In this document: positions 1 through 64,000 of the stretch, in pieces
How positions within the stretch are numbered: the stretch's first letter is position 1
Layout: the number at the start of each line of letters is the position of its first letter
From: Thermovirgaceae bacterium
GTDB taxonomy: Bacteria > Synergistota > Synergistia > Synergistales > Thermovirgaceae
Assembly (NCBI GenBank): GCA_040767805.1
Contig: JAXGNU010000001.1
Location: 64,001 to 128,000 of the forward strand
DNA: 64,000 nt
Direction of reading: 5' to 3'
Notes under the pieces: generated by a model
Told to the model about the DNA's origin: nothing
The model's input: only the letters and a program-made list of their open reading frames with translations
Database searches by the model: none
Program-made: the position numbers and the translations under genes

Positions 1-1
1 C

Positions 2-154
2 GGTAACAGGGTGAGTCACTCTAACCGTCACTCTAGGAGGACCTGGGGCGTCAACCTTCAGACTGTAAAGGTCGACCTCGGCGGCGGCGAATCGCGGAGG
101 ATGAAGATCTGCGCGAAATGCCTCCGTTCAGGAAGGGTCAGGAGGGCCGTCTAG
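2..154 (+). CDS. rpmB: 50S ribosomal protein L28 (3' part, truncated by window edge)
   Basis: Manual translation of frame +2: GNRVSHSNRHSRRTWGVNLQTVKV...MKICAKCLRSGRVRRAV*, typical L28 motifs; absent from the ORF track. Confidence 0.95.
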   Translation, partial: GNRVSHSNRHSRRTWGVNLQTVKVDLGGGESRRMKICAKCLRSGRVRRAV

Positions 155-912
155 TTTCGGCCCTTCTGCTTTTGCTCCCGCTCGGCATATTCACGGGTCG
201 CCCAATAGATGCCGAGCCAGCCCGAGGAGAGACTCACCTCCACAGCGGCCTCGGCGACGTTGCTGACAGCGAAGGGTTTCTTCAGGTAGAGACTCCCCTC
301 CCCAATAGTCCATTTGGTTCCAGCCATCCTTACCCCGAGGCATTTCTCCGAAAGCGCCAGTGTTGAAAAGATCCCCCCTTTTTCCAGGCCCGACAGGCGG
401 AGCCTCTCACCGCCTTTTAAGATGAAGAGGGCCTCGGATCCATCGGCCACGCAGCGAACCTTCATCCCCCATTCCTCTTCCGCCCAGATAAGGGAGTAGA
501 GGTTGGCGAAAAGGTGATCGAACCGTCCCCCGAAAGCTCCCGTCAGGATGGCGGTGCATCCCCGCCTTCCATTCGGGCCGCGGCAAGTTCTACCGGCCTC
601 CTTCAGGGCAAGCTGGAGGTCCGTGAGGTACTTTTCAGGCGAGTAAAGGAGAGAAGGTATTTTCCCCTCCCGGGACCATTGCCGGGCCTCCTCCGAAACG
701 CTGTCGTTGTCACCAATGAAAAAGGAGGGCCTTATGCCCGCCGCCATGCAAGGGTCGAGCCCGCGGTCCACCGCCCAAACATCCTTTTCCCTGCACAACT
801 CTCTCAACCAGGAAGGCCCTGGCGTCCTCCCCCCCGCCACGAACACTATAGAAGGGAGCTCGAAGGGCGGCGTAAATTGGGCCTTGAGTTGGGGGAGGGA
901 GATCAACGTCAT
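151..912 (-). CDS. thiN: Thiamine pyrophosphokinase
   Basis: AVDRG, IGDNDS, EKYLTDLQLAL, GAFGGRFDH and C-terminal VSN motifs. Confidence 0.88.
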   Translation of the reverse strand: MTLISLPQLKAQFTPPFELPSIVFVAGGRTPGPSWLRELCREKDVWAVDRGLDPCMAAGIRPSFFIGDNDSVSEEARQWSREGKIPSLLYSPEKYLTDLQLALKEAGRTCRGPNGRRGCTAILTGAFGGRFDHLFANLYSLIWAEEEWGMKVRCVADGSEALFILKGGERLRLSGLEKGGIFSTLALSEKCLGVRMAGTKWTIGEGSLYLKKPFAVSNVAEAAVEVSLSSGWLGIYWATREYAEREQKQKGRN

Positions 913-927
913 CGGGTTACCATCTCC

Positions 928-3156
928 TCAAAGGTTGTTGGTGCTAGCCTCGAGGATCTGCCTAGCTTCTTCCTCGTCAACGAGGATATCCCTCGGTTTC
1001 GACCCTTCCTGGGGTCCCACGATACCCACCTGCTCCAGGGTATCGATCAGCCTAGCCGCCCTGGTAAAACCTATCCTCAACTGGCGCTGGAGCCGGCTGG
1101 CCGAGGCGATACCGCTCTGTAGTATCAGGCCCATGGCGTCCTCCAGGAGGGGGTCGTCGAGATGCGCTTTCACTCCATTCGTCTCCCCCGTGTCCTCCAT
1201 ATCGATGTCCAAAAAGACAGGGTCGCCGAAGAGGGTCGAAAGGTAATCCATAAAACGCACCATCACGAGCTCGTCCATCCAGGGCGACTGGATCCTGAGC
1301 GGTTTGGGAAGCCTGGGGGTGAGGAAGAGCATGTCTCCGCTGCCGAGGAGCCTTTCGGCCCCGGAAATATCGATGATGGTCCTCGAGTCCGTCTGGGAAG
1401 GCAACTCGAAGGCCACCCTTGCCGGGATGTTGGCCTTGATGAGGCCGGTCACGACGTTCACCGAAGGCCTCTGGGTGGCGATGATCAGGTGGATGCCCGT
1501 GGCCCGGGCCATCTGGGCCAACCGGCAGATGTAATCCTCCACTTCCCGGGGCGATGTGAACATCAGGTCGGCCAGTTCATCGATCACGATGATGATATAG
1601 GGGAGTCGATCCAGGGGTAGCGCTCTCGCGTTGAAGGCCCTGATATTTCTCACCCTGGCCTGGGCGAACATTTCGTACCTACGCTCCATCTCCCTGATCG
1701 TCCATCCCAGCGCGTGAACAGCCTGTCGCGATTCGACGACGGGCGGGGTTACGTTGTGAGGGAGGCGGTCGAAGATCTTCATCTCGACCCTTTTGGGGTC
1801 TATCAGGAGGAAACGTAGTTCTTCGGGTCTCATGCGACAGGCCAGGGCGGCGATGCAGCAGGAAACAAAGACGCTCTTCCCTGAACCGGTCGTCCCGGCG
1901 ATCAGCAGGTGGGGCATTTTTTCAAGGCCGATGGTCAGGTGGCGACCGTCCACGCCGACCCCGACGGGTATGGCTAGGTCGCAGTCGGCCTCCTGGAAGG
2001 AGGGGTGATCCAGCACGGTCCTGATATTCACCGGTTTTCTTTCGGGGTTGGGGACCTCTATGCCGATAAAGGTCTTCCCCGGAATAGGCGCCTCGATCCT
2101 GAGGCTTGGGACGGCCAGGGAGACGGCCAGGTCGTTGGCAAGGCTTGACACCCTGCTGACCTTGATGCCGGGCGCGAGTTGGATCCTGTACTGGATGACC
2201 GTGGGCCCGACGACGGTCTCGGCCAGTTCGGCCGTGATGCCGAACTCATCCAGGGTTTCAATGATGCTTTCTCCCTGTTCAGAGAGCTGTCCCTTGTCCA
2301 GGCTGAAGGAAAAATCGTCGGGAGGGCCGAAGACGTCCAGGGGAACGGGGAAAGGGAGTTCCTGCCCGGGTGGGACTTTCGGGAAGGTGCCGGCCTTGTC
2401 CGGTGAATCCTCATCGGCCATCGTATCGGGGATATCGATCTGACCCGGGACTGCCTTGGAGCGGATCCCAGGTTTTTTCCCGTCGGACTTCGGCTCGGCC
2501 CGCCTCACTCCCCTTCTCGGTTCCGACGGTGGAATCACTGTTTTTCCCGGGCCCGTTCGGTGCGGGGACATTAAGACATTTCCGAAAGCCTTGAGGACGC
2601 GGGAAAGGAAAGAGGCCGCCTTCATCATACTCTTCTTGTTGATGATCCCATAAAGTGTCAAGGCTGCACCGATGCCGCCAAACCCGGCCAGAACGGCCCC
2701 GAGAGGCCCGATGTGCCTGGTGAGGACCCCGGCCAGGAAGGACCCCACGAGGCCGGGTCCCAAAAGCGCGACCGCCGGTTCTATGCCGCTCAGGGCCGTA
2801 AGGCCAAGGAAGAGGGCGCAGCAGAGATAAAGGACTGATGAAGCAAGGGCTTGCTTCAGGGGGAAGGGTACGGGGTACCCTAGGACCCGGGAGGCACCCA
2901 GGTAAGCACCGAAGACCAGGAGGATGATGATGCCTCCGCCGAAGGTCTCCAGGGTCCAGGAATTGATCACCTCGCCGAATTCCCCGGTCCTGAAGAGGAA
3001 AAGAGTGGCCAGGAGGTACAGGTCGACCAACAGGAAGGCGAAAACGGCCATTGTGACCCAGGGCTGCTTCCTGCCCCCCTTCATGCTCCCCTTCCCGACC
3101 GGGCTTTTCGTATCGGCCTTGTCCCGGGCTTTCGGTTTCCTCCTGGTGACCTTCAT
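928..3156 (-). CDS. ftsK: FtsK/SpoIIIE DNA translocase
   Basis: N-terminal TM helices, Walker A GTTGSGKS, IDELADLM, ATQRPS, gamma domain LRIGFTRAARLID. Confidence 0.95.
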   Translation of the reverse strand: MKVTRRKPKARDKADTKSPVGKGSMKGGRKQPWVTMAVFAFLLVDLYLLATLFLFRTGEFGEVINSWTLETFGGGIIILLVFGAYLGASRVLGYPVPFPLKQALASSVLYLCCALFLGLTALSGIEPAVALLGPGLVGSFLAGVLTRHIGPLGAVLAGFGGIGAALTLYGIINKKSMMKAASFLSRVLKAFGNVLMSPHRTGPGKTVIPPSEPRRGVRRAEPKSDGKKPGIRSKAVPGQIDIPDTMADEDSPDKAGTFPKVPPGQELPFPVPLDVFGPPDDFSFSLDKGQLSEQGESIIETLDEFGITAELAETVVGPTVIQYRIQLAPGIKVSRVSSLANDLAVSLAVPSLRIEAPIPGKTFIGIEVPNPERKPVNIRTVLDHPSFQEADCDLAIPVGVGVDGRHLTIGLEKMPHLLIAGTTGSGKSVFVSCCIAALACRMRPEELRFLLIDPKRVEMKIFDRLPHNVTPPVVESRQAVHALGWTIREMERRYEMFAQARVRNIRAFNARALPLDRLPYIIIVIDELADLMFTSPREVEDYICRLAQMARATGIHLIIATQRPSVNVVTGLIKANIPARVAFELPSQTDSRTIIDISGAERLLGSGDMLFLTPRLPKPLRIQSPWMDELVMVRFMDYLSTLFGDPVFLDIDMEDTGETNGVKAHLDDPLLEDAMGLILQSGIASASRLQRQLRIGFTRAARLIDTLEQVGIVGPQEGSKPRDILVDEEEARQILEASTNNL

Positions 3157-3157
3157 A

Positions 3158-4516
3158 TCAAGCCTCGCTGCCTCCCACTACCAGTTTCCTGATCCTTATC
3201 GTCGGTTGCCCGTCGGTTACCGGGACATGCTGGCCCGACTTGCCGCATACCCCCGGTTCGTAATGAATATCATCCCCTACCGCGTCGATGTCTCTTAATA
3301 CTTCCGGGCCGTTGCCCGTGAGAGTCGCGTTCCTGACAGGGTATGATCTTTTCCCCTTCTCGATGAGGTAGCCCTCGGTGATGTGAAACACGAAATCCCC
3401 CGATGTGGGGTTGACCTCACCGCCCCCCATCTTCAACACCAGGAGTCCCCTTTCCACGCCGTCAAGGATCTCATTGGGGTCCCCTCCGCCTTTCATTATA
3501 AAGGTATTGGACATTCTTGGGATCGGTGGATGCCTGTAGGACGCTCTCCTCCCGTTACCCGTGACCGGGAAGGACCCTTCTTTCGAAGTGAGCAGATCAG
3601 TGAGGAAGGAGACGAGGATGCCCTTTTCAATGAGGACGGTCCTCCTGGAAGGGGTACCTTCATCGTCAAAGGGATAACTCCCGTAAAGTCCGAAAAGGGT
3701 CGGGTCATCGACCAGGGTGACCAGGGGTGACGCAACCCTTTCCCCCAGGGATCCCTTGAAGGAAGAATGATCTTTCAGGACGATATCGGCCTCAAGACCG
3801 TGACCGCAGGCCTCGTGGACCATGGTCCCCCCCGCCTTGCCGGCCAAAACGACCGGCATCACCGACGCGGGACAGGGTTTCGCCCGTGAGAGCAGCAAGG
3901 CCCTACGGAAGGCTTCATGGGCTACATCTTCAAGGTCTACGATCCTTAAAAATTCATCCTGGGGTAGGCTGAAAGCCTTTACCGCCCTCCCTGAAAAAAG
4001 AGAGCCATCGGCCTCTACTACGATATTGACCGAGAATCGGGTGGAAAAGTCCGACCTCCGGCACAGGGGATTCGCACTCCCGACAATGGCTACTTCCCCG
4101 ACCCCGCTGCTCCAGGCGAAGGTGGCTTGCCTGATCGAAGATGATAATTTCCGAATCGCCCGGTCCAGGTCCCGGATCCTGTCGAAGGGTGCTTCCTCAT
4201 TCATCGCCGGAAGGTGTAAAAGTGGCTTTTCACCCTTCGGCAGCGGTTTCCCCCCGGAAAGCCCGGCGCGCCTTTTCCCTTCGGCCAGCGAAAGAGCCAC
4301 CGAGGTCAGGTCGGTTCCCGATGTATAGGTGAAGCAAGTCCTGTCACCGATCACCAACCTGATCCCGGAACCTTCCGTGATCGAGGAGGAGACCTCTTCG
4401 AACTTCCCGTCGTCCATCAGGCAGAACCTGGCGAGGCCCCTTTGGATGAAGGCTTCCCCTATGGAGGTGCCGGGTATCGAAAGAGCATCGGCTACATCGA
4501 ACAGTTTATCCATCAA
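3158..4516 (-). CDS. tldD: TldD/PmbA family metalloprotease (TldD type)
   Basis: HEACGHGLEAD zinc motif, DDEG, RMSNT, CGKSGQ. Confidence 0.93.
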   Translation of the reverse strand: MMDKLFDVADALSIPGTSIGEAFIQRGLARFCLMDDGKFEEVSSSITEGSGIRLVIGDRTCFTYTSGTDLTSVALSLAEGKRRAGLSGGKPLPKGEKPLLHLPAMNEEAPFDRIRDLDRAIRKLSSSIRQATFAWSSGVGEVAIVGSANPLCRRSDFSTRFSVNIVVEADGSLFSGRAVKAFSLPQDEFLRIVDLEDVAHEAFRRALLLSRAKPCPASVMPVVLAGKAGGTMVHEACGHGLEADIVLKDHSSFKGSLGERVASPLVTLVDDPTLFGLYGSYPFDDEGTPSRRTVLIEKGILVSFLTDLLTSKEGSFPVTGNGRRASYRHPPIPRMSNTFIMKGGGDPNEILDGVERGLLVLKMGGGEVNPTSGDFVFHITEGYLIEKGKRSYPVRNATLTGNGPEVLRDIDAVGDDIHYEPGVCGKSGQHVPVTDGQPTIRIRKLVVGGSEA

Positions 4517-4542
4517 AGGTGCCCCTCCCGGCTCTCGGCTCC

Positions 4543-5580
4543 TTATCTTTGTGACGACCCGAAAGCTTTCCTGGAACGCCTGATCGCTTCGGAGTGTTCG
4601 GAAAAGGTCTTGCTGAAAAGGTGACTCCCGTCGGGCATGGCAACATAAAAGAGATAGGGCTCTTCTCCAGGTTCAAGGGAAGCCAGCCAGGACCCCTCGG
4701 AGGGAGCGCAGATCGGGGCAGGTGGGAGGCCTGCGTAAAGATAGGTGTTGTAAGGGGAATCTACCTCGAGGTCCCGGTAAAGAACTCTTTTCAGCTCCAC
4801 CCCTTTCAAAGACCAGGCGTAAACGACGGTGGCGTCTATCTGGAGTTTCATGCCCGCCGCCGAACGGTTCCGGATCACCGCCGCGATCAGGGGTCTTTCA
4901 CGCTGTTGCTTCGCCTCCCTTTCGACCAGGGAGGCTACTATGGCCTTTTCCAGGAGGAGCGCTCCCCCGGCCCCGGCGTCGGAGACCCGTTTCCCGATCC
5001 TTTCCATCCAGAGCGCCGACGCGGCCATGACCAGTTCGTCCATGTTGCCCTCGAAGGGTGTCACGCTGTAGGTCTCGGGCAGGAGAAAGGCGATCCTGGG
5101 CCGCGCTTCCCGGGGCAGGAGGGGACGGAGGCCTTTAGGAAAAAGTTCGTCCTTCTCGAGGGCGTCTTTGAAGGTTTCTCCAAGCCTGGCGATGAGGGTT
5201 TCAAAGGTTTCCCCCGGGAAAAGGGTTATCCCGGACACCTCCGGTTCCGCCAGGACCATCTGCCGGGCGATCTCCCAGGGGGATCCCCCGCGGATCCGGT
5301 ACAGTCCAGGCCTTATCCTTCTATCGATGCCTACTTTAGCGAACCATCGGGACAGTTCAGTCGGCCGGTCCGTCAGGCCTGTCGAGGCGAAGACACGGGC
5401 GATCTCCCCGGCGTTCATACCGGGGCGGACGAGGATCTCCAGGGGTTCCCCGCTGCCCATCGGGATGGCCCTGACCAGTTGTTGGGGCAGGTATTGGGTT
5501 AGGGCCCCGAAAAAGGCCAGGGATATCACCAGGAAGATGAAGTAGAGAACCTTACCGGGCACGGAACCCGTCATTTTCAA
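4543..5580 (-). CDS. mltG: Endolytic transglycosylase MltG (YceG family)
   Basis: N-terminal TM, ASLVEREA, LQIDATVVY, SPYNTY..GLPP.PI, YLFYV. Confidence 0.92.
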   Translation of the reverse strand: MKMTGSVPGKVLYFIFLVISLAFFGALTQYLPQQLVRAIPMGSGEPLEILVRPGMNAGEIARVFASTGLTDRPTELSRWFAKVGIDRRIRPGLYRIRGGSPWEIARQMVLAEPEVSGITLFPGETFETLIARLGETFKDALEKDELFPKGLRPLLPREARPRIAFLLPETYSVTPFEGNMDELVMAASALWMERIGKRVSDAGAGGALLLEKAIVASLVEREAKQQRERPLIAAVIRNRSAAGMKLQIDATVVYAWSLKGVELKRVLYRDLEVDSPYNTYLYAGLPPAPICAPSEGSWLASLEPGEEPYLFYVAMPDGSHLFSKTFSEHSEAIRRSRKAFGSSQR

Positions 5581-6212
5581 CGGGGGAGCTTCGAAGATAC
5601 GATGGCCAGGACTTTTTGGACCCCCGTTTCCAGCTCCTTGAGCTCGGACTCGACGAGGCGGAGGCTTTCCTGGACAAAAGCAGCGTCCTCGATGGAGGCC
5701 AGGTTGATCCGTGCGTTCATGGCCGCGCCCCTGGCGGCGGCGTCGGCCAGCAGCGCCGAAACGCCCGCGTCGGTGATGGCGTTCGGGTTGCCTTTCTCCG
5801 CCACGACGAGGCTGTTGGCGACCAGCTCCCCGGCGAGTTCGAGCGTTTGCAGCGGCACAAGGGTGGACTGCTTCAGCGCTTCCTGCATCGAGTTCTTCCG
5901 CCTGGTCTTTTCCTGGTCGTTATCCTTCGGCAAGGAGAGGGCCTTCATGAAAAGGTCGTAGGCTTCGCTGTCCTTCATGGCCAGATCAAGGAATTCTCCC
6001 GAAAGGGCCTTCCCTTTTTCAGCGGCCAGGGTCATTTCTTCCCGTGCCTCTTCGAAGCGGGGCCGGCCAATGGTCAGGCTGGCCACCATCTGGGTGAGGC
6101 GAGCGGCGATCGAGGCGCACAGGGCGGAGGCGGAACCTCCCCCGGGGGTGGCGCTTGAGGAACCGAGTTCCTCGAGAAAATCCTCGATGGAAAGGGATGC
6201 AATATCCTTCAT
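5577..6212 (-). CDS. Formiminotetrahydrofolate cyclodeaminase / methenyl-THF cyclohydrolase family
   Basis: TPGGGSASA, GNPNAITDAGV, NARINL; ATG at 6212 overlaps the hutI stop (ATGA). Confidence 0.9.
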   Translation of the reverse strand: MKDIASLSIEDFLEELGSSSATPGGGSASALCASIAARLTQMVASLTIGRPRFEEAREEMTLAAEKGKALSGEFLDLAMKDSEAYDLFMKALSLPKDNDQEKTRRKNSMQEALKQSTLVPLQTLELAGELVANSLVVAEKGNPNAITDAGVSALLADAAARGAAMNARINLASIEDAAFVQESLRLVESELKELETGVQKVLAIVSSKLPR

Positions 6213-7459
6213 CGGCAAAACCTCCAGTCGTCCGGTCTTTGGGCGACACACTCCCCTCTCTTGTAAACGGAGAGGACCGGGGATACCCCGCTATTATAGG
6301 CCATAATGGCAGGAGTCTCGCCGTCCAGCACAGCAAAGTCCGCCATCTTGTTCTTTTCGAGGCTGCCGCAGAAATGATCGGACTCAATGGCCTTGGCCGC
6401 ATTGAGCGTACAACCGGCCAGGGCTTCATCCACTGTCATACCCATGTTCATGACGGCCAGGCTGAAGACGAAGGGCATTGACTGGGTAAAGGATGAGCCG
6501 GGGTTGCAATCCGTGGCCAGGGCCACGGTCAGGCCGAGTTCAAGCATCTTCCTGGCGTCGGCGTAGGGTTTCCGGAGGCTGAAGGCCGTGGCCGGGAGCA
6601 GTACCGCGATCACTCCCGCCGAAGCCATTTTGGCAAGGTTTTCTTCCTTGGCGGCGAGTAGATGCTCCGCCGAGACGGCGCCAAGTTCCGCCGCGAGGGC
6701 GGCACCGCCCGTATCGACCACCTCGTCGGCGTGGACCTTCAGCTTCATGCCGTGCTTCCTGGCGGCTTCCAGGATCCTCCTGCTCTGGGGCACTGTAAAG
6801 ACGCCTTCCTCGCAGAAAACGTCGCAAAAAGGAGGATCGCACTCAGCGCTCACGACCGGTATCATCTCCCTGACCAGGAGATCGACAAAACCTTCGGGAT
6901 CTCCCTTGTAATCCGAGGGTATGGCATGGGCGCCCATGAAGGTAGGGATCACCGTGGTGGGTATCTCCCTTCCCGCCCTTTCAATGAGCCTGAGCATCCG
7001 GGTTTCAGAGTCCGTGTCCAGCCCGTAGCCGCTCTTTATCTCCACGGTGGTGGTTCCATGGGAAAGGGCGGTGAGCGCGTTCTTCTTCGTCCTTTTCAGA
7101 ATTTCCTCATCGCTCGCGGCTCTGAGTGATCGAACGGACGAAAGGATCCCGCCCCCCGAAGCGAGTATCTCCATGTAGGACACCCCGGAGAGGCGCAGGG
7201 CGAACTCCTGCTCCCTCAGTTCGGAAAAACACATGTGCGTATGGGGATCCACGAACCCCGGAACGACGCATTTACCCCCGAAGTTGACTTCCTGTTCTAC
7301 CATGGCTGTTTCGAGGTCGCGCAGGACCTCCTCCTCGGGACCGACCTTTTCAATAAAGCCGTTCCTGGCCAAGATCGCACCCTTTTCCCAGGACACGACC
7401 CTGTTCCCGGTCGCAAGGGGGGTATAGACCCGGGCCCCGCGGAAAAGTTTCATCGTCAT
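6209..7459 (-). CDS. hutI: Imidazolonepropionase
   Basis: PGFVDPHTH, EIKSGYGLD, DVFCE, HADE, SAEHL, ALATDCNPGS. Confidence 0.95.
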   Translation of the reverse strand: MTMKLFRGARVYTPLATGNRVVSWEKGAILARNGFIEKVGPEEEVLRDLETAMVEQEVNFGGKCVVPGFVDPHTHMCFSELREQEFALRLSGVSYMEILASGGGILSSVRSLRAASDEEILKRTKKNALTALSHGTTTVEIKSGYGLDTDSETRMLRLIERAGREIPTTVIPTFMGAHAIPSDYKGDPEGFVDLLVREMIPVVSAECDPPFCDVFCEEGVFTVPQSRRILEAARKHGMKLKVHADEVVDTGGAALAAELGAVSAEHLLAAKEENLAKMASAGVIAVLLPATAFSLRKPYADARKMLELGLTVALATDCNPGSSFTQSMPFVFSLAVMNMGMTVDEALAGCTLNAAKAIESDHFCGSLEKNKMADFAVLDGETPAIMAYNSGVSPVLSVYKRGECVAQRPDDWRFCR

Positions 7460-8367
7460 GGTCTGTCACCGGCCATCTCGAGAAGCCTGAGCTCAATTAT
7501 CTGCTCGGGCTCAAAATCGGCCACCTGGAGATAATGGACGGCGCTCTGGTAGATAGCCGAGGCCGGCACCATGCCGTAAATTTCGGTCTCGACGACGGGG
7601 ACGCCCCACCTTGAAGCCTCCATGCGGACCAATTCGAGGACCCTGTAGAGGGGGTCCTTTTCATGATCCACGATGTTCACGCTGACCTGCACCATTCCCT
7701 TGTCCTCCAGGGCGAGGCCGATGGCCTTGACATGGGCCAGCCCTCCCCCGGAGAACCTGATGGACTTGGCGATCTCCTTGGCGACCTCGATCCGGGTGGT
7801 GCCCAGGTTGACGTTGAAGGCCACCAAAAATTTCCTGGCACCCACCACCGTCGCCCCCGCCGTTGGGTGCAAACGGGCCTGCCCGACATCGGGTAGCCTT
7901 TGGGGTTCTTCTATGGTCTTTTTCAAACCTTCGTACTGCCCTTTCCGGACATTCTCCAGGTTCTTCCTTTCCGGTCTCGTGGCGGCCTCTTCGTAGAAAT
8001 AGACGGGGACCTCGTACTTTTCGTTCAGCCTTTTTCCGAATTCCCTGGCGATGTCGACGCATTCCTCCATGGTCACGCCCCTCAACGGGGTAAAGGGAAC
8101 CACGTCAAGGGCCCCGACCCTGGGATGCGCACCGGAATGGACGTTCATGTCGATGAGCGAAAAGGCGACTCCCGCCGACGTCATGAGAGCATCCATTATT
8201 GCATCGGGGTCGCCGGCAAGGCTGACCACGAGCCTGTTATGGTTCTCGTCGGCCCGGTGATCCAGCAAGCTGAACCCCTTCCCGTTGCGGAAGGGTTCCA
8301 CGATCTTGTCGATCACTTCTTTTCTTCTTCCTTCGCTGAAGTTTGGGACGCACTCCACTATTTTCAT
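7456..8367 (-). CDS. Glutamate formimidoyltransferase
   Basis: N-terminal VECVPNFSEGR, HNR, HPRVGALDVVPF, GARKFLVAFN. Confidence 0.95.
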   Translation of the reverse strand: MKIVECVPNFSEGRRKEVIDKIVEPFRNGKGFSLLDHRADENHNRLVVSLAGDPDAIMDALMTSAGVAFSLIDMNVHSGAHPRVGALDVVPFTPLRGVTMEECVDIAREFGKRLNEKYEVPVYFYEEAATRPERKNLENVRKGQYEGLKKTIEEPQRLPDVGQARLHPTAGATVVGARKFLVAFNVNLGTTRIEVAKEIAKSIRFSGGGLAHVKAIGLALEDKGMVQVSVNIVDHEKDPLYRVLELVRMEASRWGVPVVETEIYGMVPASAIYQSAVHYLQVADFEPEQIIELRLLEMAGDRP

Positions 8368-8434
8368 TCTCTGCCTCCGTCATCCATCGGTGCTCCGCCA
8401 AGGGGGGGCACCGGTCATTTTTTACGCCTGGAGG

Positions 8435-9967
8435 TCATTCCAGTTCCCCCGTGACCTCCTCCACAGCCTTGAGGATGCTGCGGTCCTTCATCCTGTTGAT
8501 TATCGCGTCAATCAGGGGATAGAGGATGTCGTCCTTTTCAAGGTAGGGCACTTCCTCCCGAAGCTTCTCGTAGGCTGCCCTCGTGCCGACGCCGGGGGCA
8601 AGGGGCTTCGAGAAGTCCAGACCCTGGGCGGCGAGGAGCATTTCAATGGCGAGGACCCTCCTGACATTGTCAAGGATCTCCAGGCCCTTCCTGGCCGAAA
8701 ACATCCCCATCGAAACGTGGTCCTCCTGGTTCGCCGAGGTCGGTATCGAGTCCACCGAAGAGGGGTGGGCCAGCACCTTGTTCTCCGACACAAGGGCCGC
8801 GGCGACGTACTGGGGGATCATGAAACCGCTGTTGATGCCGCTATGTTCCACCAGGAAGGGGGGGAGCCCTGAAAGTTTTCCATCCACGAGCCTGGCGGCC
8901 CTTCTCTCGGCGATGTCTCCGATCTCGGCCATGGCGATACCGAAAAAGTCCATCGCGAGGGCCACGGGTTGGCCGTGGAAGTTCCCGCCGCTGATGGCCT
9001 CACCCTCGGCCGGGAAGATCAACGGGTTGTCCGTGACGGAATTGATCTCGATCTGTATGACGTCCTGGACGTACTGGAGGGCGTCTCGGCTTGCCCCGTG
9101 GACTTGGGGTATACAGCGAAGGGAGTAGGCGTCCTGGACCCTCTCGTTTTTGTATTTCTCCATGATCTCGCTGTTCTTCGTAAGGGCTCTTACGTTCCTG
9201 GCCACCTTTTTCTGCCCCTGGTGCGGTCTCAGGTCGTGGGTCCTGGGATCGAAGGCGAAGGGAACGCCATGGAGGGCCTCCAGGGACATGGCCCCTGAAA
9301 TGTCGGCCATCTTTACAAGCGCGAGGGCTTCCCACAGCGCTACGGAGGCGACGCCTGTCATGCCGGCCGTGCCGTTGTTCATGGCGAGGCCCTCCTTGGG
9401 TCCCAGGACGATCGGCTCCAGCCCGGCGGCCCTTAGGGCCTCGGAGGTATCCATCCTCTTGCCCCGGTAAAAGACCTCACCCAGGCCGAGAAGCGCTATG
9501 CCAAGATGGGACAGCGGGCACAGGTCACCGCTGGCACCGACGGAGCCCTTGCAGGGGATAACCGGGTGTATACCGATGTTTAGGAAATCGACAAGCCTGG
9601 AAAGGGTCTGTAGGCTGATGCCGGAAAAACCCCTTATCAGGGAGTTCACCCTGAGCAGCATGATGGCCCTGACGATCTCTTCCGGGAAGGGGTCCCCCAC
9701 CCCGGAGGCGTGGCTTTTCATGAGGTTAGCCTGCAATTGCTCGCTCTGTTCCGGTGGGATGAACTGGCTGGAAAGGTCTCCGAATCCGGTGGTAACGCCG
9801 TAGATGACCCTGCTCTCCTTGGCCCAGGTACGGACCATGCCGGACCCTCTTTCCACAAAGGCCACCGCGGAGCGGTCAAGGGATACTTTTCTCCCGTCCC
9901 GGGCCACGCTTATGACATCTTCAAGCCTCAAAGAGTGGCCGTTTAACTCTATAACCGAAGACTCCAT
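8435..9967 (-). CDS. hutH: Histidine ammonia-lyase
   Basis: YGVTTGFG, MIO-forming GASGDL, QDAYSLRC, GGNFHG, NQEDHVSMG; hut context. Confidence 0.95.
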   Translation of the reverse strand: MESSVIELNGHSLRLEDVISVARDGRKVSLDRSAVAFVERGSGMVRTWAKESRVIYGVTTGFGDLSSQFIPPEQSEQLQANLMKSHASGVGDPFPEEIVRAIMLLRVNSLIRGFSGISLQTLSRLVDFLNIGIHPVIPCKGSVGASGDLCPLSHLGIALLGLGEVFYRGKRMDTSEALRAAGLEPIVLGPKEGLAMNNGTAGMTGVASVALWEALALVKMADISGAMSLEALHGVPFAFDPRTHDLRPHQGQKKVARNVRALTKNSEIMEKYKNERVQDAYSLRCIPQVHGASRDALQYVQDVIQIEINSVTDNPLIFPAEGEAISGGNFHGQPVALAMDFFGIAMAEIGDIAERRAARLVDGKLSGLPPFLVEHSGINSGFMIPQYVAAALVSENKVLAHPSSVDSIPTSANQEDHVSMGMFSARKGLEILDNVRRVLAIEMLLAAQGLDFSKPLAPGVGTRAAYEKLREEVPYLEKDDILYPLIDAIINRMKDRSILKAVEEVTGELE

Positions 9968-10025
9968 GAAGGATCACCCCCCGCGACGTGTTCAAAACCT
10001 TTCCGCCAACAGAGTATATCGTAAA

Positions 10026-11021
10026 TCACGACTTGACAATACCAAAGGGGGTTTTACAGCGAGGGCATGCCCCGTCACCGGAAAGATGGGTTTTCACCCT
10101 CCCGGAGTGATCCCTTTCTATGAGAAGTGCTCCACAGGCGGGGCAGAAGGTATTCTCCCTGCGTGGCAGGTTCCCGGCGTAGACATGGTCGAGAGCCCTC
10201 GAGGCTATCTCCTCCCGCGCCTCGATGTCGGACAGGGCTGTGGGTGGCCGGTCCCAGTGGTAAGCCGGGAAGTACCTCGATATATGAAGGGGAATCCTCC
10301 TTGAAAGGCCGGCGATCCAAAGCACCATACTTTCAAACTCTTCCAAGGAATCGTTGACCCCCGGCACGACGAGGTGGGTTATCTCCACGTGGACCGATCT
10401 TTCGACGGCGATCCTTACCGTGCGCAGCACCGGGTCAAGGGTTCCTCCGACCTTGGCGTAGGAGCGGTCGGAAAAACCCTTCAGGTCCACGTTCATGGCA
10501 TCTACCTGGGGGATGAGGTCCTCCAACGGTTTTTGGGATATATAGCCGTTGGTCACGAGGACGACCCCTCGGCCCGCCTTTTTCAGCGCTTGGGAGGTAT
10601 CTTTGACGAACTCGTACCATACGGTGGGTTCGTTGTAGGTGAAGGCCACCGACGGGGTGCCCCTTTCCTCGGAAAGGCGGAGCGCCTCCCCCGGTGTGAT
10701 CTCGGAAAGGCCGGCGACCGTTTCAAAACGGGAGAGGTGGTAGTTCTGGCAGAAAGGGCAGAAAAGGTTACAACCCACCGTTCCCAGGGAGAGGATGCTG
10801 CTGCCGGGTTTCCAGTGATAAAGTGGCTTTTTCTCGATGGGGTCCACGGCGACACAGGCCAAACCGTAATTCAGGGTGAAGAGGGCTCCCGCGACATTCT
10901 TCCTGACACCGCAGGCCCCAAGGTCGCCGGGCCGAATAAGGCACTCCCTGGGGCAAAGAAGACAGCGGACTTCTTCTCCGGCGGCCGTCCAGAAAAGAGC
11001 GGGCCTTTCCATGGTTAACAA
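10026..11021 (-). CDS. amrS: AmmeMemoRadiSam system radical SAM enzyme
   Basis: N-terminal CxxCPxxC, DPIEKKPLYH, CNLFCPFCQN (CxxxCxxC), FTYNEP, C-terminal CxxC zinc ribbon. Confidence 0.93.
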   Translation of the reverse strand: MLTMERPALFWTAAGEEVRCLLCPRECLIRPGDLGACGVRKNVAGALFTLNYGLACVAVDPIEKKPLYHWKPGSSILSLGTVGCNLFCPFCQNYHLSRFETVAGLSEITPGEALRLSEERGTPSVAFTYNEPTVWYEFVKDTSQALKKAGRGVVLVTNGYISQKPLEDLIPQVDAMNVDLKGFSDRSYAKVGGTLDPVLRTVRIAVERSVHVEITHLVVPGVNDSLEEFESMVLWIAGLSRRIPLHISRYFPAYHWDRPPTALSDIEAREEIASRALDHVYAGNLPRRENTFCPACGALLIERDHSGRVKTHLSGDGACPRCKTPFGIVKS

Positions 11022-11593
11022 TTCCTCTCCAGGTCGGCCTCTGAAAACCGGCTCACCTTAAACCGGGATATGACGACCCCCTCCCCTCGCCCAATCCCCG
11101 CTTTCCTCATGGCGATGGAGATCTGCCGCTCCACGGTGTCCACGCCTTCCAGGTCGGGCAGGAGAACCCCTTTTCTCCCCCCCCTCTCGACGATCACCCC
11201 GTAAAGGGAGGGGTCAAGGTCGGAGAGGTCTTCGATCGGGGCAGGTTCATCCAGGATATCCACCGAAACGAGGCATGCCGCCGTCTCGCCGGGCTCGAGG
11301 GGGGGAAACCTTGGGTCTTCCGAGGCGGCTGCCCGGGCGTTGGCCACGATCTCTTCCCAGAGGTTCTCCCGGACGGGACGGACGGTTCCGATGCACCCCC
11401 TCAACTCACCAAGGGGGCCCTTTTTTATTGATACGAAGCAACCTCGCCTCACGGTCATTTCCGGCATCGCGCAGTATTTGCCCCTATCGATATAAAGAAA
11501 GGGGTCCAGCCTGGAGGCCGTCAGGCAGACCGCTCTCTTCGCCAGGAGGACATAGGGGTGAGGACTGGGCCTTTCACCCCTGGGGGCTCCCAT
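11015..11593 (-). CDS. amrA: AmmeMemoRadiSam system protein A (AMMECR1 family)
   Basis: GCFVSI, LRGCIGT, EDPRFPP, GVLLPDL; ATG at 11593 with GGAGGTG SD, TGATG overlap with the upstream gene. Confidence 0.92.
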   Translation of the reverse strand: MGAPRGERPSPHPYVLLAKRAVCLTASRLDPFLYIDRGKYCAMPEMTVRRGCFVSIKKGPLGELRGCIGTVRPVRENLWEEIVANARAAASEDPRFPPLEPGETAACLVSVDILDEPAPIEDLSDLDPSLYGVIVERGGRKGVLLPDLEGVDTVERQISIAMRKAGIGRGEGVVISRFKVSRFSEADLERNC

Positions 11594-12402
11594 CAGGACA
11601 CCTCCCCCAAACACTCCAGGAGCGCGGAGGCGTAGCCGACGCCGAAAGGAGCCTCGTAGGACAGGAACCTGACCTCATCGCCCATGGAAAGCCCTATAAG
11701 CGCAAGCACTGATCGCAGTCCGCACTCGCCGGCGTTCTGAATGACCGCCCCTGGAAGATTGAAAATGGGGTCCGGCGACGACGCCTGGAGAGCTTCCACG
11801 ATCGACCGGTCGAGCACTTGCCCGTCAGGGTGAAAACCTGAAGGAGCGCTCTTTGTCAGCCTGTGGGAGAGGTCCCCGCTCGCGAGAAGCCCCCATCTCT
11901 TTTCGGAAGAATAGCCCCTTAGGAACCTCCCCAGTTCGAAGGCTTGCCTGTAGTCCATCGTCACGGGGTTGACCAGTACCATGGAAGGAATCGTGCCCAG
12001 GAGTGGGAGTAAGAGGTGGAGCGACACAACCGCGGCGTAATCCAGGTCATGCACGCCGGGCCTGTAGATCCTCGAAGGGAAGTGGGGTTGAAGGTACGAA
12101 AAAAGCCTGTCGCCCTCCTCCCCCGCCCCCGGCAAGGATAGGGATACCGAACGGGCCCCGAATTCGCCCAAGTCTCCCACGAACCGGTCAGCGTTGACAA
12201 AGGTCAAGGTCCTTTCGGTAGCGGCATGAGGGTCGAGGACCAGGAGGAGGTCGGGAGCGAGTCTTTTAAGGCTTTCATCCAGGGACTTCAAAGCCTCAAG
12301 GGTTTTCCCGGTCTGGGCTCCGGACCTTGCCGCCACTTCCGGGACGAGGATCGGTGCATGGGGCAGAAGGAAGCCCATCGTCCACAAGGCAATCCCTCCC
12401 AT
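11593..12402 (-). CDS. Memo/LigB-like (class III extradiol dioxygenase fold) protein, AmmeMemoRadiSam B-like component
   Basis: PHAP, DPH, ASGDLSH, AGECG, SYEAPFGVGY. Confidence 0.85.
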   Translation of the reverse strand: MGGIALWTMGFLLPHAPILVPEVAARSGAQTGKTLEALKSLDESLKRLAPDLLLVLDPHAATERTLTFVNADRFVGDLGEFGARSVSLSLPGAGEEGDRLFSYLQPHFPSRIYRPGVHDLDYAAVVSLHLLLPLLGTIPSMVLVNPVTMDYRQAFELGRFLRGYSSEKRWGLLASGDLSHRLTKSAPSGFHPDGQVLDRSIVEALQASSPDPIFNLPGAVIQNAGECGLRSVLALIGLSMGDEVRFLSYEAPFGVGYASALLECLGEVS

Positions 12403-12534
12403 AAGTTTTCCAAAAGGCTCTTTTCATGTATTATGACAGCAGGAGTCGTTTTTTTCCATCAGGACACCACACTTTCAAGGAGCGTCCCCTCGATGAAGCA
12501 AAGCGGGATGGCCCCGGGGAGATAGGAGGGTCTG

Positions 12535-12963
12535 GTGAAAAGGGTCAGCCGGCAGGAGGGATTCTCCTCGATAATGGAGATGATCTCCGAGATCGAGGAA
12601 ATGGTTGAACGTTTAGGTTACCCGCAAAGGGTGCCCGGGGGGGAAGAATCCCCCAAAGGGCCTGTGTCCTGGGCGGTGGCCAATGTCCTGTCGCTGCCCC
12701 TATCCCAGGCCGCCAGGATTCTCCTGATTTCGTCCCTTCTCGGGAGCGACGGCCGTGACGTTGATTGTCGCTTCAACGAACTCGCCTCTCTTTCCGGCCT
12801 TTCCGAGAGGACGGCTTACAGGGCTCTCAAGGAGATAAAGGAATCGGGCTTCTTCGAGATACAGGTTACCCCGGGCAGCGGCGTCAGGATATCGGCTGGG
12901 TGGTTGTGGGATGAGCCCAGGGAAAGGGCGAGGGATTTCTTCCAGAAAGCTGCCTTAAGATAG
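12535..12963 (+). CDS. Hypothetical protein with C-terminal winged helix-turn-helix
   Basis: AGGAGG SD before GTG; ELASLSGLSERTAYRALKEIKESGFFEI is HTH-like and is followed by a beta-wing; fills the gap between amrB-like and queA. Confidence 0.7.
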   Translation: MKRVSRQEGFSSIMEMISEIEEMVERLGYPQRVPGGEESPKGPVSWAVANVLSLPLSQAARILLISSLLGSDGRDVDCRFNELASLSGLSERTAYRALKEIKESGFFEIQVTPGSGVRISAGWLWDEPRERARDFFQKAALR

Positions 12964-12980
12964 ATCCCTGGACGGGCCTT

Positions 12981-14078
12981 TCAGAGAATGATCATGGCGT
13001 CCCCGAAGGAAAAGAAGCGGTATCGCCTTTCAATGGCTTCATTGTAAGCCCTCATGACGAGTTCCTTCCCGGCGAAAGCGCAGACCAGCATGAGCAGGGT
13101 GCTCCTGGGAAGGTGGAAGTTCGTGATCATGGCATCGATGACCCGGAACCGGTAGCCGGGGTAAAAAAAGGCATCGGTGCTGAATGAACCCGGTATCACC
13201 CCGCCCTCCTCCGTAACCCGGCTCTCAAGGGCCCTCACCACCGTTGTGCCCACGGCTATGACCCTGCCTCCCGCTTCTTTCGTCTCCTTGACAGCCAAAG
13301 CTGTATCACCGGGGATTGAACATTCCTCGATGTGCATCCTGTGCATCCTGATGTCCTCTTCTTCGACGGGCCTGAAGGTTCCCAACCCCACGTTCAAGGT
13401 TATCCTGGCCAACCTGATCCCCCTGGACGTGATCCCTTCGACCAGGTCCGGAGTGAAGTGCAATCCCGCCGTCGGGGCGGCCACCGAACCCTCCCGCGTC
13501 CCGTAGACCGTCTGGTACCTCTCGGGATCGATGAAAGGGTTGTGTACGTAGGGAGGAAAGGGCATCTCGCCGGTCTCTTCCATTAGGCCCCAGACGTCGG
13601 TACCCGGGGGAAAGCGACAGATCCTTGCGCCCTGACCGCACCCCTCCCCGATAACGATCTCGATTCCGCCGTCGAGGATCAAGCGCTGTCCTGGTTTGAC
13701 CCGCCTACCGGGCCTGATGAGGGTTTCCCAAAGGACGGACCTCTCCCCCTCCAAGGGCCTGAGAAGGAAAACTTCGACCCGGGCGCCGCCGCCTGGCTTT
13801 ACTGCATGCAGGCGGGCCTTGACAACCCTCGTGTCGTTCAGTACCAAGAGGTCCGTCCCCTGGAGGTAACAAGCGATCTCCCGGAAGGTCCGATGCATGA
13901 TCGTGCCCGAGTTACGGTCCACCACCATGAGCCTCGACGAATCCCTGGGCTCCGCCGGGGTCTGGGCGATCATGGATTTGGGGAGGGTATAATGATAAGC
14001 ACTGGTATCGAAGGGGTTTTCGACCCCCACGGGAGGCCCTTCGGGTGGGGTCACCCCCTCTAGGTACCGCCTATCCAT
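12981..14078 (-). CDS. queA: S-adenosylmethionine:tRNA ribosyltransferase-isomerase
   Basis: IAQTP..PRDSSRL, NDTRV, YQTVY, AAPTAGLHF, TNFHLP, YRFFSFGD. Confidence 0.96.
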   Translation of the reverse strand: MDRRYLEGVTPPEGPPVGVENPFDTSAYHYTLPKSMIAQTPAEPRDSSRLMVVDRNSGTIMHRTFREIACYLQGTDLLVLNDTRVVKARLHAVKPGGGARVEVFLLRPLEGERSVLWETLIRPGRRVKPGQRLILDGGIEIVIGEGCGQGARICRFPPGTDVWGLMEETGEMPFPPYVHNPFIDPERYQTVYGTREGSVAAPTAGLHFTPDLVEGITSRGIRLARITLNVGLGTFRPVEEEDIRMHRMHIEECSIPGDTALAVKETKEAGGRVIAVGTTVVRALESRVTEEGGVIPGSFSTDAFFYPGYRFRVIDAMITNFHLPRSTLLMLVCAFAGKELVMRAYNEAIERRYRFFSFGDAMIIL

Positions 14079-14079
14079 C

Positions 14080-15462
14080 TCAATCGGACGTCCTGGATAG
14101 TACTGTGCCGGGGAAGTAATGTTTTAGGATCCTTTTGTAATCCCAGCCGGCTTCCGCCAGGCTTTTCGCGCCCCATTGGGAAAGGCCCACGCCATGGCCC
14201 CACCCCCGGCCGGTGAAGGTGACCCTGCCGCCGGTGAAGGACTGGACGGGTGAGGAGGCCTTCACTGGCGCGACTACCCCACTCTGCTTTTCCAGGGCTT
14301 TTCTCAGGTAAAAACCCCTTCTATGGGGTTTGATGAGCATATCCATTAACTCCTCGGTATTGAATACACCCTGTTGGGTGAAAGCGATGAGCATTTGTTC
14401 GTCCTTCGGGGTTAAAGGAGGGCTTTCTTGACCCCCAGACCCAGGAGCGCTAAGGGGTACGGTGGCCGGAGCACCCGGAGGATTCCCACCAATAGTGAAG
14501 AAGGTGCTCCTTATCCTGTCGGGCCCGATCATTGTCCTGAACTGGCTCGCCTTTATGGTGGTCTGGCCTCCCGTCCCGGTCAAGGTGAGGTTCACCGCGC
14601 GGCCGGCGCTGTCCTTGGAGGAAACGGCGATGCCCGTCAGGTTCCCTACCCTGACCCCCTTCGAGGCCAGGATCCCCTGTATTTCGGAAAGGGCCATGGA
14701 AGTCTGCCAGTTCGAGTAAGGAGACTGGTACTTCTGGGGCTCCGGCTTCCCTACCAGGTAGGGAATGCTCGAACCCCATACGGAGGAGACGTCGGCGGTG
14801 TGGCCGCCGCTGTCAGCGTGGTAAAAGGTGGCGGCGTAAGCCCCCTGGTACTTCAGGACAATGCCCCTGGTCAGGTCCACGGCTTTTGAAAGGACCGGGT
14901 CCTCGGCATTGACCCCCCTGTAAACCTGGCAATGGTTCAGGGCGCAGAGGTCAAAACCACCGCTTCCGTGCCGGTTTTTGTTTCGCAGGGCATAGGTTCT
15001 AGCGATTATGGCCTGAGCTTTCAAGGATTCCAGGGGCCAGGCGGGGTTCACTTCCATCTTCAGGACGCCCTTCAGGTAATCCTCGATGCCCAGAACGTTG
15101 ATCACGTTGAACGCCCCGCCCTGTTGGGCCAGCTTGAAGTGGCCGCGGTAGGGCCTGTTATTCCATTTCATCAGGGCGTTGCCGCTGATGATCACGGGAA
15201 GCTTCAGCTTCACGGAACCGGCGCGGATGACACCCGGGGAGACGGCTTCTATCGAAACGCTCGATCGGAAGGAAGCCTTGCCACCGGAAGCGCTCTTGAG
15301 GGAGACCTGGCCGCCGGGGGCGGAAAAAACGGCCTTGCCGGCACCCACGGACAGCCCCACCGAAACGGTCGTTGGGGAAGCCTGGGCGGAAAGGGGCGAA
15401 AGCAAAAGGATTATGGCCGCGAAAAAGGACGCCGTGAACATCCTTGAAATGGGATTAGTCAT
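14080..15462 (-). CDS. SpoIID/LytB-domain peptidoglycan lytic transglycosylase
   Basis: Signal peptide, EDYLKGVL.ME, KAQAIIARTY, CQVY, GWGHGVGLSQWGA. Confidence 0.9.
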   Translation of the reverse strand: MTNPISRMFTASFFAAIILLLSPLSAQASPTTVSVGLSVGAGKAVFSAPGGQVSLKSASGGKASFRSSVSIEAVSPGVIRAGSVKLKLPVIISGNALMKWNNRPYRGHFKLAQQGGAFNVINVLGIEDYLKGVLKMEVNPAWPLESLKAQAIIARTYALRNKNRHGSGGFDLCALNHCQVYRGVNAEDPVLSKAVDLTRGIVLKYQGAYAATFYHADSGGHTADVSSVWGSSIPYLVGKPEPQKYQSPYSNWQTSMALSEIQGILASKGVRVGNLTGIAVSSKDSAGRAVNLTLTGTGGQTTIKASQFRTMIGPDRIRSTFFTIGGNPPGAPATVPLSAPGSGGQESPPLTPKDEQMLIAFTQQGVFNTEELMDMLIKPHRRGFYLRKALEKQSGVVAPVKASSPVQSFTGGRVTFTGRGWGHGVGLSQWGAKSLAEAGWDYKRILKHYFPGTVLSRTSD

Positions 15463-15492
15463 GAGGGCTCTCTCCCTTCCCGGTTTTTCCTG

Positions 15493-16560
15493 TCATTTCG
15501 GTTCCCCCGTCCCTTCATCTATCAGTGCCAGGAGGCCCTGGTCGTTCAACGCATCCCCGGGGGGTCTCCTCCCAAGGCGGGAAAAACCGTTTACCGTGGC
15601 CCTTCTTCCCCTTGGAGTCCTTTCAATAAAACCCTTCTGGATAAGGAAGGGTTCATAGATATCTTCTATAGTCTGGCTTTCCTCGTTCAGGGCCGCCGAT
15701 AGGGTGGAAAGCCCGACCGGGCCTCCCCCAAACAGGTCTACCAGGGCCCGGAGGTACCTCCTGTCGCGCTCGTCCATGCCTTCGGAGTCGACGCCCAGCA
15801 TCTCCAGGGCGGTTTTGGCAAGTGCCAGGTCTATCCCTGGGGCGCACCTGACTTCGGCCACATCGCGAACCCTCCGTAAAAGCCGTAGCGCCACCCGGGG
15901 GGTGCCCCTGGCGCTTTTCGCGATAGCCAGGGCGGCCTCGGGATTTATCGTCACCGAAAGGAGCCTGGAGCCCCTGGCGACGATCTGGGAAATATCCTCC
16001 GGGGTGTAGAGCTCCAGTTGTTCGACAATGCCGAACCTCGCCCGCAACGGGGAAGTGAGCAGGCCCAGGCGGGTCGTGGCGCCGATGAGGGTGAAGGGGG
16101 GTATCTGGAGCCTGATGTTCCTGGCGAGGGGCCCCTTCCCAACGATGATGTCAAGGGAAAAGTCCTCCATCCCGGGGTAGAGAACTTCTTCGATAGCCGG
16201 CGAGAGGCGGTGGATCTCGTCGATAAAAAGCACATCCCGGGGTTGGAGGTTTGAAAGGATGGCAGCCAGGTCACCGGTCCTCTCAAGGGCGGGTCCCGAT
16301 GTGACGCGGAACTGCCCCTGCATCTCGTTGGCGATGATGCCTGCAAGGGTCGTCTTACCAAGCCCGGGAGGCCCGTAAAACAGGCAATGGTCGAGGGGCT
16401 CGCCTCTTTTCCGGGCGGCCTGGATATAGATCTCCAGCTTGCTTTTGAGCTCGTTCTGTCCTATGAACTCGTCGAGCCTCGCTGGGCGGAAACCCGAAAG
16501 TTCCTCTTCCGGTCCCTCGCTGTCCATAACAGGGTAGATATTATCGTCCTGATCCCTCAA
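15493..16560 (-). CDS. ruvB: Holliday junction branch migration helicase RuvB
   Basis: [26 protein letters not shown]. Confidence 0.97.
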
Positions 16561-16569
16561 AGGAGCACC

Positions 16570-17172
16570 TCAACTTTTTCTCAATTCGCCCAGGGCGTCG
16601 CGAAGAAGCTGTTCAGGACCCTCCGGGTCTTTTAGCGCCAGTATCTTCGCCAAGGCGGGCCTGGCCTCGCTCCGGGTGAAGCCCAGGGAGCTGAGGGCTT
16701 CGTAAACGAACTGGACCGTATCAGCCGACTCGGGGGAGACCGTTGAGACGAGGCTCTTGAACCCGGAGTGTTCTATCTGTTGGCGGAGTTCGAAACAGAG
16801 CCTCTCCGACGTCTTCTTGCCCACGCCGGGGACCTGGCACAGGAGGTGGCTGTTACCGGTGGCTATAGCGTTTATTATGTCGCTGAAGTCTAGGGTCCTC
16901 AGGATCGTCGTGGCCAGGCGGGGCCCGATGCCCCTGACCTTGAGGAGAAGCTGGAAGAGCACCCTCTCCTCTTCGTCGCTGAAACCGAACAGCAAGGGCC
17001 CCGATTCGCTGACCTGGAGGGAGGTGAGGACTTTCATCCTTTGACCCGAGACGGCGTCCCTCAACACGCTCTTGGAGCAAAGGAGAAAAAAGCCCAGGCC
17101 GCCCACTTCCAGGTCAATACCATCGGGCGATATGCCGGAAATAACGCCTTCGAGGCTGTGAAGCAAGGTCAA
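16570..17172 (-). CDS. ruvA: Holliday junction branch migration protein RuvA
   Basis: LFGF, two HhH motifs (GIGPR, PGVGKKTSER), C-terminal ALSSLGF. Confidence 0.95.
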   Translation of the reverse strand: MTLLHSLEGVISGISPDGIDLEVGGLGFFLLCSKSVLRDAVSGQRMKVLTSLQVSESGPLLFGFSDEEERVLFQLLLKVRGIGPRLATTILRTLDFSDIINAIATGNSHLLCQVPGVGKKTSERLCFELRQQIEHSGFKSLVSTVSPESADTVQFVYEALSSLGFTRSEARPALAKILALKDPEGPEQLLRDALGELRKS

Positions 17173-17672
17173 TCACCACTCTTCGTCTTCATCCGGAAAC
17201 CCGACATAGCCAGCCCGGTGACGGCAATGGCAAGGGCATCGGCGGCGTCGTCCTGGCGGGGAATGCTCTCAAGTTGCAGGATCCGGAAGATCATTTTTTG
17301 GACCTGTGACTTTTCCGCCCGGCCGTTACCGCAGACGGCCAGTTTCACTTCCGATGGTTTCGGTTGGACCACCGGGATCCCGTGCCTCGCGGCGAGAAAA
17401 AGTACCACGCCCCTGACCTGGAAGACGTTCTCCGCCGTCGTGGTATTCCTTCCGAAAAAAAGACGTTCCACCGAAAGCAACTCGGGGTTGGTCCGCTCGA
17501 TCAGGGGACACAGCCCTTCATGGATCTGGAGGATCCTCGCCTCGACCGGGGCCCTGGGGTCCGTCATTATGCACCCGAACTCACCGGCACTCAAGATGCT
17601 CCTTTCCTCTATGGCAATCCCGTAACCGAGCCTTCCCAAGCCAGGGTCTATCCCGAGACAGGTACGCCGCAT
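17169..17672 (-). CDS. ruvC: Crossover junction endodeoxyribonuclease RuvC
   Basis: LGIDPG, VERLFF, GNGRAEK, DDAADALA. Confidence 0.96.
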   Translation of the reverse strand: MRRTCLGIDPGLGRLGYGIAIEERSILSAGEFGCIMTDPRAPVEARILQIHEGLCPLIERTNPELLSVERLFFGRNTTTAENVFQVRGVVLFLAARHGIPVVQPKPSEVKLAVCGNGRAEKSQVQKMIFRILQLESIPRQDDAADALAIAVTGLAMSGFRMKTKSGD

Positions 17673-17677
17673 CCCGA

Positions 17678-18430
17678 TCAGCCTGCTATCTCTTCCATGA
17701 TCTCATCGGGTATATCGAAATTAGCGTATACGTTCTGCACATCGTCATGTTCCTCCAGGGCCTCAAGGAAGCGGAGCAGTTTTTCCGCCTCTTCTCTCCC
17801 CGTCACGGGTACCGTGTTCTTCGGGAGGTTATCGATCTCGAAACCTTCGACCACGTACCCTGCCTCCTCGAGAGATCCTCTTACCGAGGACATGGCGGCG
17901 GGCTCGCAGTAAATCGAGTAACCTTCCCCGTTGTCCTCGAGGTCATCAGCCCCGGCTTCCAGGCACACCGCCAGGAGTTGCTCCTCATCCAGGTCCTTCC
18001 CCGATACCCTGATCACGCCTGTGCGTTGAAAGATCCAGGAGACGCAACCGGCTTCCCCCAGGGAACCTCCCGACCGGCTGAACAGGAAGCGCATCTCCGA
18101 GGCGGTCCTGTTCTTGTTGTCCGTCAGCGCCTCCACCAGGACGGCGACCCCTCCGATCCCGTACCCCTCGTAGGTGATCTCGTCATAGTTGACGCCTTCC
18201 ATGTCACCGGAGCCTTTTTTTATCGCCTTTTCTATGGTATCCACCGGTACGTTGGCCGCCCTGGCGCGCTCGATGGCTGATTTAAGGCGGGTGTTCATTG
18301 CGGGGTCGGGTCCTCCCTCTTTGGAGGCGACCATCACGGCCTTGATGTACTTCTGGAACTCCTTACCCCTCTTTGCGTCCTGGGCAGATTTCCTATGCTT
18401 GATATTCGCCCATTTTGAATGTCCTGCCAT
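17678..18430 (-). CDS. yebC: YebC/PmpR family protein
   Basis: MAGHSKWANIKHRK, YEGYG, TDNKNRT, DDVQNVY. Confidence 0.97.
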   Translation of the reverse strand: MAGHSKWANIKHRKSAQDAKRGKEFQKYIKAVMVASKEGGPDPAMNTRLKSAIERARAANVPVDTIEKAIKKGSGDMEGVNYDEITYEGYGIGGVAVLVEALTDNKNRTASEMRFLFSRSGGSLGEAGCVSWIFQRTGVIRVSGKDLDEEQLLAVCLEAGADDLEDNGEGYSIYCEPAAMSSVRGSLEEAGYVVEGFEIDNLPKNTVPVTGREEAEKLLRFLEALEEHDDVQNVYANFDIPDEIMEEIAG

Positions 18431-18436
18431 CGTTTT

Positions 18437-19198
18437 TCACCCCTGTTCAACCCAACTACCCTTCCCGATCAGGCAGGCCGGCGGGAAAACCCTCTTATGA
18501 GAGGTTCGCTCGATAGCCCTTTCGATCACTTCGAGACTTCCGGGCGATGCCGTGCCGGTGGCCAAGTACCTGTCGATCTCTGAATAACTGACTCCCATCT
18601 CGCCCTCGTCGGTCTGGCCGGGCCAGAGGCCAGCTGAGGGAGGTTTTTTTATGATATCCGGAGGCACTCCGAGTTCTTCCGCTAACTGGTTGACCTCGCC
18701 CTTGAGAAGATCGCCCAGGGGGAGCACGTCCACTCCCGAATCGGCGTGCTTTGTGAAATAACCCATGGCCATTTCCGCCTTGTTAGTCGTTCCGCATACG
18801 AGAAGCCTTTTTTTTTGGCCCAGGCAATAAAGAGTTGTCATCCTGAGCCTGGGTTTGACGTTGGAGAGATGGATCCCGTCCCCCTCTGTTATTTCAACGG
18901 GGAACGAACCAACGAGGGCGTCATAGACCTTGCCAAGGTCAACCCTGATCCAGGGGAGGTCGAAGGCTTCCACCACTTTCAAGGCGTCCAGGTGGTCTTC
19001 CTCAGCGCTGTGACAAGGCATCATGACCGCGAGCATCCTGTCGCCGCAGACCATCTTCAGGAGGGCCGCGACCACGGCCGAATCTACGCCGCCGCTCAAC
19101 CCCACTATCCCTCCGGATCTCCCGGAGTCGAGGATCTGTTTCTTCAGCCAGGAAGAGATGGTATTCACGAGGAAAGCAGGGTCGCGGTAATAATCCAT
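18437..19198 (-). CDS. nadE: Single-domain (NH3-dependent type) NAD+ synthetase
   Basis: GLSGGVDS, NVKPRLRM, GYFTKH.D, KPPSAGLW.GQTDE. Confidence 0.95.
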   Translation of the reverse strand: MDYYRDPAFLVNTISSWLKKQILDSGRSGGIVGLSGGVDSAVVAALLKMVCGDRMLAVMMPCHSAEEDHLDALKVVEAFDLPWIRVDLGKVYDALVGSFPVEITEGDGIHLSNVKPRLRMTTLYCLGQKKRLLVCGTTNKAEMAMGYFTKHADSGVDVLPLGDLLKGEVNQLAEELGVPPDIIKKPPSAGLWPGQTDEGEMGVSYSEIDRYLATGTASPGSLEVIERAIERTSHKRVFPPACLIGKGSWVEQG

Positions 19199-19262
19199 GA
19201 GGCCACGCTCCGTAAGACCTTTTTTAGGATCGCTCCAACAATAATTCTAACACAGGCTTTCT

Positions 19263-20078
19263 TCAGGGCTTTTGATCAAGGTCGGTGACGGGGGAATAAA
19301 GGAGGGGGTTCCTGCCCCCCGTGAAGGGAAGCTTTTTCCTGGTCTTGCCAACCATGGCCGGTTCGATGGATACGCTGGCGGTCATCTCCCCCTCGTCGGG
19401 ACAGCGGGTGACCGTGGAACCGTCGGGCCCGAAGACGAGGGACCTCCCGCCGAAGACCTGGCCGCTCCCTTCCCCACTCCGGTTGCAGCCGATCACGAAG
19501 ACCTGGTTTTCGATTGCCCTCGCCCGGAGGAGGGTCTCCCAGTGATCGATCCTCGCCGTGGGCCATTCGGCCGGGATCACGATCAGTTCGGCCCCCGCTA
19601 GTGCCAGGGACCTGACGAATTCGGGAAACCTTATGTCGTAACAAATCGCGATCGCCGACGGGATACCCATGAGGTCGAAAAGAAAGGGGCCCACGCCGGC
19701 CTCGAAAAACAGGGGTTCGTCAAGCAGGGGGAACAAATGGGCCTTGTCATAGGACCCCACGACCTCCCCCGAGTCCCCAATGAAGAAGGCCCGGTTGTAC
19801 AATTCGCCGGTAGGCTCCACCCAGGGCAGGCTTCCACCGATGAGGAAAAACCCCTTTTCGGCGCACGCCCCGGACATCATTTCCAGGGCCGAGGGGCTGG
19901 ACAGGGCATGCTCCCTTAACCCTGCGTTGTCGTAGGAGCAGGTCCACAGTTCGGGCAGTACCACCAGCGAGGGCCCCCCGGGGATCCCTTCAAGGTGTTT
20001 CTCCATCCTGGCGATATTCGCTGAAGGGTTGCCCCACAGGACATCAGACTGGATAATATGTACGGTGAGTTCTTTCAA
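19263..20078 (-). CDS. Carbon-nitrogen hydrolase (nitrilase/amidase superfamily)
   Basis: Catalytic triad E (LPELW), K (YDKAHLF), C (ICYDIRFPE); RARAIENQ. Likely start is TTG at 20078 with GAGGGGG SD; the longer track ORF runs into nikR. Confidence 0.9.
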   Translation of the reverse strand: MKELTVHIIQSDVLWGNPSANIARMEKHLEGIPGGPSLVVLPELWTCSYDNAGLREHALSSPSALEMMSGACAEKGFFLIGGSLPWVEPTGELYNRAFFIGDSGEVVGSYDKAHLFPLLDEPLFFEAGVGPFLFDLMGIPSAIAICYDIRFPEFVRSLALAGAELIVIPAEWPTARIDHWETLLRARAIENQVFVIGCNRSGEGSGQVFGGRSLVFGPDGSTVTRCPDEGEMTASVSIEPAMVGKTRKKLPFTGGRNPLLYSPVTDLDQKP

Positions 20079-20115
20079 GGTCTTTTCCCCCTCGATCCTC
20101 GCTGGAGGTGATTTT

Positions 20116-20523
20116 TTGAACAGACTGGCAAGGTTCAGCGTATCCCTTCCCGCGCCCCTTTTGGAAAAATTCGACTCCTGGGTCGAGACACGGGGTTTCC
20201 GTAACAGGTCCGAAGCCCTGAGAGAGCTGATCCGGCGTTTTATCTCCGAATCATGCTGGGAAGACGGCGAGAAGACCGTCTTCGGGACCGTCACCCTCAC
20301 CTACGATCATCACTCCGGCGATTCGGCCCGGGAAATAACCAGCCTCCAGCATGATTTCGGAGACCTCATAATCTGCTCGACCCACATCCATGCCGACCAT
20401 CACCACTGTTTCGAGAGCGTCGTTTTTCACGGCAGGGCATCCAGGGTCAAGGAGTTCATCCGTCAATTGAGCGGGCTACGGGATGTCTCCAGTTCCGACC
20501 CGGTCATTACCACGATCCCCTGA
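20116..20523 (+). CDS. nikR: Nickel-responsive transcriptional regulator NikR
   Basis: Ribbon-helix-helix RFSVSL...NRSEALRELIR, YDHH, QH, HIHADHHHCFE nickel ligands; TTG start after GGAGGTG SD. Confidence 0.93.
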   Translation: MNRLARFSVSLPAPLLEKFDSWVETRGFRNRSEALRELIRRFISESCWEDGEKTVFGTVTLTYDHHSGDSAREITSLQHDFGDLIICSTHIHADHHHCFESVVFHGRASRVKEFIRQLSGLRDVSSSDPVITTIP

Positions 20524-20552
20524 AGCGGGGAGCCAGGGTCGCAGATCCTCAT

Positions 20553-20570
20553 CGGTGACGACCGTCACCG
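20553..20570 (-). promoter_or_regulatory. Putative bacterial SECIS element
   Basis: Perfect 7-bp stem CGGUGAC/GUCACCG with GGUC loop; loop starts 16 nt after the in-frame UGA; no U-tract on either strand. Confidence 0.6.
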
Positions 20571-20741
20571 TCAGATGCCTCACCCGGCGGGGGCGCATTT
20601 CCCCTTCTTTTTCCTGGGGTTGCCCTTGATGACGATGAGCGTTCGCCCGCGACACTCGGGGCAACGCAACACCTGCTCTTCCTCGGCCAAGTCGAACTCC
20701 TTGCCGCAGGAGGCGCACCGGTAAGTGGTCTTTCCAGCCAT
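20571..20741 (-). CDS. FmdB-like zinc-ribbon microprotein, candidate selenoprotein (53 aa to the first UGA; 56 aa if that UGA is Sec)
   Basis: Manual translation MAGKTTYRCASCGKEFDLAEEEQVLRCPECRGRTLIVIKGNPRKKKGKCAPAG-(TGA 20582-20580)-GI-TGA; two CxxC knuckles; purine-rich SD upstream. Confidence 0.8.
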
Positions 20742-20802
20742 TACTCTCACTTCCTCAGGATGGGCCTTTTCCGCCCGCCACCGCGGAACCAGGGGGCGCG
20801 GC

Positions 20803-21750
20803 TTAAAGATCCCCTATCGTGGATACCATTATCGCCTTTATGGTATGAAGCCTGTTCTCCGCCTCATCGAATACCTTGGAGTTCCTGGATTCGAAGACCT
20901 CCTCCGTCACCTCGTTCCCCTTCACGGCCGGCAGGCAATGAAGGAAAATGCAGTCGGCATTCCCAGTGGCTTTCAGAAGGTCGGAATTGACCTGGTAAGG
21001 CTTCAGCAGGGCCACCCTTTCGGCGAGCTTGTCCTCTTCCCCCATCGAGGCCCAAACGTCGGTGTAGATTGCGTCGGCCTTGCTGACGGCCTTACGCGGG
21101 TCCTCGTAGAATTCGATCGTGGCCCCCGTATCGGAAGCGATCATCCTGCATTCTTCCACGAGGTCCTTTTCGGGGAAGAGGCCTCCCGGGGCGGCGATAG
21201 CGAAATGGATCCCCATCTTGGCCGAACCGATCATCAGGGAATTGGCCATATTGTTCCTTCCATCCCCAACATAGACCAGCCTGAGTCCTTTCAGTTTTCC
21301 GAAATTCTCCTGTATCGTCAGGAAATCGGCGAGGATCTGGGTGGGGTGATACTGGTCGGTGAGGCCGTTCCAGACGGGAACACCAGAGTAAAGGGCCAGG
21401 TCTTCAACAACGGACTGTTTGAAACCACGATACTGTATCCCGTCGAACATCCTGCCCAGGACCTTGGCGGTGTCCTTGACGGACTCCTTGTGCCCCAGCT
21501 GGATATCGTTCTTTCCCAGGAATTCCGGGTGCCCGCCCTCGTCGACGCAGGCCACGGTGAAGGCACACCTCGTCCTGGTGGAAGGCTTTTCGAAGATAAG
21601 GGCGATGCTCTTACCGGCAAGGGTGTTGCCCCTTATCCCCATCCTCTTTTTCTCCTTCAACGAGACCGAAAGGTCGAGCAGGTACTGGATCTCCCCGGTG
21701 GTGAAATCCTTAAGGGTGAGAAAACTTCTTCCTCTCAGGTTGATCGGCAT
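20803..21750 (-). CDS. argF: Ornithine carbamoyltransferase (catabolic context, ArcB)
   Basis: STRTR, HPTQ, DVWASMG, HCLP, AENR; ATG at 21750 with AGGAGG SD. Confidence 0.95.
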
Positions 21751-21794
21751 TCCATTCCCCTCCTGTATTCTTATGAATTGCCGTTTCGGCCTTG

Positions 21795-23027
21795 CTAATC
21801 CCGGGTCAGGGGCATGCTCATGCACCTGGGGCCTCCCCGGCCCCTGCCGAGCTCGGCGCCCTTGACCTCGAAGACCTTTATCCCGTTGGCCTGGAGTACC
21901 CGGTTGGAGACGACATTCCTTCTATAAGTGATGACGACCCCGGGGGCGATCGCCAGGGTGTTGGTCCCGTCATTCCACTGGTCCCTTGCCGCAGCGACGG
22001 GGTCTCCGCCCCCTGTTTCGATGAAACGGATCGTATCAAGGTGGAGCACTTTTCTCAGGCAATCACCCAAGTTCCGGTGTTCAATGATAGAGGTGATCTC
22101 CCCCACGGGGGAGTACTCGAGCTGCCATATCCGGATGTATTCCTTCACTTCCGGGTAAATGGTGAAAGCGTCATGGTCCACCATGGTGAAGACCGTGTCA
22201 AGGTGCATGGCCGCCCGGCTTTTGGGGATATCTACCGCTAAAACGGTCTTGACCCCGGCTTTTTCAGCGATCCTCTTGCCGACGATCTGCAGGGTCCCCG
22301 CCGCGGTCCTTTGGCTGATACCGATGGCAACCACGGAATCCGAGAGGACAAGGATATCCCCCCCCTCGATGCGGTAAGGATAGGTATCGCGAGGGTGGTC
22401 CCCAAAGAGGAATTCTGTGCCTTTGAAATAGGGGTGGTTCTTGAATATGTAGCGGGCGTAGAGTGGTTCCTTTCTCCGGGCCTCGAAGGACATGACACTA
22501 ATTATTACACCTGAATTAATAAATGAGAAGGGATCCCTCTGGAAATAGAGGTTGGGGAGAGGGTGGATCAGGAAATCCCGGTCGCCCATTGCCCTCAGGA
22601 CGAGGCTCCTGCAGGGGGGGAGGATCTCCAGGGCTTCCATTTTTGTGAGGCCGGCGATGAGTATTTCGGCAAGTTCGCTGGCGCTCACTTCCATGAGAAC
22701 ACCCTTGAGGGCCGAGACCAGGGGGATGTCGATAGCCTCAAGGGCGAGCACTTCATCGAGGAGAGAGTCCCTGACAGAGTCTTCCCCGAGCACGTGGGAA
22801 AGGCAATTCCTGAAGTAAACCACCTCCACCCCGTTGTCCCGAAGGAGGTCGGCAAAGGTGTCGTGTTCCTTTTGAGCCTCTTCCAGCCAGAGTATATCGT
22901 CGAAGAGAAGTTCATCCTTGTTGTCAATGGTGAGGCGTTCCAGTTCCTTGCCGGGCCTGTGAAGCATGACCCTTTTCAGTTTACCGACTTCCGACGATAC
23001 GCTGAAAGAACCGTCCTCATTGGCCAC
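21795..23027 (-). CDS. arcA: Arginine deiminase
   Basis: [40 protein letters not shown] catalytic Cys. Confidence 0.96.
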
Positions 23028-23199
23028 GAGTGATACCTCCCCGTTCCCCTGTATTTACTCCAAGGATTAGTATAAGCCATCGGCGGGGAAAAAATGGGAA
23101 CAGGGCCATTCCCCTGACGCCCAGGGGCCTCTTTGCGGTCCCTCCGGGGGGACCGGCCCGTCCCGGTAAGGTGGCGGGAATGCGGCCAGGGTGAGGCTC

Positions 23200-24054
23200 T
23201 TAAGAGTTTCCCCTTCCCCACATGATCAGGCATTCCCGGGTCAACCGGGCTGCCAGGACGGACGTTATGCCGTTAATGTCATTGGGGGGGCTTACCTCTA
23301 CGATGTCGAAGCCGATCATCCGGAGGTCCTTCATGAGGGTCAGGGCTTGAAGGACCTCCCGGGCCGAAAAACCGCAAGGTTCCGGGGTGCCCGTGCCAGG
23401 GGCCTCTCCCGGGTCGACGATGTCGATATCGAGGGAAAGGTAGACCGGCCTCCGCCCCAGCATGGGGATGACATCCTTCAGGGGGGTCGACAGTTCGAGG
23501 GGGAAGAAGGAGGTGTTATCCCTTCCCCACCGGTACTCAACGGCCGACGCGGACCTTATGCCGAACTGGAAAAGAAGGGAAGGGCTCACGAGACAGCTCT
23601 CCGCAACGCGGCGCATGACGGTGGCATGGTTTTTCCCTGTTCCCCGGTAGCGGTCCCTCAAGTCCGCGTGGGCATCGAGGTGGATGACCGCCAAATCGGG
23701 GTAGATTTCCGAAGCGGCTTCCAACACGGGGAGTGTCGCGAGGTGTTCGCCGCCCAGGGTGGCGACCTTGAGGCCCCTGCGGAAAAAGCTCGAGGAAACC
23801 GCCTTGATAGTTTCAAGGGAAAGGTGTAGGTCACCGGGGGCAAGCTCGATGTCCCCGACATCCGCGAAGGGAACGTCCTGAAGGTCTCCGAGGAGAAGGG
23901 TGCTGAAAGTTTCCAGGTGCCGCGATTCCCTCCTTATGGCACGGGGACCCTCCGAGGTCCCGTGAAGGCGGGATACGGTCATGTCGAGGGGAACCCCCTG
24001 GAGGACCCACGTCACGCCTTTCATGGACCTTCGGCTCGCGATGAACCTGTCCAA
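23200..24054 (-). CDS. speB: Agmatinase / ureohydrolase
   Basis: GGEH, HLDAHAD, SLDIDIVDP, APGTGTP, DIVEV. Confidence 0.92.
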   Translation of the reverse strand: MDRFIASRRSMKGVTWVLQGVPLDMTVSRLHGTSEGPRAIRRESRHLETFSTLLLGDLQDVPFADVGDIELAPGDLHLSLETIKAVSSSFFRRGLKVATLGGEHLATLPVLEAASEIYPDLAVIHLDAHADLRDRYRGTGKNHATVMRRVAESCLVSPSLLFQFGIRSASAVEYRWGRDNTSFFPLELSTPLKDVIPMLGRRPVYLSLDIDIVDPGEAPGTGTPEPCGFSAREVLQALTLMKDLRMIGFDIVEVSPPNDINGITSVLAARLTRECLIMWGRGNS

Positions 24055-24056
24055 GG

Positions 24057-24905
24057 CTACTCGTCCCGTTCGTTCAGCAGTTCTTCCAGGAAAGGAGGGA
24101 GAACAAAAGAGGCCCTGTGGACTCGGTCGGAATAGTAATTGGTCATCCCGGGGAGGGCACTCATCGGTTTTTCGGGGTCATGAACCTTTGACCCCGCCAG
24201 GTAGGTCCACATCCCCGTCGGGTAAGTAGGCATCACTCCCCAGTAAACCTTGACGATGGGGAATACTTTTTTCATTTCCAACGCAGACCCTGTCAGTATG
24301 TCAGGATCAGTAAAGGGAGATTCGGTCTGGGCCGCGACAAGTCCCTCCTCATTGAGCGCTCGATGGACATCCCTGTAAAAGGGTTCGCGGAAAAGCCCCT
24401 CAGCGAAATCAACGGGGTCGGTGCTGTCTACTATAACGACGTCGAATTCACTCTTCTTGCCCCTGACATATTCAAGGGCATCCATCGTCAAAACGGTGGC
24501 CTTAGGGTCTTCCAGGCCGGCGCTCAACGAGGGGAAAAATTGCTTCGAGGCGTTTATGACCTCCTGATCGATATCGACCAGGACCACTTCCTCGACAGTA
24601 GGGTGTTTGACCGCTTCCCGGGCGCTCCCCCCGTCCCCGCCACCAACAATGAGGACCCGTCGCGGGCTCGGGTGGGCCGTGAGGACCACATGGGCCAGCA
24701 TTTCATGGTAAGTGAACTCGTCCTTTTCTGTCACCTGGATCGCGCCGTCGAGGGCCATCAGTCTTCCGTACTGGTCCGTTTCTACTACGAGGAGGTGCTG
24801 GAAGGGAGTCTGGAAATTGGCCAGGACCTTTGTGATGCTCAGGCCCAACCTTAAATGCCTTGTCTGGTACTCGGTGAACCAGATGTCGTTGTGTCTCTTT
24901 TGCAT
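24057..24905 (-). CDS. speE: Polyamine aminopropyltransferase (spermidine synthase family)
   Basis: LDGAIQ, YHEM, VGGGDGG, IVDSTDP; ATG at 24905. Confidence 0.94.
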   Translation of the reverse strand: MQKRHNDIWFTEYQTRHLRLGLSITKVLANFQTPFQHLLVVETDQYGRLMALDGAIQVTEKDEFTYHEMLAHVVLTAHPSPRRVLIVGGGDGGSAREAVKHPTVEEVVLVDIDQEVINASKQFFPSLSAGLEDPKATVLTMDALEYVRGKKSEFDVVIVDSTDPVDFAEGLFREPFYRDVHRALNEEGLVAAQTESPFTDPDILTGSALEMKKVFPIVKVYWGVMPTYPTGMWTYLAGSKVHDPEKPMSALPGMTNYYSDRVHRASFVLPPFLEELLNERDE

Positions 24906-24922
24906 CCCCGTAAACCCTTTTC

Positions 24923-25393
24923 CTAAAAAGGGTAGAAAAGCGGGCAGCCTGCGAAGACGGTCCCGCATTCTCTTACAACGTGATCGATAGCCTTGACCTT
25001 GACCTCCTTGAGGCCCAGCGAGCGCATTGCAAAGGCCTCCCTCACCATTTCCTCGACCTTTATCGCAGCTTCCGACCCTGGGCAAAACCCGGAGAATTCG
25101 AAGATCATTCCGAAAGAATCGGGATCTTCCGGTACGCCCACGCCTATCGCGGCGGAAATGGTCTCACCGGGAACATCGCTGGTGATCGAACCATAGGCGA
25201 TGGGGAGAAGAGAGCCAAAGGGCATCTTAAGTTCCGTTCTGAAAGCGCATTTCGGCGGGAGGACGCTGCTCACGCGGAGAAGGTTCATATTACCGACCCC
25301 GGCATCTAGAAGGGCTGAATCGAAGGACGTCAGTTTCTTTTTTCCCTCACCGCGGCCCACGACGAGCGAAAATAGTTCCGGCACGGGCAACAT
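24923..25393 (-). CDS. pdaD: Pyruvoyl-dependent arginine decarboxylase
   Basis: SFDSALLDAGVGNMNLLRVSSVLPP with the Ser-Ser autocleavage site. Confidence 0.9.
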   Translation of the reverse strand: MLPVPELFSLVVGRGEGKKKLTSFDSALLDAGVGNMNLLRVSSVLPPKCAFRTELKMPFGSLLPIAYGSITSDVPGETISAAIGVGVPEDPDSFGMIFEFSGFCPGSEAAIKVEEMVREAFAMRSLGLKEVKVKAIDHVVRECGTVFAGCPLFYPF

Positions 25394-25440
25394 TACATGG
25401 CAACCTCCCCTCGATGGTCATTCCCAAAAAAGCGCATATC

Positions 25441-25468
25441 ATTATATCGTCAGAAGGGGGGGTGTCAA
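25441..25468 (-). promoter_or_regulatory. Sigma70 promoter for pdaD-speE-speB
   Basis: Perfect TTGACA (25468-25463), 16-nt spacer, TATAAT (25446-25441). Confidence 0.8.
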
Positions 25469-25477
25469 TTGAGTGGG

Positions 25478-26533
25478 TCAGGGAGAAATGAAACCCCTCT
25501 CCCTGCAAACCGCCAGGAACCTCGAGGGCAATTCCCCGGGGTCACAGGATTCGATGGCCTTCCCCCCGGAAAAGAGCATGATCCCCGACGGTGTTCCGGC
25601 GATGCCGATATCGGAATCCGCCGCTTCCCCAGGGCCGTTCACTTCGCAACCCATGACCGCGACCTTCAGGTCCTTCCCGAGTTTGACCAGGTAGGGCTCA
25701 ATGAGGCCCACCAGGAAATCCACATCGACCCTCCTCCTGCCGCAGCCCGGGCAGGAGACCAGTTCCGCCTCGAATCGCCTGATACCCGAAGACTGCAGGA
25801 TCCTCTTGCCGACGATCACTTCCTCCCGGGAGGTACCGGTGAGGCTGATCCTTATAGTATCGCCGATCCCGCTCCCGAGCAGCGACCCGACGGCGACAGA
25901 GCTCTTTATTATTCCCCTTTGACCCGGCCCAGACTCGGTCAACCCTATATGGACAGGGTGTTCGAAAGTTGACGCGATCAGCGAATTGGCCCTCAGGGTC
26001 GTCTTTATGGATGAGGATTTCGCCGAGAGGATCATTTCTTCGACGCCCCAGTCCAGCAGGATCCCCACCTGTTCGCTGACGGCATTGAACAAGGCCCTGC
26101 CGGCATCCCCGCCGGCTTTTTCCATTTGGGACCTCGAGAGCGAGCCCGAGTTCGCCCCTATCCTCACCACTACCCCATTGTCCCTGACGGCGCGGCTCAA
26201 CTCACTCATACCCCGATGACCCCCCATGTTACCCGGGTTGATCCTGACGGACCGGCAACCGGAGTCGATCGCCCTGATGGCAAGTCGATGGTCAAAATGG
26301 ATGTCGGCCATTACCTCGATCGGGGAGCCTTCGATCAATCGCGATAACTCCCGGGAAAGTCCCACCTCCGGGAAGGCCACCCTGACGAGTTCGCAACCCT
26401 CCTCTGCCAGGGACCGGGCTTCCTCAAGGCACCCGGGGAGGTCCTGAAGGGGGGTCTTAAGCATGCTTTCCACCCTGACGGGGAAGCCATTCCCCACCCC
26501 AAGAGATCCCACCATTACAGTTCTACCCGCCAT
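25478..26533 (-). CDS. ispG: 4-hydroxy-3-methylbut-2-en-1-yl diphosphate synthase
   Basis: ADIHF, RINPGN, RIGANSGS, GDTIRISL, CPGCGR, MGCEVNGPGE. Confidence 0.96.
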   Translation of the reverse strand: MAGRTVMVGSLGVGNGFPVRVESMLKTPLQDLPGCLEEARSLAEEGCELVRVAFPEVGLSRELSRLIEGSPIEVMADIHFDHRLAIRAIDSGCRSVRINPGNMGGHRGMSELSRAVRDNGVVVRIGANSGSLSRSQMEKAGGDAGRALFNAVSEQVGILLDWGVEEMILSAKSSSIKTTLRANSLIASTFEHPVHIGLTESGPGQRGIIKSSVAVGSLLGSGIGDTIRISLTGTSREEVIVGKRILQSSGIRRFEAELVSCPGCGRRRVDVDFLVGLIEPYLVKLGKDLKVAVMGCEVNGPGEAADSDIGIAGTPSGIMLFSGGKAIESCDPGELPSRFLAVCRERGFISP

Positions 26534-26558
26534 ATCCCTTTTCGACCCCCTTTCGGCC

Positions 26559-27605
26559 CTACCGGGCCACTGGAAGGAGTTTGATCAAATCCTTCCAGGA
26601 GACGAATATGAGCAGAATGATCAAAAGGATGAAACCCGCAAGGTGAACCAGGCTCTCCCATCTTTCGGGGAGCTTCTTCCCTGTCATGATCTCCCCCATG
26701 ACGAGGAGGATCCTCCCCCCGTCGAGGGCCGGGAAGGGGAGCAGGTTCAGGATGCCCAGGTGGAGGCTGATCATTGACAGGAAGGCGAGAAAGGTCCAGA
26801 AACCCTCCCTGGCCGCCTTCCCCGCCATTGACGCTATCCCCAGGGGACCGGTGATCTCGACCTGGCCGTTCCCCGTCGCCCACGACCATATCCCCTTTAC
26901 GATATCGATGCTGAAATCCCCTATGTAACCCAGGGAGCCTGAAAGGGCCTTGATGAAGGGGTATCTTTTCATGGAAGGTCTTATCCCCAGAAGCGGGACC
27001 TTGTATTCCGGTGACAGGGGCACCCTGCCCCGGAGCACATGGATCACGCCGTCCCGTTCAAAGGTCAATTCCACCGGCCCCAGTACGGCTTTTTCCCTTA
27101 TGGTGGATGAAAGGGCGGCCCAATCCTCCACGGACACCCCGGAGACCTCTTTTATCAGGTCCCCCGGTCGTAGGCCCAGCTCCTCCGCCGGGTATCCCTC
27201 CATGACCTCCCCGATGCGGGTGCTCCCCAGGTCCATTATCCCGTGTCCCCAGAGGAGGAGGGCCGTGAAGAGGATCGCCAGTACAATGTTCGAAACCGAG
27301 CCGCCGCCGAGTATCGCCAGGCGTTTCCAGGGTGACTTCTCGGCGAAGGACATGCCGGGCAGCACCTCTTCCTCTCCCTGCTCTTCCGACATTCCAGCCA
27401 GCCGGACGAACCCCCCGACCGGCACCGCCCTAATGGACCAGGTCATGCCGCCCCTTTTCCACCCGGCGAGGAGAGGCCCCATCCCGAAGGAGAACTCGTG
27501 GACCTGGACACCCGCGGACCTGGCGACCACGAGGTGCCCGAACTCGTGCGAAATAACGCAGATCGCTATCACCAATACAAAAGCCAGCGCGCTCAAGCCC
27601 ATCAT
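26559..27605 (-). CDS. rseP: RIP metalloprotease RseP
   Basis: HEFGH, PDZ-like segment, NLLPFPALDGG. Confidence 0.95.
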   Translation of the reverse strand: MMGLSALAFVLVIAICVISHEFGHLVVARSAGVQVHEFSFGMGPLLAGWKRGGMTWSIRAVPVGGFVRLAGMSEEQGEEEVLPGMSFAEKSPWKRLAILGGGSVSNIVLAILFTALLLWGHGIMDLGSTRIGEVMEGYPAEELGLRPGDLIKEVSGVSVEDWAALSSTIREKAVLGPVELTFERDGVIHVLRGRVPLSPEYKVPLLGIRPSMKRYPFIKALSGSLGYIGDFSIDIVKGIWSWATGNGQVEITGPLGIASMAGKAAREGFWTFLAFLSMISLHLGILNLLPFPALDGGRILLVMGEIMTGKKLPERWESLVHLAGFILLIILLIFVSWKDLIKLLPVAR

Positions 27606-27635
27606 TTCATCCCTTCCGAGCCGCGAATAACCCGC

Positions 27636-28787
27636 TTAACCCAGTAAAACCCTTTCTCTCGCCCAGGACACGAGTTCAAGGGCATCCATCCAGGAACGGG
27701 GTCTCCCCCTGGGACAGGAGGATAACACTCTCTCTATCGTCGGGGCGATGTCCGTAAAAGAGATCCGCCCCTCCATGAACAGGTTCACGGCCCCTTCGTC
27801 GGCCCCGATGAGGAGCGGGGGGTAGGCACCGCCGAGGCGGCAGGCTTCCTTGGCCAGGGTGAGACAGGGGAATCTCTCTTCGTCGGGTTCCATGAACACC
27901 AGGTCCACGCCGGGAAATCCCGGTGGTGACAGGTCCGGGTCCGGGTTAACCAAGCGCCTTCCCATCCCAAAGGCGGACATTATCGCCAGCTTCATATCCG
28001 GCTTTGAGTAGAGCATCTTGATCGATCCATCGGTGAATTCGACCATGCCGTGGATGAGGGCCTGGGGGTGGATCACGGCTTCTATCTTCCCGATGGGCAA
28101 CCCGAAAAGGTGATGGGCCTCGATCATCTCGATGCCCTTGTTCATCAGGGTTGCGCTGTCGACAGAGATCTTTTTCCCCATGGGCCAGACAGGGTGACGG
28201 CTGGCCCTTTCAAAGGTGACCTCCCGCAGCTCCTCCAACGGACTATGGAGGAAAGGCCCACCGGACGCGGTGAGAAAGACCCTTTCCACGGAGGAATCCG
28301 CCTCGCCCCTGAGGCACTGCCAAATAGCGTTATGTTCGCTGTCCAGGGGTATGATATTCCCTTGGGCCATCGGCATGACCCATTCACCAGCCGCGACGAG
28401 GATCTCCTTGTTGGCGAGGAAGACCTTTTTCCCCTTTTGGAGCGCCCCAATAAGGGCGGAAAGGGCGCCTGTCCCGGAAGAGGCGAAGACCACTTCTTCG
28501 TTGAGGGGGTCTTCGACCAATGAGAGGAGAGCTTCCTCCCCGCCTCGGCAGGCGAACTCCGATCCCGCTATCCTGCAGAGCCTTTCCGAGGAGTCCTGGT
28601 CGGCCAGGACCAAAAGCTCGCTCTTGAATCGTCTTCCCAGCCCCAACAAACCCTCGGCGTTCTTCTCCGCGGCGAGGGCCCTGACCCGGAAAAGGTCGGG
28701 GAACAAAGAACAAACCTCAAGGACTGATCGTCCCACGCTCCCCGTGGCCCCGATGACGGCGATGTTCCTGGTCTTCATGGTTACCAA
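27636..28787 (-). CDS. dxr: 1-deoxy-D-xylulose-5-phosphate reductoisomerase
   Basis: GATGSVG, LANKE, PLDSEH, TASGGPF, W.MG.KISVDSATLMNKG. Confidence 0.96.
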   Translation of the reverse strand: MVTMKTRNIAVIGATGSVGRSVLEVCSLFPDLFRVRALAAEKNAEGLLGLGRRFKSELLVLADQDSSERLCRIAGSEFACRGGEEALLSLVEDPLNEEVVFASSGTGALSALIGALQKGKKVFLANKEILVAAGEWVMPMAQGNIIPLDSEHNAIWQCLRGEADSSVERVFLTASGGPFLHSPLEELREVTFERASRHPVWPMGKKISVDSATLMNKGIEMIEAHHLFGLPIGKIEAVIHPQALIHGMVEFTDGSIKMLYSKPDMKLAIMSAFGMGRRLVNPDPDLSPPGFPGVDLVFMEPDEERFPCLTLAKEACRLGGAYPPLLIGADEGAVNLFMEGRISFTDIAPTIERVLSSCPRGRPRSWMDALELVSWARERVLLG

Positions 28788-29602
28788 AGCACCCCGAAGA
28801 CAAAAAACACCAGGACCGAGTTGATAAGGATGCTGTCGAACCTGTCCAGCATCCCTCCATGACCGGGGATCAGGTCACCCGTGTCCTTGATGCCCGCTTC
28901 CCGTTTAAGCAGCGACTCGGCAAGATCGCCGACCTGGCCGAAGGTGCCGCAAAAAAGGGCGATGAGGATGATCGAAAAAGGCGCCATGCCCCAATAATAG
29001 GCCAGGCATCCTCCGCAAAGAAGGCTGCCGGTCAGGCCGCCGAGGAATCCCTCGACGGTCTTTTTCGGGCTGACCGAGGGACAGAGGGGCGTCTCCCCCC
29101 ACCTGGAACCCACGAGGTAGGAGAAGACATCGCACGACCAGGTGCACGCGAAGAGGGCCACCAGTAAGTATGTGCCCCACATATGGTCCCGGAGGACCAC
29201 CATGAAGGACCAGGGGAGGACGATGTATAGTATGCCGGCGGCGGTCCCCCCCGAACTGGTGATCCCGTGGCTTTCGCCGAGAATATGTTTTCTCGCCAAC
29301 TCCACAAAGAGAACAAGCATGGGGGCCGCCGCCAGGAGGGGCAACAATACCGCTGGGTCTTCGGAATACACGGCGGCGAAAAGGGAGGAGATCCCGGCGC
29401 CGAAACCTACTACCCTGGAAACGTGCCCTCTCCGGCTGATCATCCTGTAATACTCTCCCAGGGAGGCCATGCATATGAGCAAGCAAAGGGCGAACCAGTA
29501 GGGGTTGCCGAGGTAGATCCCTCCAAGGATCGCCAGGCCCAGCGCTAAACCGCTGGCAGAACGCACGATCGTTTCCCTTTGGAAAAGGCTACCCCGCTCC
29601 AT
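28781..29602 (-). CDS. cdsA: Phosphatidate cytidylyltransferase
   Basis: Multiple TM helices, SPKKTVEG, ESLLKR..IKD, PGHGGMLDRFDS; start uncertain. Confidence 0.94.
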   Translation of the reverse strand: MERGSLFQRETIVRSASGLALGLAILGGIYLGNPYWFALCLLICMASLGEYYRMISRRGHVSRVVGFGAGISSLFAAVYSEDPAVLLPLLAAAPMLVLFVELARKHILGESHGITSSGGTAAGILYIVLPWSFMVVLRDHMWGTYLLVALFACTWSCDVFSYLVGSRWGETPLCPSVSPKKTVEGFLGGLTGSLLCGGCLAYYWGMAPFSIILIALFCGTFGQVGDLAESLLKREAGIKDTGDLIPGHGGMLDRFDSILINSVLVFFVFGVLW

Positions 29603-30293
29603 ATCTCCGCTCCTTGAGGGAATAATATTCCAGTGCTTTTTCGAAATCTTCCTCACCGAAATCAGGCCAAAGGGTGTCGGTGAAGAAGAATTCCGCGTAG
29701 GCCGATTCCCATAGCAGGAAGTTGCTTATCCTCACCTCTCCGCTTGTCCTGATCACCAGGTCCGGGTCAGGTATACCGGGGCGGTAGAGGTTGGCCGAGA
29801 TCAGTTCCTCGGTGACTTCCCCGGCGAAGCCCTTTCGCAGAAGCCTGTTGACCCCGTCGACGATCTCCTGCCTGCCTCCGTAATTCAGGCACACTACAAC
29901 CGTAAGAAGGTCTCCGCGGGCCGTAGCTTTCTCGAAAAGGGCGATCTCATCCCGAAGGTCCTCGTCGAGTTGGTCGATCCTGCCCGAGAAGACCATCTTG
30001 ACCCCGTTTTCGGCCAGTTCATCTCTCTTGGACTTCAGGTAGGTCCTAAGAAGCGAAAGGAGGCCCTCGACCTCAACCCGGGGCCGTTTCCAGTTTTCCG
30101 TGGAAAAGGCGAAAAGAGACAGGTAATCCAGGCCCGGCGTGGAAGCGGCCGCGCGTATGACCCTTTCCACGGCCTTGGCCCCCTCGCGGTGACCGGCAAG
30201 CCGCGGGAGACCTCTCTTGAGGGCCCAGCGGCCGTTGCCATCCATTATGATCGCCACGTGGGAAGGTGTTTTGGTCTCTCTTTCTATCGGCAT
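29589..30293 (-). CDS. uppS: Undecaprenyl diphosphate synthase
   Basis: HVAIIMDGNGRWA, FSTENWKR, NYGGR, RTSGE.RISNF. Confidence 0.96.
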   Translation of the reverse strand: MPIERETKTPSHVAIIMDGNGRWALKRGLPRLAGHREGAKAVERVIRAAASTPGLDYLSLFAFSTENWKRPRVEVEGLLSLLRTYLKSKRDELAENGVKMVFSGRIDQLDEDLRDEIALFEKATARGDLLTVVVCLNYGGRQEIVDGVNRLLRKGFAGEVTEELISANLYRPGIPDPDLVIRTSGEVRISNFLLWESAYAEFFFTDTLWPDFGEEDFEKALEYYSLKERRYGAG

Positions 30294-30889
30294 TGCAGCC
30301 AACGATCCCTTACCTCCTGGATATCCATCCACGTCAGGTCCTTGGGGCTACCCTTCTTCTTCGACTGGTTTCTCAGAAGAAAACTAGGGTGGAACATGGG
30401 CATGACCTTTATGCCCTTCCAGTCGAACCATTTTCCCCGCACCCTGGAAATGCTTTCGCCCGTTTTAAGGATCCACTTGGTCGAGGTCATCCCGAGGCAG
30501 ACAAGGATAGACGGGTTAATCAGGGCTATCTGGGCTTTCAGGAAATCCTCGCATGCTAGCATCTCCTCTATGGAAGGGACCCGGTTTCCCGGAGGTCTGC
30601 ACTTCACCACGTTCGTTATGAAGATATCCTTCCTGTCGATTCCGGCAGCCTCGAGGATCCTGGTCAAAAGCTGACCGGCCTTTCCCACAAAGGGGATACC
30701 TTGCTGGTCCTCTTCGAGCCCGGGGGCCTCACCGACGAAAAGCAGCCGGGCGGACCTGTCGCCTTCACCAAAGACGACATTCCGCCTCTCCGAAGCCAGG
30801 GGGCACTTCTTACACTGCTTCACGGCACGGGTCAGTGTCTCCCAGGCTTCGGCCCTGTGATCGAGGGAAATTCCCTTCCCCGGCATCAT
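30284..30889 (-). CDS. Uracil-DNA glycosylase, family 4 (Fe-S)
   Basis: CKKC, GEAPG..ED..G.PFVG, NVVKCRPP.NR, HPSF. Confidence 0.94.
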   Translation of the reverse strand: MMPGKGISLDHRAEAWETLTRAVKQCKKCPLASERRNVVFGEGDRSARLLFVGEAPGLEEDQQGIPFVGKAGQLLTRILEAAGIDRKDIFITNVVKCRPPGNRVPSIEEMLACEDFLKAQIALINPSILVCLGMTSTKWILKTGESISRVRGKWFDWKGIKVMPMFHPSFLLRNQSKKKGSPKDLTWMDIQEVRDRWLQCR

Positions 30890-31731
30890 TAGGTATCCAC
30901 CCCAACGAAGGAGATGTCCACCCGGTGCACGTCCAGCCCCGTGATCCCCGAAATCGCCCGGGAAGTCCTGTCTCGTAGGCTCTCTCCCAAAAGTACCATC
31001 GACCTTTGACCGGGTTTAAACCCGAGCTCTATAAGGATAGAAACGCCCCCATTTGCGGGCCGGGTCTGAACCGACGCCACCGTGGATACCTGGGCCGTCC
31101 TTTCGGCGATAAAACGGGCCATCTGGTTGATTGCCTCCGGGTCGATGCTGACCTTGCCGAAGAACTTGAAGGGTGGCCGCACGATGGTCTTCTCACCCTC
31201 CATGCCGTCGGAATTGTCGAAAAGGACCTTCAGTCTTCCCACCAGTTTCCCGGCGAAATGTTTCCTGACCTGTATGTGGGATACGGGAATGACATGCCGT
31301 CCCTTGAAGGACCTCTCCTTTTTCGCCCGGGAAATCTCCTGGGGGGAGGAGACATCCTCGATCCGGGTGATCTTTTCAGGGGACGGGAGGCCGAGGTTGT
31401 CCAGTATGCGGGACGCCATCCCTGACGAGGTGGCGATGAGCATCACTGAACAAGGCTGGCAGTCGCGAAGGTAATCCACCACGGACCTCCTGTGATCGGC
31501 GTACTGGAAAAGGGCCCTCCTTATGGCACGGACCTGGTTCTTTTCGGTCTTGGCGCTTTTCCCCCGGACGATCTGACCCCTCCTGATCAGGAGACCGTCG
31601 TCGATGATGAAATCCACACCGAATTCCTGGGCTACCAGCTGTGCCCTTTGGCTTTTCCCAGTCCCGGCGGGGCCCACAAAGGCGAAGACCCTGACTTTAT
31701 CGAGAAGGATTTTTCCGGTCTCCTCAACCAA
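30889..31731 (-). CDS. Conserved hypothetical protein: N-terminal P-loop domain plus C-terminal Asp23-like domain
   Basis: GPAGTGKS Walker A, IIDDGLLI; C-terminal GKVSID...ITGLDVHRVDI; start uncertain (TTG 31731 or 31773). Confidence 0.75.
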   Translation of the reverse strand: MVEETGKILLDKVRVFAFVGPAGTGKSQRAQLVAQEFGVDFIIDDGLLIRRGQIVRGKSAKTEKNQVRAIRRALFQYADHRRSVVDYLRDCQPCSVMLIATSSGMASRILDNLGLPSPEKITRIEDVSSPQEISRAKKERSFKGRHVIPVSHIQVRKHFAGKLVGRLKVLFDNSDGMEGEKTIVRPPFKFFGKVSIDPEAINQMARFIAERTAQVSTVASVQTRPANGGVSILIELGFKPGQRSMVLLGESLRDRTSRAISGITGLDVHRVDISFVGVDT

Positions 31732-32833
31732 GTTTCGCCAACACCTTTTTAAGTGATGAAAGAAAGAGATCATTCTCTTCGGGCAACCCCACGGTAACCC
31801 TCAGGAACCCGCCCAGACCCAGGTCGCTGGCTTTCCTTACGATCACTCCTTCACGCAGGAGGCCTTCGTAGACCTCGTCGCTCTTCTTGTGCCTGACCAG
31901 GAGGAAGTTCGTCCGGGTCTGCTCCGAGTGGACCCCTATCTCGGACAAGCCCTTGGTGACCCTGTTCTTCTCGGAGATGGTCTTCAACCGGATGTCGTTT
32001 ACGTATTCCGTCTCGAGCAAGGCGGCATGGGCCGCGTATTGCCCTACCCTGCTGACTTCGAAGACGGGGTGGATCTTGTCGTAGGCATCGGCCACTGTTT
32101 TGGGGGCTATCGCGTACCCCACACGAAGGGAGGCCAGGCCGTAGATCTTTGAGAAGGTCCTCGTTATCACGACCCTGCCTATGTCCCTGAACAATTCGAT
32201 CCCTGACAGGTATGTTGGGTCATCCACGTATTCGGCGTAGGCCTCGTCGACGACAAGCAGAATTTGCCGGGAGTCCAGCTCATGGGCGAGGCTCAGCATC
32301 CTTTCCCGTTCCAAGAACGTCCCCAGCGGATTGCTGGGATTGGACAGGACCACGGCCTTGACCCTTTCAGTACAGGCTTCGACAATGTCCTTTATTTCCC
32401 AGGTACCTCCCTCGCGGACAGGTACTTCGACGAAGGCGGCGCCGGAAGCTATGGCCGCCACCCGGTAGAGCGGGTAGGTCGGCACAGGGCAGACTATACC
32501 GTCGCCGACCGCGATTATCGAGTGGAAGAGAGAATGAAGGATACTCTCGGTGCCGGCCCCGATGATGATCTCCCCCGTGGAGACACCCCACTTCCGCGCC
32601 AGGAGACGCCTGAGCCTGTATGACTGGGGGTCGGGGTACCGGTTCACATTCTCCAGGCTGGTCTGGATCGCTCTCTTGACCGAATCGGGGAGGGGCCATG
32701 GGTTCTCGTTTGAACTCAACCGGACGATCTTTTCAAGCCCCAGTTCCCTTTGCAGTTCGCTGATCGGTTTACCGTAACGGTACTTTTCGACGCCCGACAG
32801 GTCGTTCCTGATCAAATTCCTAAGCCATGCCAA
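31724..32833 (-). CDS. hisC: Histidinol-phosphate aminotransferase family (class II PLP)
   Basis: LSSNENP, NRYPD, NPSNPLG, DEAY, RTFSKIYGLASLRVGY. Confidence 0.88.
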   Translation of the reverse strand: MAWLRNLIRNDLSGVEKYRYGKPISELQRELGLEKIVRLSSNENPWPLPDSVKRAIQTSLENVNRYPDPQSYRLRRLLARKWGVSTGEIIIGAGTESILHSLFHSIIAVGDGIVCPVPTYPLYRVAAIASGAAFVEVPVREGGTWEIKDIVEACTERVKAVVLSNPSNPLGTFLERERMLSLAHELDSRQILLVVDEAYAEYVDDPTYLSGIELFRDIGRVVITRTFSKIYGLASLRVGYAIAPKTVADAYDKIHPVFEVSRVGQYAAHAALLETEYVNDIRLKTISEKNRVTKGLSEIGVHSEQTRTNFLLVRHKKSDEVYEGLLREGVIVRKASDLGLGGFLRVTVGLPEENDLFLSSLKKVLAKLG

Positions 32834-32860
32834 TTTTCATACCTCGCTTTTTGACGGGCC

Positions 32861-34144
32861 TCACCATTTGAGGTCACCGTTCTCCTCGGACACGACGATC
32901 TTGACCTGTCCGCCGAGGCTCCTTATCTTTTCGTCCATCCTTTCGTAACCCCGCCAAATATGCCCGAGACCGAAGAGGGATGTTTCGTCCGGGGAGGAAA
33001 GCCCGGCTATCACGAGGGCTGCTCCAGCTCTCAGGTCTGTGGCCCTGACGTCGGCTCCGTTGAGCGATGGGATACCGGAGACCACGGCGGTATTCCCCTG
33101 GAGTTCTATGTTGGCGCCCATCCTCTTCAGTTCGCTCACGTGGAGGAAACGAGATTCGAATACACCTTCCTGGATGATGCTCGTCCCCTCCGAGATGGCC
33201 ATGAGAGCCGTGAACTGGGGCTGCACATCCGTAGGGAAACCCGGGTAAGGGAGCGTCTTCAGGGATACGCTCTTCATGGGGTACTTCCAGAAGGCCCTGA
33301 CCCTGTCCTCCCCTGCTTCGATGCCGACCCCCGCTTCCTCCAGTTTGGCCGTGATGGCGTCGAGATGTTCCGGGATGACCCGTGAAACCGTCACATCGCC
33401 TTTCGTGGCCGGCCCCGCTATCAAGTAGGTGCTGGCCTCGATCCTGTCGGGAATAATTTCTATCTCGCACCCCTCGAGTTCGCTGGTGCCCTGGATGTGG
33501 AGGGTGCCGGTGCCGGATCCCTCTATCGAACACCCCATGAGGTTCAACGTCTCGATGAGGTTCTTGATCTCCGGTTCACGGGCGGCATTTTCTATCACCG
33601 TCTCACCTTCAGCAAAGACCGCCGCCATGAGAAGGTTTTCCGTGGCCCCTACGGAGGGGAAGTCGAGGTAGATCTTCGAACCCTTCAACGCTTCGGCGCT
33701 GGCGTGCACCGCCCCGTGGACCAAGTCGATATTTGCACCCAATCGCGCGAGTCCCTTAAGGTGTAAGTCAATGGGCCTGCTGCCGATGGCGCAACCGCCG
33801 GGAAGGGGGAGAATCGCCCTTTTAGTCCGAGCCAGCAGGGGCCCCAAGACAAGGGAAGAGGCTCTCATCTTCCGGACCAGGGATTTGGGCGTCTCCCAGT
33901 TGAGCTCCTCGGGGACGAAAATGCTCATCTCGTTGTCCTTGAAGTGCACGCTCGCGCCCAAGTGCCTCAGGAGGTCGGCCATGGTGAAGATATCCTGCAA
34001 CTTGGGAACCCTCCGCAACCTGAGGGTTTTGTCTCTCAGAAGCAAGGAGGATGCTATCACGGGAAGGGCGGCGTTTTTCGCTCCCTGTATGTCGATGGAT
34101 CCCTCCAGCGGTTTGCCCCCGTGGATCAACATTTTATAGTTCAA
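32861..34144 (-). CDS. murA: UDP-N-acetylglucosamine 1-carboxyvinyltransferase
   Basis: GAKNAALP, PGGCAIGSRP, SVGATEN, PGFPTD, TDLRAG. Confidence 0.97.
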   Translation of the reverse strand: MNYKMLIHGGKPLEGSIDIQGAKNAALPVIASSLLLRDKTLRLRRVPKLQDIFTMADLLRHLGASVHFKDNEMSIFVPEELNWETPKSLVRKMRASSLVLGPLLARTKRAILPLPGGCAIGSRPIDLHLKGLARLGANIDLVHGAVHASAEALKGSKIYLDFPSVGATENLLMAAVFAEGETVIENAAREPEIKNLIETLNLMGCSIEGSGTGTLHIQGTSELEGCEIEIIPDRIEASTYLIAGPATKGDVTVSRVIPEHLDAITAKLEEAGVGIEAGEDRVRAFWKYPMKSVSLKTLPYPGFPTDVQPQFTALMAISEGTSIIQEGVFESRFLHVSELKRMGANIELQGNTAVVSGIPSLNGADVRATDLRAGAALVIAGLSSPDETSLFGLGHIWRGYERMDEKIRSLGGQVKIVVSEENGDLKW

Positions 34145-34162
34145 AAGATCACCCCTTAAGGT

Positions 34163-35350
34163 CTATTGTATCAGGCCGTCTCCGCCCGGATTGAGCCGGG
34201 TCTCTGATAAAAAAAGTTCTTCGATGGACCCGACGATCTTCTCCGAAGCGTCCCCGGAACCGAAGGGGAGTTCGCCCTGGGCCGCGTCACCGGGAAACCC
34301 CTCCCAGTCCCCCCGGAGAACTCTTCTCGCGGCGGCCAGGATGCGGTCCGGGTCGGTCCCGACGAGAAGGGAAGTCCCAAACTCGATCGCCTCGGGGCGT
34401 TCTGTCAACTCCCTCATGACCAGCGTGGGGGTCCTCAGGACGGTGGTCTCCTCCTGGATCCCCCCGCTGTCGGTGAGGATGAGATCGCTCCTCTTCATGG
34501 ACCAGATAAAGTCGGGATAATCCAGCGGCTCACAGAGAATTATCCTTTTCTCTTTCGGGAGCGTCTCATGGAATACCCTCCTGACCTCCGGGTTCCGATG
34601 CATGGGGACTATCGCCCAAAGGTCGGCATTCTCCGCCATTAACGTGGCGACGGCGGTACAGATCCCCCTGAGGGGTTCGCCCCAGGATTCCCTCCTGTGA
34701 GCGGTCAAGAGCATCACCGGCGACGAGGGCGGTATGGACGAGAGAACCTCGACGGAGGGCGAGGAAACCTTCTCTGCGGCGAGAACCAAGGCATCGATGA
34801 CGGTGTTTCCCGTCTTTACCACCCTCGAAGGGTCGCACCCCTCCTTGAGGAGATTGTCCCTCGCACCTTCCGTCGGGGCAAACCACCAACCGGCCACGCG
34901 GTCGGAGATGATCCTGTTCAATTCCTCGGGGAAGGGCAAGTTCACATTCCCGCTCCTCAAGCCAGCCTCGACATGGCCGATCCGGTATCGCCGGTAGAAA
35001 GCCGCCAAGGAAGCGGCCATCGACGTGGTAGTGTCGCCATGGACTAGAACGAAAAAGGGCTTGAGTTCCTCCAGGATTGCCCCAACTTCCATGAGCACCC
35101 TGGAAGTAATATAATCCAGGCTCTGGCCCTCCTTCATGATGGCCAGGTCCCGGTCGGGCTCGATGCCGAAGAAATCGAGGGGCTGCCTCATCATGCAACT
35201 GTGCTGACCCGTGGCGAGCACATAGGGCGAAAGGAGGGCGCTCTTCCTTAGCGCGAGTATGACGGGGGCCATCTTGATCGCTTCCGGCCGGGTGCCGATG
35301 ACGCAGCAGACAACGCCCTTCGCGGACACGTCCCTTCGATCCTTTCTCAT
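34163..35350 (-). CDS. wecB: UDP-N-acetylglucosamine 2-epimerase (non-hydrolysing)
   Basis: GTRPEAIK, TGQH, HGDTTT, HVEAGLRS, TDSGGIQEE; ATG 35350 overlaps the upstream stop. Confidence 0.95.
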   Translation of the reverse strand: MRKDRRDVSAKGVVCCVIGTRPEAIKMAPVILALRKSALLSPYVLATGQHSCMMRQPLDFFGIEPDRDLAIMKEGQSLDYITSRVLMEVGAILEELKPFFVLVHGDTTTSMAASLAAFYRRYRIGHVEAGLRSGNVNLPFPEELNRIISDRVAGWWFAPTEGARDNLLKEGCDPSRVVKTGNTVIDALVLAAEKVSSPSVEVLSSIPPSSPVMLLTAHRRESWGEPLRGICTAVATLMAENADLWAIVPMHRNPEVRRVFHETLPKEKRIILCEPLDYPDFIWSMKRSDLILTDSGGIQEETTVLRTPTLVMRELTERPEAIEFGTSLLVGTDPDRILAAARRVLRGDWEGFPGDAAQGELPFGSGDASEKIVGSIEELFLSETRLNPGGDGLIQ

Positions 35351-36228
35351 GTCGCCCTTCGTCCCAGGAGAAAGATGGCCATCCATAGCGATAGTGAGTG
35401 GAGTGAGACCAGGATGGCCAGGACCGCCGAAAGAGGCAACCCCCTGTCGACCAGCAGGTGGTGGAAATGCCCCCGGTCCGGCTGGAAGGGGGAGATGCCC
35501 TTTAACGCCCTCCGGAGGAGGGAGTAAAGGGTGTCCGCCACGGGCACCCCCCCGACGAGGAGCATGGCCAGGAGCCAGGAGAGGATCCCCTTCCCTTCGA
35601 GTAGGGCCGGTAAGTCCCTGGCGAACTGGGAGACGCAGAGGAAACCTATCAGGGTGCTGCCGCCATCACCAAGGAAAGTCCTGGCGAAGGGGTAATTCCA
35701 GGGTAGCACGCCCAGGGAAAGCCCAAGAGCGACCGACCACCATGACCCCCCGGTGAGGTATAGGCCCGTAAGAGCCGTCAGTGAGAAAACGGTCAGGGAG
35801 AGGCCGTTTATTCCGTCCACCAGGTTATAGGCACTGGTGGTTCCGGTGATCCAAAGAATGACCGCCGCCTTCACGACCGGCTGGACCGGGATGCTCCAGG
35901 CGATAGTGACCGCGGCGGCGAGGTGGACCGCCAGCTTCCACGAGGCGGGAAGAGGGCGCATATCATCCATGTAGCCGAAAAGGAATACCACCGTCGCCCC
36001 GGTGGCAATGAGCCTGACGACCCCGCCCGGGTTGGGAACGAGGATGGCGTAGAGCAGGTAACCCACCCAGATGACTATCCCGGCGCCCCTCGGTGTGGTC
36101 GTGGGGTGTCTTTTCCTTCCGCCCGGTTCATCGACGATACCGTACTGCCGTGACAAGAATATCGATAGGGGTGTAACCGCCAGCGACCAGACCAGAAATA
36201 CCAGGAAAAGGACAAGTTTTTCCCGCAA
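35347..36228 (-). CDS. MraY/WecA/TagO-family undecaprenyl-phosphate GlcNAc-1-phosphate transferase
   Basis: Multi-TM; GYMDD, NLVDGINGL, FLGDGGS, DRGHFHH. Confidence 0.9.
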   Translation of the reverse strand: MREKLVLFLVFLVWSLAVTPLSIFLSRQYGIVDEPGGRKRHPTTTPRGAGIVIWVGYLLYAILVPNPGGVVRLIATGATVVFLFGYMDDMRPLPASWKLAVHLAAAVTIAWSIPVQPVVKAAVILWITGTTSAYNLVDGINGLSLTVFSLTALTGLYLTGGSWWSVALGLSLGVLPWNYPFARTFLGDGGSTLIGFLCVSQFARDLPALLEGKGILSWLLAMLLVGGVPVADTLYSLLRRALKGISPFQPDRGHFHHLLVDRGLPLSAVLAILVSLHSLSLWMAIFLLGRRAT

Positions 36229-36260
36229 ACCCAGTATCCTCCCTATGCTTTGGGGATGGC

Positions 36261-37361
36261 CTACCTTGTTCCGAAAAGGCGGTCGCCCGCATCCCCCAAC
36301 CCCGGGACTATGTAGCCATGGTCATCGAGGTGGCTGTCCAGGGCGGCCGTGAAGATGGTTACATCGGGGTGGCTGCCGTGGACCCTTGAAACACCCTCGG
36401 GGGCCGCTATCAAGCTGAGAAGGGAGATCTTCGATCCCCCCTTGTTTTTTACAAGATCGATGGCCGCGACGGCCGAACCCCCCGTCGCGAGCATGGGATC
36501 GACGATGATGATATCCCTTTCCCCGATATCACCGGGCAACTTGCAATAATACTCGTGGGGCTCCAGTGTTCCGGGGTCCCTGTATATTCCGATGTGCCCT
36601 ACCTTGGCGTTGGGGATGAGCTGGAGCATGCCGTCGACCATGCCCAAACCCGCTCTCAATATCGGTACGATGGCGATCTTCTTGCCGGAAATGGATCTCA
36701 CCGTGGTGGTCGTTATCGGCGTCTCGACAGTAACAGGCTCCAGGGGCAGGTTCCTGGTGGTCTCGTAGACCATCAGGCCGGCGATCTCCTGGACCAGCTC
36801 ACGGAAAACCTTAACCGAAGTGTTCTTGTTCCTAATGATGCCGATCTTGTGCTGTATCAGGGGGTGGTCGAAGGTGACAAGCCTTGGGGATCCTTCCGGT
36901 TCATTCACAGTAGAAGTACTTATCTCCTCGAAAGAGCTGATCTTCCTGATCCTGGCGGAGTGCCTTGAACCCTGGAATTCGGCCGAAAGCCACGCTCTCA
37001 CTATCCTGATCCCCGACTCGCAATCGGTCTTTCTTCCGCCAAGGGTCAGTATGTTAGCGTCATTATGCTCCCTGGCGAGCTTGCCCGTCTCTTCGTCATA
37101 GGCAAGGGCCGCGCGTATACCCGGGATCTTGTTGGCGGCAATGGACATCCCGATGCCGGTGCCGCATACCAGGATCCCAAGGTCATACTCCCTCCTCACC
37201 ACCCTGGATCCAACGTCGAAGGCCGCATCGGGGTAGTCAAAGGGGATTCCCGGGCCCTGGGCGCCGAAATCCCCCGTTGTGATCGATAATCCCTGCAGCG
37301 ACTTTTCAATACAGCTCTTAAGATTGAAGCCGGCGTGGTCTGAGCCAAGCGCGATCCGCAT
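36261..37361 (-). CDS. rpiB-upp: Fused ribose-5-phosphate isomerase B / uracil phosphoribosyltransferase
   Basis: N-terminal ~145 aa: [33 protein letters not shown]-terminal ~210 aa: [35 protein letters not shown]; one continuous frame. Confidence 0.93.
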
Positions 37362-37442
37362 TCCATTGCCCCCTGTCCTGGTATCACTTTATCATCATAT
37401 CATCCTCGGGCCGGCTGAAATGGCAGGCGCCGCTCCAGCCCA

Positions 37443-38405
37443 TCAGCGCGATAATACCTTCGAAAGGAGATCGTCGGCCACGGTGTAAGGGTCGGTCCTC
37501 CGATACTCAAGGTCTTCAAGGATGCCGGCGGATATGCGGTCCTCCCAAGATGTTTCGGCGATCTTGGCTATCTCCCTTTTTACTATTTCCTCGACTTCCA
37601 GGCGATGGCGCCGTCGTTTTCTCCGTTCTCCCTCTGGGGACGATGCCAGGTAGAGCCGGTGATCCGAAAGGGACCTGGCGGCTAGGTCGACCCCTTCCCC
37701 GCTTTCGGCGATGGTGGGTATCACCGGGGGCCTCCAATCCTTGCCGCTCTGCAGGTCCAACATGATGTTCACTTCCCGCACGATCCTTTCCGTGCCGTCC
37801 CTATCCGCCTTGTTCACGATGAAAACATCGGCGATCTCCATGATCCCCGCTTTCATTATCTGGATATCGTCCCCCATGCCTGGAACGAGGAGCAGGGCAA
37901 CGGTGTCGGCGATCTTGACGATGTCGATCTCAGACTGACCGACGCCGACGGTTTCAATCAGGACGACATCCTTGCCGCAAGCGTCGAGGATGAGCGCCGC
38001 CTCGTAAGTTCCCCGGCTTAACCCACCCAGGGAACCCCTGGAACCCATGCTCCGGATGAAAACCCCGGGATCCAGGCTGTGTCGCTGCATCCTAAGCCTG
38101 TCCCCGAGTACCGCCCCCCCCGTAAAGGGGCTGGAGGGGTCAACGGCAATGACCCCCACGCTTTGACCCGCCGCCATCATGGCGGATATCAGCTTGTCCA
38201 AAAAAGTGCTTTTCCCCGCGCCTGGGCTTCCCGTAACACCTATCAAATGGGCTTTCCCGGTGTGGGGGTATACCCTTTGCATGATCTTCCTGGAACGATC
38301 CGCCTCGCTTTCCACGGCGGTGATAAGTCTCGCGATGGACCGGGGATCTCCCCCGAGGGCTTTTTCGATGACCCTGTCCAAGGTTAACCCATTCCCTTCT
38401 TTCAA
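37443..38405 (-). CDS. meaB: MeaB/ArgK family GTPase (B12-mutase chaperone)
   Basis: TGSPGAGKST, AVDPSS..GGA.LGDR.RM, ETVGVGQSE, NKAD. Confidence 0.93.
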   Translation of the reverse strand: MKEGNGLTLDRVIEKALGGDPRSIARLITAVESEADRSRKIMQRVYPHTGKAHLIGVTGSPGAGKSTFLDKLISAMMAAGQSVGVIAVDPSSPFTGGAVLGDRLRMQRHSLDPGVFIRSMGSRGSLGGLSRGTYEAALILDACGKDVVLIETVGVGQSEIDIVKIADTVALLLVPGMGDDIQIMKAGIMEIADVFIVNKADRDGTERIVREVNIMLDLQSGKDWRPPVIPTIAESGEGVDLAARSLSDHRLYLASSPEGERRKRRRHRLEVEEIVKREIAKIAETSWEDRISAGILEDLEYRRTDPYTVADDLLSKVLSR

Positions 38406-38426
38406 TGAACTGGTTTTACGGGAGGC

Positions 38427-38639
38427 TCACCTTTTCAGGATGTCGATCCCGGCAAAGGAGTACATGCCCAAGGTTATGGCCGCCGCGAACAAAAAACCGA
38501 GAAGGACCCTAAGGTAAGTGACCCAGAGCGCCCCGCCAGGCCATTTCCCTGAAGAGATATTCACTATCATCCTGGAAAGGAAAAGGCAGAGGACGAAGAG
38601 GAAGAGTGCCGCCAGCGCCTGGACATTTACCGAGGACAT
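38427..38639 (-). CDS. Small two-TM hypothetical membrane protein
   Basis: 70 aa with two hydrophobic helices; fills the gap between a terminator and meaB; TGtTACAAT extended -10 upstream near 38683-38691. Confidence 0.7.
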   Translation of the reverse strand: MSSVNVQALAALFLFVLCLFLSRMIVNISSGKWPGGALWVTYLRVLLGFLFAAAITLGMYSFAGIDILKR

Positions 38640-38725
38640 GCCGTTACCCCCATATTACGAAAGATCCACTCCCCGGCTCTGTATTGTAACAGTAAAAGGG
38701 GGCGGATGCCCCGAAGGTCCCCACG

Positions 38726-38749
38726 AAAAAAGGCCGCCTTTCGGCGGCC
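38726..38749 (-). terminator. Rho-independent terminator
   Basis: Minus strand GGCCGCC-GAAA-GGCGGCC followed by U6, just after the Gfo/Idh/MocA gene. Confidence 0.85.
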
Positions 38750-38773
38750 GGGGTGGGAAGGATGTACGTCGGC

Positions 38774-39763
38774 CTAGGCCGTTCCTGTCGTGCTTTCGAT
38801 CATTTGTGATGGTACCTGGATCTGTTTCAGGATTGATATGGCCACTTCCAGGGCCCTCTTGCCGTCCATGATACCCACCAGGGGCTGTTTCCCCTCCCTG
38901 ACACAGGTGACGAAATGCTGCAACTCGAGTTTAAGGGGCTCTCTTTTCGGGAACACCGGGTGCTCTATGACCTCCACAAGGCCGCATTCCTTCTCCTGTA
39001 CGCAACGGTGGATGGATACGTCCTGGGTTTCGTAGTTGACCGTGACAAACCTCTCGGGTTCCATTATTTCCAGTTGTCTCAATCTTCTTTCGGAGACGCG
39101 GCTCACCAGGATTTGTGCAAGGGTTCCGTTCTCGAAAGAGATCTGGGCCGTGGCTATATCCTCGAGAGAAGACCTGACAGACCTCCCCATGGCCGAAATG
39201 GCAGATATCTCGGAATGGACAAGGGAGAGGATGATATCGATATCGTGGATCATCAGGTCCAGCACGACGCCCACGTCACTTATCCTGGAGCTGAAAGGCC
39301 CGATCCTCCTGGACTGGAGGAAGAGGGGCTCCTTGATGATGTTCCTCACGTGCTGCACCGCGCTGTTAAACCGTTCGATGTGGCCGACCTGGAGTACCAG
39401 GTTTTGAGCGGCCGCCAGCTGCAGAAGCACCACGGCTTCTTCCACGGTGGACGTGACAGGTTTTTCGATCAGGACGTGGATCCCGGCGGAGAGGGCCCTC
39501 TTCGCCGACTCGAAGTGTTGGACGGTGGGGACCACGACGCTGACGGCGTCGGGGCGGGCATGACGGTAGAAGGTTTCGACGTCGGAATAGAAGGGCACCC
39601 TCAACAGTTCCCCGACGGCGGCCGCCCTTTCGGGGTTGGTGTCCATTATCCCGACGACGTCGGTGTTAAGAAGTTCCGTGTACACCCGGGCGTGGTGAAA
39701 CCCAAGGTGTCCGACACCTATAACGCCGACCCTTACCGGTTCCATCCAAGAACCTCCCGCCAC
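38774..39763 (-). CDS. Gfo/Idh/MocA family oxidoreductase (GnnA-like)
   Basis: GVIGVGHLG Rossmann motif, EKP, GHIERFN, DLMIHD. Confidence 0.88.
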   Translation of the reverse strand: MAGGSWMEPVRVGVIGVGHLGFHHARVYTELLNTDVVGIMDTNPERAAAVGELLRVPFYSDVETFYRHARPDAVSVVVPTVQHFESAKRALSAGIHVLIEKPVTSTVEEAVVLLQLAAAQNLVLQVGHIERFNSAVQHVRNIIKEPLFLQSRRIGPFSSRISDVGVVLDLMIHDIDIILSLVHSEISAISAMGRSVRSSLEDIATAQISFENGTLAQILVSRVSERRLRQLEIMEPERFVTVNYETQDVSIHRCVQEKECGLVEVIEHPVFPKREPLKLELQHFVTCVREGKQPLVGIMDGKRALEVAISILKQIQVPSQMIESTTGTA

Positions 39764-39792
39764 ATTAATCTTTGGCTTTTTTCAAGACCCCT

Positions 39793-40596
39793 TCAAACCT
39801 TATTCTCCCACCAAAGGTTCGGTTTTTGGAATCCTTCACGAAACCCCGCAAGAAGAAGGGATTTCCCGATCCGGTCCCCTTTTCTGTAAGAATAGTAGTC
39901 GCCGGAAGAACAAGAGGTACATTGGTCGATACGGGTGATGTTCCCCTCGGGGACATTCAAGTCATATAAAGTTGTAATAATCGCACGAGGGAGGTCAAAA
40001 TAGGCCATCCCCTTCTCCACGCGCCAGGAGTCCCCCGGCAGTTGCTTCAGACCATCCCGGGTCCTTGGGTCGTCGAGTTTTCTTGAGTAGCAACAGGGTC
40101 CTATCCCGGGGCCTACCCAGAAGTGGGTTTCCTCAAAGGAGGCTGACCCTGTGGCCCTCATCGCCGCCTTCAGAGCTTCACCGGTCACTCCCCTGGTGGT
40201 GCCGACGAAGCCGGAGTGCACGAGGAGCACCCAGGGCCGGGGCCGACCGCCGACGGCTACCACGGGGATGCAGTCGGCGAACCGCAGGCTGCCGAAGACT
40301 CCCGGCCTTCTCACCAAGAGTGCGTCCCCCTCAGGCCTGGCCGGAAGCGACGTGGACGGCAGTGCTTCGATCATCCTCGTGCCGTGCACCTGGGCCGGGG
40401 CAACCAAGGGGGTCCCGTTATCCCTTCCGAAGAGGTGCTGGGAGATCTTGGAGAGGCAACCCCCTGTTTTGCCCATTAAAGGCCCCTTGAGGAACAGTGT
40501 AACTGTCAAAATGTCATCTAATTGGCTGGGCACCAGGTAACGTATCATTCCTTGTCCTTCAAAAGAAGTCTTCTCCCAGCCCCAGTCCAGATCCAT
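39793..40596 (-). CDS. pgeF: YfiH/PgeF (laccase-domain) family protein
   Basis: QVHG, GDAL, FADCIPV, VHSG, GPGIGPCCY, CTSC, YYSYR; ATG coupled to the folC stop (TAATG). Confidence 0.88.
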   Translation of the reverse strand: MDLDWGWEKTSFEGQGMIRYLVPSQLDDILTVTLFLKGPLMGKTGGCLSKISQHLFGRDNGTPLVAPAQVHGTRMIEALPSTSLPARPEGDALLVRRPGVFGSLRFADCIPVVAVGGRPRPWVLLVHSGFVGTTRGVTGEALKAAMRATGSASFEETHFWVGPGIGPCCYSRKLDDPRTRDGLKQLPGDSWRVEKGMAYFDLPRAIITTLYDLNVPEGNITRIDQCTSCSSGDYYSYRKGDRIGKSLLLAGFREGFQKPNLWWENKV

Positions 40597-41930
40597 TATC
40601 GCCGGGACTCCCCTTTCCCTCTGGGGGAGAGCCTGGTCATCATGTATCCCAGGAGGTAAAGGCTCCCGCAGATGATGATCTTCTTGTATCGCTTGGAAAC
40701 TACCTCTAGGGCGTTCATGGGGTCCTCGAAGGAAAGGGCCACGCACTTTTTGGAATGGAGCCTGGATAAATCGAGGAGAAAACCCGGCTCGGCGGTTCTT
40801 CCCATGCCCGGTACCCTGGTGAAGGCCACCAGGGGGAAGGACCGGCAGATCCGGGCGACCATGCCCCCGAGGGCCTTATCCTTCATGGCTGTAAAGATGA
40901 CGGCGTATTCGCCGGCCGTCCCGAGGGTCTCGAAGGTATCGGCCAAGGCGTCCACTCCCTGGGGGTTATGGGCACCGTCAAGGACTAGTTCGCAATCCCC
41001 GTACCTGACTCTTTCAAGCCTTCCGCCCCACCTGGTTCTTTCCAGCCCCCCCACTGCGGCCTTCAGGTCCATCCGTGGATACCGGCGGGAGAGAACCTGG
41101 GCCGAAAGAAGGGCCAGCGCGGTGTTTTCGACCTGGTAGGTTCCGCCGAGGGCGGTCTTTACCGGCAGGTATTCCCCGCCCCGGAGAGAGATCTCGAAAC
41201 GGTTGCCCTCGAGGGAGACCTTCAACCCCCTTATTTCCACGGAACGGTACAGGACCTCCCCGGTATTGCCGATCCTTTTGCAATGTTCGAGGTAAAGCCC
41301 TTCCAGGGTCTTGGGCGTGCCCGAAAAGACGCTCCTGCCTCCGGGTCGCAGGACGCTGAACTTTTCCTGGGCGATCTCCTCAAGGGTGTCGCCAAGGTAT
41401 TGGCTGTGGTCAAACCCTATGGCGGTTATGACCGTCAGGGCGACGTCCTTGACCATGTTGGTGGCGTCCAGCCGTCCTCCCATTCCCGCCTCGATGATCG
41501 CCACGTCCGGGGAGCGGTCTCCGATCGCGTCGAAGGCGGCGGCCGTCAGCACCTCGAAGTAGGTAGGCCTGGATCCCGGGTCACCCTGCCCCCCAAGTGC
41601 AGACTCGACCCGGTCAAGGGACCGAAGCAACACACCTTCCTTGACGGGAACGCCTGAAAACCGCAGCCTTTCGGTTATATCCGTCAGGTGCGGGCTGGTG
41701 TAAAGGCAAGTGGTATAACCTGCCTCCAGGAAGAGGGATTCGATCATGGCGGATACGGAACCCTTCCCGTTGGTCCCAACCAGGTGGACGGCGGGGAACG
41801 ATCTCTCCGGATGTCCCATTTTCGACAGCAGCGCCGCTATACGAGACAGCCCCGGCCTGATATAGGGGGAGGACATCTCCTGGAGTCGTTTCTCGATCGT
41901 CTCCGACGAAAGTGAAAACCCCTCATTCAT
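40596..41930 (-). CDS. folC: Folylpolyglutamate synthase / dihydrofolate synthase
   Basis: GTNGKGS, YTSPHL, EAGMGGRLDATN, DGAHN, GSLYL. Confidence 0.95.
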   Translation of the reverse strand: MNEGFSLSSETIEKRLQEMSSPYIRPGLSRIAALLSKMGHPERSFPAVHLVGTNGKGSVSAMIESLFLEAGYTTCLYTSPHLTDITERLRFSGVPVKEGVLLRSLDRVESALGGQGDPGSRPTYFEVLTAAAFDAIGDRSPDVAIIEAGMGGRLDATNMVKDVALTVITAIGFDHSQYLGDTLEEIAQEKFSVLRPGGRSVFSGTPKTLEGLYLEHCKRIGNTGEVLYRSVEIRGLKVSLEGNRFEISLRGGEYLPVKTALGGTYQVENTALALLSAQVLSRRYPRMDLKAAVGGLERTRWGGRLERVRYGDCELVLDGAHNPQGVDALADTFETLGTAGEYAVIFTAMKDKALGGMVARICRSFPLVAFTRVPGMGRTAEPGFLLDLSRLHSKKCVALSFEDPMNALEVVSKRYKKIIICGSLYLLGYMMTRLSPRGKGESRR

Positions 41931-41940
41931 GGTCGGCCGT

Positions 41941-44625
41941 TCAATCAGAAAGGTTTCTCATGTTTCTTTCGATCACCCTGATCTTTTCCTCCGTCTCCGA
42001 GAGTCTTTGCCTCTCCTGTTCGACGATATTTGCGGGCGCCCTCGAAAGGAAGGAGGGGTCGTCCAGTTTACCCCTGGAACGTGAAAGATCCTTGCGGGCT
42101 CTCTCAAGTTCCGCCGCGAGCCGGTCCATTTCCGCTTCCCTGTCGAGGTCCCGATCCACGACGAGGGACACTTCCCCAAAGGAGGCTACGGCCATCAAGG
42201 TCCCCAAGGGCCTTCCCTCTCCTTGGTCTTCGCTGAGGCTGACCTCGCGAACACGGCAAAGGAGTCGCAGGAGATCGGCGTTGGAATTGATGACCTCCCC
42301 CGCCTTCTCAGCGGCGCCATCGGAAAGGGCAACCCGCGCCTCCAGGGCTTCCTGTCGCGGGTGAAGCCCGGCCTCGGCTCTCAGGTTCCTTATGCTCCTC
42401 ACTAGTTCCTGGAAGATTTCCATCGGATCCGAGATCCCTGGGCCGGAGGCCTCTTCAAGAGGTAAAGTATCAGGCCAACCCCTTTCCTCGATCAAGGCCC
42501 CTTCGCCGAATCCGAAGGTGTCCCAGAGCTCCTCCGTGAGGAAAGGTATGAAGGGATGCAGCATACGTATTGTACTGTCAAAAATCAGGGCCATGACGGT
42601 CCTGGTGGCCGCCTGCCTCCGGTCACCCTCCGCCCCCCTCAAGGCGGGCTTGGCCATCTCGAGGTACCAATCGCAGAGTTCACTCCAGACGAACTGGTAG
42701 AGGGCCTTCGCCGCCTCGCCGTAGAAGTAACCCTCCAGGTCGCTTTTTACCTGGTCGTTCACCTCGTTCACCCTTCGGATAATCCACCGGTCATGGAACC
42801 TCAGGGACTCATCGTCCGGAAGGGACCACGCAGCCGTCCATTCGATGTTGGCTAGGGCGAGTTTACTCGCGTTCCAGATCTTGTTCATGAAAAGCCTGTT
42901 GCTTTCGATCCTTTCAGGGCTGAGGAAAATGTCCCTTCCCTGCACGGTGAGGCTGGCCAGGGTCATCCTGAGGGAATCGGCGCCGTACTTGTCGATTACT
43001 TCCAGGGGGTCGATCACGTTGCCTTTGGACTTGCTCATCTTCTGACCCTGCTCGTCCCTTACGAGGGCGTGAATATAAGTTTCGCTGAAGGGTTCCTCGC
43101 CCATGAACTTGAGCCCCATCATTATCATTCGGGCGACCCAGAAGAAAAGGATGTCAAACCCCGTCACGAGCAGGCTCGTGGGATAAAAGGTTTTCAGGTC
43201 CTCCGTGTCGTCAGGCCAACCCAGGGTCGAGAAGGGCCAGAGGGCGCTGCTGAACCAGGTGTCGAGGACGTCTTCATCCTGGTGGATATTGCCCCCGCCG
43301 CAGCATTCGCACCGGTCGGGGTCTACTTCTGAAACGGTGACATGGCCGCAATCGTCACAGTACCAGGCGGGAATCCTGTGGCCCCACCACAACTGCCTCG
43401 ATATGCACCAGTCCCGGATATTTTCCATCCAGTTGTTGTATGTCCCCACCCATTGTTCGGGGATTATTCTTATCCTGCCGTCCCGAACTGCGTCTATTCC
43501 CGGGGCGGCAAGGGGTGCCATCTTGACGAACCATTGCTCCGAGAGGTAGGGCTCAATGACCGTCCCGCATCGGTAGCAATGCCCTATCGCGTGGTCGTGT
43601 TCCTCCGTCCTCTCGAGAAGGCCCTTTTCCTTCAACAGGGAGACCATCTTTTTCCTGGCCTCGGCCCTTTCCAACCCCTCGAAGAGCGGCCCCGCCTCGG
43701 GGCTCATGCAGCCTTTTTCGTCTATCACCTGGATCGTTTCAAGGCCGTGCCTCTGCCCTACGAGAAAGTCGTTCGGGTCATGGGCCGGGGTGATCTTGAC
43801 GAGGCCCGTGCCGAAACCGGGGTCGACCATCATATCCTCGACAATGGGCACGATCCTGTCCGTCACGGGGACTACCGCTTTTCTCCCCGCGATCCCTCTG
43901 TGCCTTTCGTCGCGGGGGTGGACTGCCACCGCCACGTCGCCGAGGATAGTCTCGGGGCGCGTGGTAGCGACTGTAATGTATCCGTTGCCGTCAACAAGGG
44001 GATACCGCACGTAAAAAAGGGTGCCCCTTTCATCACGGTGTTCAACCTCCAGGTCCGACAAGGCCGTGAGGCATCGGGGGCACCAGTTCACGATGTAACT
44101 CCCCTTGTAAATGAGGTTCTCCTTGTAAAGCCTTACGAAAACAGCCCTGACCGCCCTCGAGAGCCCCTCGTCCATCGTGAAGCGCTCCCTTTCCCAATCG
44201 CAGGAAGCCCCAAGGCGTTTCAGCTGGTTTATTATCCTGTCGCCGTATTCTTTCTTCCATTCCCAGACCTTTTCAACGAACTTTTCCCTCCCCAGGTCAT
44301 GTCTCGACACTCCCCGGGAGGCCAGGGATTTCTCGACCACGTTCTGGGTCGCTATGCCGGCGTGGTCCGTCCCTGGAAGCCAGAGCACGTTGAAACCGGC
44401 CATCCTCATGAATCGGCAGGAAATATCCTGGAGGGTATTGTTGAGGGCATGCCCCATGTGGAGTGAACCCGTCACGTTCGGGGGCGGAATCACCACGCTG
44501 AAATGGGGTTTCTCGCTGTTCGCGATCCCCTTGAACAGTCCTCTCTCATTCCAGGCCTGGTACCATTTGCCCTCGATCGGCGCGGGGTCGTAGGATTTAC
44601 CGAGCGTTCCCTTGGGTGGTGTCAT
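41941..44625 (-). CDS. valS: Valine--tRNA ligase
   Basis: PPPNVTGSLHMGH, WCISRQLWWGH, KMSKS, C-terminal coiled coil. Confidence 0.97.
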   Translation of the reverse strand: MTPPKGTLGKSYDPAPIEGKWYQAWNERGLFKGIANSEKPHFSVVIPPPNVTGSLHMGHALNNTLQDISCRFMRMAGFNVLWLPGTDHAGIATQNVVEKSLASRGVSRHDLGREKFVEKVWEWKKEYGDRIINQLKRLGASCDWERERFTMDEGLSRAVRAVFVRLYKENLIYKGSYIVNWCPRCLTALSDLEVEHRDERGTLFYVRYPLVDGNGYITVATTRPETILGDVAVAVHPRDERHRGIAGRKAVVPVTDRIVPIVEDMMVDPGFGTGLVKITPAHDPNDFLVGQRHGLETIQVIDEKGCMSPEAGPLFEGLERAEARKKMVSLLKEKGLLERTEEHDHAIGHCYRCGTVIEPYLSEQWFVKMAPLAAPGIDAVRDGRIRIIPEQWVGTYNNWMENIRDWCISRQLWWGHRIPAWYCDDCGHVTVSEVDPDRCECCGGGNIHQDEDVLDTWFSSALWPFSTLGWPDDTEDLKTFYPTSLLVTGFDILFFWVARMIMMGLKFMGEEPFSETYIHALVRDEQGQKMSKSKGNVIDPLEVIDKYGADSLRMTLASLTVQGRDIFLSPERIESNRLFMNKIWNASKLALANIEWTAAWSLPDDESLRFHDRWIIRRVNEVNDQVKSDLEGYFYGEAAKALYQFVWSELCDWYLEMAKPALRGAEGDRRQAATRTVMALIFDSTIRMLHPFIPFLTEELWDTFGFGEGALIEERGWPDTLPLEEASGPGISDPMEIFQELVRSIRNLRAEAGLHPRQEALEARVALSDGAAEKAGEVINSNADLLRLLCRVREVSLSEDQGEGRPLGTLMAVASFGEVSLVVDRDLDREAEMDRLAAELERARKDLSRSRGKLDDPSFLSRAPANIVEQERQRLSETEEKIRVIERNMRNLSD

Positions 44626-44645
44626 GATGAAGCCTCCTTGTTCGT

Positions 44646-45317
44646 TCAGGCGTCGTGTAAAAAGCGAACCTTCGCCCCTGCCCCGTTGCGGTCACCCCCG
44701 CGCCGGGGTGACCCGGCCTCTTCCAGGTAGGATTCAAGGAAAAACATGAACTCTTCCACTCCCCACCCCTTCTCCATGGAAACGAGGAAGGGTTCGGCCA
44801 CGGACGATGCCGGCGGGGCCGAGTATTTCTTCAGCAATGGGGTCCATCTACTCTTGGGGACCTTGTCGATCTTGGTGAAGACCACCTGGACGGGAACCCC
44901 GTGACCCGTAGCCCACTCCTGGAGTATCCTGTCATTTTCCAGGAAACCATGCCTGAAATCAACAAGGTGAACGAGGAGAGCGAGGCTTTCCCTCCGGGTA
45001 ATGAATTCTTCAATGAGCCTGGCCCAGGAAGCCCGTTCGGAGCGGCTCCTGCTGGCAAAGCCGAATCCGGGAAGGTCTACGAGGGTAAAGCCTTTTCCGA
45101 AGTTCACCCTATAGAAGTTTACGCTGCGGGTCTTCCCTGGCGTTCCGCTTACCCGGGCAAGGGGTTTTCGTATCAACCCGTTGATGAAGGTGGATTTCCC
45201 CACGTTGGACCTGCCTGCCAAAGCGACCTCCAGCCCCTGGGCGGGCGGGAATTGCCGCTCTGTGAAACAGGTCGCGGCCAGGGCTGCTTCCCACCTTTTC
45301 CTTCTATTGCCCGCCAT
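44646..45317 (-). CDS. engB: Ribosome biogenesis GTPase YihA/YsxC
   Basis: [24 protein letters not shown]; follows lon. Confidence 0.93.
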
Positions 45318-47676
45318 CGTCCTTCTCTCTAGACATGGAACGACGGAAAACCTCTTCAAGGTCGCTGACGAAGACCAGTTCTAGCCCTTTCAGAACCCAG
45401 CGGGGCATCTCCCCCGCCTCAAGGCGGTTGCCTTCGGGAAGTATTACCCTCTTGAACCCGTACCTTTTGGCGGCCAGCACCTTTTCCCTGATCCCACCCA
45501 CGGGCAGGACGTCGCCCCTCAAGGTAACCTCCCCGGTCATAGCGATATCGTTACGCACCGGTTTCCGAGACAGGGCGGAATAGATCGAAACGGCCAGCGT
45601 GATGCCCGCGGAGGGTCCGTCCTTCGGTATGGCTCCTTCCGGAACGTGAACGTGGATATCGGTCTTGTCCCAATCTATGGCGGATATGCCCAGTTCCTCC
45701 CCGTGAGGCTTGAGGTATCCCCAGGGCTGTTTGCCCTGATTCCGCATTATCTCCCCCAGGTTCCCCGTAAGGACGATGCCTCCCTTTCCGGGGATGCGGA
45801 CGTTCAATCACGAGGATGTCACCGCCGTTTCTGTCCATGCCAAGCCGACCGAAGCCCCTACCGGGTCCGAGGCGGGGAGGTGGACTCCCCGGCATGGCGC
45901 GGCACACCGAGGAAGGGGTAGCAGGCTCGAGGGAGCGTCACGGTGAAGGTCTGCTTTTTGGCCCGTCCCGCCTTTTTCTTCCGATTCCACGATCTTGCGC
46001 GTGATCTTCCTGGTCACCTTGGAGATCTGTCTCTCCAGTTCCCTGACCCCGGCTTCCCTCGTGTACTCCGAGATGATCTTCTTGACCGAGGCGGAAGTGA
46101 GCCTTATCTGACCCCCCTTGAGCCCGTGCTCGTAGAGGACCTTGGGAATGAGGTGTTTCTCGGCGATCTGCAGTTTCTCCTCCGTCACGTAGCCCGGTAA
46201 CCGGATGACCTCCATCCGGTCCAGTAACGGCTTGGGAACGGTGTGGGTCGTATTCGCCGTGGTGATGAAAAGGACATTCCCCAAGTCGAAGGGCACTTCC
46301 AGAAAATGGTCGGTGAAGCTGTCGTTCTGCTCCGGGTCCAGCACCTCCAGGAGCGCCGCGGCGGGGTCGCCGCGGAAGTCCTGGCCGATCTTGTCGACCT
46401 CGTCTAGGAGCATCACCGGGTTGCACGTCCCAGCCTGCCTGAGCTTCTGGATTATCCTCCCGGGCAGTGCCCCGATATAGGTCCTCCGGTGTCCGCGGAT
46501 CTCAGCCTCGTCTCTGATCCCTCCCAGGGACATATTCACGAACTTTCTTCCCGTCGCCCTGGCGATCGAGCGCCCCAGGGAAGTCTTACCGACGCCCGGG
46601 GGGCCGGCGAAACAGAGGACCTGCCCCTTCAACCTCCCCTTGGCATGTTTCCTTACGGCAAGGTACTCCAGGATCCTCTCCTTTGCTTCTTCAAGGGCAT
46701 AGTGGTCCTCGTTTAGGACCTTTTCAGCAAGGATCACGTCCATCCTCTCCCGGGTCCTCTTCCCCCAGGGGAGGTTCGTTATCCAGTCCAGATAGGTCCT
46801 CACCACCGTGGCTTCCGCCGACATGGAGGGCATCTTGGTCAGCCGGTCCAGTTCATGGAGGGCCTTTTTCCTGACCTCATCGGGCATTTTCGATCGGTGG
46901 ATCTCCTCGCGGAGGTTGTCGATCTCCGAGAACTCGTCGCTCTGGCCCAATTCATCCTGGATGACCTTCAACTGTTCCCTAAGGTAATATTCCTTCTGAC
47001 CCTTTTCAAGCTCCTGCCTGACCCTGTCATGAATGGACCTCTCCATCTCGAGCAGTTCGATCTCCCTCAGGAGGATCCTGATCATCATCTCCAGGCGCTT
47101 CGATACATCCCAGGTCTCGAGGAGTTGCTGCCTTTCCTGGATACGAACCGTAAGGTGCGATGCCACCAGGTCAGAAACCTGGCCGGGGTCTTCCACGGCC
47201 GTGACCGACATCAACACCTCCAGGGGAATCTTAGGGTGGAGGGTCACATACTTGTCGAACTGCGCCAGGAGGGTCCTTTTCAGGGCTTCGATCTCCGGCC
47301 CTCTCAGGGGTTGGGGGGTTACCAGGGCTTCGGTCTTTGCGAAGAAGGTGTCCCGATCCAACTCGACCTCGAGAATGGAAGCTCTTGACACCCCCTCGAC
47401 CAGGACCTTTGTCGTCCCGTCGGGAAGCCTCAGCATCTGCAGGACCGTCGTGATGGTCCCAACTTCGAAAAGATCCTCCGGTTCGGGGTCTTCCACGTTC
47501 ATATCCTTCTGGGCCACCACGAGGACGGTCTTCTCGTGGAGCATGGCTTCCTCGAGGGCCTTGAGCGACCGGGGCCTCCCAACGAAGAGCGGCACTATCA
47601 CCCCCGGGAAAAGGACCAGGTCCCTGACGGGGAGAAGCGGCACATTTTTTACGGGGCCCTCTACTAAATAAGGCAA
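45304..47676 (-). pseudogene. lon: Lon protease, frame-disrupted around 45700-45960 (probably sequence errors)
   Basis: LON-N domain, GPPGVGKTS, RRTYIGALPG in 45808..47676; protease domain with PKDGPSAG (Ser) and GGIREK (Lys) in 45304..45807; the connecting segment switches frames. Confidence 0.9.
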
Positions 47677-48954
47677 CTAGGCTACCTCCCCATCCTTGGT
47701 AAAATCGAGGATCGGAAGCCCCTTCCCGTCGATCATTTCCTGGGTGACGACTACCCTGGAAAGGCCGTTCGTCCGCGAAGGGAGTTCGTACATCAGGTCA
47801 AGCATCGTTGACTCCATGATGGTCCTCAGTGCGCGAGCGCCGGTATCCCGCTCACAGGCCTTCCTGGCGATGGCCTTGAGGGCCTCGGAGGTGAATTCCA
47901 GTTCCACCTTCTCCATCCTGAAGGCCTTCTGGTACTGCTTGACCAGGGCGTTCTTTGGCTCCGTCAGTATCCTGACCATCGCCTCTTCATCCAGGCCCTC
48001 CAGGGCCGCTGTTACCGGTATCCTCCCGACGAATTCCGGGATGAACCCAAAGGTCATCAGGTCGTCGGGCTGGACTTCCTTCAGTACCCTGTAACGGTCT
48101 TTCTTATCGTTCCTGGGGACCTGGCCCCCGAAACCGATGATCTTCCTGTTGATCCTCCGCGAAATGATGGACTCCAGCCCCTCAAAGGCCCCCCCGCAAA
48201 TGAACAGGATATTACTGGTGTTCATCTGGATGAACTCCTGGTGGGGGTGCTTCCTGCCGCCCTTGGGGGGAACGTTCGCCTCGGTGCCCTCGAGTAACCT
48301 CAGCAGGGCCTGCTGGACGCCTTCCCCTGAGACGTCTCTCGTGATGGAGACCGATTCGGATTTCCGGCCGATCTTGTCTATTTCGTCGACATAGATGATC
48401 CCCTTCTCCGCGGCGGGTACATCGTAATCGGCGGCCTGGAGAAGCCTCACGAGTATATTCTCCACGTCCTCCCCGACGTAACCCGCCTCGGTCAGCGTAG
48501 TCGCGTCGGCCATGGCGAAGGGGACCTTTATCGTCCTCGCCAGGGTCTCGGCGATCAGCGTCTTGCCCGACCCGGTCGGGCCGATCAGGAGGACATTGCT
48601 CTTTTGCAACTCCACATCGTCCTCATCGACCGGGCAGGCGATCCGTTTATAGTGGTTATAGACGGCCACGGAGACCACTTTTTTTGCCTGCTCCTGGCCT
48701 ATGACGTATTGGTCAAGGGCCGACTTTATTTCCTTGGGTTTGGGCAGGTCCTTGAGTTCCCTCGCTACGTCAACCTGGACGGGGGGCTCTTCGTCTTCCT
48801 TTATTATCAGGTTGCAGAGGTTGACGCATTCGTTGCAGATATAGACCCCGGGGCCTGCTATCAGTTTTAGTACCTCTCCCTGTCTTTTGCCGCAGAAGGA
48901 GCACTTGGCCTCCTTCCTCGCACCTTTGACACCGTTGCCGCCGCTCTGGGACAC
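47677..48954 (-). CDS. clpX: ATP-dependent Clp protease ATP-binding subunit ClpX
   Basis: CSFCGK...ICNEC zinc finger, [19 protein letters not shown] loop. Confidence 0.97.
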
Positions 48955-49039
48955 GAATATCCCTCCTTGCTCTTTGCCCTACTGTCCCTTTCTTTATCCC
49001 TTCCAGGTCTATGTTACTGCAAAAGGGACGTTTTTGAAC

Positions 49040-49074
49040 ATTGAAGGGAGCCCTATCCAGGCGCTCCCTTCAAT
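49040..49074. repeat. 12-bp perfect inverted repeat between clpP and clpX
   Basis: ATTGAAGGGAGC (49040-49051) / GCTCCCTTCAAT (49063-49074). Confidence 0.85.
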
Positions 49075-49107
49075 TATGAATCGCCGAACCGGTTTAAAAA
49101 AGGCCCT

Positions 49108-49686
49108 TTACCTTTCGGCGATGACCTTGTCGATTATCCCGTAGTTGAGGGCTTCTTCGGCGGACATGTAAAAATCGCGGTCCGTATCGGCCTCGATCTC
49201 CTTCTCCGTTCTGCCGGTGTGCTTTACAAGGATCTCGTGGATCCTGTCCTTGAGCCTCATGATCTCCCGGGCGTGGATCTGGATATCGATCGCCTGTCCC
49301 TGGGCTCCGCCCAGGGGTTGATGAAGCATGATCCTTGAACTGGGGAGCGCGATCCTCTTGCCGGCATCGCCTCCAGCCAACAGGACCGCCGCCATGCTGG
49401 CCGCCTGTCCCACGCATATGGTCGAGACGGGGCACTTGATGTACTGCATCGTATCGTAGATGGCCAGGCCCGATGTGATGATACCGCCGGGGCTGTTGAT
49501 ATAAACGTTGACGTCCTTGTCGGGGTTGTCGCTCTCCAGGAAGAGGAGCTGGGCGACCACCAGGTTTGACAGGTGATCGTCGATGGTTTCACCAATGAAA
49601 ATTATCCTGTCCTTCAGGAGCCGGCTATAAATATCATAGGCCCTCTCCCCCCTGCCGGTCTGTTCAATGACCATCGGAATCAGCAT
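49108..49686 (-). CDS. clpP: ATP-dependent Clp protease proteolytic subunit
   Basis: [29 protein letters not shown]. Confidence 0.97.
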
Positions 49687-51053
49687 CAGGATCCCTCCTT
49701 TTCGGTTTCCGTCTCTCCTGTCCCATCGAAGGTACTCTCCAAAGTCCCCTCCTTGACGGCCACTTTTTCCATCAGCCTTTTGACCGCCTTCTTCATCCTG
49801 ACCCGGTGTCGCAGGTCGGCAAGGTCATCGGGATTTTTCAAGAAGAACCCTTTTATTTTATCCCTGTCAATATTGAAGGAACGGGCCATTTCGCCGAACT
49901 CGTCTTCGAGGTCGCTTTCGACCACTTGGATCATCTCCATTTCGGCCAGGGCGTCCATGACCAGGGACCTCCGGACCTCCTCTTCGGCCCCCCCGACCGC
50001 TTCCGCCTCCAACTTTTCCCCTTCCAGCCCCTCTTGAGCGACGTACTCTTCGAAGGTCTTTCCGGTCTTTCTACTTACGTTTTCGTGCAGGTTCTTGAGG
50101 ATCCTGGTCTTATGCCTCTGGACCAGGCTGTCGGGTACATCGACCTGGGATCGCTGGACCAAAAGGTCGAGGGCTTCCCTCTCGGCCCTTTGCAGGCTTT
50201 CGGCGAGAAGATTCTCCTGCAGTTTCTCACTGATCTTCACGCGGAAACCCTCTTCATCCAGGTCCGACTCACCGACGACTTTCTCAAAGAAGGGCCCGGA
50301 CATCTCCGGCAGGATCTTTCGGGCCACGGAGAGGACCTCGATCTTGTAGCGCAACGTCCTTTTGTCGCCGTCATCCTCGGGAGATACCCTGACATCGACC
50401 TCGATCCTGTCACCGGGGACCCTATCCAAAAGCGCGGAAAAAAGCTCTTCGGGGAGGGCCTCCCTGCTCAACTCCACCACCGACTTCTGCCTATCGCTCT
50501 CCTTGGGTGCTTCACTGGTTTTTTCCTCGAAGAGGGCCAGGTCGTACACGACCTCCAGGAGGTCACCCTCCATCGATGGCCTGTCGGTGACGGGTTCCCT
50601 CTCCGAGGCGTTATCGCGCAAGGAGGATATGGCCTCTTCGACCATGTCGGAAGTGACCGCAACGTTCTTCCTGGTCACTTGAAGAGTGTCCAGCTCTGGA
50701 AGAATGACCTCGGGCCTGGTCTCGAAGACGAAGGTCATCACCACAGGTTCCCCCTCGACAAGGTTGTCCACATCTACGGAGGGTTCCGAGATCAGGTCCA
50801 GTTCGTACTCCTTGACGACATTATCAATAACGTCGGGGATCATCTTTTCAAGAGCTTCAGTCATTATGGTCTTCATTCCCAGGTGCATCTGGAGCACCTT
50901 CCGGGGAACATGCCCTTTCCTGAAACCTTTGATGTTGGCCTTGGACCTCATGTCTTCCAGGGTCCTCTCAACCCTGGACTGGAAATCCTTCTCCCCGATC
51001 ACGACCTTGATGCTTGTTATGTTCTTCTCCTGCGAAACGATCTCTGACCGCAA
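49686..51053 (-). CDS. tig: Trigger factor
   Basis: GFRKGHVP ribosome-binding signature; tig-clpP-clpX-lon-engB synteny. Confidence 0.93.
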
Positions 51054-51113
51054 CAGTCTACAACCCCTTCCCCTTGCCGGCCTTCTGCCGGAGGACGATT
51101 ATTTGAAACAACA

Positions 51114-51141
51114 GGAACCCCTTGGCGCTCCAAGGGGTTCC
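51114..51141 (-). terminator. Hairpin after the tRNA cluster, probable leaky terminator
   Basis: 12-bp stem GGAACCCCTTGG/CCAAGGGGTTCC with 4-nt loop, followed on the minus strand by UGUUGUUU. Confidence 0.6.
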
Positions 51142-51180
51142 CTGAGGGAAAAACAATGAACAGAGGCCAATCATGAAAAA

Positions 51181-51266
51181 TGGTGCGAGAGAGGGGACTC
51201 GAACCCCTATGCCGTAAAGGCACTGGATCCTAAGTCCAGCGTGTATGCCAATTCCACCACTCTCGC
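51181..51266 (-). tRNA. tRNA-Leu(TAG)
   Basis: Cloverleaf with long variable arm, anticodon loop CTTAGGA, CCA end. Confidence 0.95.
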
Positions 51267-51274
51267 AAAGATCT

Positions 51275-51350
51275 TGGTGGGTCATACAGGAATCGAACCT
51301 GTAACCCCCTGATTAAGAGTCAGGTGCTCTGCCAGTTGAGCTAATGACCC
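51275..51350 (-). tRNA. tRNA-Lys(CTT)
   Basis: GGGTCATTAGCTCAA..., anticodon loop CTCTTAA, CCA end. Confidence 0.95.
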
Positions 51351-51386
51351 ACTTGCCAACATTATAGACCAAAAAACGGAGATATC

Positions 51387-51462
51387 TGGTGGGCCATACA
51401 GGAATCGAACCTGTAACCCCCTGATTAAGAGTCAGGTGCTCTGCCAGTTGAGCTAATGGCCC
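51387..51462 (-). tRNA. tRNA-Lys(CTT), second copy
   Basis: GGGCCATTAGCTCAA..., anticodon loop CTCTTAA, CCA end. Confidence 0.95.
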
Positions 51463-51483
51463 CTATATCTCTTCTCCCTTGAC

Positions 51484-51559
51484 TGGCGCGCCCGGCAGGA
51501 TTCGAACCCGCGACCAGCGGATCCGAAGTCCGCCGCTCTGTCCACTGAGCTACGGGCGC
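51484..51559 (-). tRNA. tRNA-Arg(TCG)
   Basis: Anticodon loop CTTCGGA, GGTTCGAATCC T arm, CCA end. Confidence 0.95.
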
Positions 51560-51574
51560 AACGATCCCCAAAAA

Positions 51575-51652
51575 TGGGGTGAGCGAGGGGAATCGAACCC
51601 CCAACCTCTGGAGCCACAGTCCAGCGCTCTGACCAATTGAGCTACGCCCACC
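51575..51652 (-). tRNA. tRNA-His(GTG)
   Basis: Anticodon loop CTGTGGC, encoded G-1 opposite C73, CCA end. Confidence 0.95.
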
Positions 51653-51670
51653 ACATGTCAAAAAGGGCAA

Positions 51671-51747
<77 letters not shown>

Positions 51748-51768
51748 ATCAGTCCTCTTTTGGCAAAC

Positions 51769-51844
51769 TGGAGCGGGAAACGGGATTCGAACCCGCGACC
51801 TACGGCTTGGAAGGCCGTCGCTCTGCCAACTGAGCTATTCCCGC
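51769..51844 (-). tRNA. tRNA-Gly(TCC)
   Basis: GCGGGAA acceptor, anticodon loop CTTCCAA, TCCA end. Confidence 0.95.
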
Positions 51845-51866
51845 AAAGCACTTCCCGGCATTCTGT

Positions 51867-51944
51867 TGGTCGGGGCGAAAGGATTCGAACCTTCGACCCC
51901 CTGCTCCCAAAGCAGGTGCGCTAACCAGACTGCGCTACGCCCCG
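51867..51944 (-). tRNA. tRNA-Pro(TGG)
   Basis: CGGGGCG acceptor, anticodon loop TTTGGGA, CCA end. Confidence 0.95.
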
Positions 51945-51979
51945 AAATGTCAAAAAGGTGCCGGAAAGCATTAATAACC

Positions 51980-52054
51980 TGGTGGAGCTGGGGGGAATCG
52001 AACCCCCGGCCTCTTCCGTGCGAAGGAAGCGCGCTCCCGCTGCGCCACAGCCCC
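51980..52054 (-). tRNA. tRNA-Ala(CGC)
   Basis: G3:U70 pair, anticodon loop TTCGCAC, CCA end. Confidence 0.93.
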
Positions 52055-52074
52055 TTCCTCGAGTGACGGCGACA

Positions 52075-52103
52075 ATTCTAGAGTTGGAACGTATTGTTGT
52101 CAA
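52075..52103 (-). promoter_or_regulatory. Sigma70 promoter of the tRNA cluster
   Basis: TTGACA (52103-52098), 17-nt spacer, TAGAAT (52080-52075), about 20 nt before tRNA-Ala. Confidence 0.85.
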
Positions 52104-52227
52104 GACGAAGGGCTTGTGGGCGGGGCGCGAGGGCCGCCCTGGTGGACAGGATTCACCGGGTCTGGAATATAATCGTCATCATGAAGGGCCGAAGGCGAAG
52201 ACCTGGCGAAAGGGGGGCTCCACGATC

Positions 52228-53895
52228 CTGCAACCGGAGTTATTCGACCTTATTGTCGACTCCATTAGGGACGGGTTCCTGGGCAAACGTTGCACCGGGG
52301 CCGAAAGCGGCGACGGATGGGCATCTCTCTTCTTCGGCCGTGCCATCGAAGGCCTTTACATGCGCTGGAAGGAACCCTTTACCTCGGTCTGTGCCGCCGC
52401 GAAGGAGGACATCGACGAGTTGCTCCTTTCGGAACGGGTGAAGTCCCCACTGAATCCCCTCCTCAAAAAACACATCGTCGGATCCACACTGGCAGGCGTC
52501 ACAAGGTTACGGAACGACAGGATCATAATGCTCAACTTCGCCAGGGGCATTGCCGCGGGGATCACCGCTGAAAAGCTGCTCCTGTGTGAATTTACGGGCA
52601 AACACAACGACCTTGTCCTGCTGGGCGGCGATGGTCTCATCATTGCCACCGGTCCTTCGGGGTCCCACGGCTCTTCGAGGCTCCCGGGAACACCTTATAA
52701 ACCTCCGGAGCGCCCCTTCGCTGAACTCCCCGCCCGGGGTGCCGAAGGTCCCGATTTATATTATTCCCTGGCGGTAATGCCGAAGATGGGCGGAAAACTG
52801 GCGGCATTCCTTCGGGACAAGTGGCACCTTCTCAGCAGCGGCACTTGGGAAGACCTCCTTTTGCCTGGAAGAGAACACGGGCGCGGGGGACCCCTTCCGG
52901 AGCAATGCCTTTTGCAGGAGCTCGGAGGTGAATTATCCTGCTTCGGCACCCTTCTCGGGGAGCCTGTCGCCGCCGGGAGGGAGATCCTGTCTCTTTTGAG
53001 GGAGCGCCACCTCTTGCCGCTGGTCCGTTCAAGGCTTCGGTCAGAGATCGTACTCCTGGAAAAGGAGATCCAAGGGAAGATCAAGAGGATAAAAGCGATC
53101 GAAAGGGGAATGGCCGACCGGGCCGCCCTGGCCCTGAAAGCGATGGAATACAAGAGGGCCGGTGACCTTCTGCTCGCCCATTCCCAAAGGATTCCCAAGG
53201 GGGCAGGGAAGGTGACCCTGCCCTTCTGGACGGAAGAAGGATACCTGGAGGTCGAAATAAAACTGGACCCCGCCCTGACCGTCGCCCGCAACGCCCAGGA
53301 CTACTACCGCAAGTACCGTAAAAGCCGGCTCGACGGCGGGGACCTTGCCGCCCGGTCGGAAAGGGTGGAGTCCTCAAAAAGAGCGCTGTCGGAGTTCCTT
53401 TCGCGGTTGGCCGAAACTCGGACCATGGCGGAAATCCGTATTTTGAAAGACGAGTTGAAGGCGACGGCCTACCCCCCGTTACCGAGGAGGGGTAGCGGAC
53501 CCGTGAAGGAATTCAACTTCAGGGGTTTCAAGGTGCTGGCCGGGACAAACCGGAAGGCCAACAGGAAGGTGACCTTCGTCCTCTCATCACCGGAAGACCT
53601 CTGGTTCCACGCCAGGAACATCCCCGGGGCCCATGTCGTAGTGAGGCTGCCTGGAAAAGCGGCGCCCCCGGGGGAAGTCATCGAATTTGCCTCCTCCCTG
53701 GCCGCTTATTACGGTCGTTCCTCCGAGTCCCTGGCCGTCGCCGTGGACTACACCAGGCGGAAACACGTGAGGCCCATCCCGGGGACGATCTCGGAAGTCA
53801 CCTATTCGAAGGCTCGCACCATCACGGTCTCTCCCGGTCTCTGGGCGAGGCTTCTCCAAGGAAAGACCTCAACTCCTGGTGAAGAAAAGACCTGA
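52228..53895 (+). CDS. rqcH: Ribosome quality control protein RqcH (NFACT/FbpA family)
   Basis: NDRII, EFTGKHND, NAQDYYRKYRK, C-terminal LWFHARNIPGAHV, AAYY, VDYT; start uncertain (the track ORF from 51958 overlaps tRNA-Ala). Confidence 0.88.
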   Translation: MQPELFDLIVDSIRDGFLGKRCTGAESGDGWASLFFGRAIEGLYMRWKEPFTSVCAAAKEDIDELLLSERVKSPLNPLLKKHIVGSTLAGVTRLRNDRIIMLNFARGIAAGITAEKLLLCEFTGKHNDLVLLGGDGLIIATGPSGSHGSSRLPGTPYKPPERPFAELPARGAEGPDLYYSLAVMPKMGGKLAAFLRDKWHLLSSGTWEDLLLPGREHGRGGPLPEQCLLQELGGELSCFGTLLGEPVAAGREILSLLRERHLLPLVRSRLRSEIVLLEKEIQGKIKRIKAIERGMADRAALALKAMEYKRAGDLLLAHSQRIPKGAGKVTLPFWTEEGYLEVEIKLDPALTVARNAQDYYRKYRKSRLDGGDLAARSERVESSKRALSEFLSRLAETRTMAEIRILKDELKATAYPPLPRRGSGPVKEFNFRGFKVLAGTNRKANRKVTFVLSSPEDLWFHARNIPGAHVVVRLPGKAAPPGEVIEFASSLAAYYGRSSESLAVAVDYTRRKHVRPIPGTISEVTYSKARTITVSPGLWARLLQGKTSTPGEEKT

Positions 53896-54760
53896 AGAGC
53901 AAGGGCTCCCCGCTCCTGGGGTGGTCGAATCCGAGGATCCAGGAATGCAGGAAGAGTCGATCCAACCCGTGGGGTGTCTTTCTCCTGGGAGCGTATAGCT
54001 GATCCCCTACCAGGGGGCAACCTATGTGCTTCATGTGGACCCTGATCTGGTGAGTCCTCCCAGTCACCAGGCGACACCTCACCAATGAAAAACCACTCCT
54101 GCTCCAGAGGACCGAGTATTCGGTGACGGCGCTTTTCCCTGAAGAAATGACGGCCATCCTGTAACGGTTCCTGGGGTTTCTCCCGATGGGCAGGTCAATC
54201 TTTCCACGGGTTTTTTTGGGAACACCCCAGACCAGGGCCAGGTACTCCTTCCTGACCCGCCGTTCCTGGAAAGCCCTGGTCAGGATATCGAAGGAGCGGT
54301 CGTTCCGGGCGACCACCATCAGGCCTGATGTAGACGCGTCCAGGCGGTGGACTATTCCAGGCCGTCCCGGCGTTCCCGACCCCGCTATCTCGGGGAATTT
54401 GTCCAGCAGGCCGTGGACCAGGGTGCCCCTCCAATGACCGGGAGAGGGGTGGACGATGAGGCCCGAGGGTTTATCCACGACCAGGATGTCCTCATCCTCC
54501 CATACCACCCCGAAAAAGACCGGCTCCGGTATAAGCTCCCGGGTGGGCCTTGGCTCCAAGGATACGCTGATACCCATGCCGCTGCGGACCACCATCGACG
54601 ACCTGGCCCTCCGGCCCTGTTCGAGCCTCACCTTCCCGTCCCTGATGAGCGCCTGGACCTGGGACCTGGTCCTGTCGAGCTTCCATGTCAGGAAGACATC
54701 GAGCCTCTCGCCATCCAGGTCCTCACCTACGACCAGCGAAAGGGTCTCCTCTTCATCCAT
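53822..54760 (-). CDS. rluD: RluA/RluD-family 23S rRNA pseudouridine synthase
   Basis: S4 domain RLD.FL, VDKPSG, HRLD..TSG, TGRTHQIRVH. Confidence 0.93.
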   Translation of the reverse strand: MDEEETLSLVVGEDLDGERLDVFLTWKLDRTRSQVQALIRDGKVRLEQGRRARSSMVVRSGMGISVSLEPRPTRELIPEPVFFGVVWEDEDILVVDKPSGLIVHPSPGHWRGTLVHGLLDKFPEIAGSGTPGRPGIVHRLDASTSGLMVVARNDRSFDILTRAFQERRVRKEYLALVWGVPKKTRGKIDLPIGRNPRNRYRMAVISSGKSAVTEYSVLWSRSGFSLVRCRLVTGRTHQIRVHMKHIGCPLVGDQLYAPRRKTPHGLDRLFLHSWILGFDHPRSGEPLLFRSFLHQELRSFLGEASPRDRERP

Positions 54761-54785
54761 GTCCCATCCACCCTGGCGCCTTCGC

Positions 54786-57593
54786 TTAACTCGAGCCGTT
54801 CATTCGTTCCAGGACACCCTGGCACCGTTCGCAGACGCCGCGCTCCGGCACTTCCGGAGCCCATCTCCAGCACCTTGGGCATTTCTCTCCCGGTGCTTTC
54901 CTGATATTGAATTCCATCCCCGTCTCCAGGTCCTTCCACGAGAAGCCGACTTCGCCGAAGGACCCTACGACGCGCAAGGAGGATACTATCGACAGGGTCG
55001 CCCATTCCTTTTCGGGCAGAAGCCCCGCCGGGTCCTCCACGGTTTCGCCCCTTAAGATCTCGACCTGCGCGTCGAGGGAGTGGCCGATCACCCCGTTGGT
55101 CCTTGCCGCCTCGAGGGCCCTCGATAGGGCCCCCCTTTGTTCCAGGATCCTTTCCCAGCGGCTGTCCAGCTCTTCATCGATAAGGGTCTCGTCAACACCG
55201 GGCCAGTGGGAAAGAAAGACGCTCTCCGGAATGGAGGGGTCCAGGTTCCTCATCTCCTGCCATACCTCCTCCGAGGTAAAGCTCAGCACCGGGGCCAGCA
55301 TCTCCGTCAAGGCGCGAAGTATTGCCCACAGGGCCGTCTGGCAGCTTCTCCTCGCTTCACCGGCGCGGTCTTCCGCGTAGAGCCGGTCTTTGCGGACGTC
55401 GAGATAGATGGCACTCAACTCGTTCACGCAGAAATGATGGATCATGTAGGCGGGCACGTGGAACTCGAACTCATCGTAGCCCCTGGTCGCCTTCCTTATC
55501 AAGGCCTGTAAGCGGGAAAGGATCCACCGCTCCAGTTCCGGCATCTTCGCGAAAGGCACCAGGTCCTTTCTAGGATCGAAGTCCTTGAGGTTGCCCAGGA
55601 GGAACCGGGCGGTGTTCCTGATCCTCCTGTAGGACTCCACGAGGTTGGACAGTATCTGTTCCGAGATCCTTATATCGTTCCTGTAATCGGTGGAGGCGAC
55701 CCAAAGGCGCAGGATGTCCGCGCCGTACTTCTCGATGATCTCCTGGGGAGCGATGACATTACCCAGGGATTTGGACATCTTTCTCCCCTCACCGTCAACG
55801 ATGAAACCATGGGTGAGGACCATGTCGTAGGGCGCCCTCCCCGTCGTGGCCACCGAGGTCAGGAGGGAGGTCTGGAAATAGCCCCTGTGCTGGTCGCTTC
55901 CCTCGAGGTAGAGGTCGGCGGGCCACTTGAGGTCCTTCCGGGAAGCCAGCACCGCCGCTTGGCTGCAACCTGAATCAAACCAGACGTCCATTATGTCCGA
56001 TTCTTTCCTGAGTTCGCGGCTTCCGCAGTGGGGGCAAAAAGCCAGTTCTCCGAGGATCTGTCCCGGCGAGAGGCGCCACCAGCTGTTGGAACCCTCCCTG
56101 CGGAACAGGTCCTGGACCTTCCTGATCCTGGCGGGGTCGGCCACCAGGCCGCCGCAGTTTTCGCAGTAAAAAGCCGGTATCGGGACCCCCCAGATCCTCT
56201 GCCTGCTTATGCACCAGTCCGATCGCTCCTTGACCATATTGGCGATCCTTTCCTTGCCCCACTCGGGTATCCACCTGACACGGTCGATCTGTTCCAGGGT
56301 ATTCTCCTTGAAAGCGTTGACCGCCACGAACCACTGTTCGGTGGCCCTGAAAATAACGGGCTTCTTGCACCTCCAGCAATGGGGGTAGGAGTGGGTGATC
56401 CTTCCGCTGCCGAGAAGCCTCCCCCTTTCCTTCAAGACGGCCAGGACCTTTTCGGAACCCTCTTCAAGGGAAAGGCCCCCCACGAGTTCCGTACCGGGAA
56501 GGAAATAACCCTTGTCATCTACGGGGTTTAGTATGTCCAGGCCGTACCGTATGCCCGTCTCGAAGTCTTCGGCGCCATGGCCCGGGGCCGTATGGACACA
56601 GCCGGTCCCCTGGTCGAGGCCGACGTATTCGGCGAGGGCGAAGATTATCTCCCTGTCGTCGTAAAAGGGATGCAGGGCGCGGGCCTTGGCTAGGTCCCGT
56701 CCTTTTACGGTGAGGAGGGGTTCCCCAAGTTCGAGGCCCATCACGGACGCGACCTTCCCCTTGAGGGCTTTGGCCATGATGAAGACCCTACCGTCCCGGG
56801 CGGGGATGAAGGCGTAGTCGAAATCAGGATTGATCGCCACGGCAAGGCTTGCGGGGAGGGTCCAGGGAGTGGTGGTCCAGACCACAACGTATACTTCCTT
56901 CCCGCCGATAGCCTCCTGCACCGCGCTGTTGCCCGAAGTGACCAGGGGGTAGGCCACGTAGACCGAGGGCGAGGTTTCGTCCTCGTACTCTATCTCCGCA
57001 GCAGCGAGGGCCGTTTGGCAATCTATGCACCAGAACACTGGCTTGCGCCCCTTGTACACGAGGCCCTTTTCCACCATGTCGGCGAAGACGCCTATCTGGG
57101 CGGCCTCGTACTCCGGCTTGAAGGTTATGTAGGGGTTCTCCCAATCTCCAAGCACTCCAAGCCTTTTGAACTCCGACCTCTGGATATCGATATACTTTTC
57201 GGCGTAACTCATACATTGCTGCCTCAATTCCACGGGATCGATGGTCTCCTTCGATTGCCCGATCTCCTTGAGAACCTTGAGTTCTATGGGCAGGCCATGG
57301 GTGTCCCAACCGGGAACATAGGGAGACTGGAAGCCCGTCATCCACTTGTATTTCGGTACAAAGTCCTTGAGGATCTTGTTAAAAGCCGTCCCGATATGGA
57401 TGTTCCCGTTGGCATAGGGGGGGCCGTCGTGAAGGACGAATTTGACCGCCCCCTCCCTCACGGCCATCAGTGTACGGTAGACCCCCTTCTCCTCCCAGAA
57501 AGCAATGATCCCGGGTTCCTTCTTGACCAGGTTGGCCCGCATGGGGAAAGAAGTATCGGGCAGGTTCAAGGTGTTCTTGTAATCGGTTGACAC
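54786..57593 (-). CDS. ileS: Isoleucine--tRNA ligase (type 1)
   Basis: DYKNTLNLP, HDGPPYANG, WCISRQR, KMSKS, C-terminal CPRCW...CERC zinc finger; GTG at 57593 with AAGGAGG SD. Confidence 0.97.
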   Translation of the reverse strand: MSTDYKNTLNLPDTSFPMRANLVKKEPGIIAFWEEKGVYRTLMAVREGAVKFVLHDGPPYANGNIHIGTAFNKILKDFVPKYKWMTGFQSPYVPGWDTHGLPIELKVLKEIGQSKETIDPVELRQQCMSYAEKYIDIQRSEFKRLGVLGDWENPYITFKPEYEAAQIGVFADMVEKGLVYKGRKPVFWCIDCQTALAAAEIEYEDETSPSVYVAYPLVTSGNSAVQEAIGGKEVYVVVWTTTPWTLPASLAVAINPDFDYAFIPARDGRVFIMAKALKGKVASVMGLELGEPLLTVKGRDLAKARALHPFYDDREIIFALAEYVGLDQGTGCVHTAPGHGAEDFETGIRYGLDILNPVDDKGYFLPGTELVGGLSLEEGSEKVLAVLKERGRLLGSGRITHSYPHCWRCKKPVIFRATEQWFVAVNAFKENTLEQIDRVRWIPEWGKERIANMVKERSDWCISRQRIWGVPIPAFYCENCGGLVADPARIRKVQDLFRREGSNSWWRLSPGQILGELAFCPHCGSRELRKESDIMDVWFDSGCSQAAVLASRKDLKWPADLYLEGSDQHRGYFQTSLLTSVATTGRAPYDMVLTHGFIVDGEGRKMSKSLGNVIAPQEIIEKYGADILRLWVASTDYRNDIRISEQILSNLVESYRRIRNTARFLLGNLKDFDPRKDLVPFAKMPELERWILSRLQALIRKATRGYDEFEFHVPAYMIHHFCVNELSAIYLDVRKDRLYAEDRAGEARRSCQTALWAILRALTEMLAPVLSFTSEEVWQEMRNLDPSIPESVFLSHWPGVDETLIDEELDSRWERILEQRGALSRALEAARTNGVIGHSLDAQVEILRGETVEDPAGLLPEKEWATLSIVSSLRVVGSFGEVGFSWKDLETGMEFNIRKAPGEKCPRCWRWAPEVPERGVCERCQGVLERMNGSS

Positions 57594-57618
57594 GGGCTGT
57601 ACGCCTCCTTCTTTATTC

Positions 57619-57648
57619 AAAAAGGCCGCCAGGTCGAGCCGGCGGCCT
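57619..57648 (-). terminator. Rho-independent terminator-like hairpin immediately upstream of the ileS SD
   Basis: Minus strand AGGCCGCC...GGCGGCCT followed by TTTT. Confidence 0.65.
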
Positions 57649-57697
57649 CACCGACGATCGGGATACTCGGCCCAGGATCACCGGTGCCATGCCCACC

Positions 57698-59683
57698 CTA
57701 GGCTGTTTTCGTCATCAATGCCTCTTTCTTTGATCGAGCCGTCTGGAAGAAATGCACGAAAAGCAGCACGGCCAGCCCAATGGAGTCCGATCTTATCCCC
57801 GGCACCAGGAGTCCGAGGGCCCCCCCCATGGCCAGGACCCTGACCCAGAAGGGCATCCTGGTCTTGTAAAAACCGATGGTGCCCATGCCAAGGAGGAACA
57901 CTCCCAGCAACGCGGTGCCTATGGACATGATAAAAGGAAGGGCCTCAAAGTCAACAAGGACGAGCATGGGGTTGAAGACATAGATGTAGGGCACAAGGAA
58001 ACCCGCCAAGGCCAGTTTTATGGCGGTCCAACCCGTCTTCATCGGGTCCGCCCCCGCGATACCCGCCCCGGCATAGGCGGCCAAAGCTACCGGCGGGCTC
58101 AGGTCAGCGGCGATCCCGAAATAAAGCACGAACATGTAGGCCGCCATTGGGGCCACGCCCAACTGCAGCAGGGCCGGTGCGGCCATCGTGCTTGTGACTA
58201 TGAAGTTGGCCGTCGTCGGGAGCCCAGCGCCGAGCAGGATGCAGGCCACCATGGTCAACAGCAGCGAGACGATCAGTATCCCCCCGGAGAGGGTGATGAT
58301 GGCGCTGGCGATGCGAAGCCCCAATCCGGTCAGGGTGGCGGTCCCCACCACTATCCCCACGGTCCCGCAGGCGCAGGCCACTCCCAGGGCTCCCCTCGCC
58401 CCTGAATCCAAGGCCTCGATGAGCTTGGGGATGGTAACCCTGGTCTCCTTGTTCAGAAAGGACACGACCAGGGTTGCGATAATGCCGTAGTAGGCAGCCT
58501 TCAAGGGGGTATAACCGGCGAGAAGGAAATAGATTATCGCGCCAAGGGGTATCAAGAGGTGCCCCTTCTTTTTCAGCAGGGGCAGCACCTTGGGCAGTCT
58601 TTCCCGGGGAAGTCCTCTCAAACCCAGCCGGGTCGCTTCAATGTGAACCTGCACCATGACCGCGAAATAATAAAGCAACGCGGGGACGACGGCCGCGAGG
58701 GCCACCTGGATATAGGGTATACCGAGGAACTCCGCCATGATGAACGCCGCCGCTCCCATGACGGGTGGCATGATCTGCCCCCCGGTGGAGGCGACGGCCT
58801 CAACGGCCCCGGCAAAGTAAGGTTCGTAGCCGACGCTTTTCATGAGGGGGATGGTGAACATCCCCGTGGTACAAACGTTTGCCACCGACGAACCCGAAAC
58901 GGTACCCATCAACCCCGAACTCAAAACGGCCACCTTCGCCGGCCCCCCGGTAGAACCCCCCGCCAGGGCCATGGAAAGGTCTATGATGAAACGCCCCATA
59001 CCCGTCTGCTCCAGGAAGGAGCCGAAAAGGATGAACATGAAGACGAAGGTCGAGGAAACACCCAGGGGTGTCCCAAACACCCCCTCGGTACCCATGTACA
59101 TGTGGTTGATGATCCTCGTTATATTGAACCCCCTGTGAGCGAAAAGGGAAGGGAAGTGCCTGCCGAAGTAGCAGTAAAAGAGAAAAAATATGGCGATACC
59201 GGGCAGCACGGGGTTGGAAACCCTCCTGGTGGCCTCCAGCAAAAGAAGGATGCCCAGCAAACCCACGGTTATATCCATCGTCGTCGGGAGCCCGGCCCTC
59301 ATCACGATTTCGTTGAAATAGATCACATGGTAAAAGACGACGTAAGCGGCGACGCCGCCCAGGACATAATCGTACCAGGGGACGGAATCCTTGCGCGCTT
59401 TTTCCGAAACGGGGTAGAGCATGTAGACCATGAAAAGGACAAGGGCGAGGTGAACCGCCCTTTGCTTGATCGCCAGTAGAAGCCCGAACCCCGAGGTGTA
59501 AAAGTGGAAAATGGACAGGGCGACGGCCACCAGCAGGACCAGTTTTGCTTCCCACCCCGAAAGGACCCTGGTCCTCGCCTCGGTGTCGAAGCGCCTCCTG
59601 AGCTCGTCAAGGTCGATCTGTTCTTCTACCGTCCCGATGCTGTCCTGTTTGCCCTGGTCGGTCTCTTCGGTCTTATCGGTCAA
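57698..59683 (-). CDS. TRAP transporter fused permease (4TM/12TM, TAXI-type)
   Basis: Many TM helices; GGPAKVAV, SGSSVAN, ASTGGQIMPPVMGAAAF, GLPTTA, SPPVA. Confidence 0.93.
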   Translation of the reverse strand: MTDKTEETDQGKQDSIGTVEEQIDLDELRRRFDTEARTRVLSGWEAKLVLLVAVALSIFHFYTSGFGLLLAIKQRAVHLALVLFMVYMLYPVSEKARKDSVPWYDYVLGGVAAYVVFYHVIYFNEIVMRAGLPTTMDITVGLLGILLLLEATRRVSNPVLPGIAIFFLFYCYFGRHFPSLFAHRGFNITRIINHMYMGTEGVFGTPLGVSSTFVFMFILFGSFLEQTGMGRFIIDLSMALAGGSTGGPAKVAVLSSGLMGTVSGSSVANVCTTGMFTIPLMKSVGYEPYFAGAVEAVASTGGQIMPPVMGAAAFIMAEFLGIPYIQVALAAVVPALLYYFAVMVQVHIEATRLGLRGLPRERLPKVLPLLKKKGHLLIPLGAIIYFLLAGYTPLKAAYYGIIATLVVSFLNKETRVTIPKLIEALDSGARGALGVACACGTVGIVVGTATLTGLGLRIASAIITLSGGILIVSLLLTMVACILLGAGLPTTANFIVTSTMAAPALLQLGVAPMAAYMFVLYFGIAADLSPPVALAAYAGAGIAGADPMKTGWTAIKLALAGFLVPYIYVFNPMLVLVDFEALPFIMSIGTALLGVFLLGMGTIGFYKTRMPFWVRVLAMGGALGLLVPGIRSDSIGLAVLLFVHFFQTARSKKEALMTKTA

Positions 59684-59779
59684 AAGGATCCCTCCCTGTC
59701 GCGGATATAGCGGTCTATTACTCGAAAAGGGGCCTTAGGTCAAAGAATCAGGTCGATTCTACCACACCCTCATGGCGCG

Positions 59780-60298
59780 TCACAGGTGCCGGGCCTTTGA
59801 AAACGCCTCCCAAAGAGGCCTGGTCCCTATGGAAAATTCCATCCTTTGGGACGGGAAAAACCTGAAGAGTTCATGAGATACGGGAGATCTCCCGGGCAAC
59901 AGGAGGATGTTCCTGCCGAGCCTTTCGTCGCCTACTCTGTAGTAAAACCTGCCCCAACGGTTTCTTCCACCCCGGAACCGGAACCATTCACCGTCGGAGA
60001 CGAGCCGGCCGTTCCTTGGCGTCACTACCGGCAGCCCGGCGTTATGGGAGACCACCCGCTCCTCCCATGCCCAGATCATTCCGCCAACCACCCTGTAATC
60101 GTCCTCAACGGGCGTTTTTTCGACGGAGTGGATGTACCTCGTCGTGAAGGGGAATCCCACCGGCATGGGGCTTGAAAGCAGGACCCCTTCACCGCTGGAG
60201 ATCTCAAGGTTCCATACAGGGGCGCAGGCCATGAACAGGGCTGCGGATAATAACATCGTCGCGAAGGTGCGGATCCTGATCTTCATCACCTGCCGCAT
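59780..60298 (-). CDS. DUF1850-family protein (TAXI-TRAP associated)
   Basis: N-terminal hydrophobic segment, YIHSVEKTPVEDDY, SHNAGLP; adjacent to the TRAP permease. Confidence 0.82.
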   Translation of the reverse strand: MRQVMKIRIRTFATMLLSAALFMACAPVWNLEISSGEGVLLSSPMPVGFPFTTRYIHSVEKTPVEDDYRVVGGMIWAWEERVVSHNAGLPVVTPRNGRLVSDGEWFRFRGGRNRWGRFYYRVGDERLGRNILLLPGRSPVSHELFRFFPSQRMEFSIGTRPLWEAFSKARHL

Positions 60299-60316
60299 GG
60301 TCGGGGGGTGAGGGTT

Positions 60317-60979
60317 TCAATCGACGGTCCCTTCCAGGAGGGAGACGAAACGGCAGTACTCCCCCCATTCATCCCTGAAACGCGTCCCTTCCTTGATCCT
60401 CGTCAGGAGCCGTTCTGTCCCGTCCGGGAAACCCAGCGGGAGGACAAGTCTCGCGTTCAGGGCGCATTGCTCCATCAGGGCCGAAGGGACTGAAGGGGCG
60501 ACTGCCGTCACAATGATACGGTCAAAAGGGGCTTCTTCGGGAAGGCCGAGCCTTCCATCCCCGTGATGGACCTTGACCGGGAAGCCCAGTTCCTCGAGGA
60601 GAAGGGAGGCGGACCTTGCCAAGGAGGCTATCCTCTCCATGGAGTGGACGTCGGCGCCCATCCTGGCGAGGATGGCCGCCTGGTACCCGGACCCGGTACC
60701 TATTTCAAGGACCTTCATCCCGGCACCGACCTCAAGCCGGGACGTCATCAAGGCAACCATGTAGGGTTGGGATATGGTCTGGCCGTTTCCCAGGGGGAGG
60801 GGGTTATCATCGTAAGCCCATTTCCTGAGCCCTTCGGGGACGAAAAGGTGGCGCGGGACGCTCCTGAACGCTTCAAGGATCCTCTCGTCCCTGATACCCC
60901 TGGCCTCGATCTGGGAAAGGACCATCCTTTCCGCCCTGGCTTCCCAGTCCTCCAAGGAGCCCACCTCGAGACCTGTCAA
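60317..60979 (-). CDS. pcm: Protein-L-isoaspartate O-methyltransferase
   Basis: VPRHLF, QTISQPYMV, LEIGTGSGYQAA, PFDRI. Confidence 0.95.
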   Translation of the reverse strand: MTGLEVGSLEDWEARAERMVLSQIEARGIRDERILEAFRSVPRHLFVPEGLRKWAYDDNPLPLGNGQTISQPYMVALMTSRLEVGAGMKVLEIGTGSGYQAAILARMGADVHSMERIASLARSASLLLEELGFPVKVHHGDGRLGLPEEAPFDRIIVTAVAPSVPSALMEQCALNARLVLPLGFPDGTERLLTRIKEGTRFRDEWGEYCRFVSLLEGTVD

Positions 60980-61028
60980 GGTTTTTTCAAAAAAGAGCCT
61001 TCCCTGCTCTCCAGGGACGAAAAAAGGC

Positions 61029-61104
61029 TGGCGGGCCTGAGGCGATTCGAACGCCTGACCTACGGCTTAGGAGGCCGTTGCTCTATCCTCTGAGCTACAG
61101 GCCC
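61029..61104 (-). tRNA. tRNA-Arg(CCT)
   Basis: Anticodon loop CTCCTAA, CCA end. Confidence 0.94.
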
Positions 61105-61187
61105 GTCGCTGAACGTCCGTAATATTATCATGGTATCATCCCAACTTCAATGCCGGCCCCGGGGAGCCAGGGAGCAAACCCAGGGCG

Positions 61188-62108
61188 TCAGGAACCGCAG
61201 CAGGCCATGAATCTTTTTGTCCCTTCGCGCGTTCCTTCCCATTGGGTCAAGGTATCCTTCACGTCGGTCTTCATCTGTTCCACCAGCAGGGAGACGGCGG
61301 GGAAGGCCTTTTCCATCCTGAGCCTCCGGAAAAGGAAAAGCGAAACCTCTCTTCCGTAGAGTTCGCCCCTGAAGCCGGGGATATAGGCCTCGCACCTGAG
61401 CCTTTCCTCGCCGGGGAAGGTGGGGTTCAGCCCGATGTTGACGGCGGCGGGGAGCGCATCCTTCCCGAAAGCGACCCCCCCGGCGTAAACGCCCCTGGCC
61501 GGTATTACTTTTATCCCCGGGAGTGAAAGGTTTATCGTCGGGAAGCCGATAGTTCTGCCCCTTCCGTCACCGCGGACGATAAGACCCCTGATCATGAAGG
61601 GGTGCCCGAGGTCGGCGGAGGCCCGGGGCAGGTCACCCCTGATGACGCGCTCTCTGATGTAACTGCTCCCGATCTTTCTCCCGGAAGGGGTGGCCACGGG
61701 GGGGACGATCTCGACCTCCCACCCCCGCCGGGAAGCGAGCTCTTTCAAAAGTACGGCGCCGCCCCGCCGATCCCTGCCGAAACGGAAGTCCTCCCCGACG
61801 ACGAGACCCCTGATGAAAAGCCTGTCCTCCAAGAACCCCAGGAAGTCATCGGGTTCCATCCCGGCCAGGTCCTTTGAAAAGTCCAGCCTGACGATTTCTG
61901 GAATCCCCAGGCATTTACCGAGGATGTCCTTTTCCGGCTCGGTAAAAAGGGGCAAAAAAGTTTTTTGGCCGAGAACAAGCTGTGGGTGAGGAAAAAAGGT
62001 CACGACGCACCAGGAATCGGACATGACCCGCGAAAGGTTTTCCGCGGCTTCGAAGAGCTTCCTGTGCCCAAGGTGGAAACCGTCAAAGGATCCAACCACG
62101 GCTATCAT
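61188..62108 (-). CDS. ribF: Bifunctional riboflavin kinase / FAD synthetase
   Basis: GSFDGFHLGH, VGEDFRFG, GRTIGFPTIN, NIGLNPT. Confidence 0.95.
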   Translation of the reverse strand: MIAVVGSFDGFHLGHRKLFEAAENLSRVMSDSWCVVTFFPHPQLVLGQKTFLPLFTEPEKDILGKCLGIPEIVRLDFSKDLAGMEPDDFLGFLEDRLFIRGLVVGEDFRFGRDRRGGAVLLKELASRRGWEVEIVPPVATPSGRKIGSSYIRERVIRGDLPRASADLGHPFMIRGLIVRGDGRGRTIGFPTINLSLPGIKVIPARGVYAGGVAFGKDALPAAVNIGLNPTFPGEERLRCEAYIPGFRGELYGREVSLFLFRRLRMEKAFPAVSLLVEQMKTDVKDTLTQWEGTREGTKRFMACCGS

Positions 62109-62111
62109 CGG

Positions 62112-63035
62112 TTACGGACCTTCCAGGATTATATTGGTGACGGGCCTGGCCAGGCAGGCGCCGTCTTCATGCACGACGCGGGCAAAGGACACCACGCCCT
62201 TCCCGAAGATCAGGACGTACCCTCCGGTTCCGTGTTCGCCCCAGCCCCTTCGGGCCAGTTTCCCCAACGGCAGGGGGCTGCCTGAAACGATCATCTCCTC
62301 CTCGGCGAGGGAGGCCTGGTAGGAGGTAAAACTGCCGGAAAGAGATGAAAAGGGCAGAATCTTCCCCTCGAGGGAGGAAGCGTCCGCCGTGGCCAGGTAG
62401 CCGCTGGGAAGCGCTTCGGACGCGGCGAAAGGCCCAAGGGATTCCCTCCGGAGGCTTAAAACGGCAGCGCCGCATCCCAGGGTTTCGCCTAGGTCCCTTA
62501 CGATGCTCCTGACGTAGGTGCCCTGTCGGCAGACCATCCTCAAGGGCACGTCCCGCCCTGCCTTTATGGGCCCCGTCCTCTCGAGAAAGGTTACCAGCAC
62601 CGGCCGAGCGGCAAGCCGCACATCCAGGCCCTCCCTTGCCAGGGCATGGGCCCTCCTGCCCTTGACCTTGACGGCCGAGAAGACCGGCGGTGTCTGGTCC
62701 CGGTACCCGTAAAGGGAGAACAGGGCCCTGTCGATGCTTTCCTCGTCGACCTCTCCGGGGTCCTCCTCTGATGCCACCTTGCCGGAAAGGTCGTCCGTGT
62801 CCGTCCTTACCCCGAGACGAGCGACGGCGAGGTAGGTCTTCGGCAGCATCATCACGAAACGGGACGCCCTGGTAGCTCTCCCGATCAGCAGGACGAGGAC
62901 ACCGGAAGCCGACTGGTCCAGGGTCCCCCCGTGGCCGACCCGCACTTTTCCGCCCAGGACCCTCTTCACCCGGGTCACGCATTGGGAACTCCTGGTGCCC
63001 GGAGCCTTGTCAATGACCAGAAAGCCCGATCTCAT
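62112..63035 (-). CDS. truB: tRNA pseudouridine(55) synthase
   Basis: IDK.PG, GHGGTLD, TDTDD, PPVFSAVK, GTYVRS; ATG at 63035. Confidence 0.93.
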   Translation of the reverse strand: MRSGFLVIDKAPGTRSSQCVTRVKRVLGGKVRVGHGGTLDQSASGVLVLLIGRATRASRFVMMLPKTYLAVARLGVRTDTDDLSGKVASEEDPGEVDEESIDRALFSLYGYRDQTPPVFSAVKVKGRRAHALAREGLDVRLAARPVLVTFLERTGPIKAGRDVPLRMVCRQGTYVRSIVRDLGETLGCGAAVLSLRRESLGPFAASEALPSGYLATADASSLEGKILPFSSLSGSFTSYQASLAEEEMIVSGSPLPLGKLARRGWGEHGTGGYVLIFGKGVVSFARVVHEDGACLARPVTNIILEGP

Positions 63036-63999
63036 CCAGATCCCCCAGCCTCGTGACAAAGGCCTCGAGCGACCTTTCCGGGTTGTCCTCCATCTTGCAC
63101 CCCGAGGCCCGCTCATGGCCGCCGCCGCCCCACAGGGCTGCTATCTCCCTGGCGTTAACGGGCTCCTTCGTACGGATGCTGACGCGGCAGGTTCCCTCCT
63201 CTTCCTGGAAAAGGGCGGCGACGGTCACACCCTTGACGGAAAGAAGCGCGTTGACCAGGTTCTCCGTGTCGTCCCTAGATGCCCCCAAGGCGGACAGGTC
63301 TTCCTTCGCCAGGTAGGTGGCGCAGACCCTGCCGTCAAGGTGAAGGGTGGCCCTTGAAAGTCCCCGGCCCCAAAGATGGAGTCCCTCGAGGGAACGGTTT
63401 TCATAAACCTCCTGGTAGAGCCGGTGAGGTTCGGCCCCCTTCGCTACCAGGTAGGCGGCGACCCTCAAGGTCCTCTCGTCGGTCGAGGCGAACCGGAAAA
63501 AACCCGTATCGGTAGCGATGGCCGTGAGGAGCGACCCTGCCGTTTCCACGGTGATACCCCACCGCGCCGCGATGAAAAGGTCATAGACCATCAAACCGAC
63601 CGAGGAAGCCCGGTCGTCCACCCAGTTAAGGGTACCGAACCTGGTATTGTCCCCGTGGTGATCGATATTAAGGACGATAGCCCTGTCCCCCGGGGATGGA
63701 AGCCCCCCGAGCGTCCTATCGGGGTTGCTCGTGTCCGTCACGATCACGGCCAAGTCCTCTGAAGGCAACCTGCTTTCAAGGGATCCCGCCGCGATGTACC
63801 TTTCATGGAAGGGCAAGAACCGGTAAGCCCGCGGGAAGGGGTCGGGGCCGAACCAAGAGCACTTCTTCCCTAGGGAGACACCTTGAAAGAAAAAGGCGCT
63901 CCCGCAACCCAGCGTATCACCGTCGGGCTTCTCGTGGGCCACGATGACCCACTCTGGGACCCTTTCAAGGATATCGATCATTCGCCGGAGGTCCTTCAA
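63010..63999 (-). CDS. nrnA: DHH/DHHA1 phosphoesterase (NrnA-like); start at the window edge
   Basis: HEKPDGD, IDHH, TDTGFF, VSIRT, GGGGHERASG; nrnA-truB-ribF synteny. Confidence 0.9.
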   Translation of the reverse strand: MKDLRRMIDILERVPEWVIVAHEKPDGDTLGCGSAFFFQGVSLGKKCSWFGPDPFPRAYRFLPFHERYIAAGSLESRLPSEDLAVIVTDTSNPDRTLGGLPSPGDRAIVLNIDHHGDNTRFGTLNWVDDRASSVGLMVYDLFIAARWGITVETAGSLLTAIATDTGFFRFASTDERTLRVAAYLVAKGAEPHRLYQEVYENRSLEGLHLWGRGLSRATLHLDGRVCATYLAKEDLSALGASRDDTENLVNALLSVKGVTVAALFQEEEGTCRVSIRTKEPVNAREIAALWGGGGHERASGCKMEDNPERSLEAFVTRLGDLDEIGLSGH

Positions 64000-64000
64000 G

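Follow-up and report, generated by a model that had tools for sequence, protein, structure and literature searches.

A predicted 56-residue zinc-ribbon selenoprotein of Synergistota with a SECIS-like hairpin beyond its stop codon

Gene arrangement at the locus

The DNA analyzed here, called the window, is a stretch of 64,000 nucleotides from a Thermovirgaceae bacterium. A small minus-strand gene lies in it between an ornithine carbamoyltransferase (OTCase) gene and a convergent nikR gene, and the features around it are the following.

20029..20523, plus strand: nikR, convergent with the small gene (Pfam NikR_C, RHH_1)
20553..20570, minus strand: SECIS-like hairpin with a 7-bp stem (CGGUGAC/GUCACCG) and loop GGUC, wholly beyond the stop
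20571..20573, minus strand: proposed true stop, TGA in the window, of differing identity among orthologs
20574..20579, minus strand: codons 55-56, GGC ATC (Gly-Ile), read only upon recoding of the TGA
20580..20582, minus strand: candidate selenocysteine (Sec) codon 54, TGA, aligned with Cys in relatives and kept in orthologs
20583..20741, minus strand: first 53 codons, with zinc ribbon (C9, C12, C27, C30), basic linker PRKKKGK and tail Cys49
20741-20739, minus strand: ATG start, opening a run of 53 sense codons of which the last ends at 20583
20750..20756, minus strand: ribosome-binding site GAGGAAG, 8 nt 5' of the ATG
20803..21825, minus strand: ornithine carbamoyltransferase gene argF/arcB (Pfam OTCace, OTCace_N)
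21795..23027, minus strand: arginine deiminase gene (Pfam ADI, E 7.8e-119)

The first-pass annotation had described a minus-strand frame of 53 residues, TGA, Gly-Ile and a second TGA, and both the sequence and its translations agree with this, placing the gene at 20741..20574 with GGC ATC between the two TGA codons. The first 53 codons translate as MAGKTTYRCASCGKEFDLAEEEQVLRCPECRGRTLIVIKGNPRKKKGKCAPAG. The upstream 18 nt of the orthologs contain a GGAGG/GGAAG-GTGA box in a position equivalent to that of the ribosome-binding site in the window. The OTCase gene is upstream on the same strand, and its stop is indeed separated from the small gene by 61 nt. The linkage of the small gene to argF and nikR, which had been noted from the window, proved genuine and conserved across loci: among the 43 loci with the TGA-containing (Sec) form described below, the gene is adjoined by an OTCase gene in 32 and by a NikR gene in 36, and the order argF, small gene, nikR is kept. 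The NikR alignments start at residues 14-31 of the open reading frame in most loci, and the real start of nikR is probably 15-30 codons into the frame 20029..20523. The wider context of the genome is bacterial (RuvABC, SpoIID, QueA). Contigs from four metatranscriptome runs contain the region, which is identical in three of them; since these 3.5-kb contigs cover both convergent genes, they are uninformative on transcription, strand and 3' end.

The four Cys residues of the ribbon (C9, C12, C27, and C30) are invariant in both alignments used in this work (A1 and A2), and the 53-residue product gave sub-threshold matches to Pfam Zn_ribbon_8, HypA, and RPAB4. The AlphaFold model has three strands within residues 4-39 (pLDDT 75-83), followed by a tail with pLDDT of about 50. 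By comparing the model with the PDB in Foldseek, zero matches were obtained at E ≤ 0.001; the best ones were to MCM, HypA, and Rpb12/RpoP, all of them generic zinc ribbons that say nothing on function. With the TGA read as Sec (U), the protein would end in ...A-G-U-G-I-stop, i.e., with a Gly-Sec-X-X-stop architecture.

Conservation of the in-frame TGA

Of the 19 genomes of the family, that of the window included, 18 yielded an ortholog, and the 19th (80% complete) a paralog only. For the phylum, 50 Synergistota loci were read, and these contain 51 related zinc-ribbon genes. In 43 of these genes, distributed over 8 families, a Cys-containing tail is followed by TGA, exactly two sense codons and a real stop, although these orthologs are related to each other, so this and the following counts overstate independence. 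The in-frame TGA is invariant in all 43 orthologs of the Sec type, and the coding conservation runs two codons beyond it. Gly occupies codon 55 in 35 of the 43, written as GGC (14), GGA (9), GGG (8), or GGT (4). Codon 56 encodes Ile in 24 (ATC 12, ATA 8, ATT 4), Val in 7, Leu in 4, Gly in 4, Phe in 2, and Met and Ser in one each. The second stop is TGA in 23, TAA in 11, and TAG in 9 of the 43; genome-wide, TGA ends 707 of 1333 crude genes. Tails in other families follow the four-ligand pattern C-x2-C-x4-C-x2-U/C, and the Aminobacterium-type ortholog ends in ...CSSG-TGA-GV-stop.

A Cys was found aligned with the TGA in five Cys-form relatives (alignment A2), as had been proposed as a check on recoding. 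Four genomes of another class have ...TCSTCGI(x) where the Sec forms have ...SCST-U-GI, and this column is invariant in A2. The ...CSTCGI Cys forms stop with TAA, and the hairpin is absent from them. SelA scored above the cut-off in none of these four genomes (95-99% complete), whereas it did so in all five of the sampled Sec-form genomes; one Cys-form genome, G037, does have SelA. Paralogs with Cys tails use TAG, TAA, and TGA freely as stops, and the Cys-only paralogs have tail ends rich in Cys and His.

A word-indexed protein search returned 4 matches only, and an exhaustive HMMER search with profile A1 returned 1444 at E ≤ 0.001. Among the 150 of these that were listed, 139 are proteins of at least 293 residues with 6-24 matching stretches, which we take to be repeated zinc fingers, and 11 are small relatives, of which 10 end at the TGA position and one is a Cys form. 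The search for related loci with A1 gave mostly Synergistota species already in the set.

The hairpin downstream of the gene

A perfect hairpin, CGGTGAC/GGTC/GTCACCG, starts 9 nt past the first TGA and has no T-run on either strand, exactly as first read from the window. The bSECISearch criteria place the apical loop about 16-37 nt past the UGA, with a G early in the loop. The loop of the window hairpin starts at +16 from the TGA and reads GGUC, in agreement with both. As a single sequence, the fold is ordinary (z = -0.89 for 56 nt), and 36 of 200 shuffles fold equally well. Judged from sequence, the hairpin exceeds chance only when other genes are compared. Of the 707 TGA-ended crude genes of this genome, 11 are followed by such a hairpin, with GrdB selenoprotein genes making up four of these. 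Genome-wide, just one other gene has both the hairpin and, exactly two codons past its TGA, another stop: a DUF2703 gene that reads ...CGTCGGG-TGA-GGG-ATC-TAG and is likewise followed by a hairpin.

Among the relatives, the hairpin is present in 40 of the 43 Sec forms vs. 0-1 of the 8 other forms; the three Sec-form loci without it by the criterion used are L057, L073, and the Sec copy in L079. Across the genome, 151 of 1329 genes satisfy the loose hairpin criterion, and 25 of 1329 do so with GU in the loop. The loop of the 40 ortholog hairpins starts 16-26 nt after the TGA. GU occurs in 34 of the 40 loops, although the loop G is not independent evidence because the criterion demanded a G within the first two loop bases. 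The 5' stem has 30 distinct sequences among the 40 hairpins, and double changes occur at all seven consensus pairs, so the hairpin has been kept while its stem sequence changed, which the first-pass annotation had set as a test. A strict stem start of 8-13 nt, as in the known SECIS elements of this genome, is passed by 24 of the 43 orthologs, and in many lineages the stem begins 14-19 nt past the TGA.

The hairpin may also terminate transcription of both the small gene and the convergent nikR. A T-run (at least 5 T in 8 nt) follows the hairpin in 13 of the 40 orthologs, as in plain terminators, which points to possible termination and is still compatible with a SECIS role. The hairpin is retained in five of the seven Sec-form loci without a nearby nikR. 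In a promoter and terminator scan, no terminator was predicted at the hairpin; the plus-strand "terminators" called at 20589-20606 fall inside the small gene, which is on the other strand, and probably reflect chance. An Rfam scan of 20450-20800 with E up to 10 gave no SECIS family, and its only match was "mcrA RNA" at chance level (13 bits).

Selenocysteine machinery of the genome

The Sec machinery, on whose presence the first reading depended, was found in the genome: SelA (472 bits), SelB (66.6 bits), SelD, and tRNA-Sec (77.5 bits) are all above their curated cut-offs. One SelD copy itself contains an in-frame TGA, as do GrdA and four GrdB genes.

Interpretation and alternative explanations

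The best explanation of these sequence comparisons is that the gene is genuine, of a type that is expressed, and encodes a predicted 56-residue selenoprotein. It is very probable that its TGA is recoded as selenocysteine, and the comparative evidence favors the zinc-ribbon product ending in C-x4-U-G-I that had been proposed. In the predicted protein, a basic linker would connect the N-terminal four-Cys zinc ribbon with a flexible tail, Cys49-Ala-Pro-Ala-Gly-Sec54-Gly-Ile. The small gene is likely to share a transcript with the genes for arginine deiminase and OTCase, and we propose that at UGA-54 the hairpin starting 9 nt on would recruit SelB with Sec-tRNA(Sec). Sec would then be inserted, two further codons read, and translation would stop at the next stop codon. 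Since this stop abuts the hairpin, the putative SECIS would be wholly in the 3' untranslated region. The T-run that follows it in many relatives makes a second role as transcription terminator probable.

The public annotation finishes the protein at the TGA, and the simplest alternative follows it: the TGA would be an ordinary stop, the product would have 53 residues, the hairpin would do no more than terminate transcription, perhaps in both directions and for nikR as well, and the intervening 9 nt would be conserved as RNA. The location of the hairpin between convergent genes, the T-run in a part of the orthologs, and the unexceptional fold energy are in line with this, and TGA is the commonest stop in the genome. 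On the other hand, the reading frame beyond the TGA always has two codons, which vary synonymously while Gly and an aliphatic residue are kept, a pattern that fits a constraint on protein and not on RNA. Moreover, the TGA never varies while the next stop does, although the Cys-tail paralogs use any stop, and Cys takes the place of the TGA in relatives without a SelA match above the cut-off. The window hairpin also has no T-run, and the hairpin is kept where nikR is missing. We therefore consider an ordinary stop quite improbable. Conservation of the downstream codons shows translation only and not which residue is inserted, so the TGA could in principle be read through by another mechanism, for example near-cognate insertion of Trp or Cys at a leaky UGA, giving 56 residues with neither SelB nor selenium. 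But the genome has complete Sec machinery, the hairpin agrees with the GrdB and SelD SECIS elements of this genome in spacing, in stem length, and in having a loop that starts with G, and the aligned residue is Cys, the usual counterpart of Sec, with a Cys codon being used in the lineages without a SelA match above the cut-off. This kind of read-through is thus very improbable indeed, and recoding as Sec is preferred to both.

The function of such a selenoprotein is less clear, and it is only with low confidence that its tail is proposed to act as a mobile thiolate/selenolate arm. Binding of a metal or metalloid by the tail has, in our estimate, a little less than an even chance of being correct; this rating is based on the C-x2-C-x4-C-x2-U/C tails, the Cys/His-rich ends of the paralogs, and nikR as the conserved neighbor. 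A somewhat doubtful but possible alternative is that the Cys-x4-Sec tail forms a redox-active selenenylsulfide arm, making the protein a small carrier of electrons in amino-acid fermentation instead of a metal binder. Most known selenoproteins are described as redox proteins with Cys/Sec pairs in the consulted portion of a review (PMC13188914), the gene follows arginine-catabolic genes in most loci, and the organism has glycine reductase selenoproteins. However, there is no redox partner gene nearby, the tails of other families and the paralog ends resemble metal sites more, and nikR is the more conserved neighbor. That the DUF2703 protein bears the same tail points to a C-terminal Cys/Sec module that can be reused, and its chemistry, whether metal binding or redox, could be approached here on a very small, easily produced protein. 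An extended picture would combine a phylum-wide Synergistota selenoprotein family absent from the consulted catalogues, a 3'-UTR SECIS that is at the same time an intrinsic terminator, a portable, Cys/Gly-rich ...G-Sec-Gly-Ile-stop tail shared with the otherwise unrelated DUF2703 protein, and a selenolate metal-handling arm tied to NikR (nickel); taken as a whole, it is unlikely.

Public records end the protein at the TGA and name it "hypothetical protein" or "RpoP", and the Aminobacterium protein is listed in RefSeq only as a truncated version. For the Aminobacterium genome on which deep-Sep was tested, the available part of its report mentions no selenoprotein gene that is new. The family is absent from the table of a 2026 selenoproteome review, the catalogue to which this comparison extends. 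If the reading is true, the records everywhere mis-annotate a 56-residue protein that most of a selenium-rich phylum has kept: they lack its last three residues, including the one likely to be active, and sometimes name it after an archaeal RNA polymerase component. It would also provide a natural example of a bacterial SECIS placed entirely past the stop codon; in its consulted portion, the review (PMC13188914) describes bacterial SECIS elements as located inside coding regions. The bacterial selenoproteome would gain one more family. New selenoprotein families are regularly reported, so the finding is incremental and not a new kind of system.

Comparison with known systems

No NCBIfam model covers the small protein, according to the NCBIfam search. 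It resembles the FmdB-family selenoproteins (TIGR02605/PF09723) in its small size, two CxxC knuckles, Sec/Cys pair, and predicted bacterial SECIS. FmdB-family members often bear degenerate Cys-rich C-terminal tails. The protein scored below the family cut-offs (TIGR02605, 23.7 vs. 31.3 bits; PF09723, 26.5 vs. 34.4 bits), and its two CxxC motifs are 14 residues apart, those of FmdB 17. According to the first-pass annotation, Sec is known from the C-terminal tails of FmdB-type ribbons, a statement for which the consulted literature gave no support. The published FmdB selenoproteins found, as far as the consulted part of the source extends, are two GOS reads with Sec within a CxxU motif, for which the authors themselves warned of possible sequencing errors (Zhang and Gladyshev, 2008; PMC2398784); the table of the 2026 review lists the FmdB motif as UxxU. 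In contrast to the GOS case, the ribbon of the candidate has all four Cys, and Sec would be in the C-terminal tail.

The "dual CXXC motif small (seleno)protein" family NF041197 (OS_HP3/hypothetical protein DW) is also similar, with about 53 residues, two CxxC motifs, and one Sec. Its Sec motif is RxU or GxU according to the review table, whereas that of the candidate is G-U-x-x-stop, and the match reached 18.3 bits against a cut-off of 40, over residues 6-20 only, with a genome-wide best of 13.4 bits. Archaeal RNA polymerase subunit P shares the zinc-ribbon fold and size, with weak structural matches, and NF001607 is the best NCBIfam match, at 27.3 bits vs. a cut-off of 89; the host being bacterial, this name is an annotation error.

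In its C-terminal architecture, the candidate is like the UXX-star families (NF041211 "gluta_UXX_star_2"; also KCU-star, NF033934), in which Sec is two residues before the C-terminus and preceded by Gly (Haft and Tolstoy, 2025, as given in Table 1 of the review PMC13188914). In a Sec-X-X-stop protein of this type, the SECIS must be past the stop codon, and automated annotation shortens the protein. Unlike in architecture, there is no sequence relationship, with the UXX-star side taken from the review's description, and the domain of the candidate is a zinc ribbon. NF041211 (cut-off 100 bits) had no match in this genome with E up to 10, exceeded its cut-off in none of the 268 Synergistota genomes, and was not among the NCBIfam matches of the protein with E up to 1.

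For the hairpin, the E. coli fdhF SECIS is the textbook model, and the elements of the same genome, in four grdB copies and selD, provide a close comparison. These have a GC-rich stem of 6-7 bp that starts at +10 to +12, is closed by C-G, and carries a GGC or GGA loop; the candidate has a 7-bp stem at +9 with the loop GGUC. Unlike the grdB and selD elements, hairpins of the candidate type have a terminator-like T-run in some orthologs, and while the former are inside the coding region, the candidate hairpin is fully past the stop codon.

Layout of the small gene

The TGA within the small zinc-ribbon gene is very probably recoded as Sec, and the selenoprotein reading of the first-pass annotation is supported by the constancy of the TGA, a Sec/Cys pair, a conserved hairpin and the Sec machinery of the genome. 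The ORF, its TGA-GI-TGA ending and the perfect hairpin without a T-run after it on either strand, as first described, proved correct on re-reading and translation:

From ATG at 20741, minus strand: first 53 sense codons, product MAGKTTYRCASCGKEFDLAEEEQVLRCPECRGRTLIVIKGNPRKKKGKCAPAG
20582-20580, minus strand: first TGA, the candidate Sec codon, then GGC ATC
20573-20571, minus strand: second TGA, the stop, after GGC ATC
20570-20553, minus strand: perfect hairpin CGGUGAC-GGUC-GUCACCG, directly 3' of the second TGA

A GAGGAAG ribosome-binding site lies 8 nt upstream of the ATG, and 61 nt separate the start from the stop of the ornithine carbamoyltransferase gene (argF), which is itself preceded by the arginine deiminase gene. 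The nikR gene is convergent with the small gene, and no carbamate kinase gene was seen adjoining argF in the window. Just upstream of the arginine deiminase gene (23200-25393, minus strand) are genes for a pyruvoyl-dependent arginine decarboxylase, a spermidine synthase and an arginase/agmatinase-family protein, so the arginine deiminase genes stand beside a polyamine-synthesis cluster. As listed, the NikR ORF opens with a TTG at 20029 and shares ~270 nt with the beginning of a carbon-nitrogen hydrolase ORF on the opposite strand (19263-20300). Because NikR alignments begin at residues 14-31 in most loci, nikR probably starts further in than listed. The presence of RuvABC, QueA and SpoIID genes identifies the organism as a bacterium.

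Sec decoding capacity

The organism can decode Sec. SelA (472 bits), SelB (66.6 bits), SelD and tRNA-Sec (77.5 bits; gathering score 47), on whose presence the proposal depended, were all found in the assembly (1.65 Mb, 81% complete). Of its two SelD genes, on contigs C3 (158372-159280) and C5 (30458-31390), one contains an in-frame TGA (...SHSSG-U-AAKIG) and the other does not. The grdA gene also has an in-frame TGA, and in four grdB-type genes the expected ...TST-U-GTxTRCG site holds a TGA beyond which the frame stays open.

Conservation of the TGA and the codons after it

A counterpart of the 53-residue peptide was found in all 19 Thermovirgaceae genomes, that of the window counted. The best match in 18 genomes is an ortholog ending ...C-A/S-P/A-S/A-G, then TGA, exactly two codons, a stop and a GC-rich hairpin. 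The 19th, which is 80% complete, yielded a paralog only, ending in TAG. The profile of the 18 read-through products was searched against 268 Synergistota genomes, and 50 loci were read (the 30 best and 20 chosen from other families), in which a script found 51 zinc-ribbon genes. A tail with Cys, TGA, two sense codons and a stop (Sec form) occurs in 43 of these, from eight families, with tails such as ...GCAPSG, ...KCAGCSASSCST, ...GCGGSCGSCSSG and ...NACPS.

The first stop-type codon is TGA in 43 of 43 Sec forms, and exactly two sense codons always follow. Only 707 of 1333 crude genes in the window's genome end in TGA. The second stop varies (TGA 23, TAA 11, TAG 9). Codon +1 encodes Gly in 35 genes (GGC 14, GGA 9, GGG 8, GGT 4), Ser in five and Ala in three; codon +2 encodes Ile in 24 (ATC 12, ATA 8, ATT 4), Val in seven, Leu and Gly in four each, Phe in two, and Met and Ser in one each. 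The two codons are thus best read as translated sequence and not as an RNA motif, because third positions vary freely while residue type is kept, the length is fixed at two codons and the TGA is invariant beside a variable true stop.

Cys forms and paralogs

The remaining eight of the 51 genes are Cys forms. Four of them, from genomes of a different Synergistota class, end ...TCSTCGI, ...TCSICGIN, ...TCSTCGIG and ...TCSTCGIS, then TAA. When 14 Sec forms and five Cys forms were aligned, the last Cys of these four fell in the TGA column, which is invariant (...SCST-U-GI against ...TCST-C-GI), so the replacement of TGA by Cys, which the first-pass annotation proposed to look for in relatives, does occur. 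No hairpin follows the stop in any of the four, and none of their genomes (95-99% complete) gave a SelA match over the cut-off, whereas the five Sec-form genomes sampled, which represent four other families, all have SelA. Another Cys-form genome (G037, tail ...CPLCNI) does carry SelA, which is compatible with the Sec/Cys-pair reading.

Other Cys-tail paralogs have ...CGCH-type tails and use TAG, TAA or TGA freely as stop; they include genes of Fretibacterium and other Synergistaceae, a second copy in genome G044 and the contig 14 paralog of the window's genome. Besides the small gene, that genome has two zinc-ribbon paralogs, at C14:14566-14688 and C3:102033-102155 (both plus strand), one with a Cys-rich tail (...GCSGSCRGCTGCRH-stop) and the other without tail Cys (...KSWGSKSFSVPKMSD-stop). 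At locus L079 (G044:C1:1675665-1677131) the two types are in tandem, a Sec form (...KCASG-TGA-GI-TAA) first and a Cys-tail form (...CSGCSGCGN) immediately after it; the next gene starts ...LGIETSCDET and resembles tsaD. At L089 and L090, too, this Cys form precedes a tsaD-like gene.

Gene neighbourhood

Of the 43 Sec-form loci, 32 have argF and 36 have nikR beside the small gene, by tblastn with the window's ornithine carbamoyltransferase and NikR. With just some 500 nt of flanking sequence at L072-L091, absences at these loci carry little weight. Neither was found beside Cys forms, including L079, which is shared with a Sec form. The order argF-small gene-nikR is thus old and conserved. It fits co-transcription with the arginine deiminase genes, and order alone gives no function.

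The hairpin as candidate SECIS element and possible terminator

Taken alone, the window hairpin is unremarkable in a genome of 61% G+C (z = -0.89; 36 of 200 shuffles fold as well). Under a loose criterion (a stem that begins 6-20 nt downstream of the TGA and has at least 5 bp, a loop of 3-5 nt, and G among the first two loop bases), a hairpin follows 40 of 43 Sec forms but only 0-1 of the eight other forms, and the stems have changed, with 30 different 5' sequences, so the conservation expected by the first-pass annotation is borne out. The loop starts 16-26 nt after the TGA. GU, which lay outside the criterion, occurs in 34 of 40 loops (most commonly GUC 13, GUU 6, GGUC 5). As background, the loose criterion is passed after 151 of 1329 crude genes of the window's genome, and with GU in the loop after 25. 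Alignment of the 40 cores gave compensatory double changes at 7 of 7 consensus pairs, although the windows were chosen by a hairpin finder and pairing is by construction; the loop G is invariant, having been a selection criterion. Three Sec-form loci fail: L057, with one stem mismatch; L073, which is weak; and the Sec copy of L079, whose loop is AUUG. Under a strict criterion (a stem of at least 6 bp that begins 8-13 nt past the stop), 11 of the 707 TGA-ended genes in the window's genome qualify, four of them grdB genes; only 24 of 43 Sec forms pass its spacing. The SECIS elements of the four grdB genes and selD, of proven type, have a 6-7-bp stem at 10-12 nt after the UGA, C-G closure and a GGC or GGA loop; the candidate likewise has C-G closure, with a 7-bp stem at +9 and the loop GGUC.

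At least 5 T in 8 nt follow 13 of the 40 ortholog hairpins (loci including L053, L060, L061, L063, L064, L066-L070, L077 and L081); in these lineages the hairpin may act as an intrinsic terminator as well. The hairpin is kept in five of seven Sec-form loci without nikR nearby and is absent in Cys forms, and therefore it travels with the TGA and not with nikR. A variant strain is represented by one RNA-library contig (run X4, 352 nt, 20480-20831) with seven differences, all at 20511-20550, confined to the 40-nt spacer between nikR and the hairpin, with none in the hairpin or small gene. The simplest reading is a dual role, in which a putative SECIS wholly 3' of the stop codon would also end the transcript.

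Fold and possible function

AlphaFold, run on the read-through alignment, predicted a three-stranded zinc ribbon at residues 4-39 (pLDDT about 75-83) and no structure for the tail (pLDDT about 50), and Foldseek with this model returned only generic zinc ribbons at E > 0.05. In profile searches the protein stayed under the cut-off of every family touched: Zn_ribbon_8 (26.5 bits, cut-off 34.4), FmdB TIGR02605 (23.7, 31.3), RpoP NF001607 (27.3, 89) and NF041197 (18.3, 40). The tail is C-x4-U in the window's family and C-x2-C-x4-C-x2-U in others, the latter with the spacing of the C-x2-C-x4-C-x2-C of Cys forms, a four-ligand pattern. Of the two roles considered for the Cys/Sec arm, metal binding is tentatively preferred to redox activity.

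A second candidate in the genome

A genome-wide search required a Cys among the last eight residues, TGA, a codon for a small residue, an xTx codon, and a stop with a hairpin after it. Only two genes came out, the small gene and the following:

Contig C7, about 24976-25419 (L107:1480-1920), minus strand: DUF2703 protein, 147 residues, ...GGCGSGCGTCGGG-TGA-GGG-ATC-TAG

A 10-bp hairpin and T5 (TTTTT) follow the TAG, and no NCBIfam model matches the protein. It is a second candidate selenoprotein because the same Sec-Gly-Ile-stop ending stands on an unrelated domain. On contig C6, a 9-bp hairpin (loop GGUCC) stands at +11 from a TGA near 77178 (plus strand); the upstream frame ends ...LAPETLSSG, and the long ORF crudely called there looks spurious. 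The site may hold a further small selenoprotein gene, or the hairpin may be a terminator.

Relation to known selenoproteins

The available portions of a 2026 review of the prokaryotic selenoproteome (PMC13188914) list neither a zinc-ribbon tail selenoprotein nor DUF2703; they do list a 'Putative regulatory protein, FmdB family' (UxxU), an entry that goes back to the GOS study (PMC2398784), whose text, as far as available, gives two reads, a CxxU motif and a caution about sequencing error. The UXX-star model NF041211 has no match in the window's genome and none over the cut-off in the 268 Synergistota genomes. In an Aminobacterium genome, deep-Sep recovered 13 selenoprotein genes that were already known and none that was new, according to the part of that paper available (PMC12013277); the Aminobacterium protein is in RefSeq in truncated form only, and an ortholog with the same tail ends ...CSSG-TGA-GV-stop. 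A full-text literature search found no paper on such a protein; Haft and Tolstoy 2025, the source of the UXX-star families, lay outside its coverage and may include it. The result concerns selenoprotein specialists and genome annotation, as an incremental addition to a growing list. The small protein would be of the same kind as the known bacterial selenoproteins of the Sec-X-X-stop type, with the SECIS after the stop codon.
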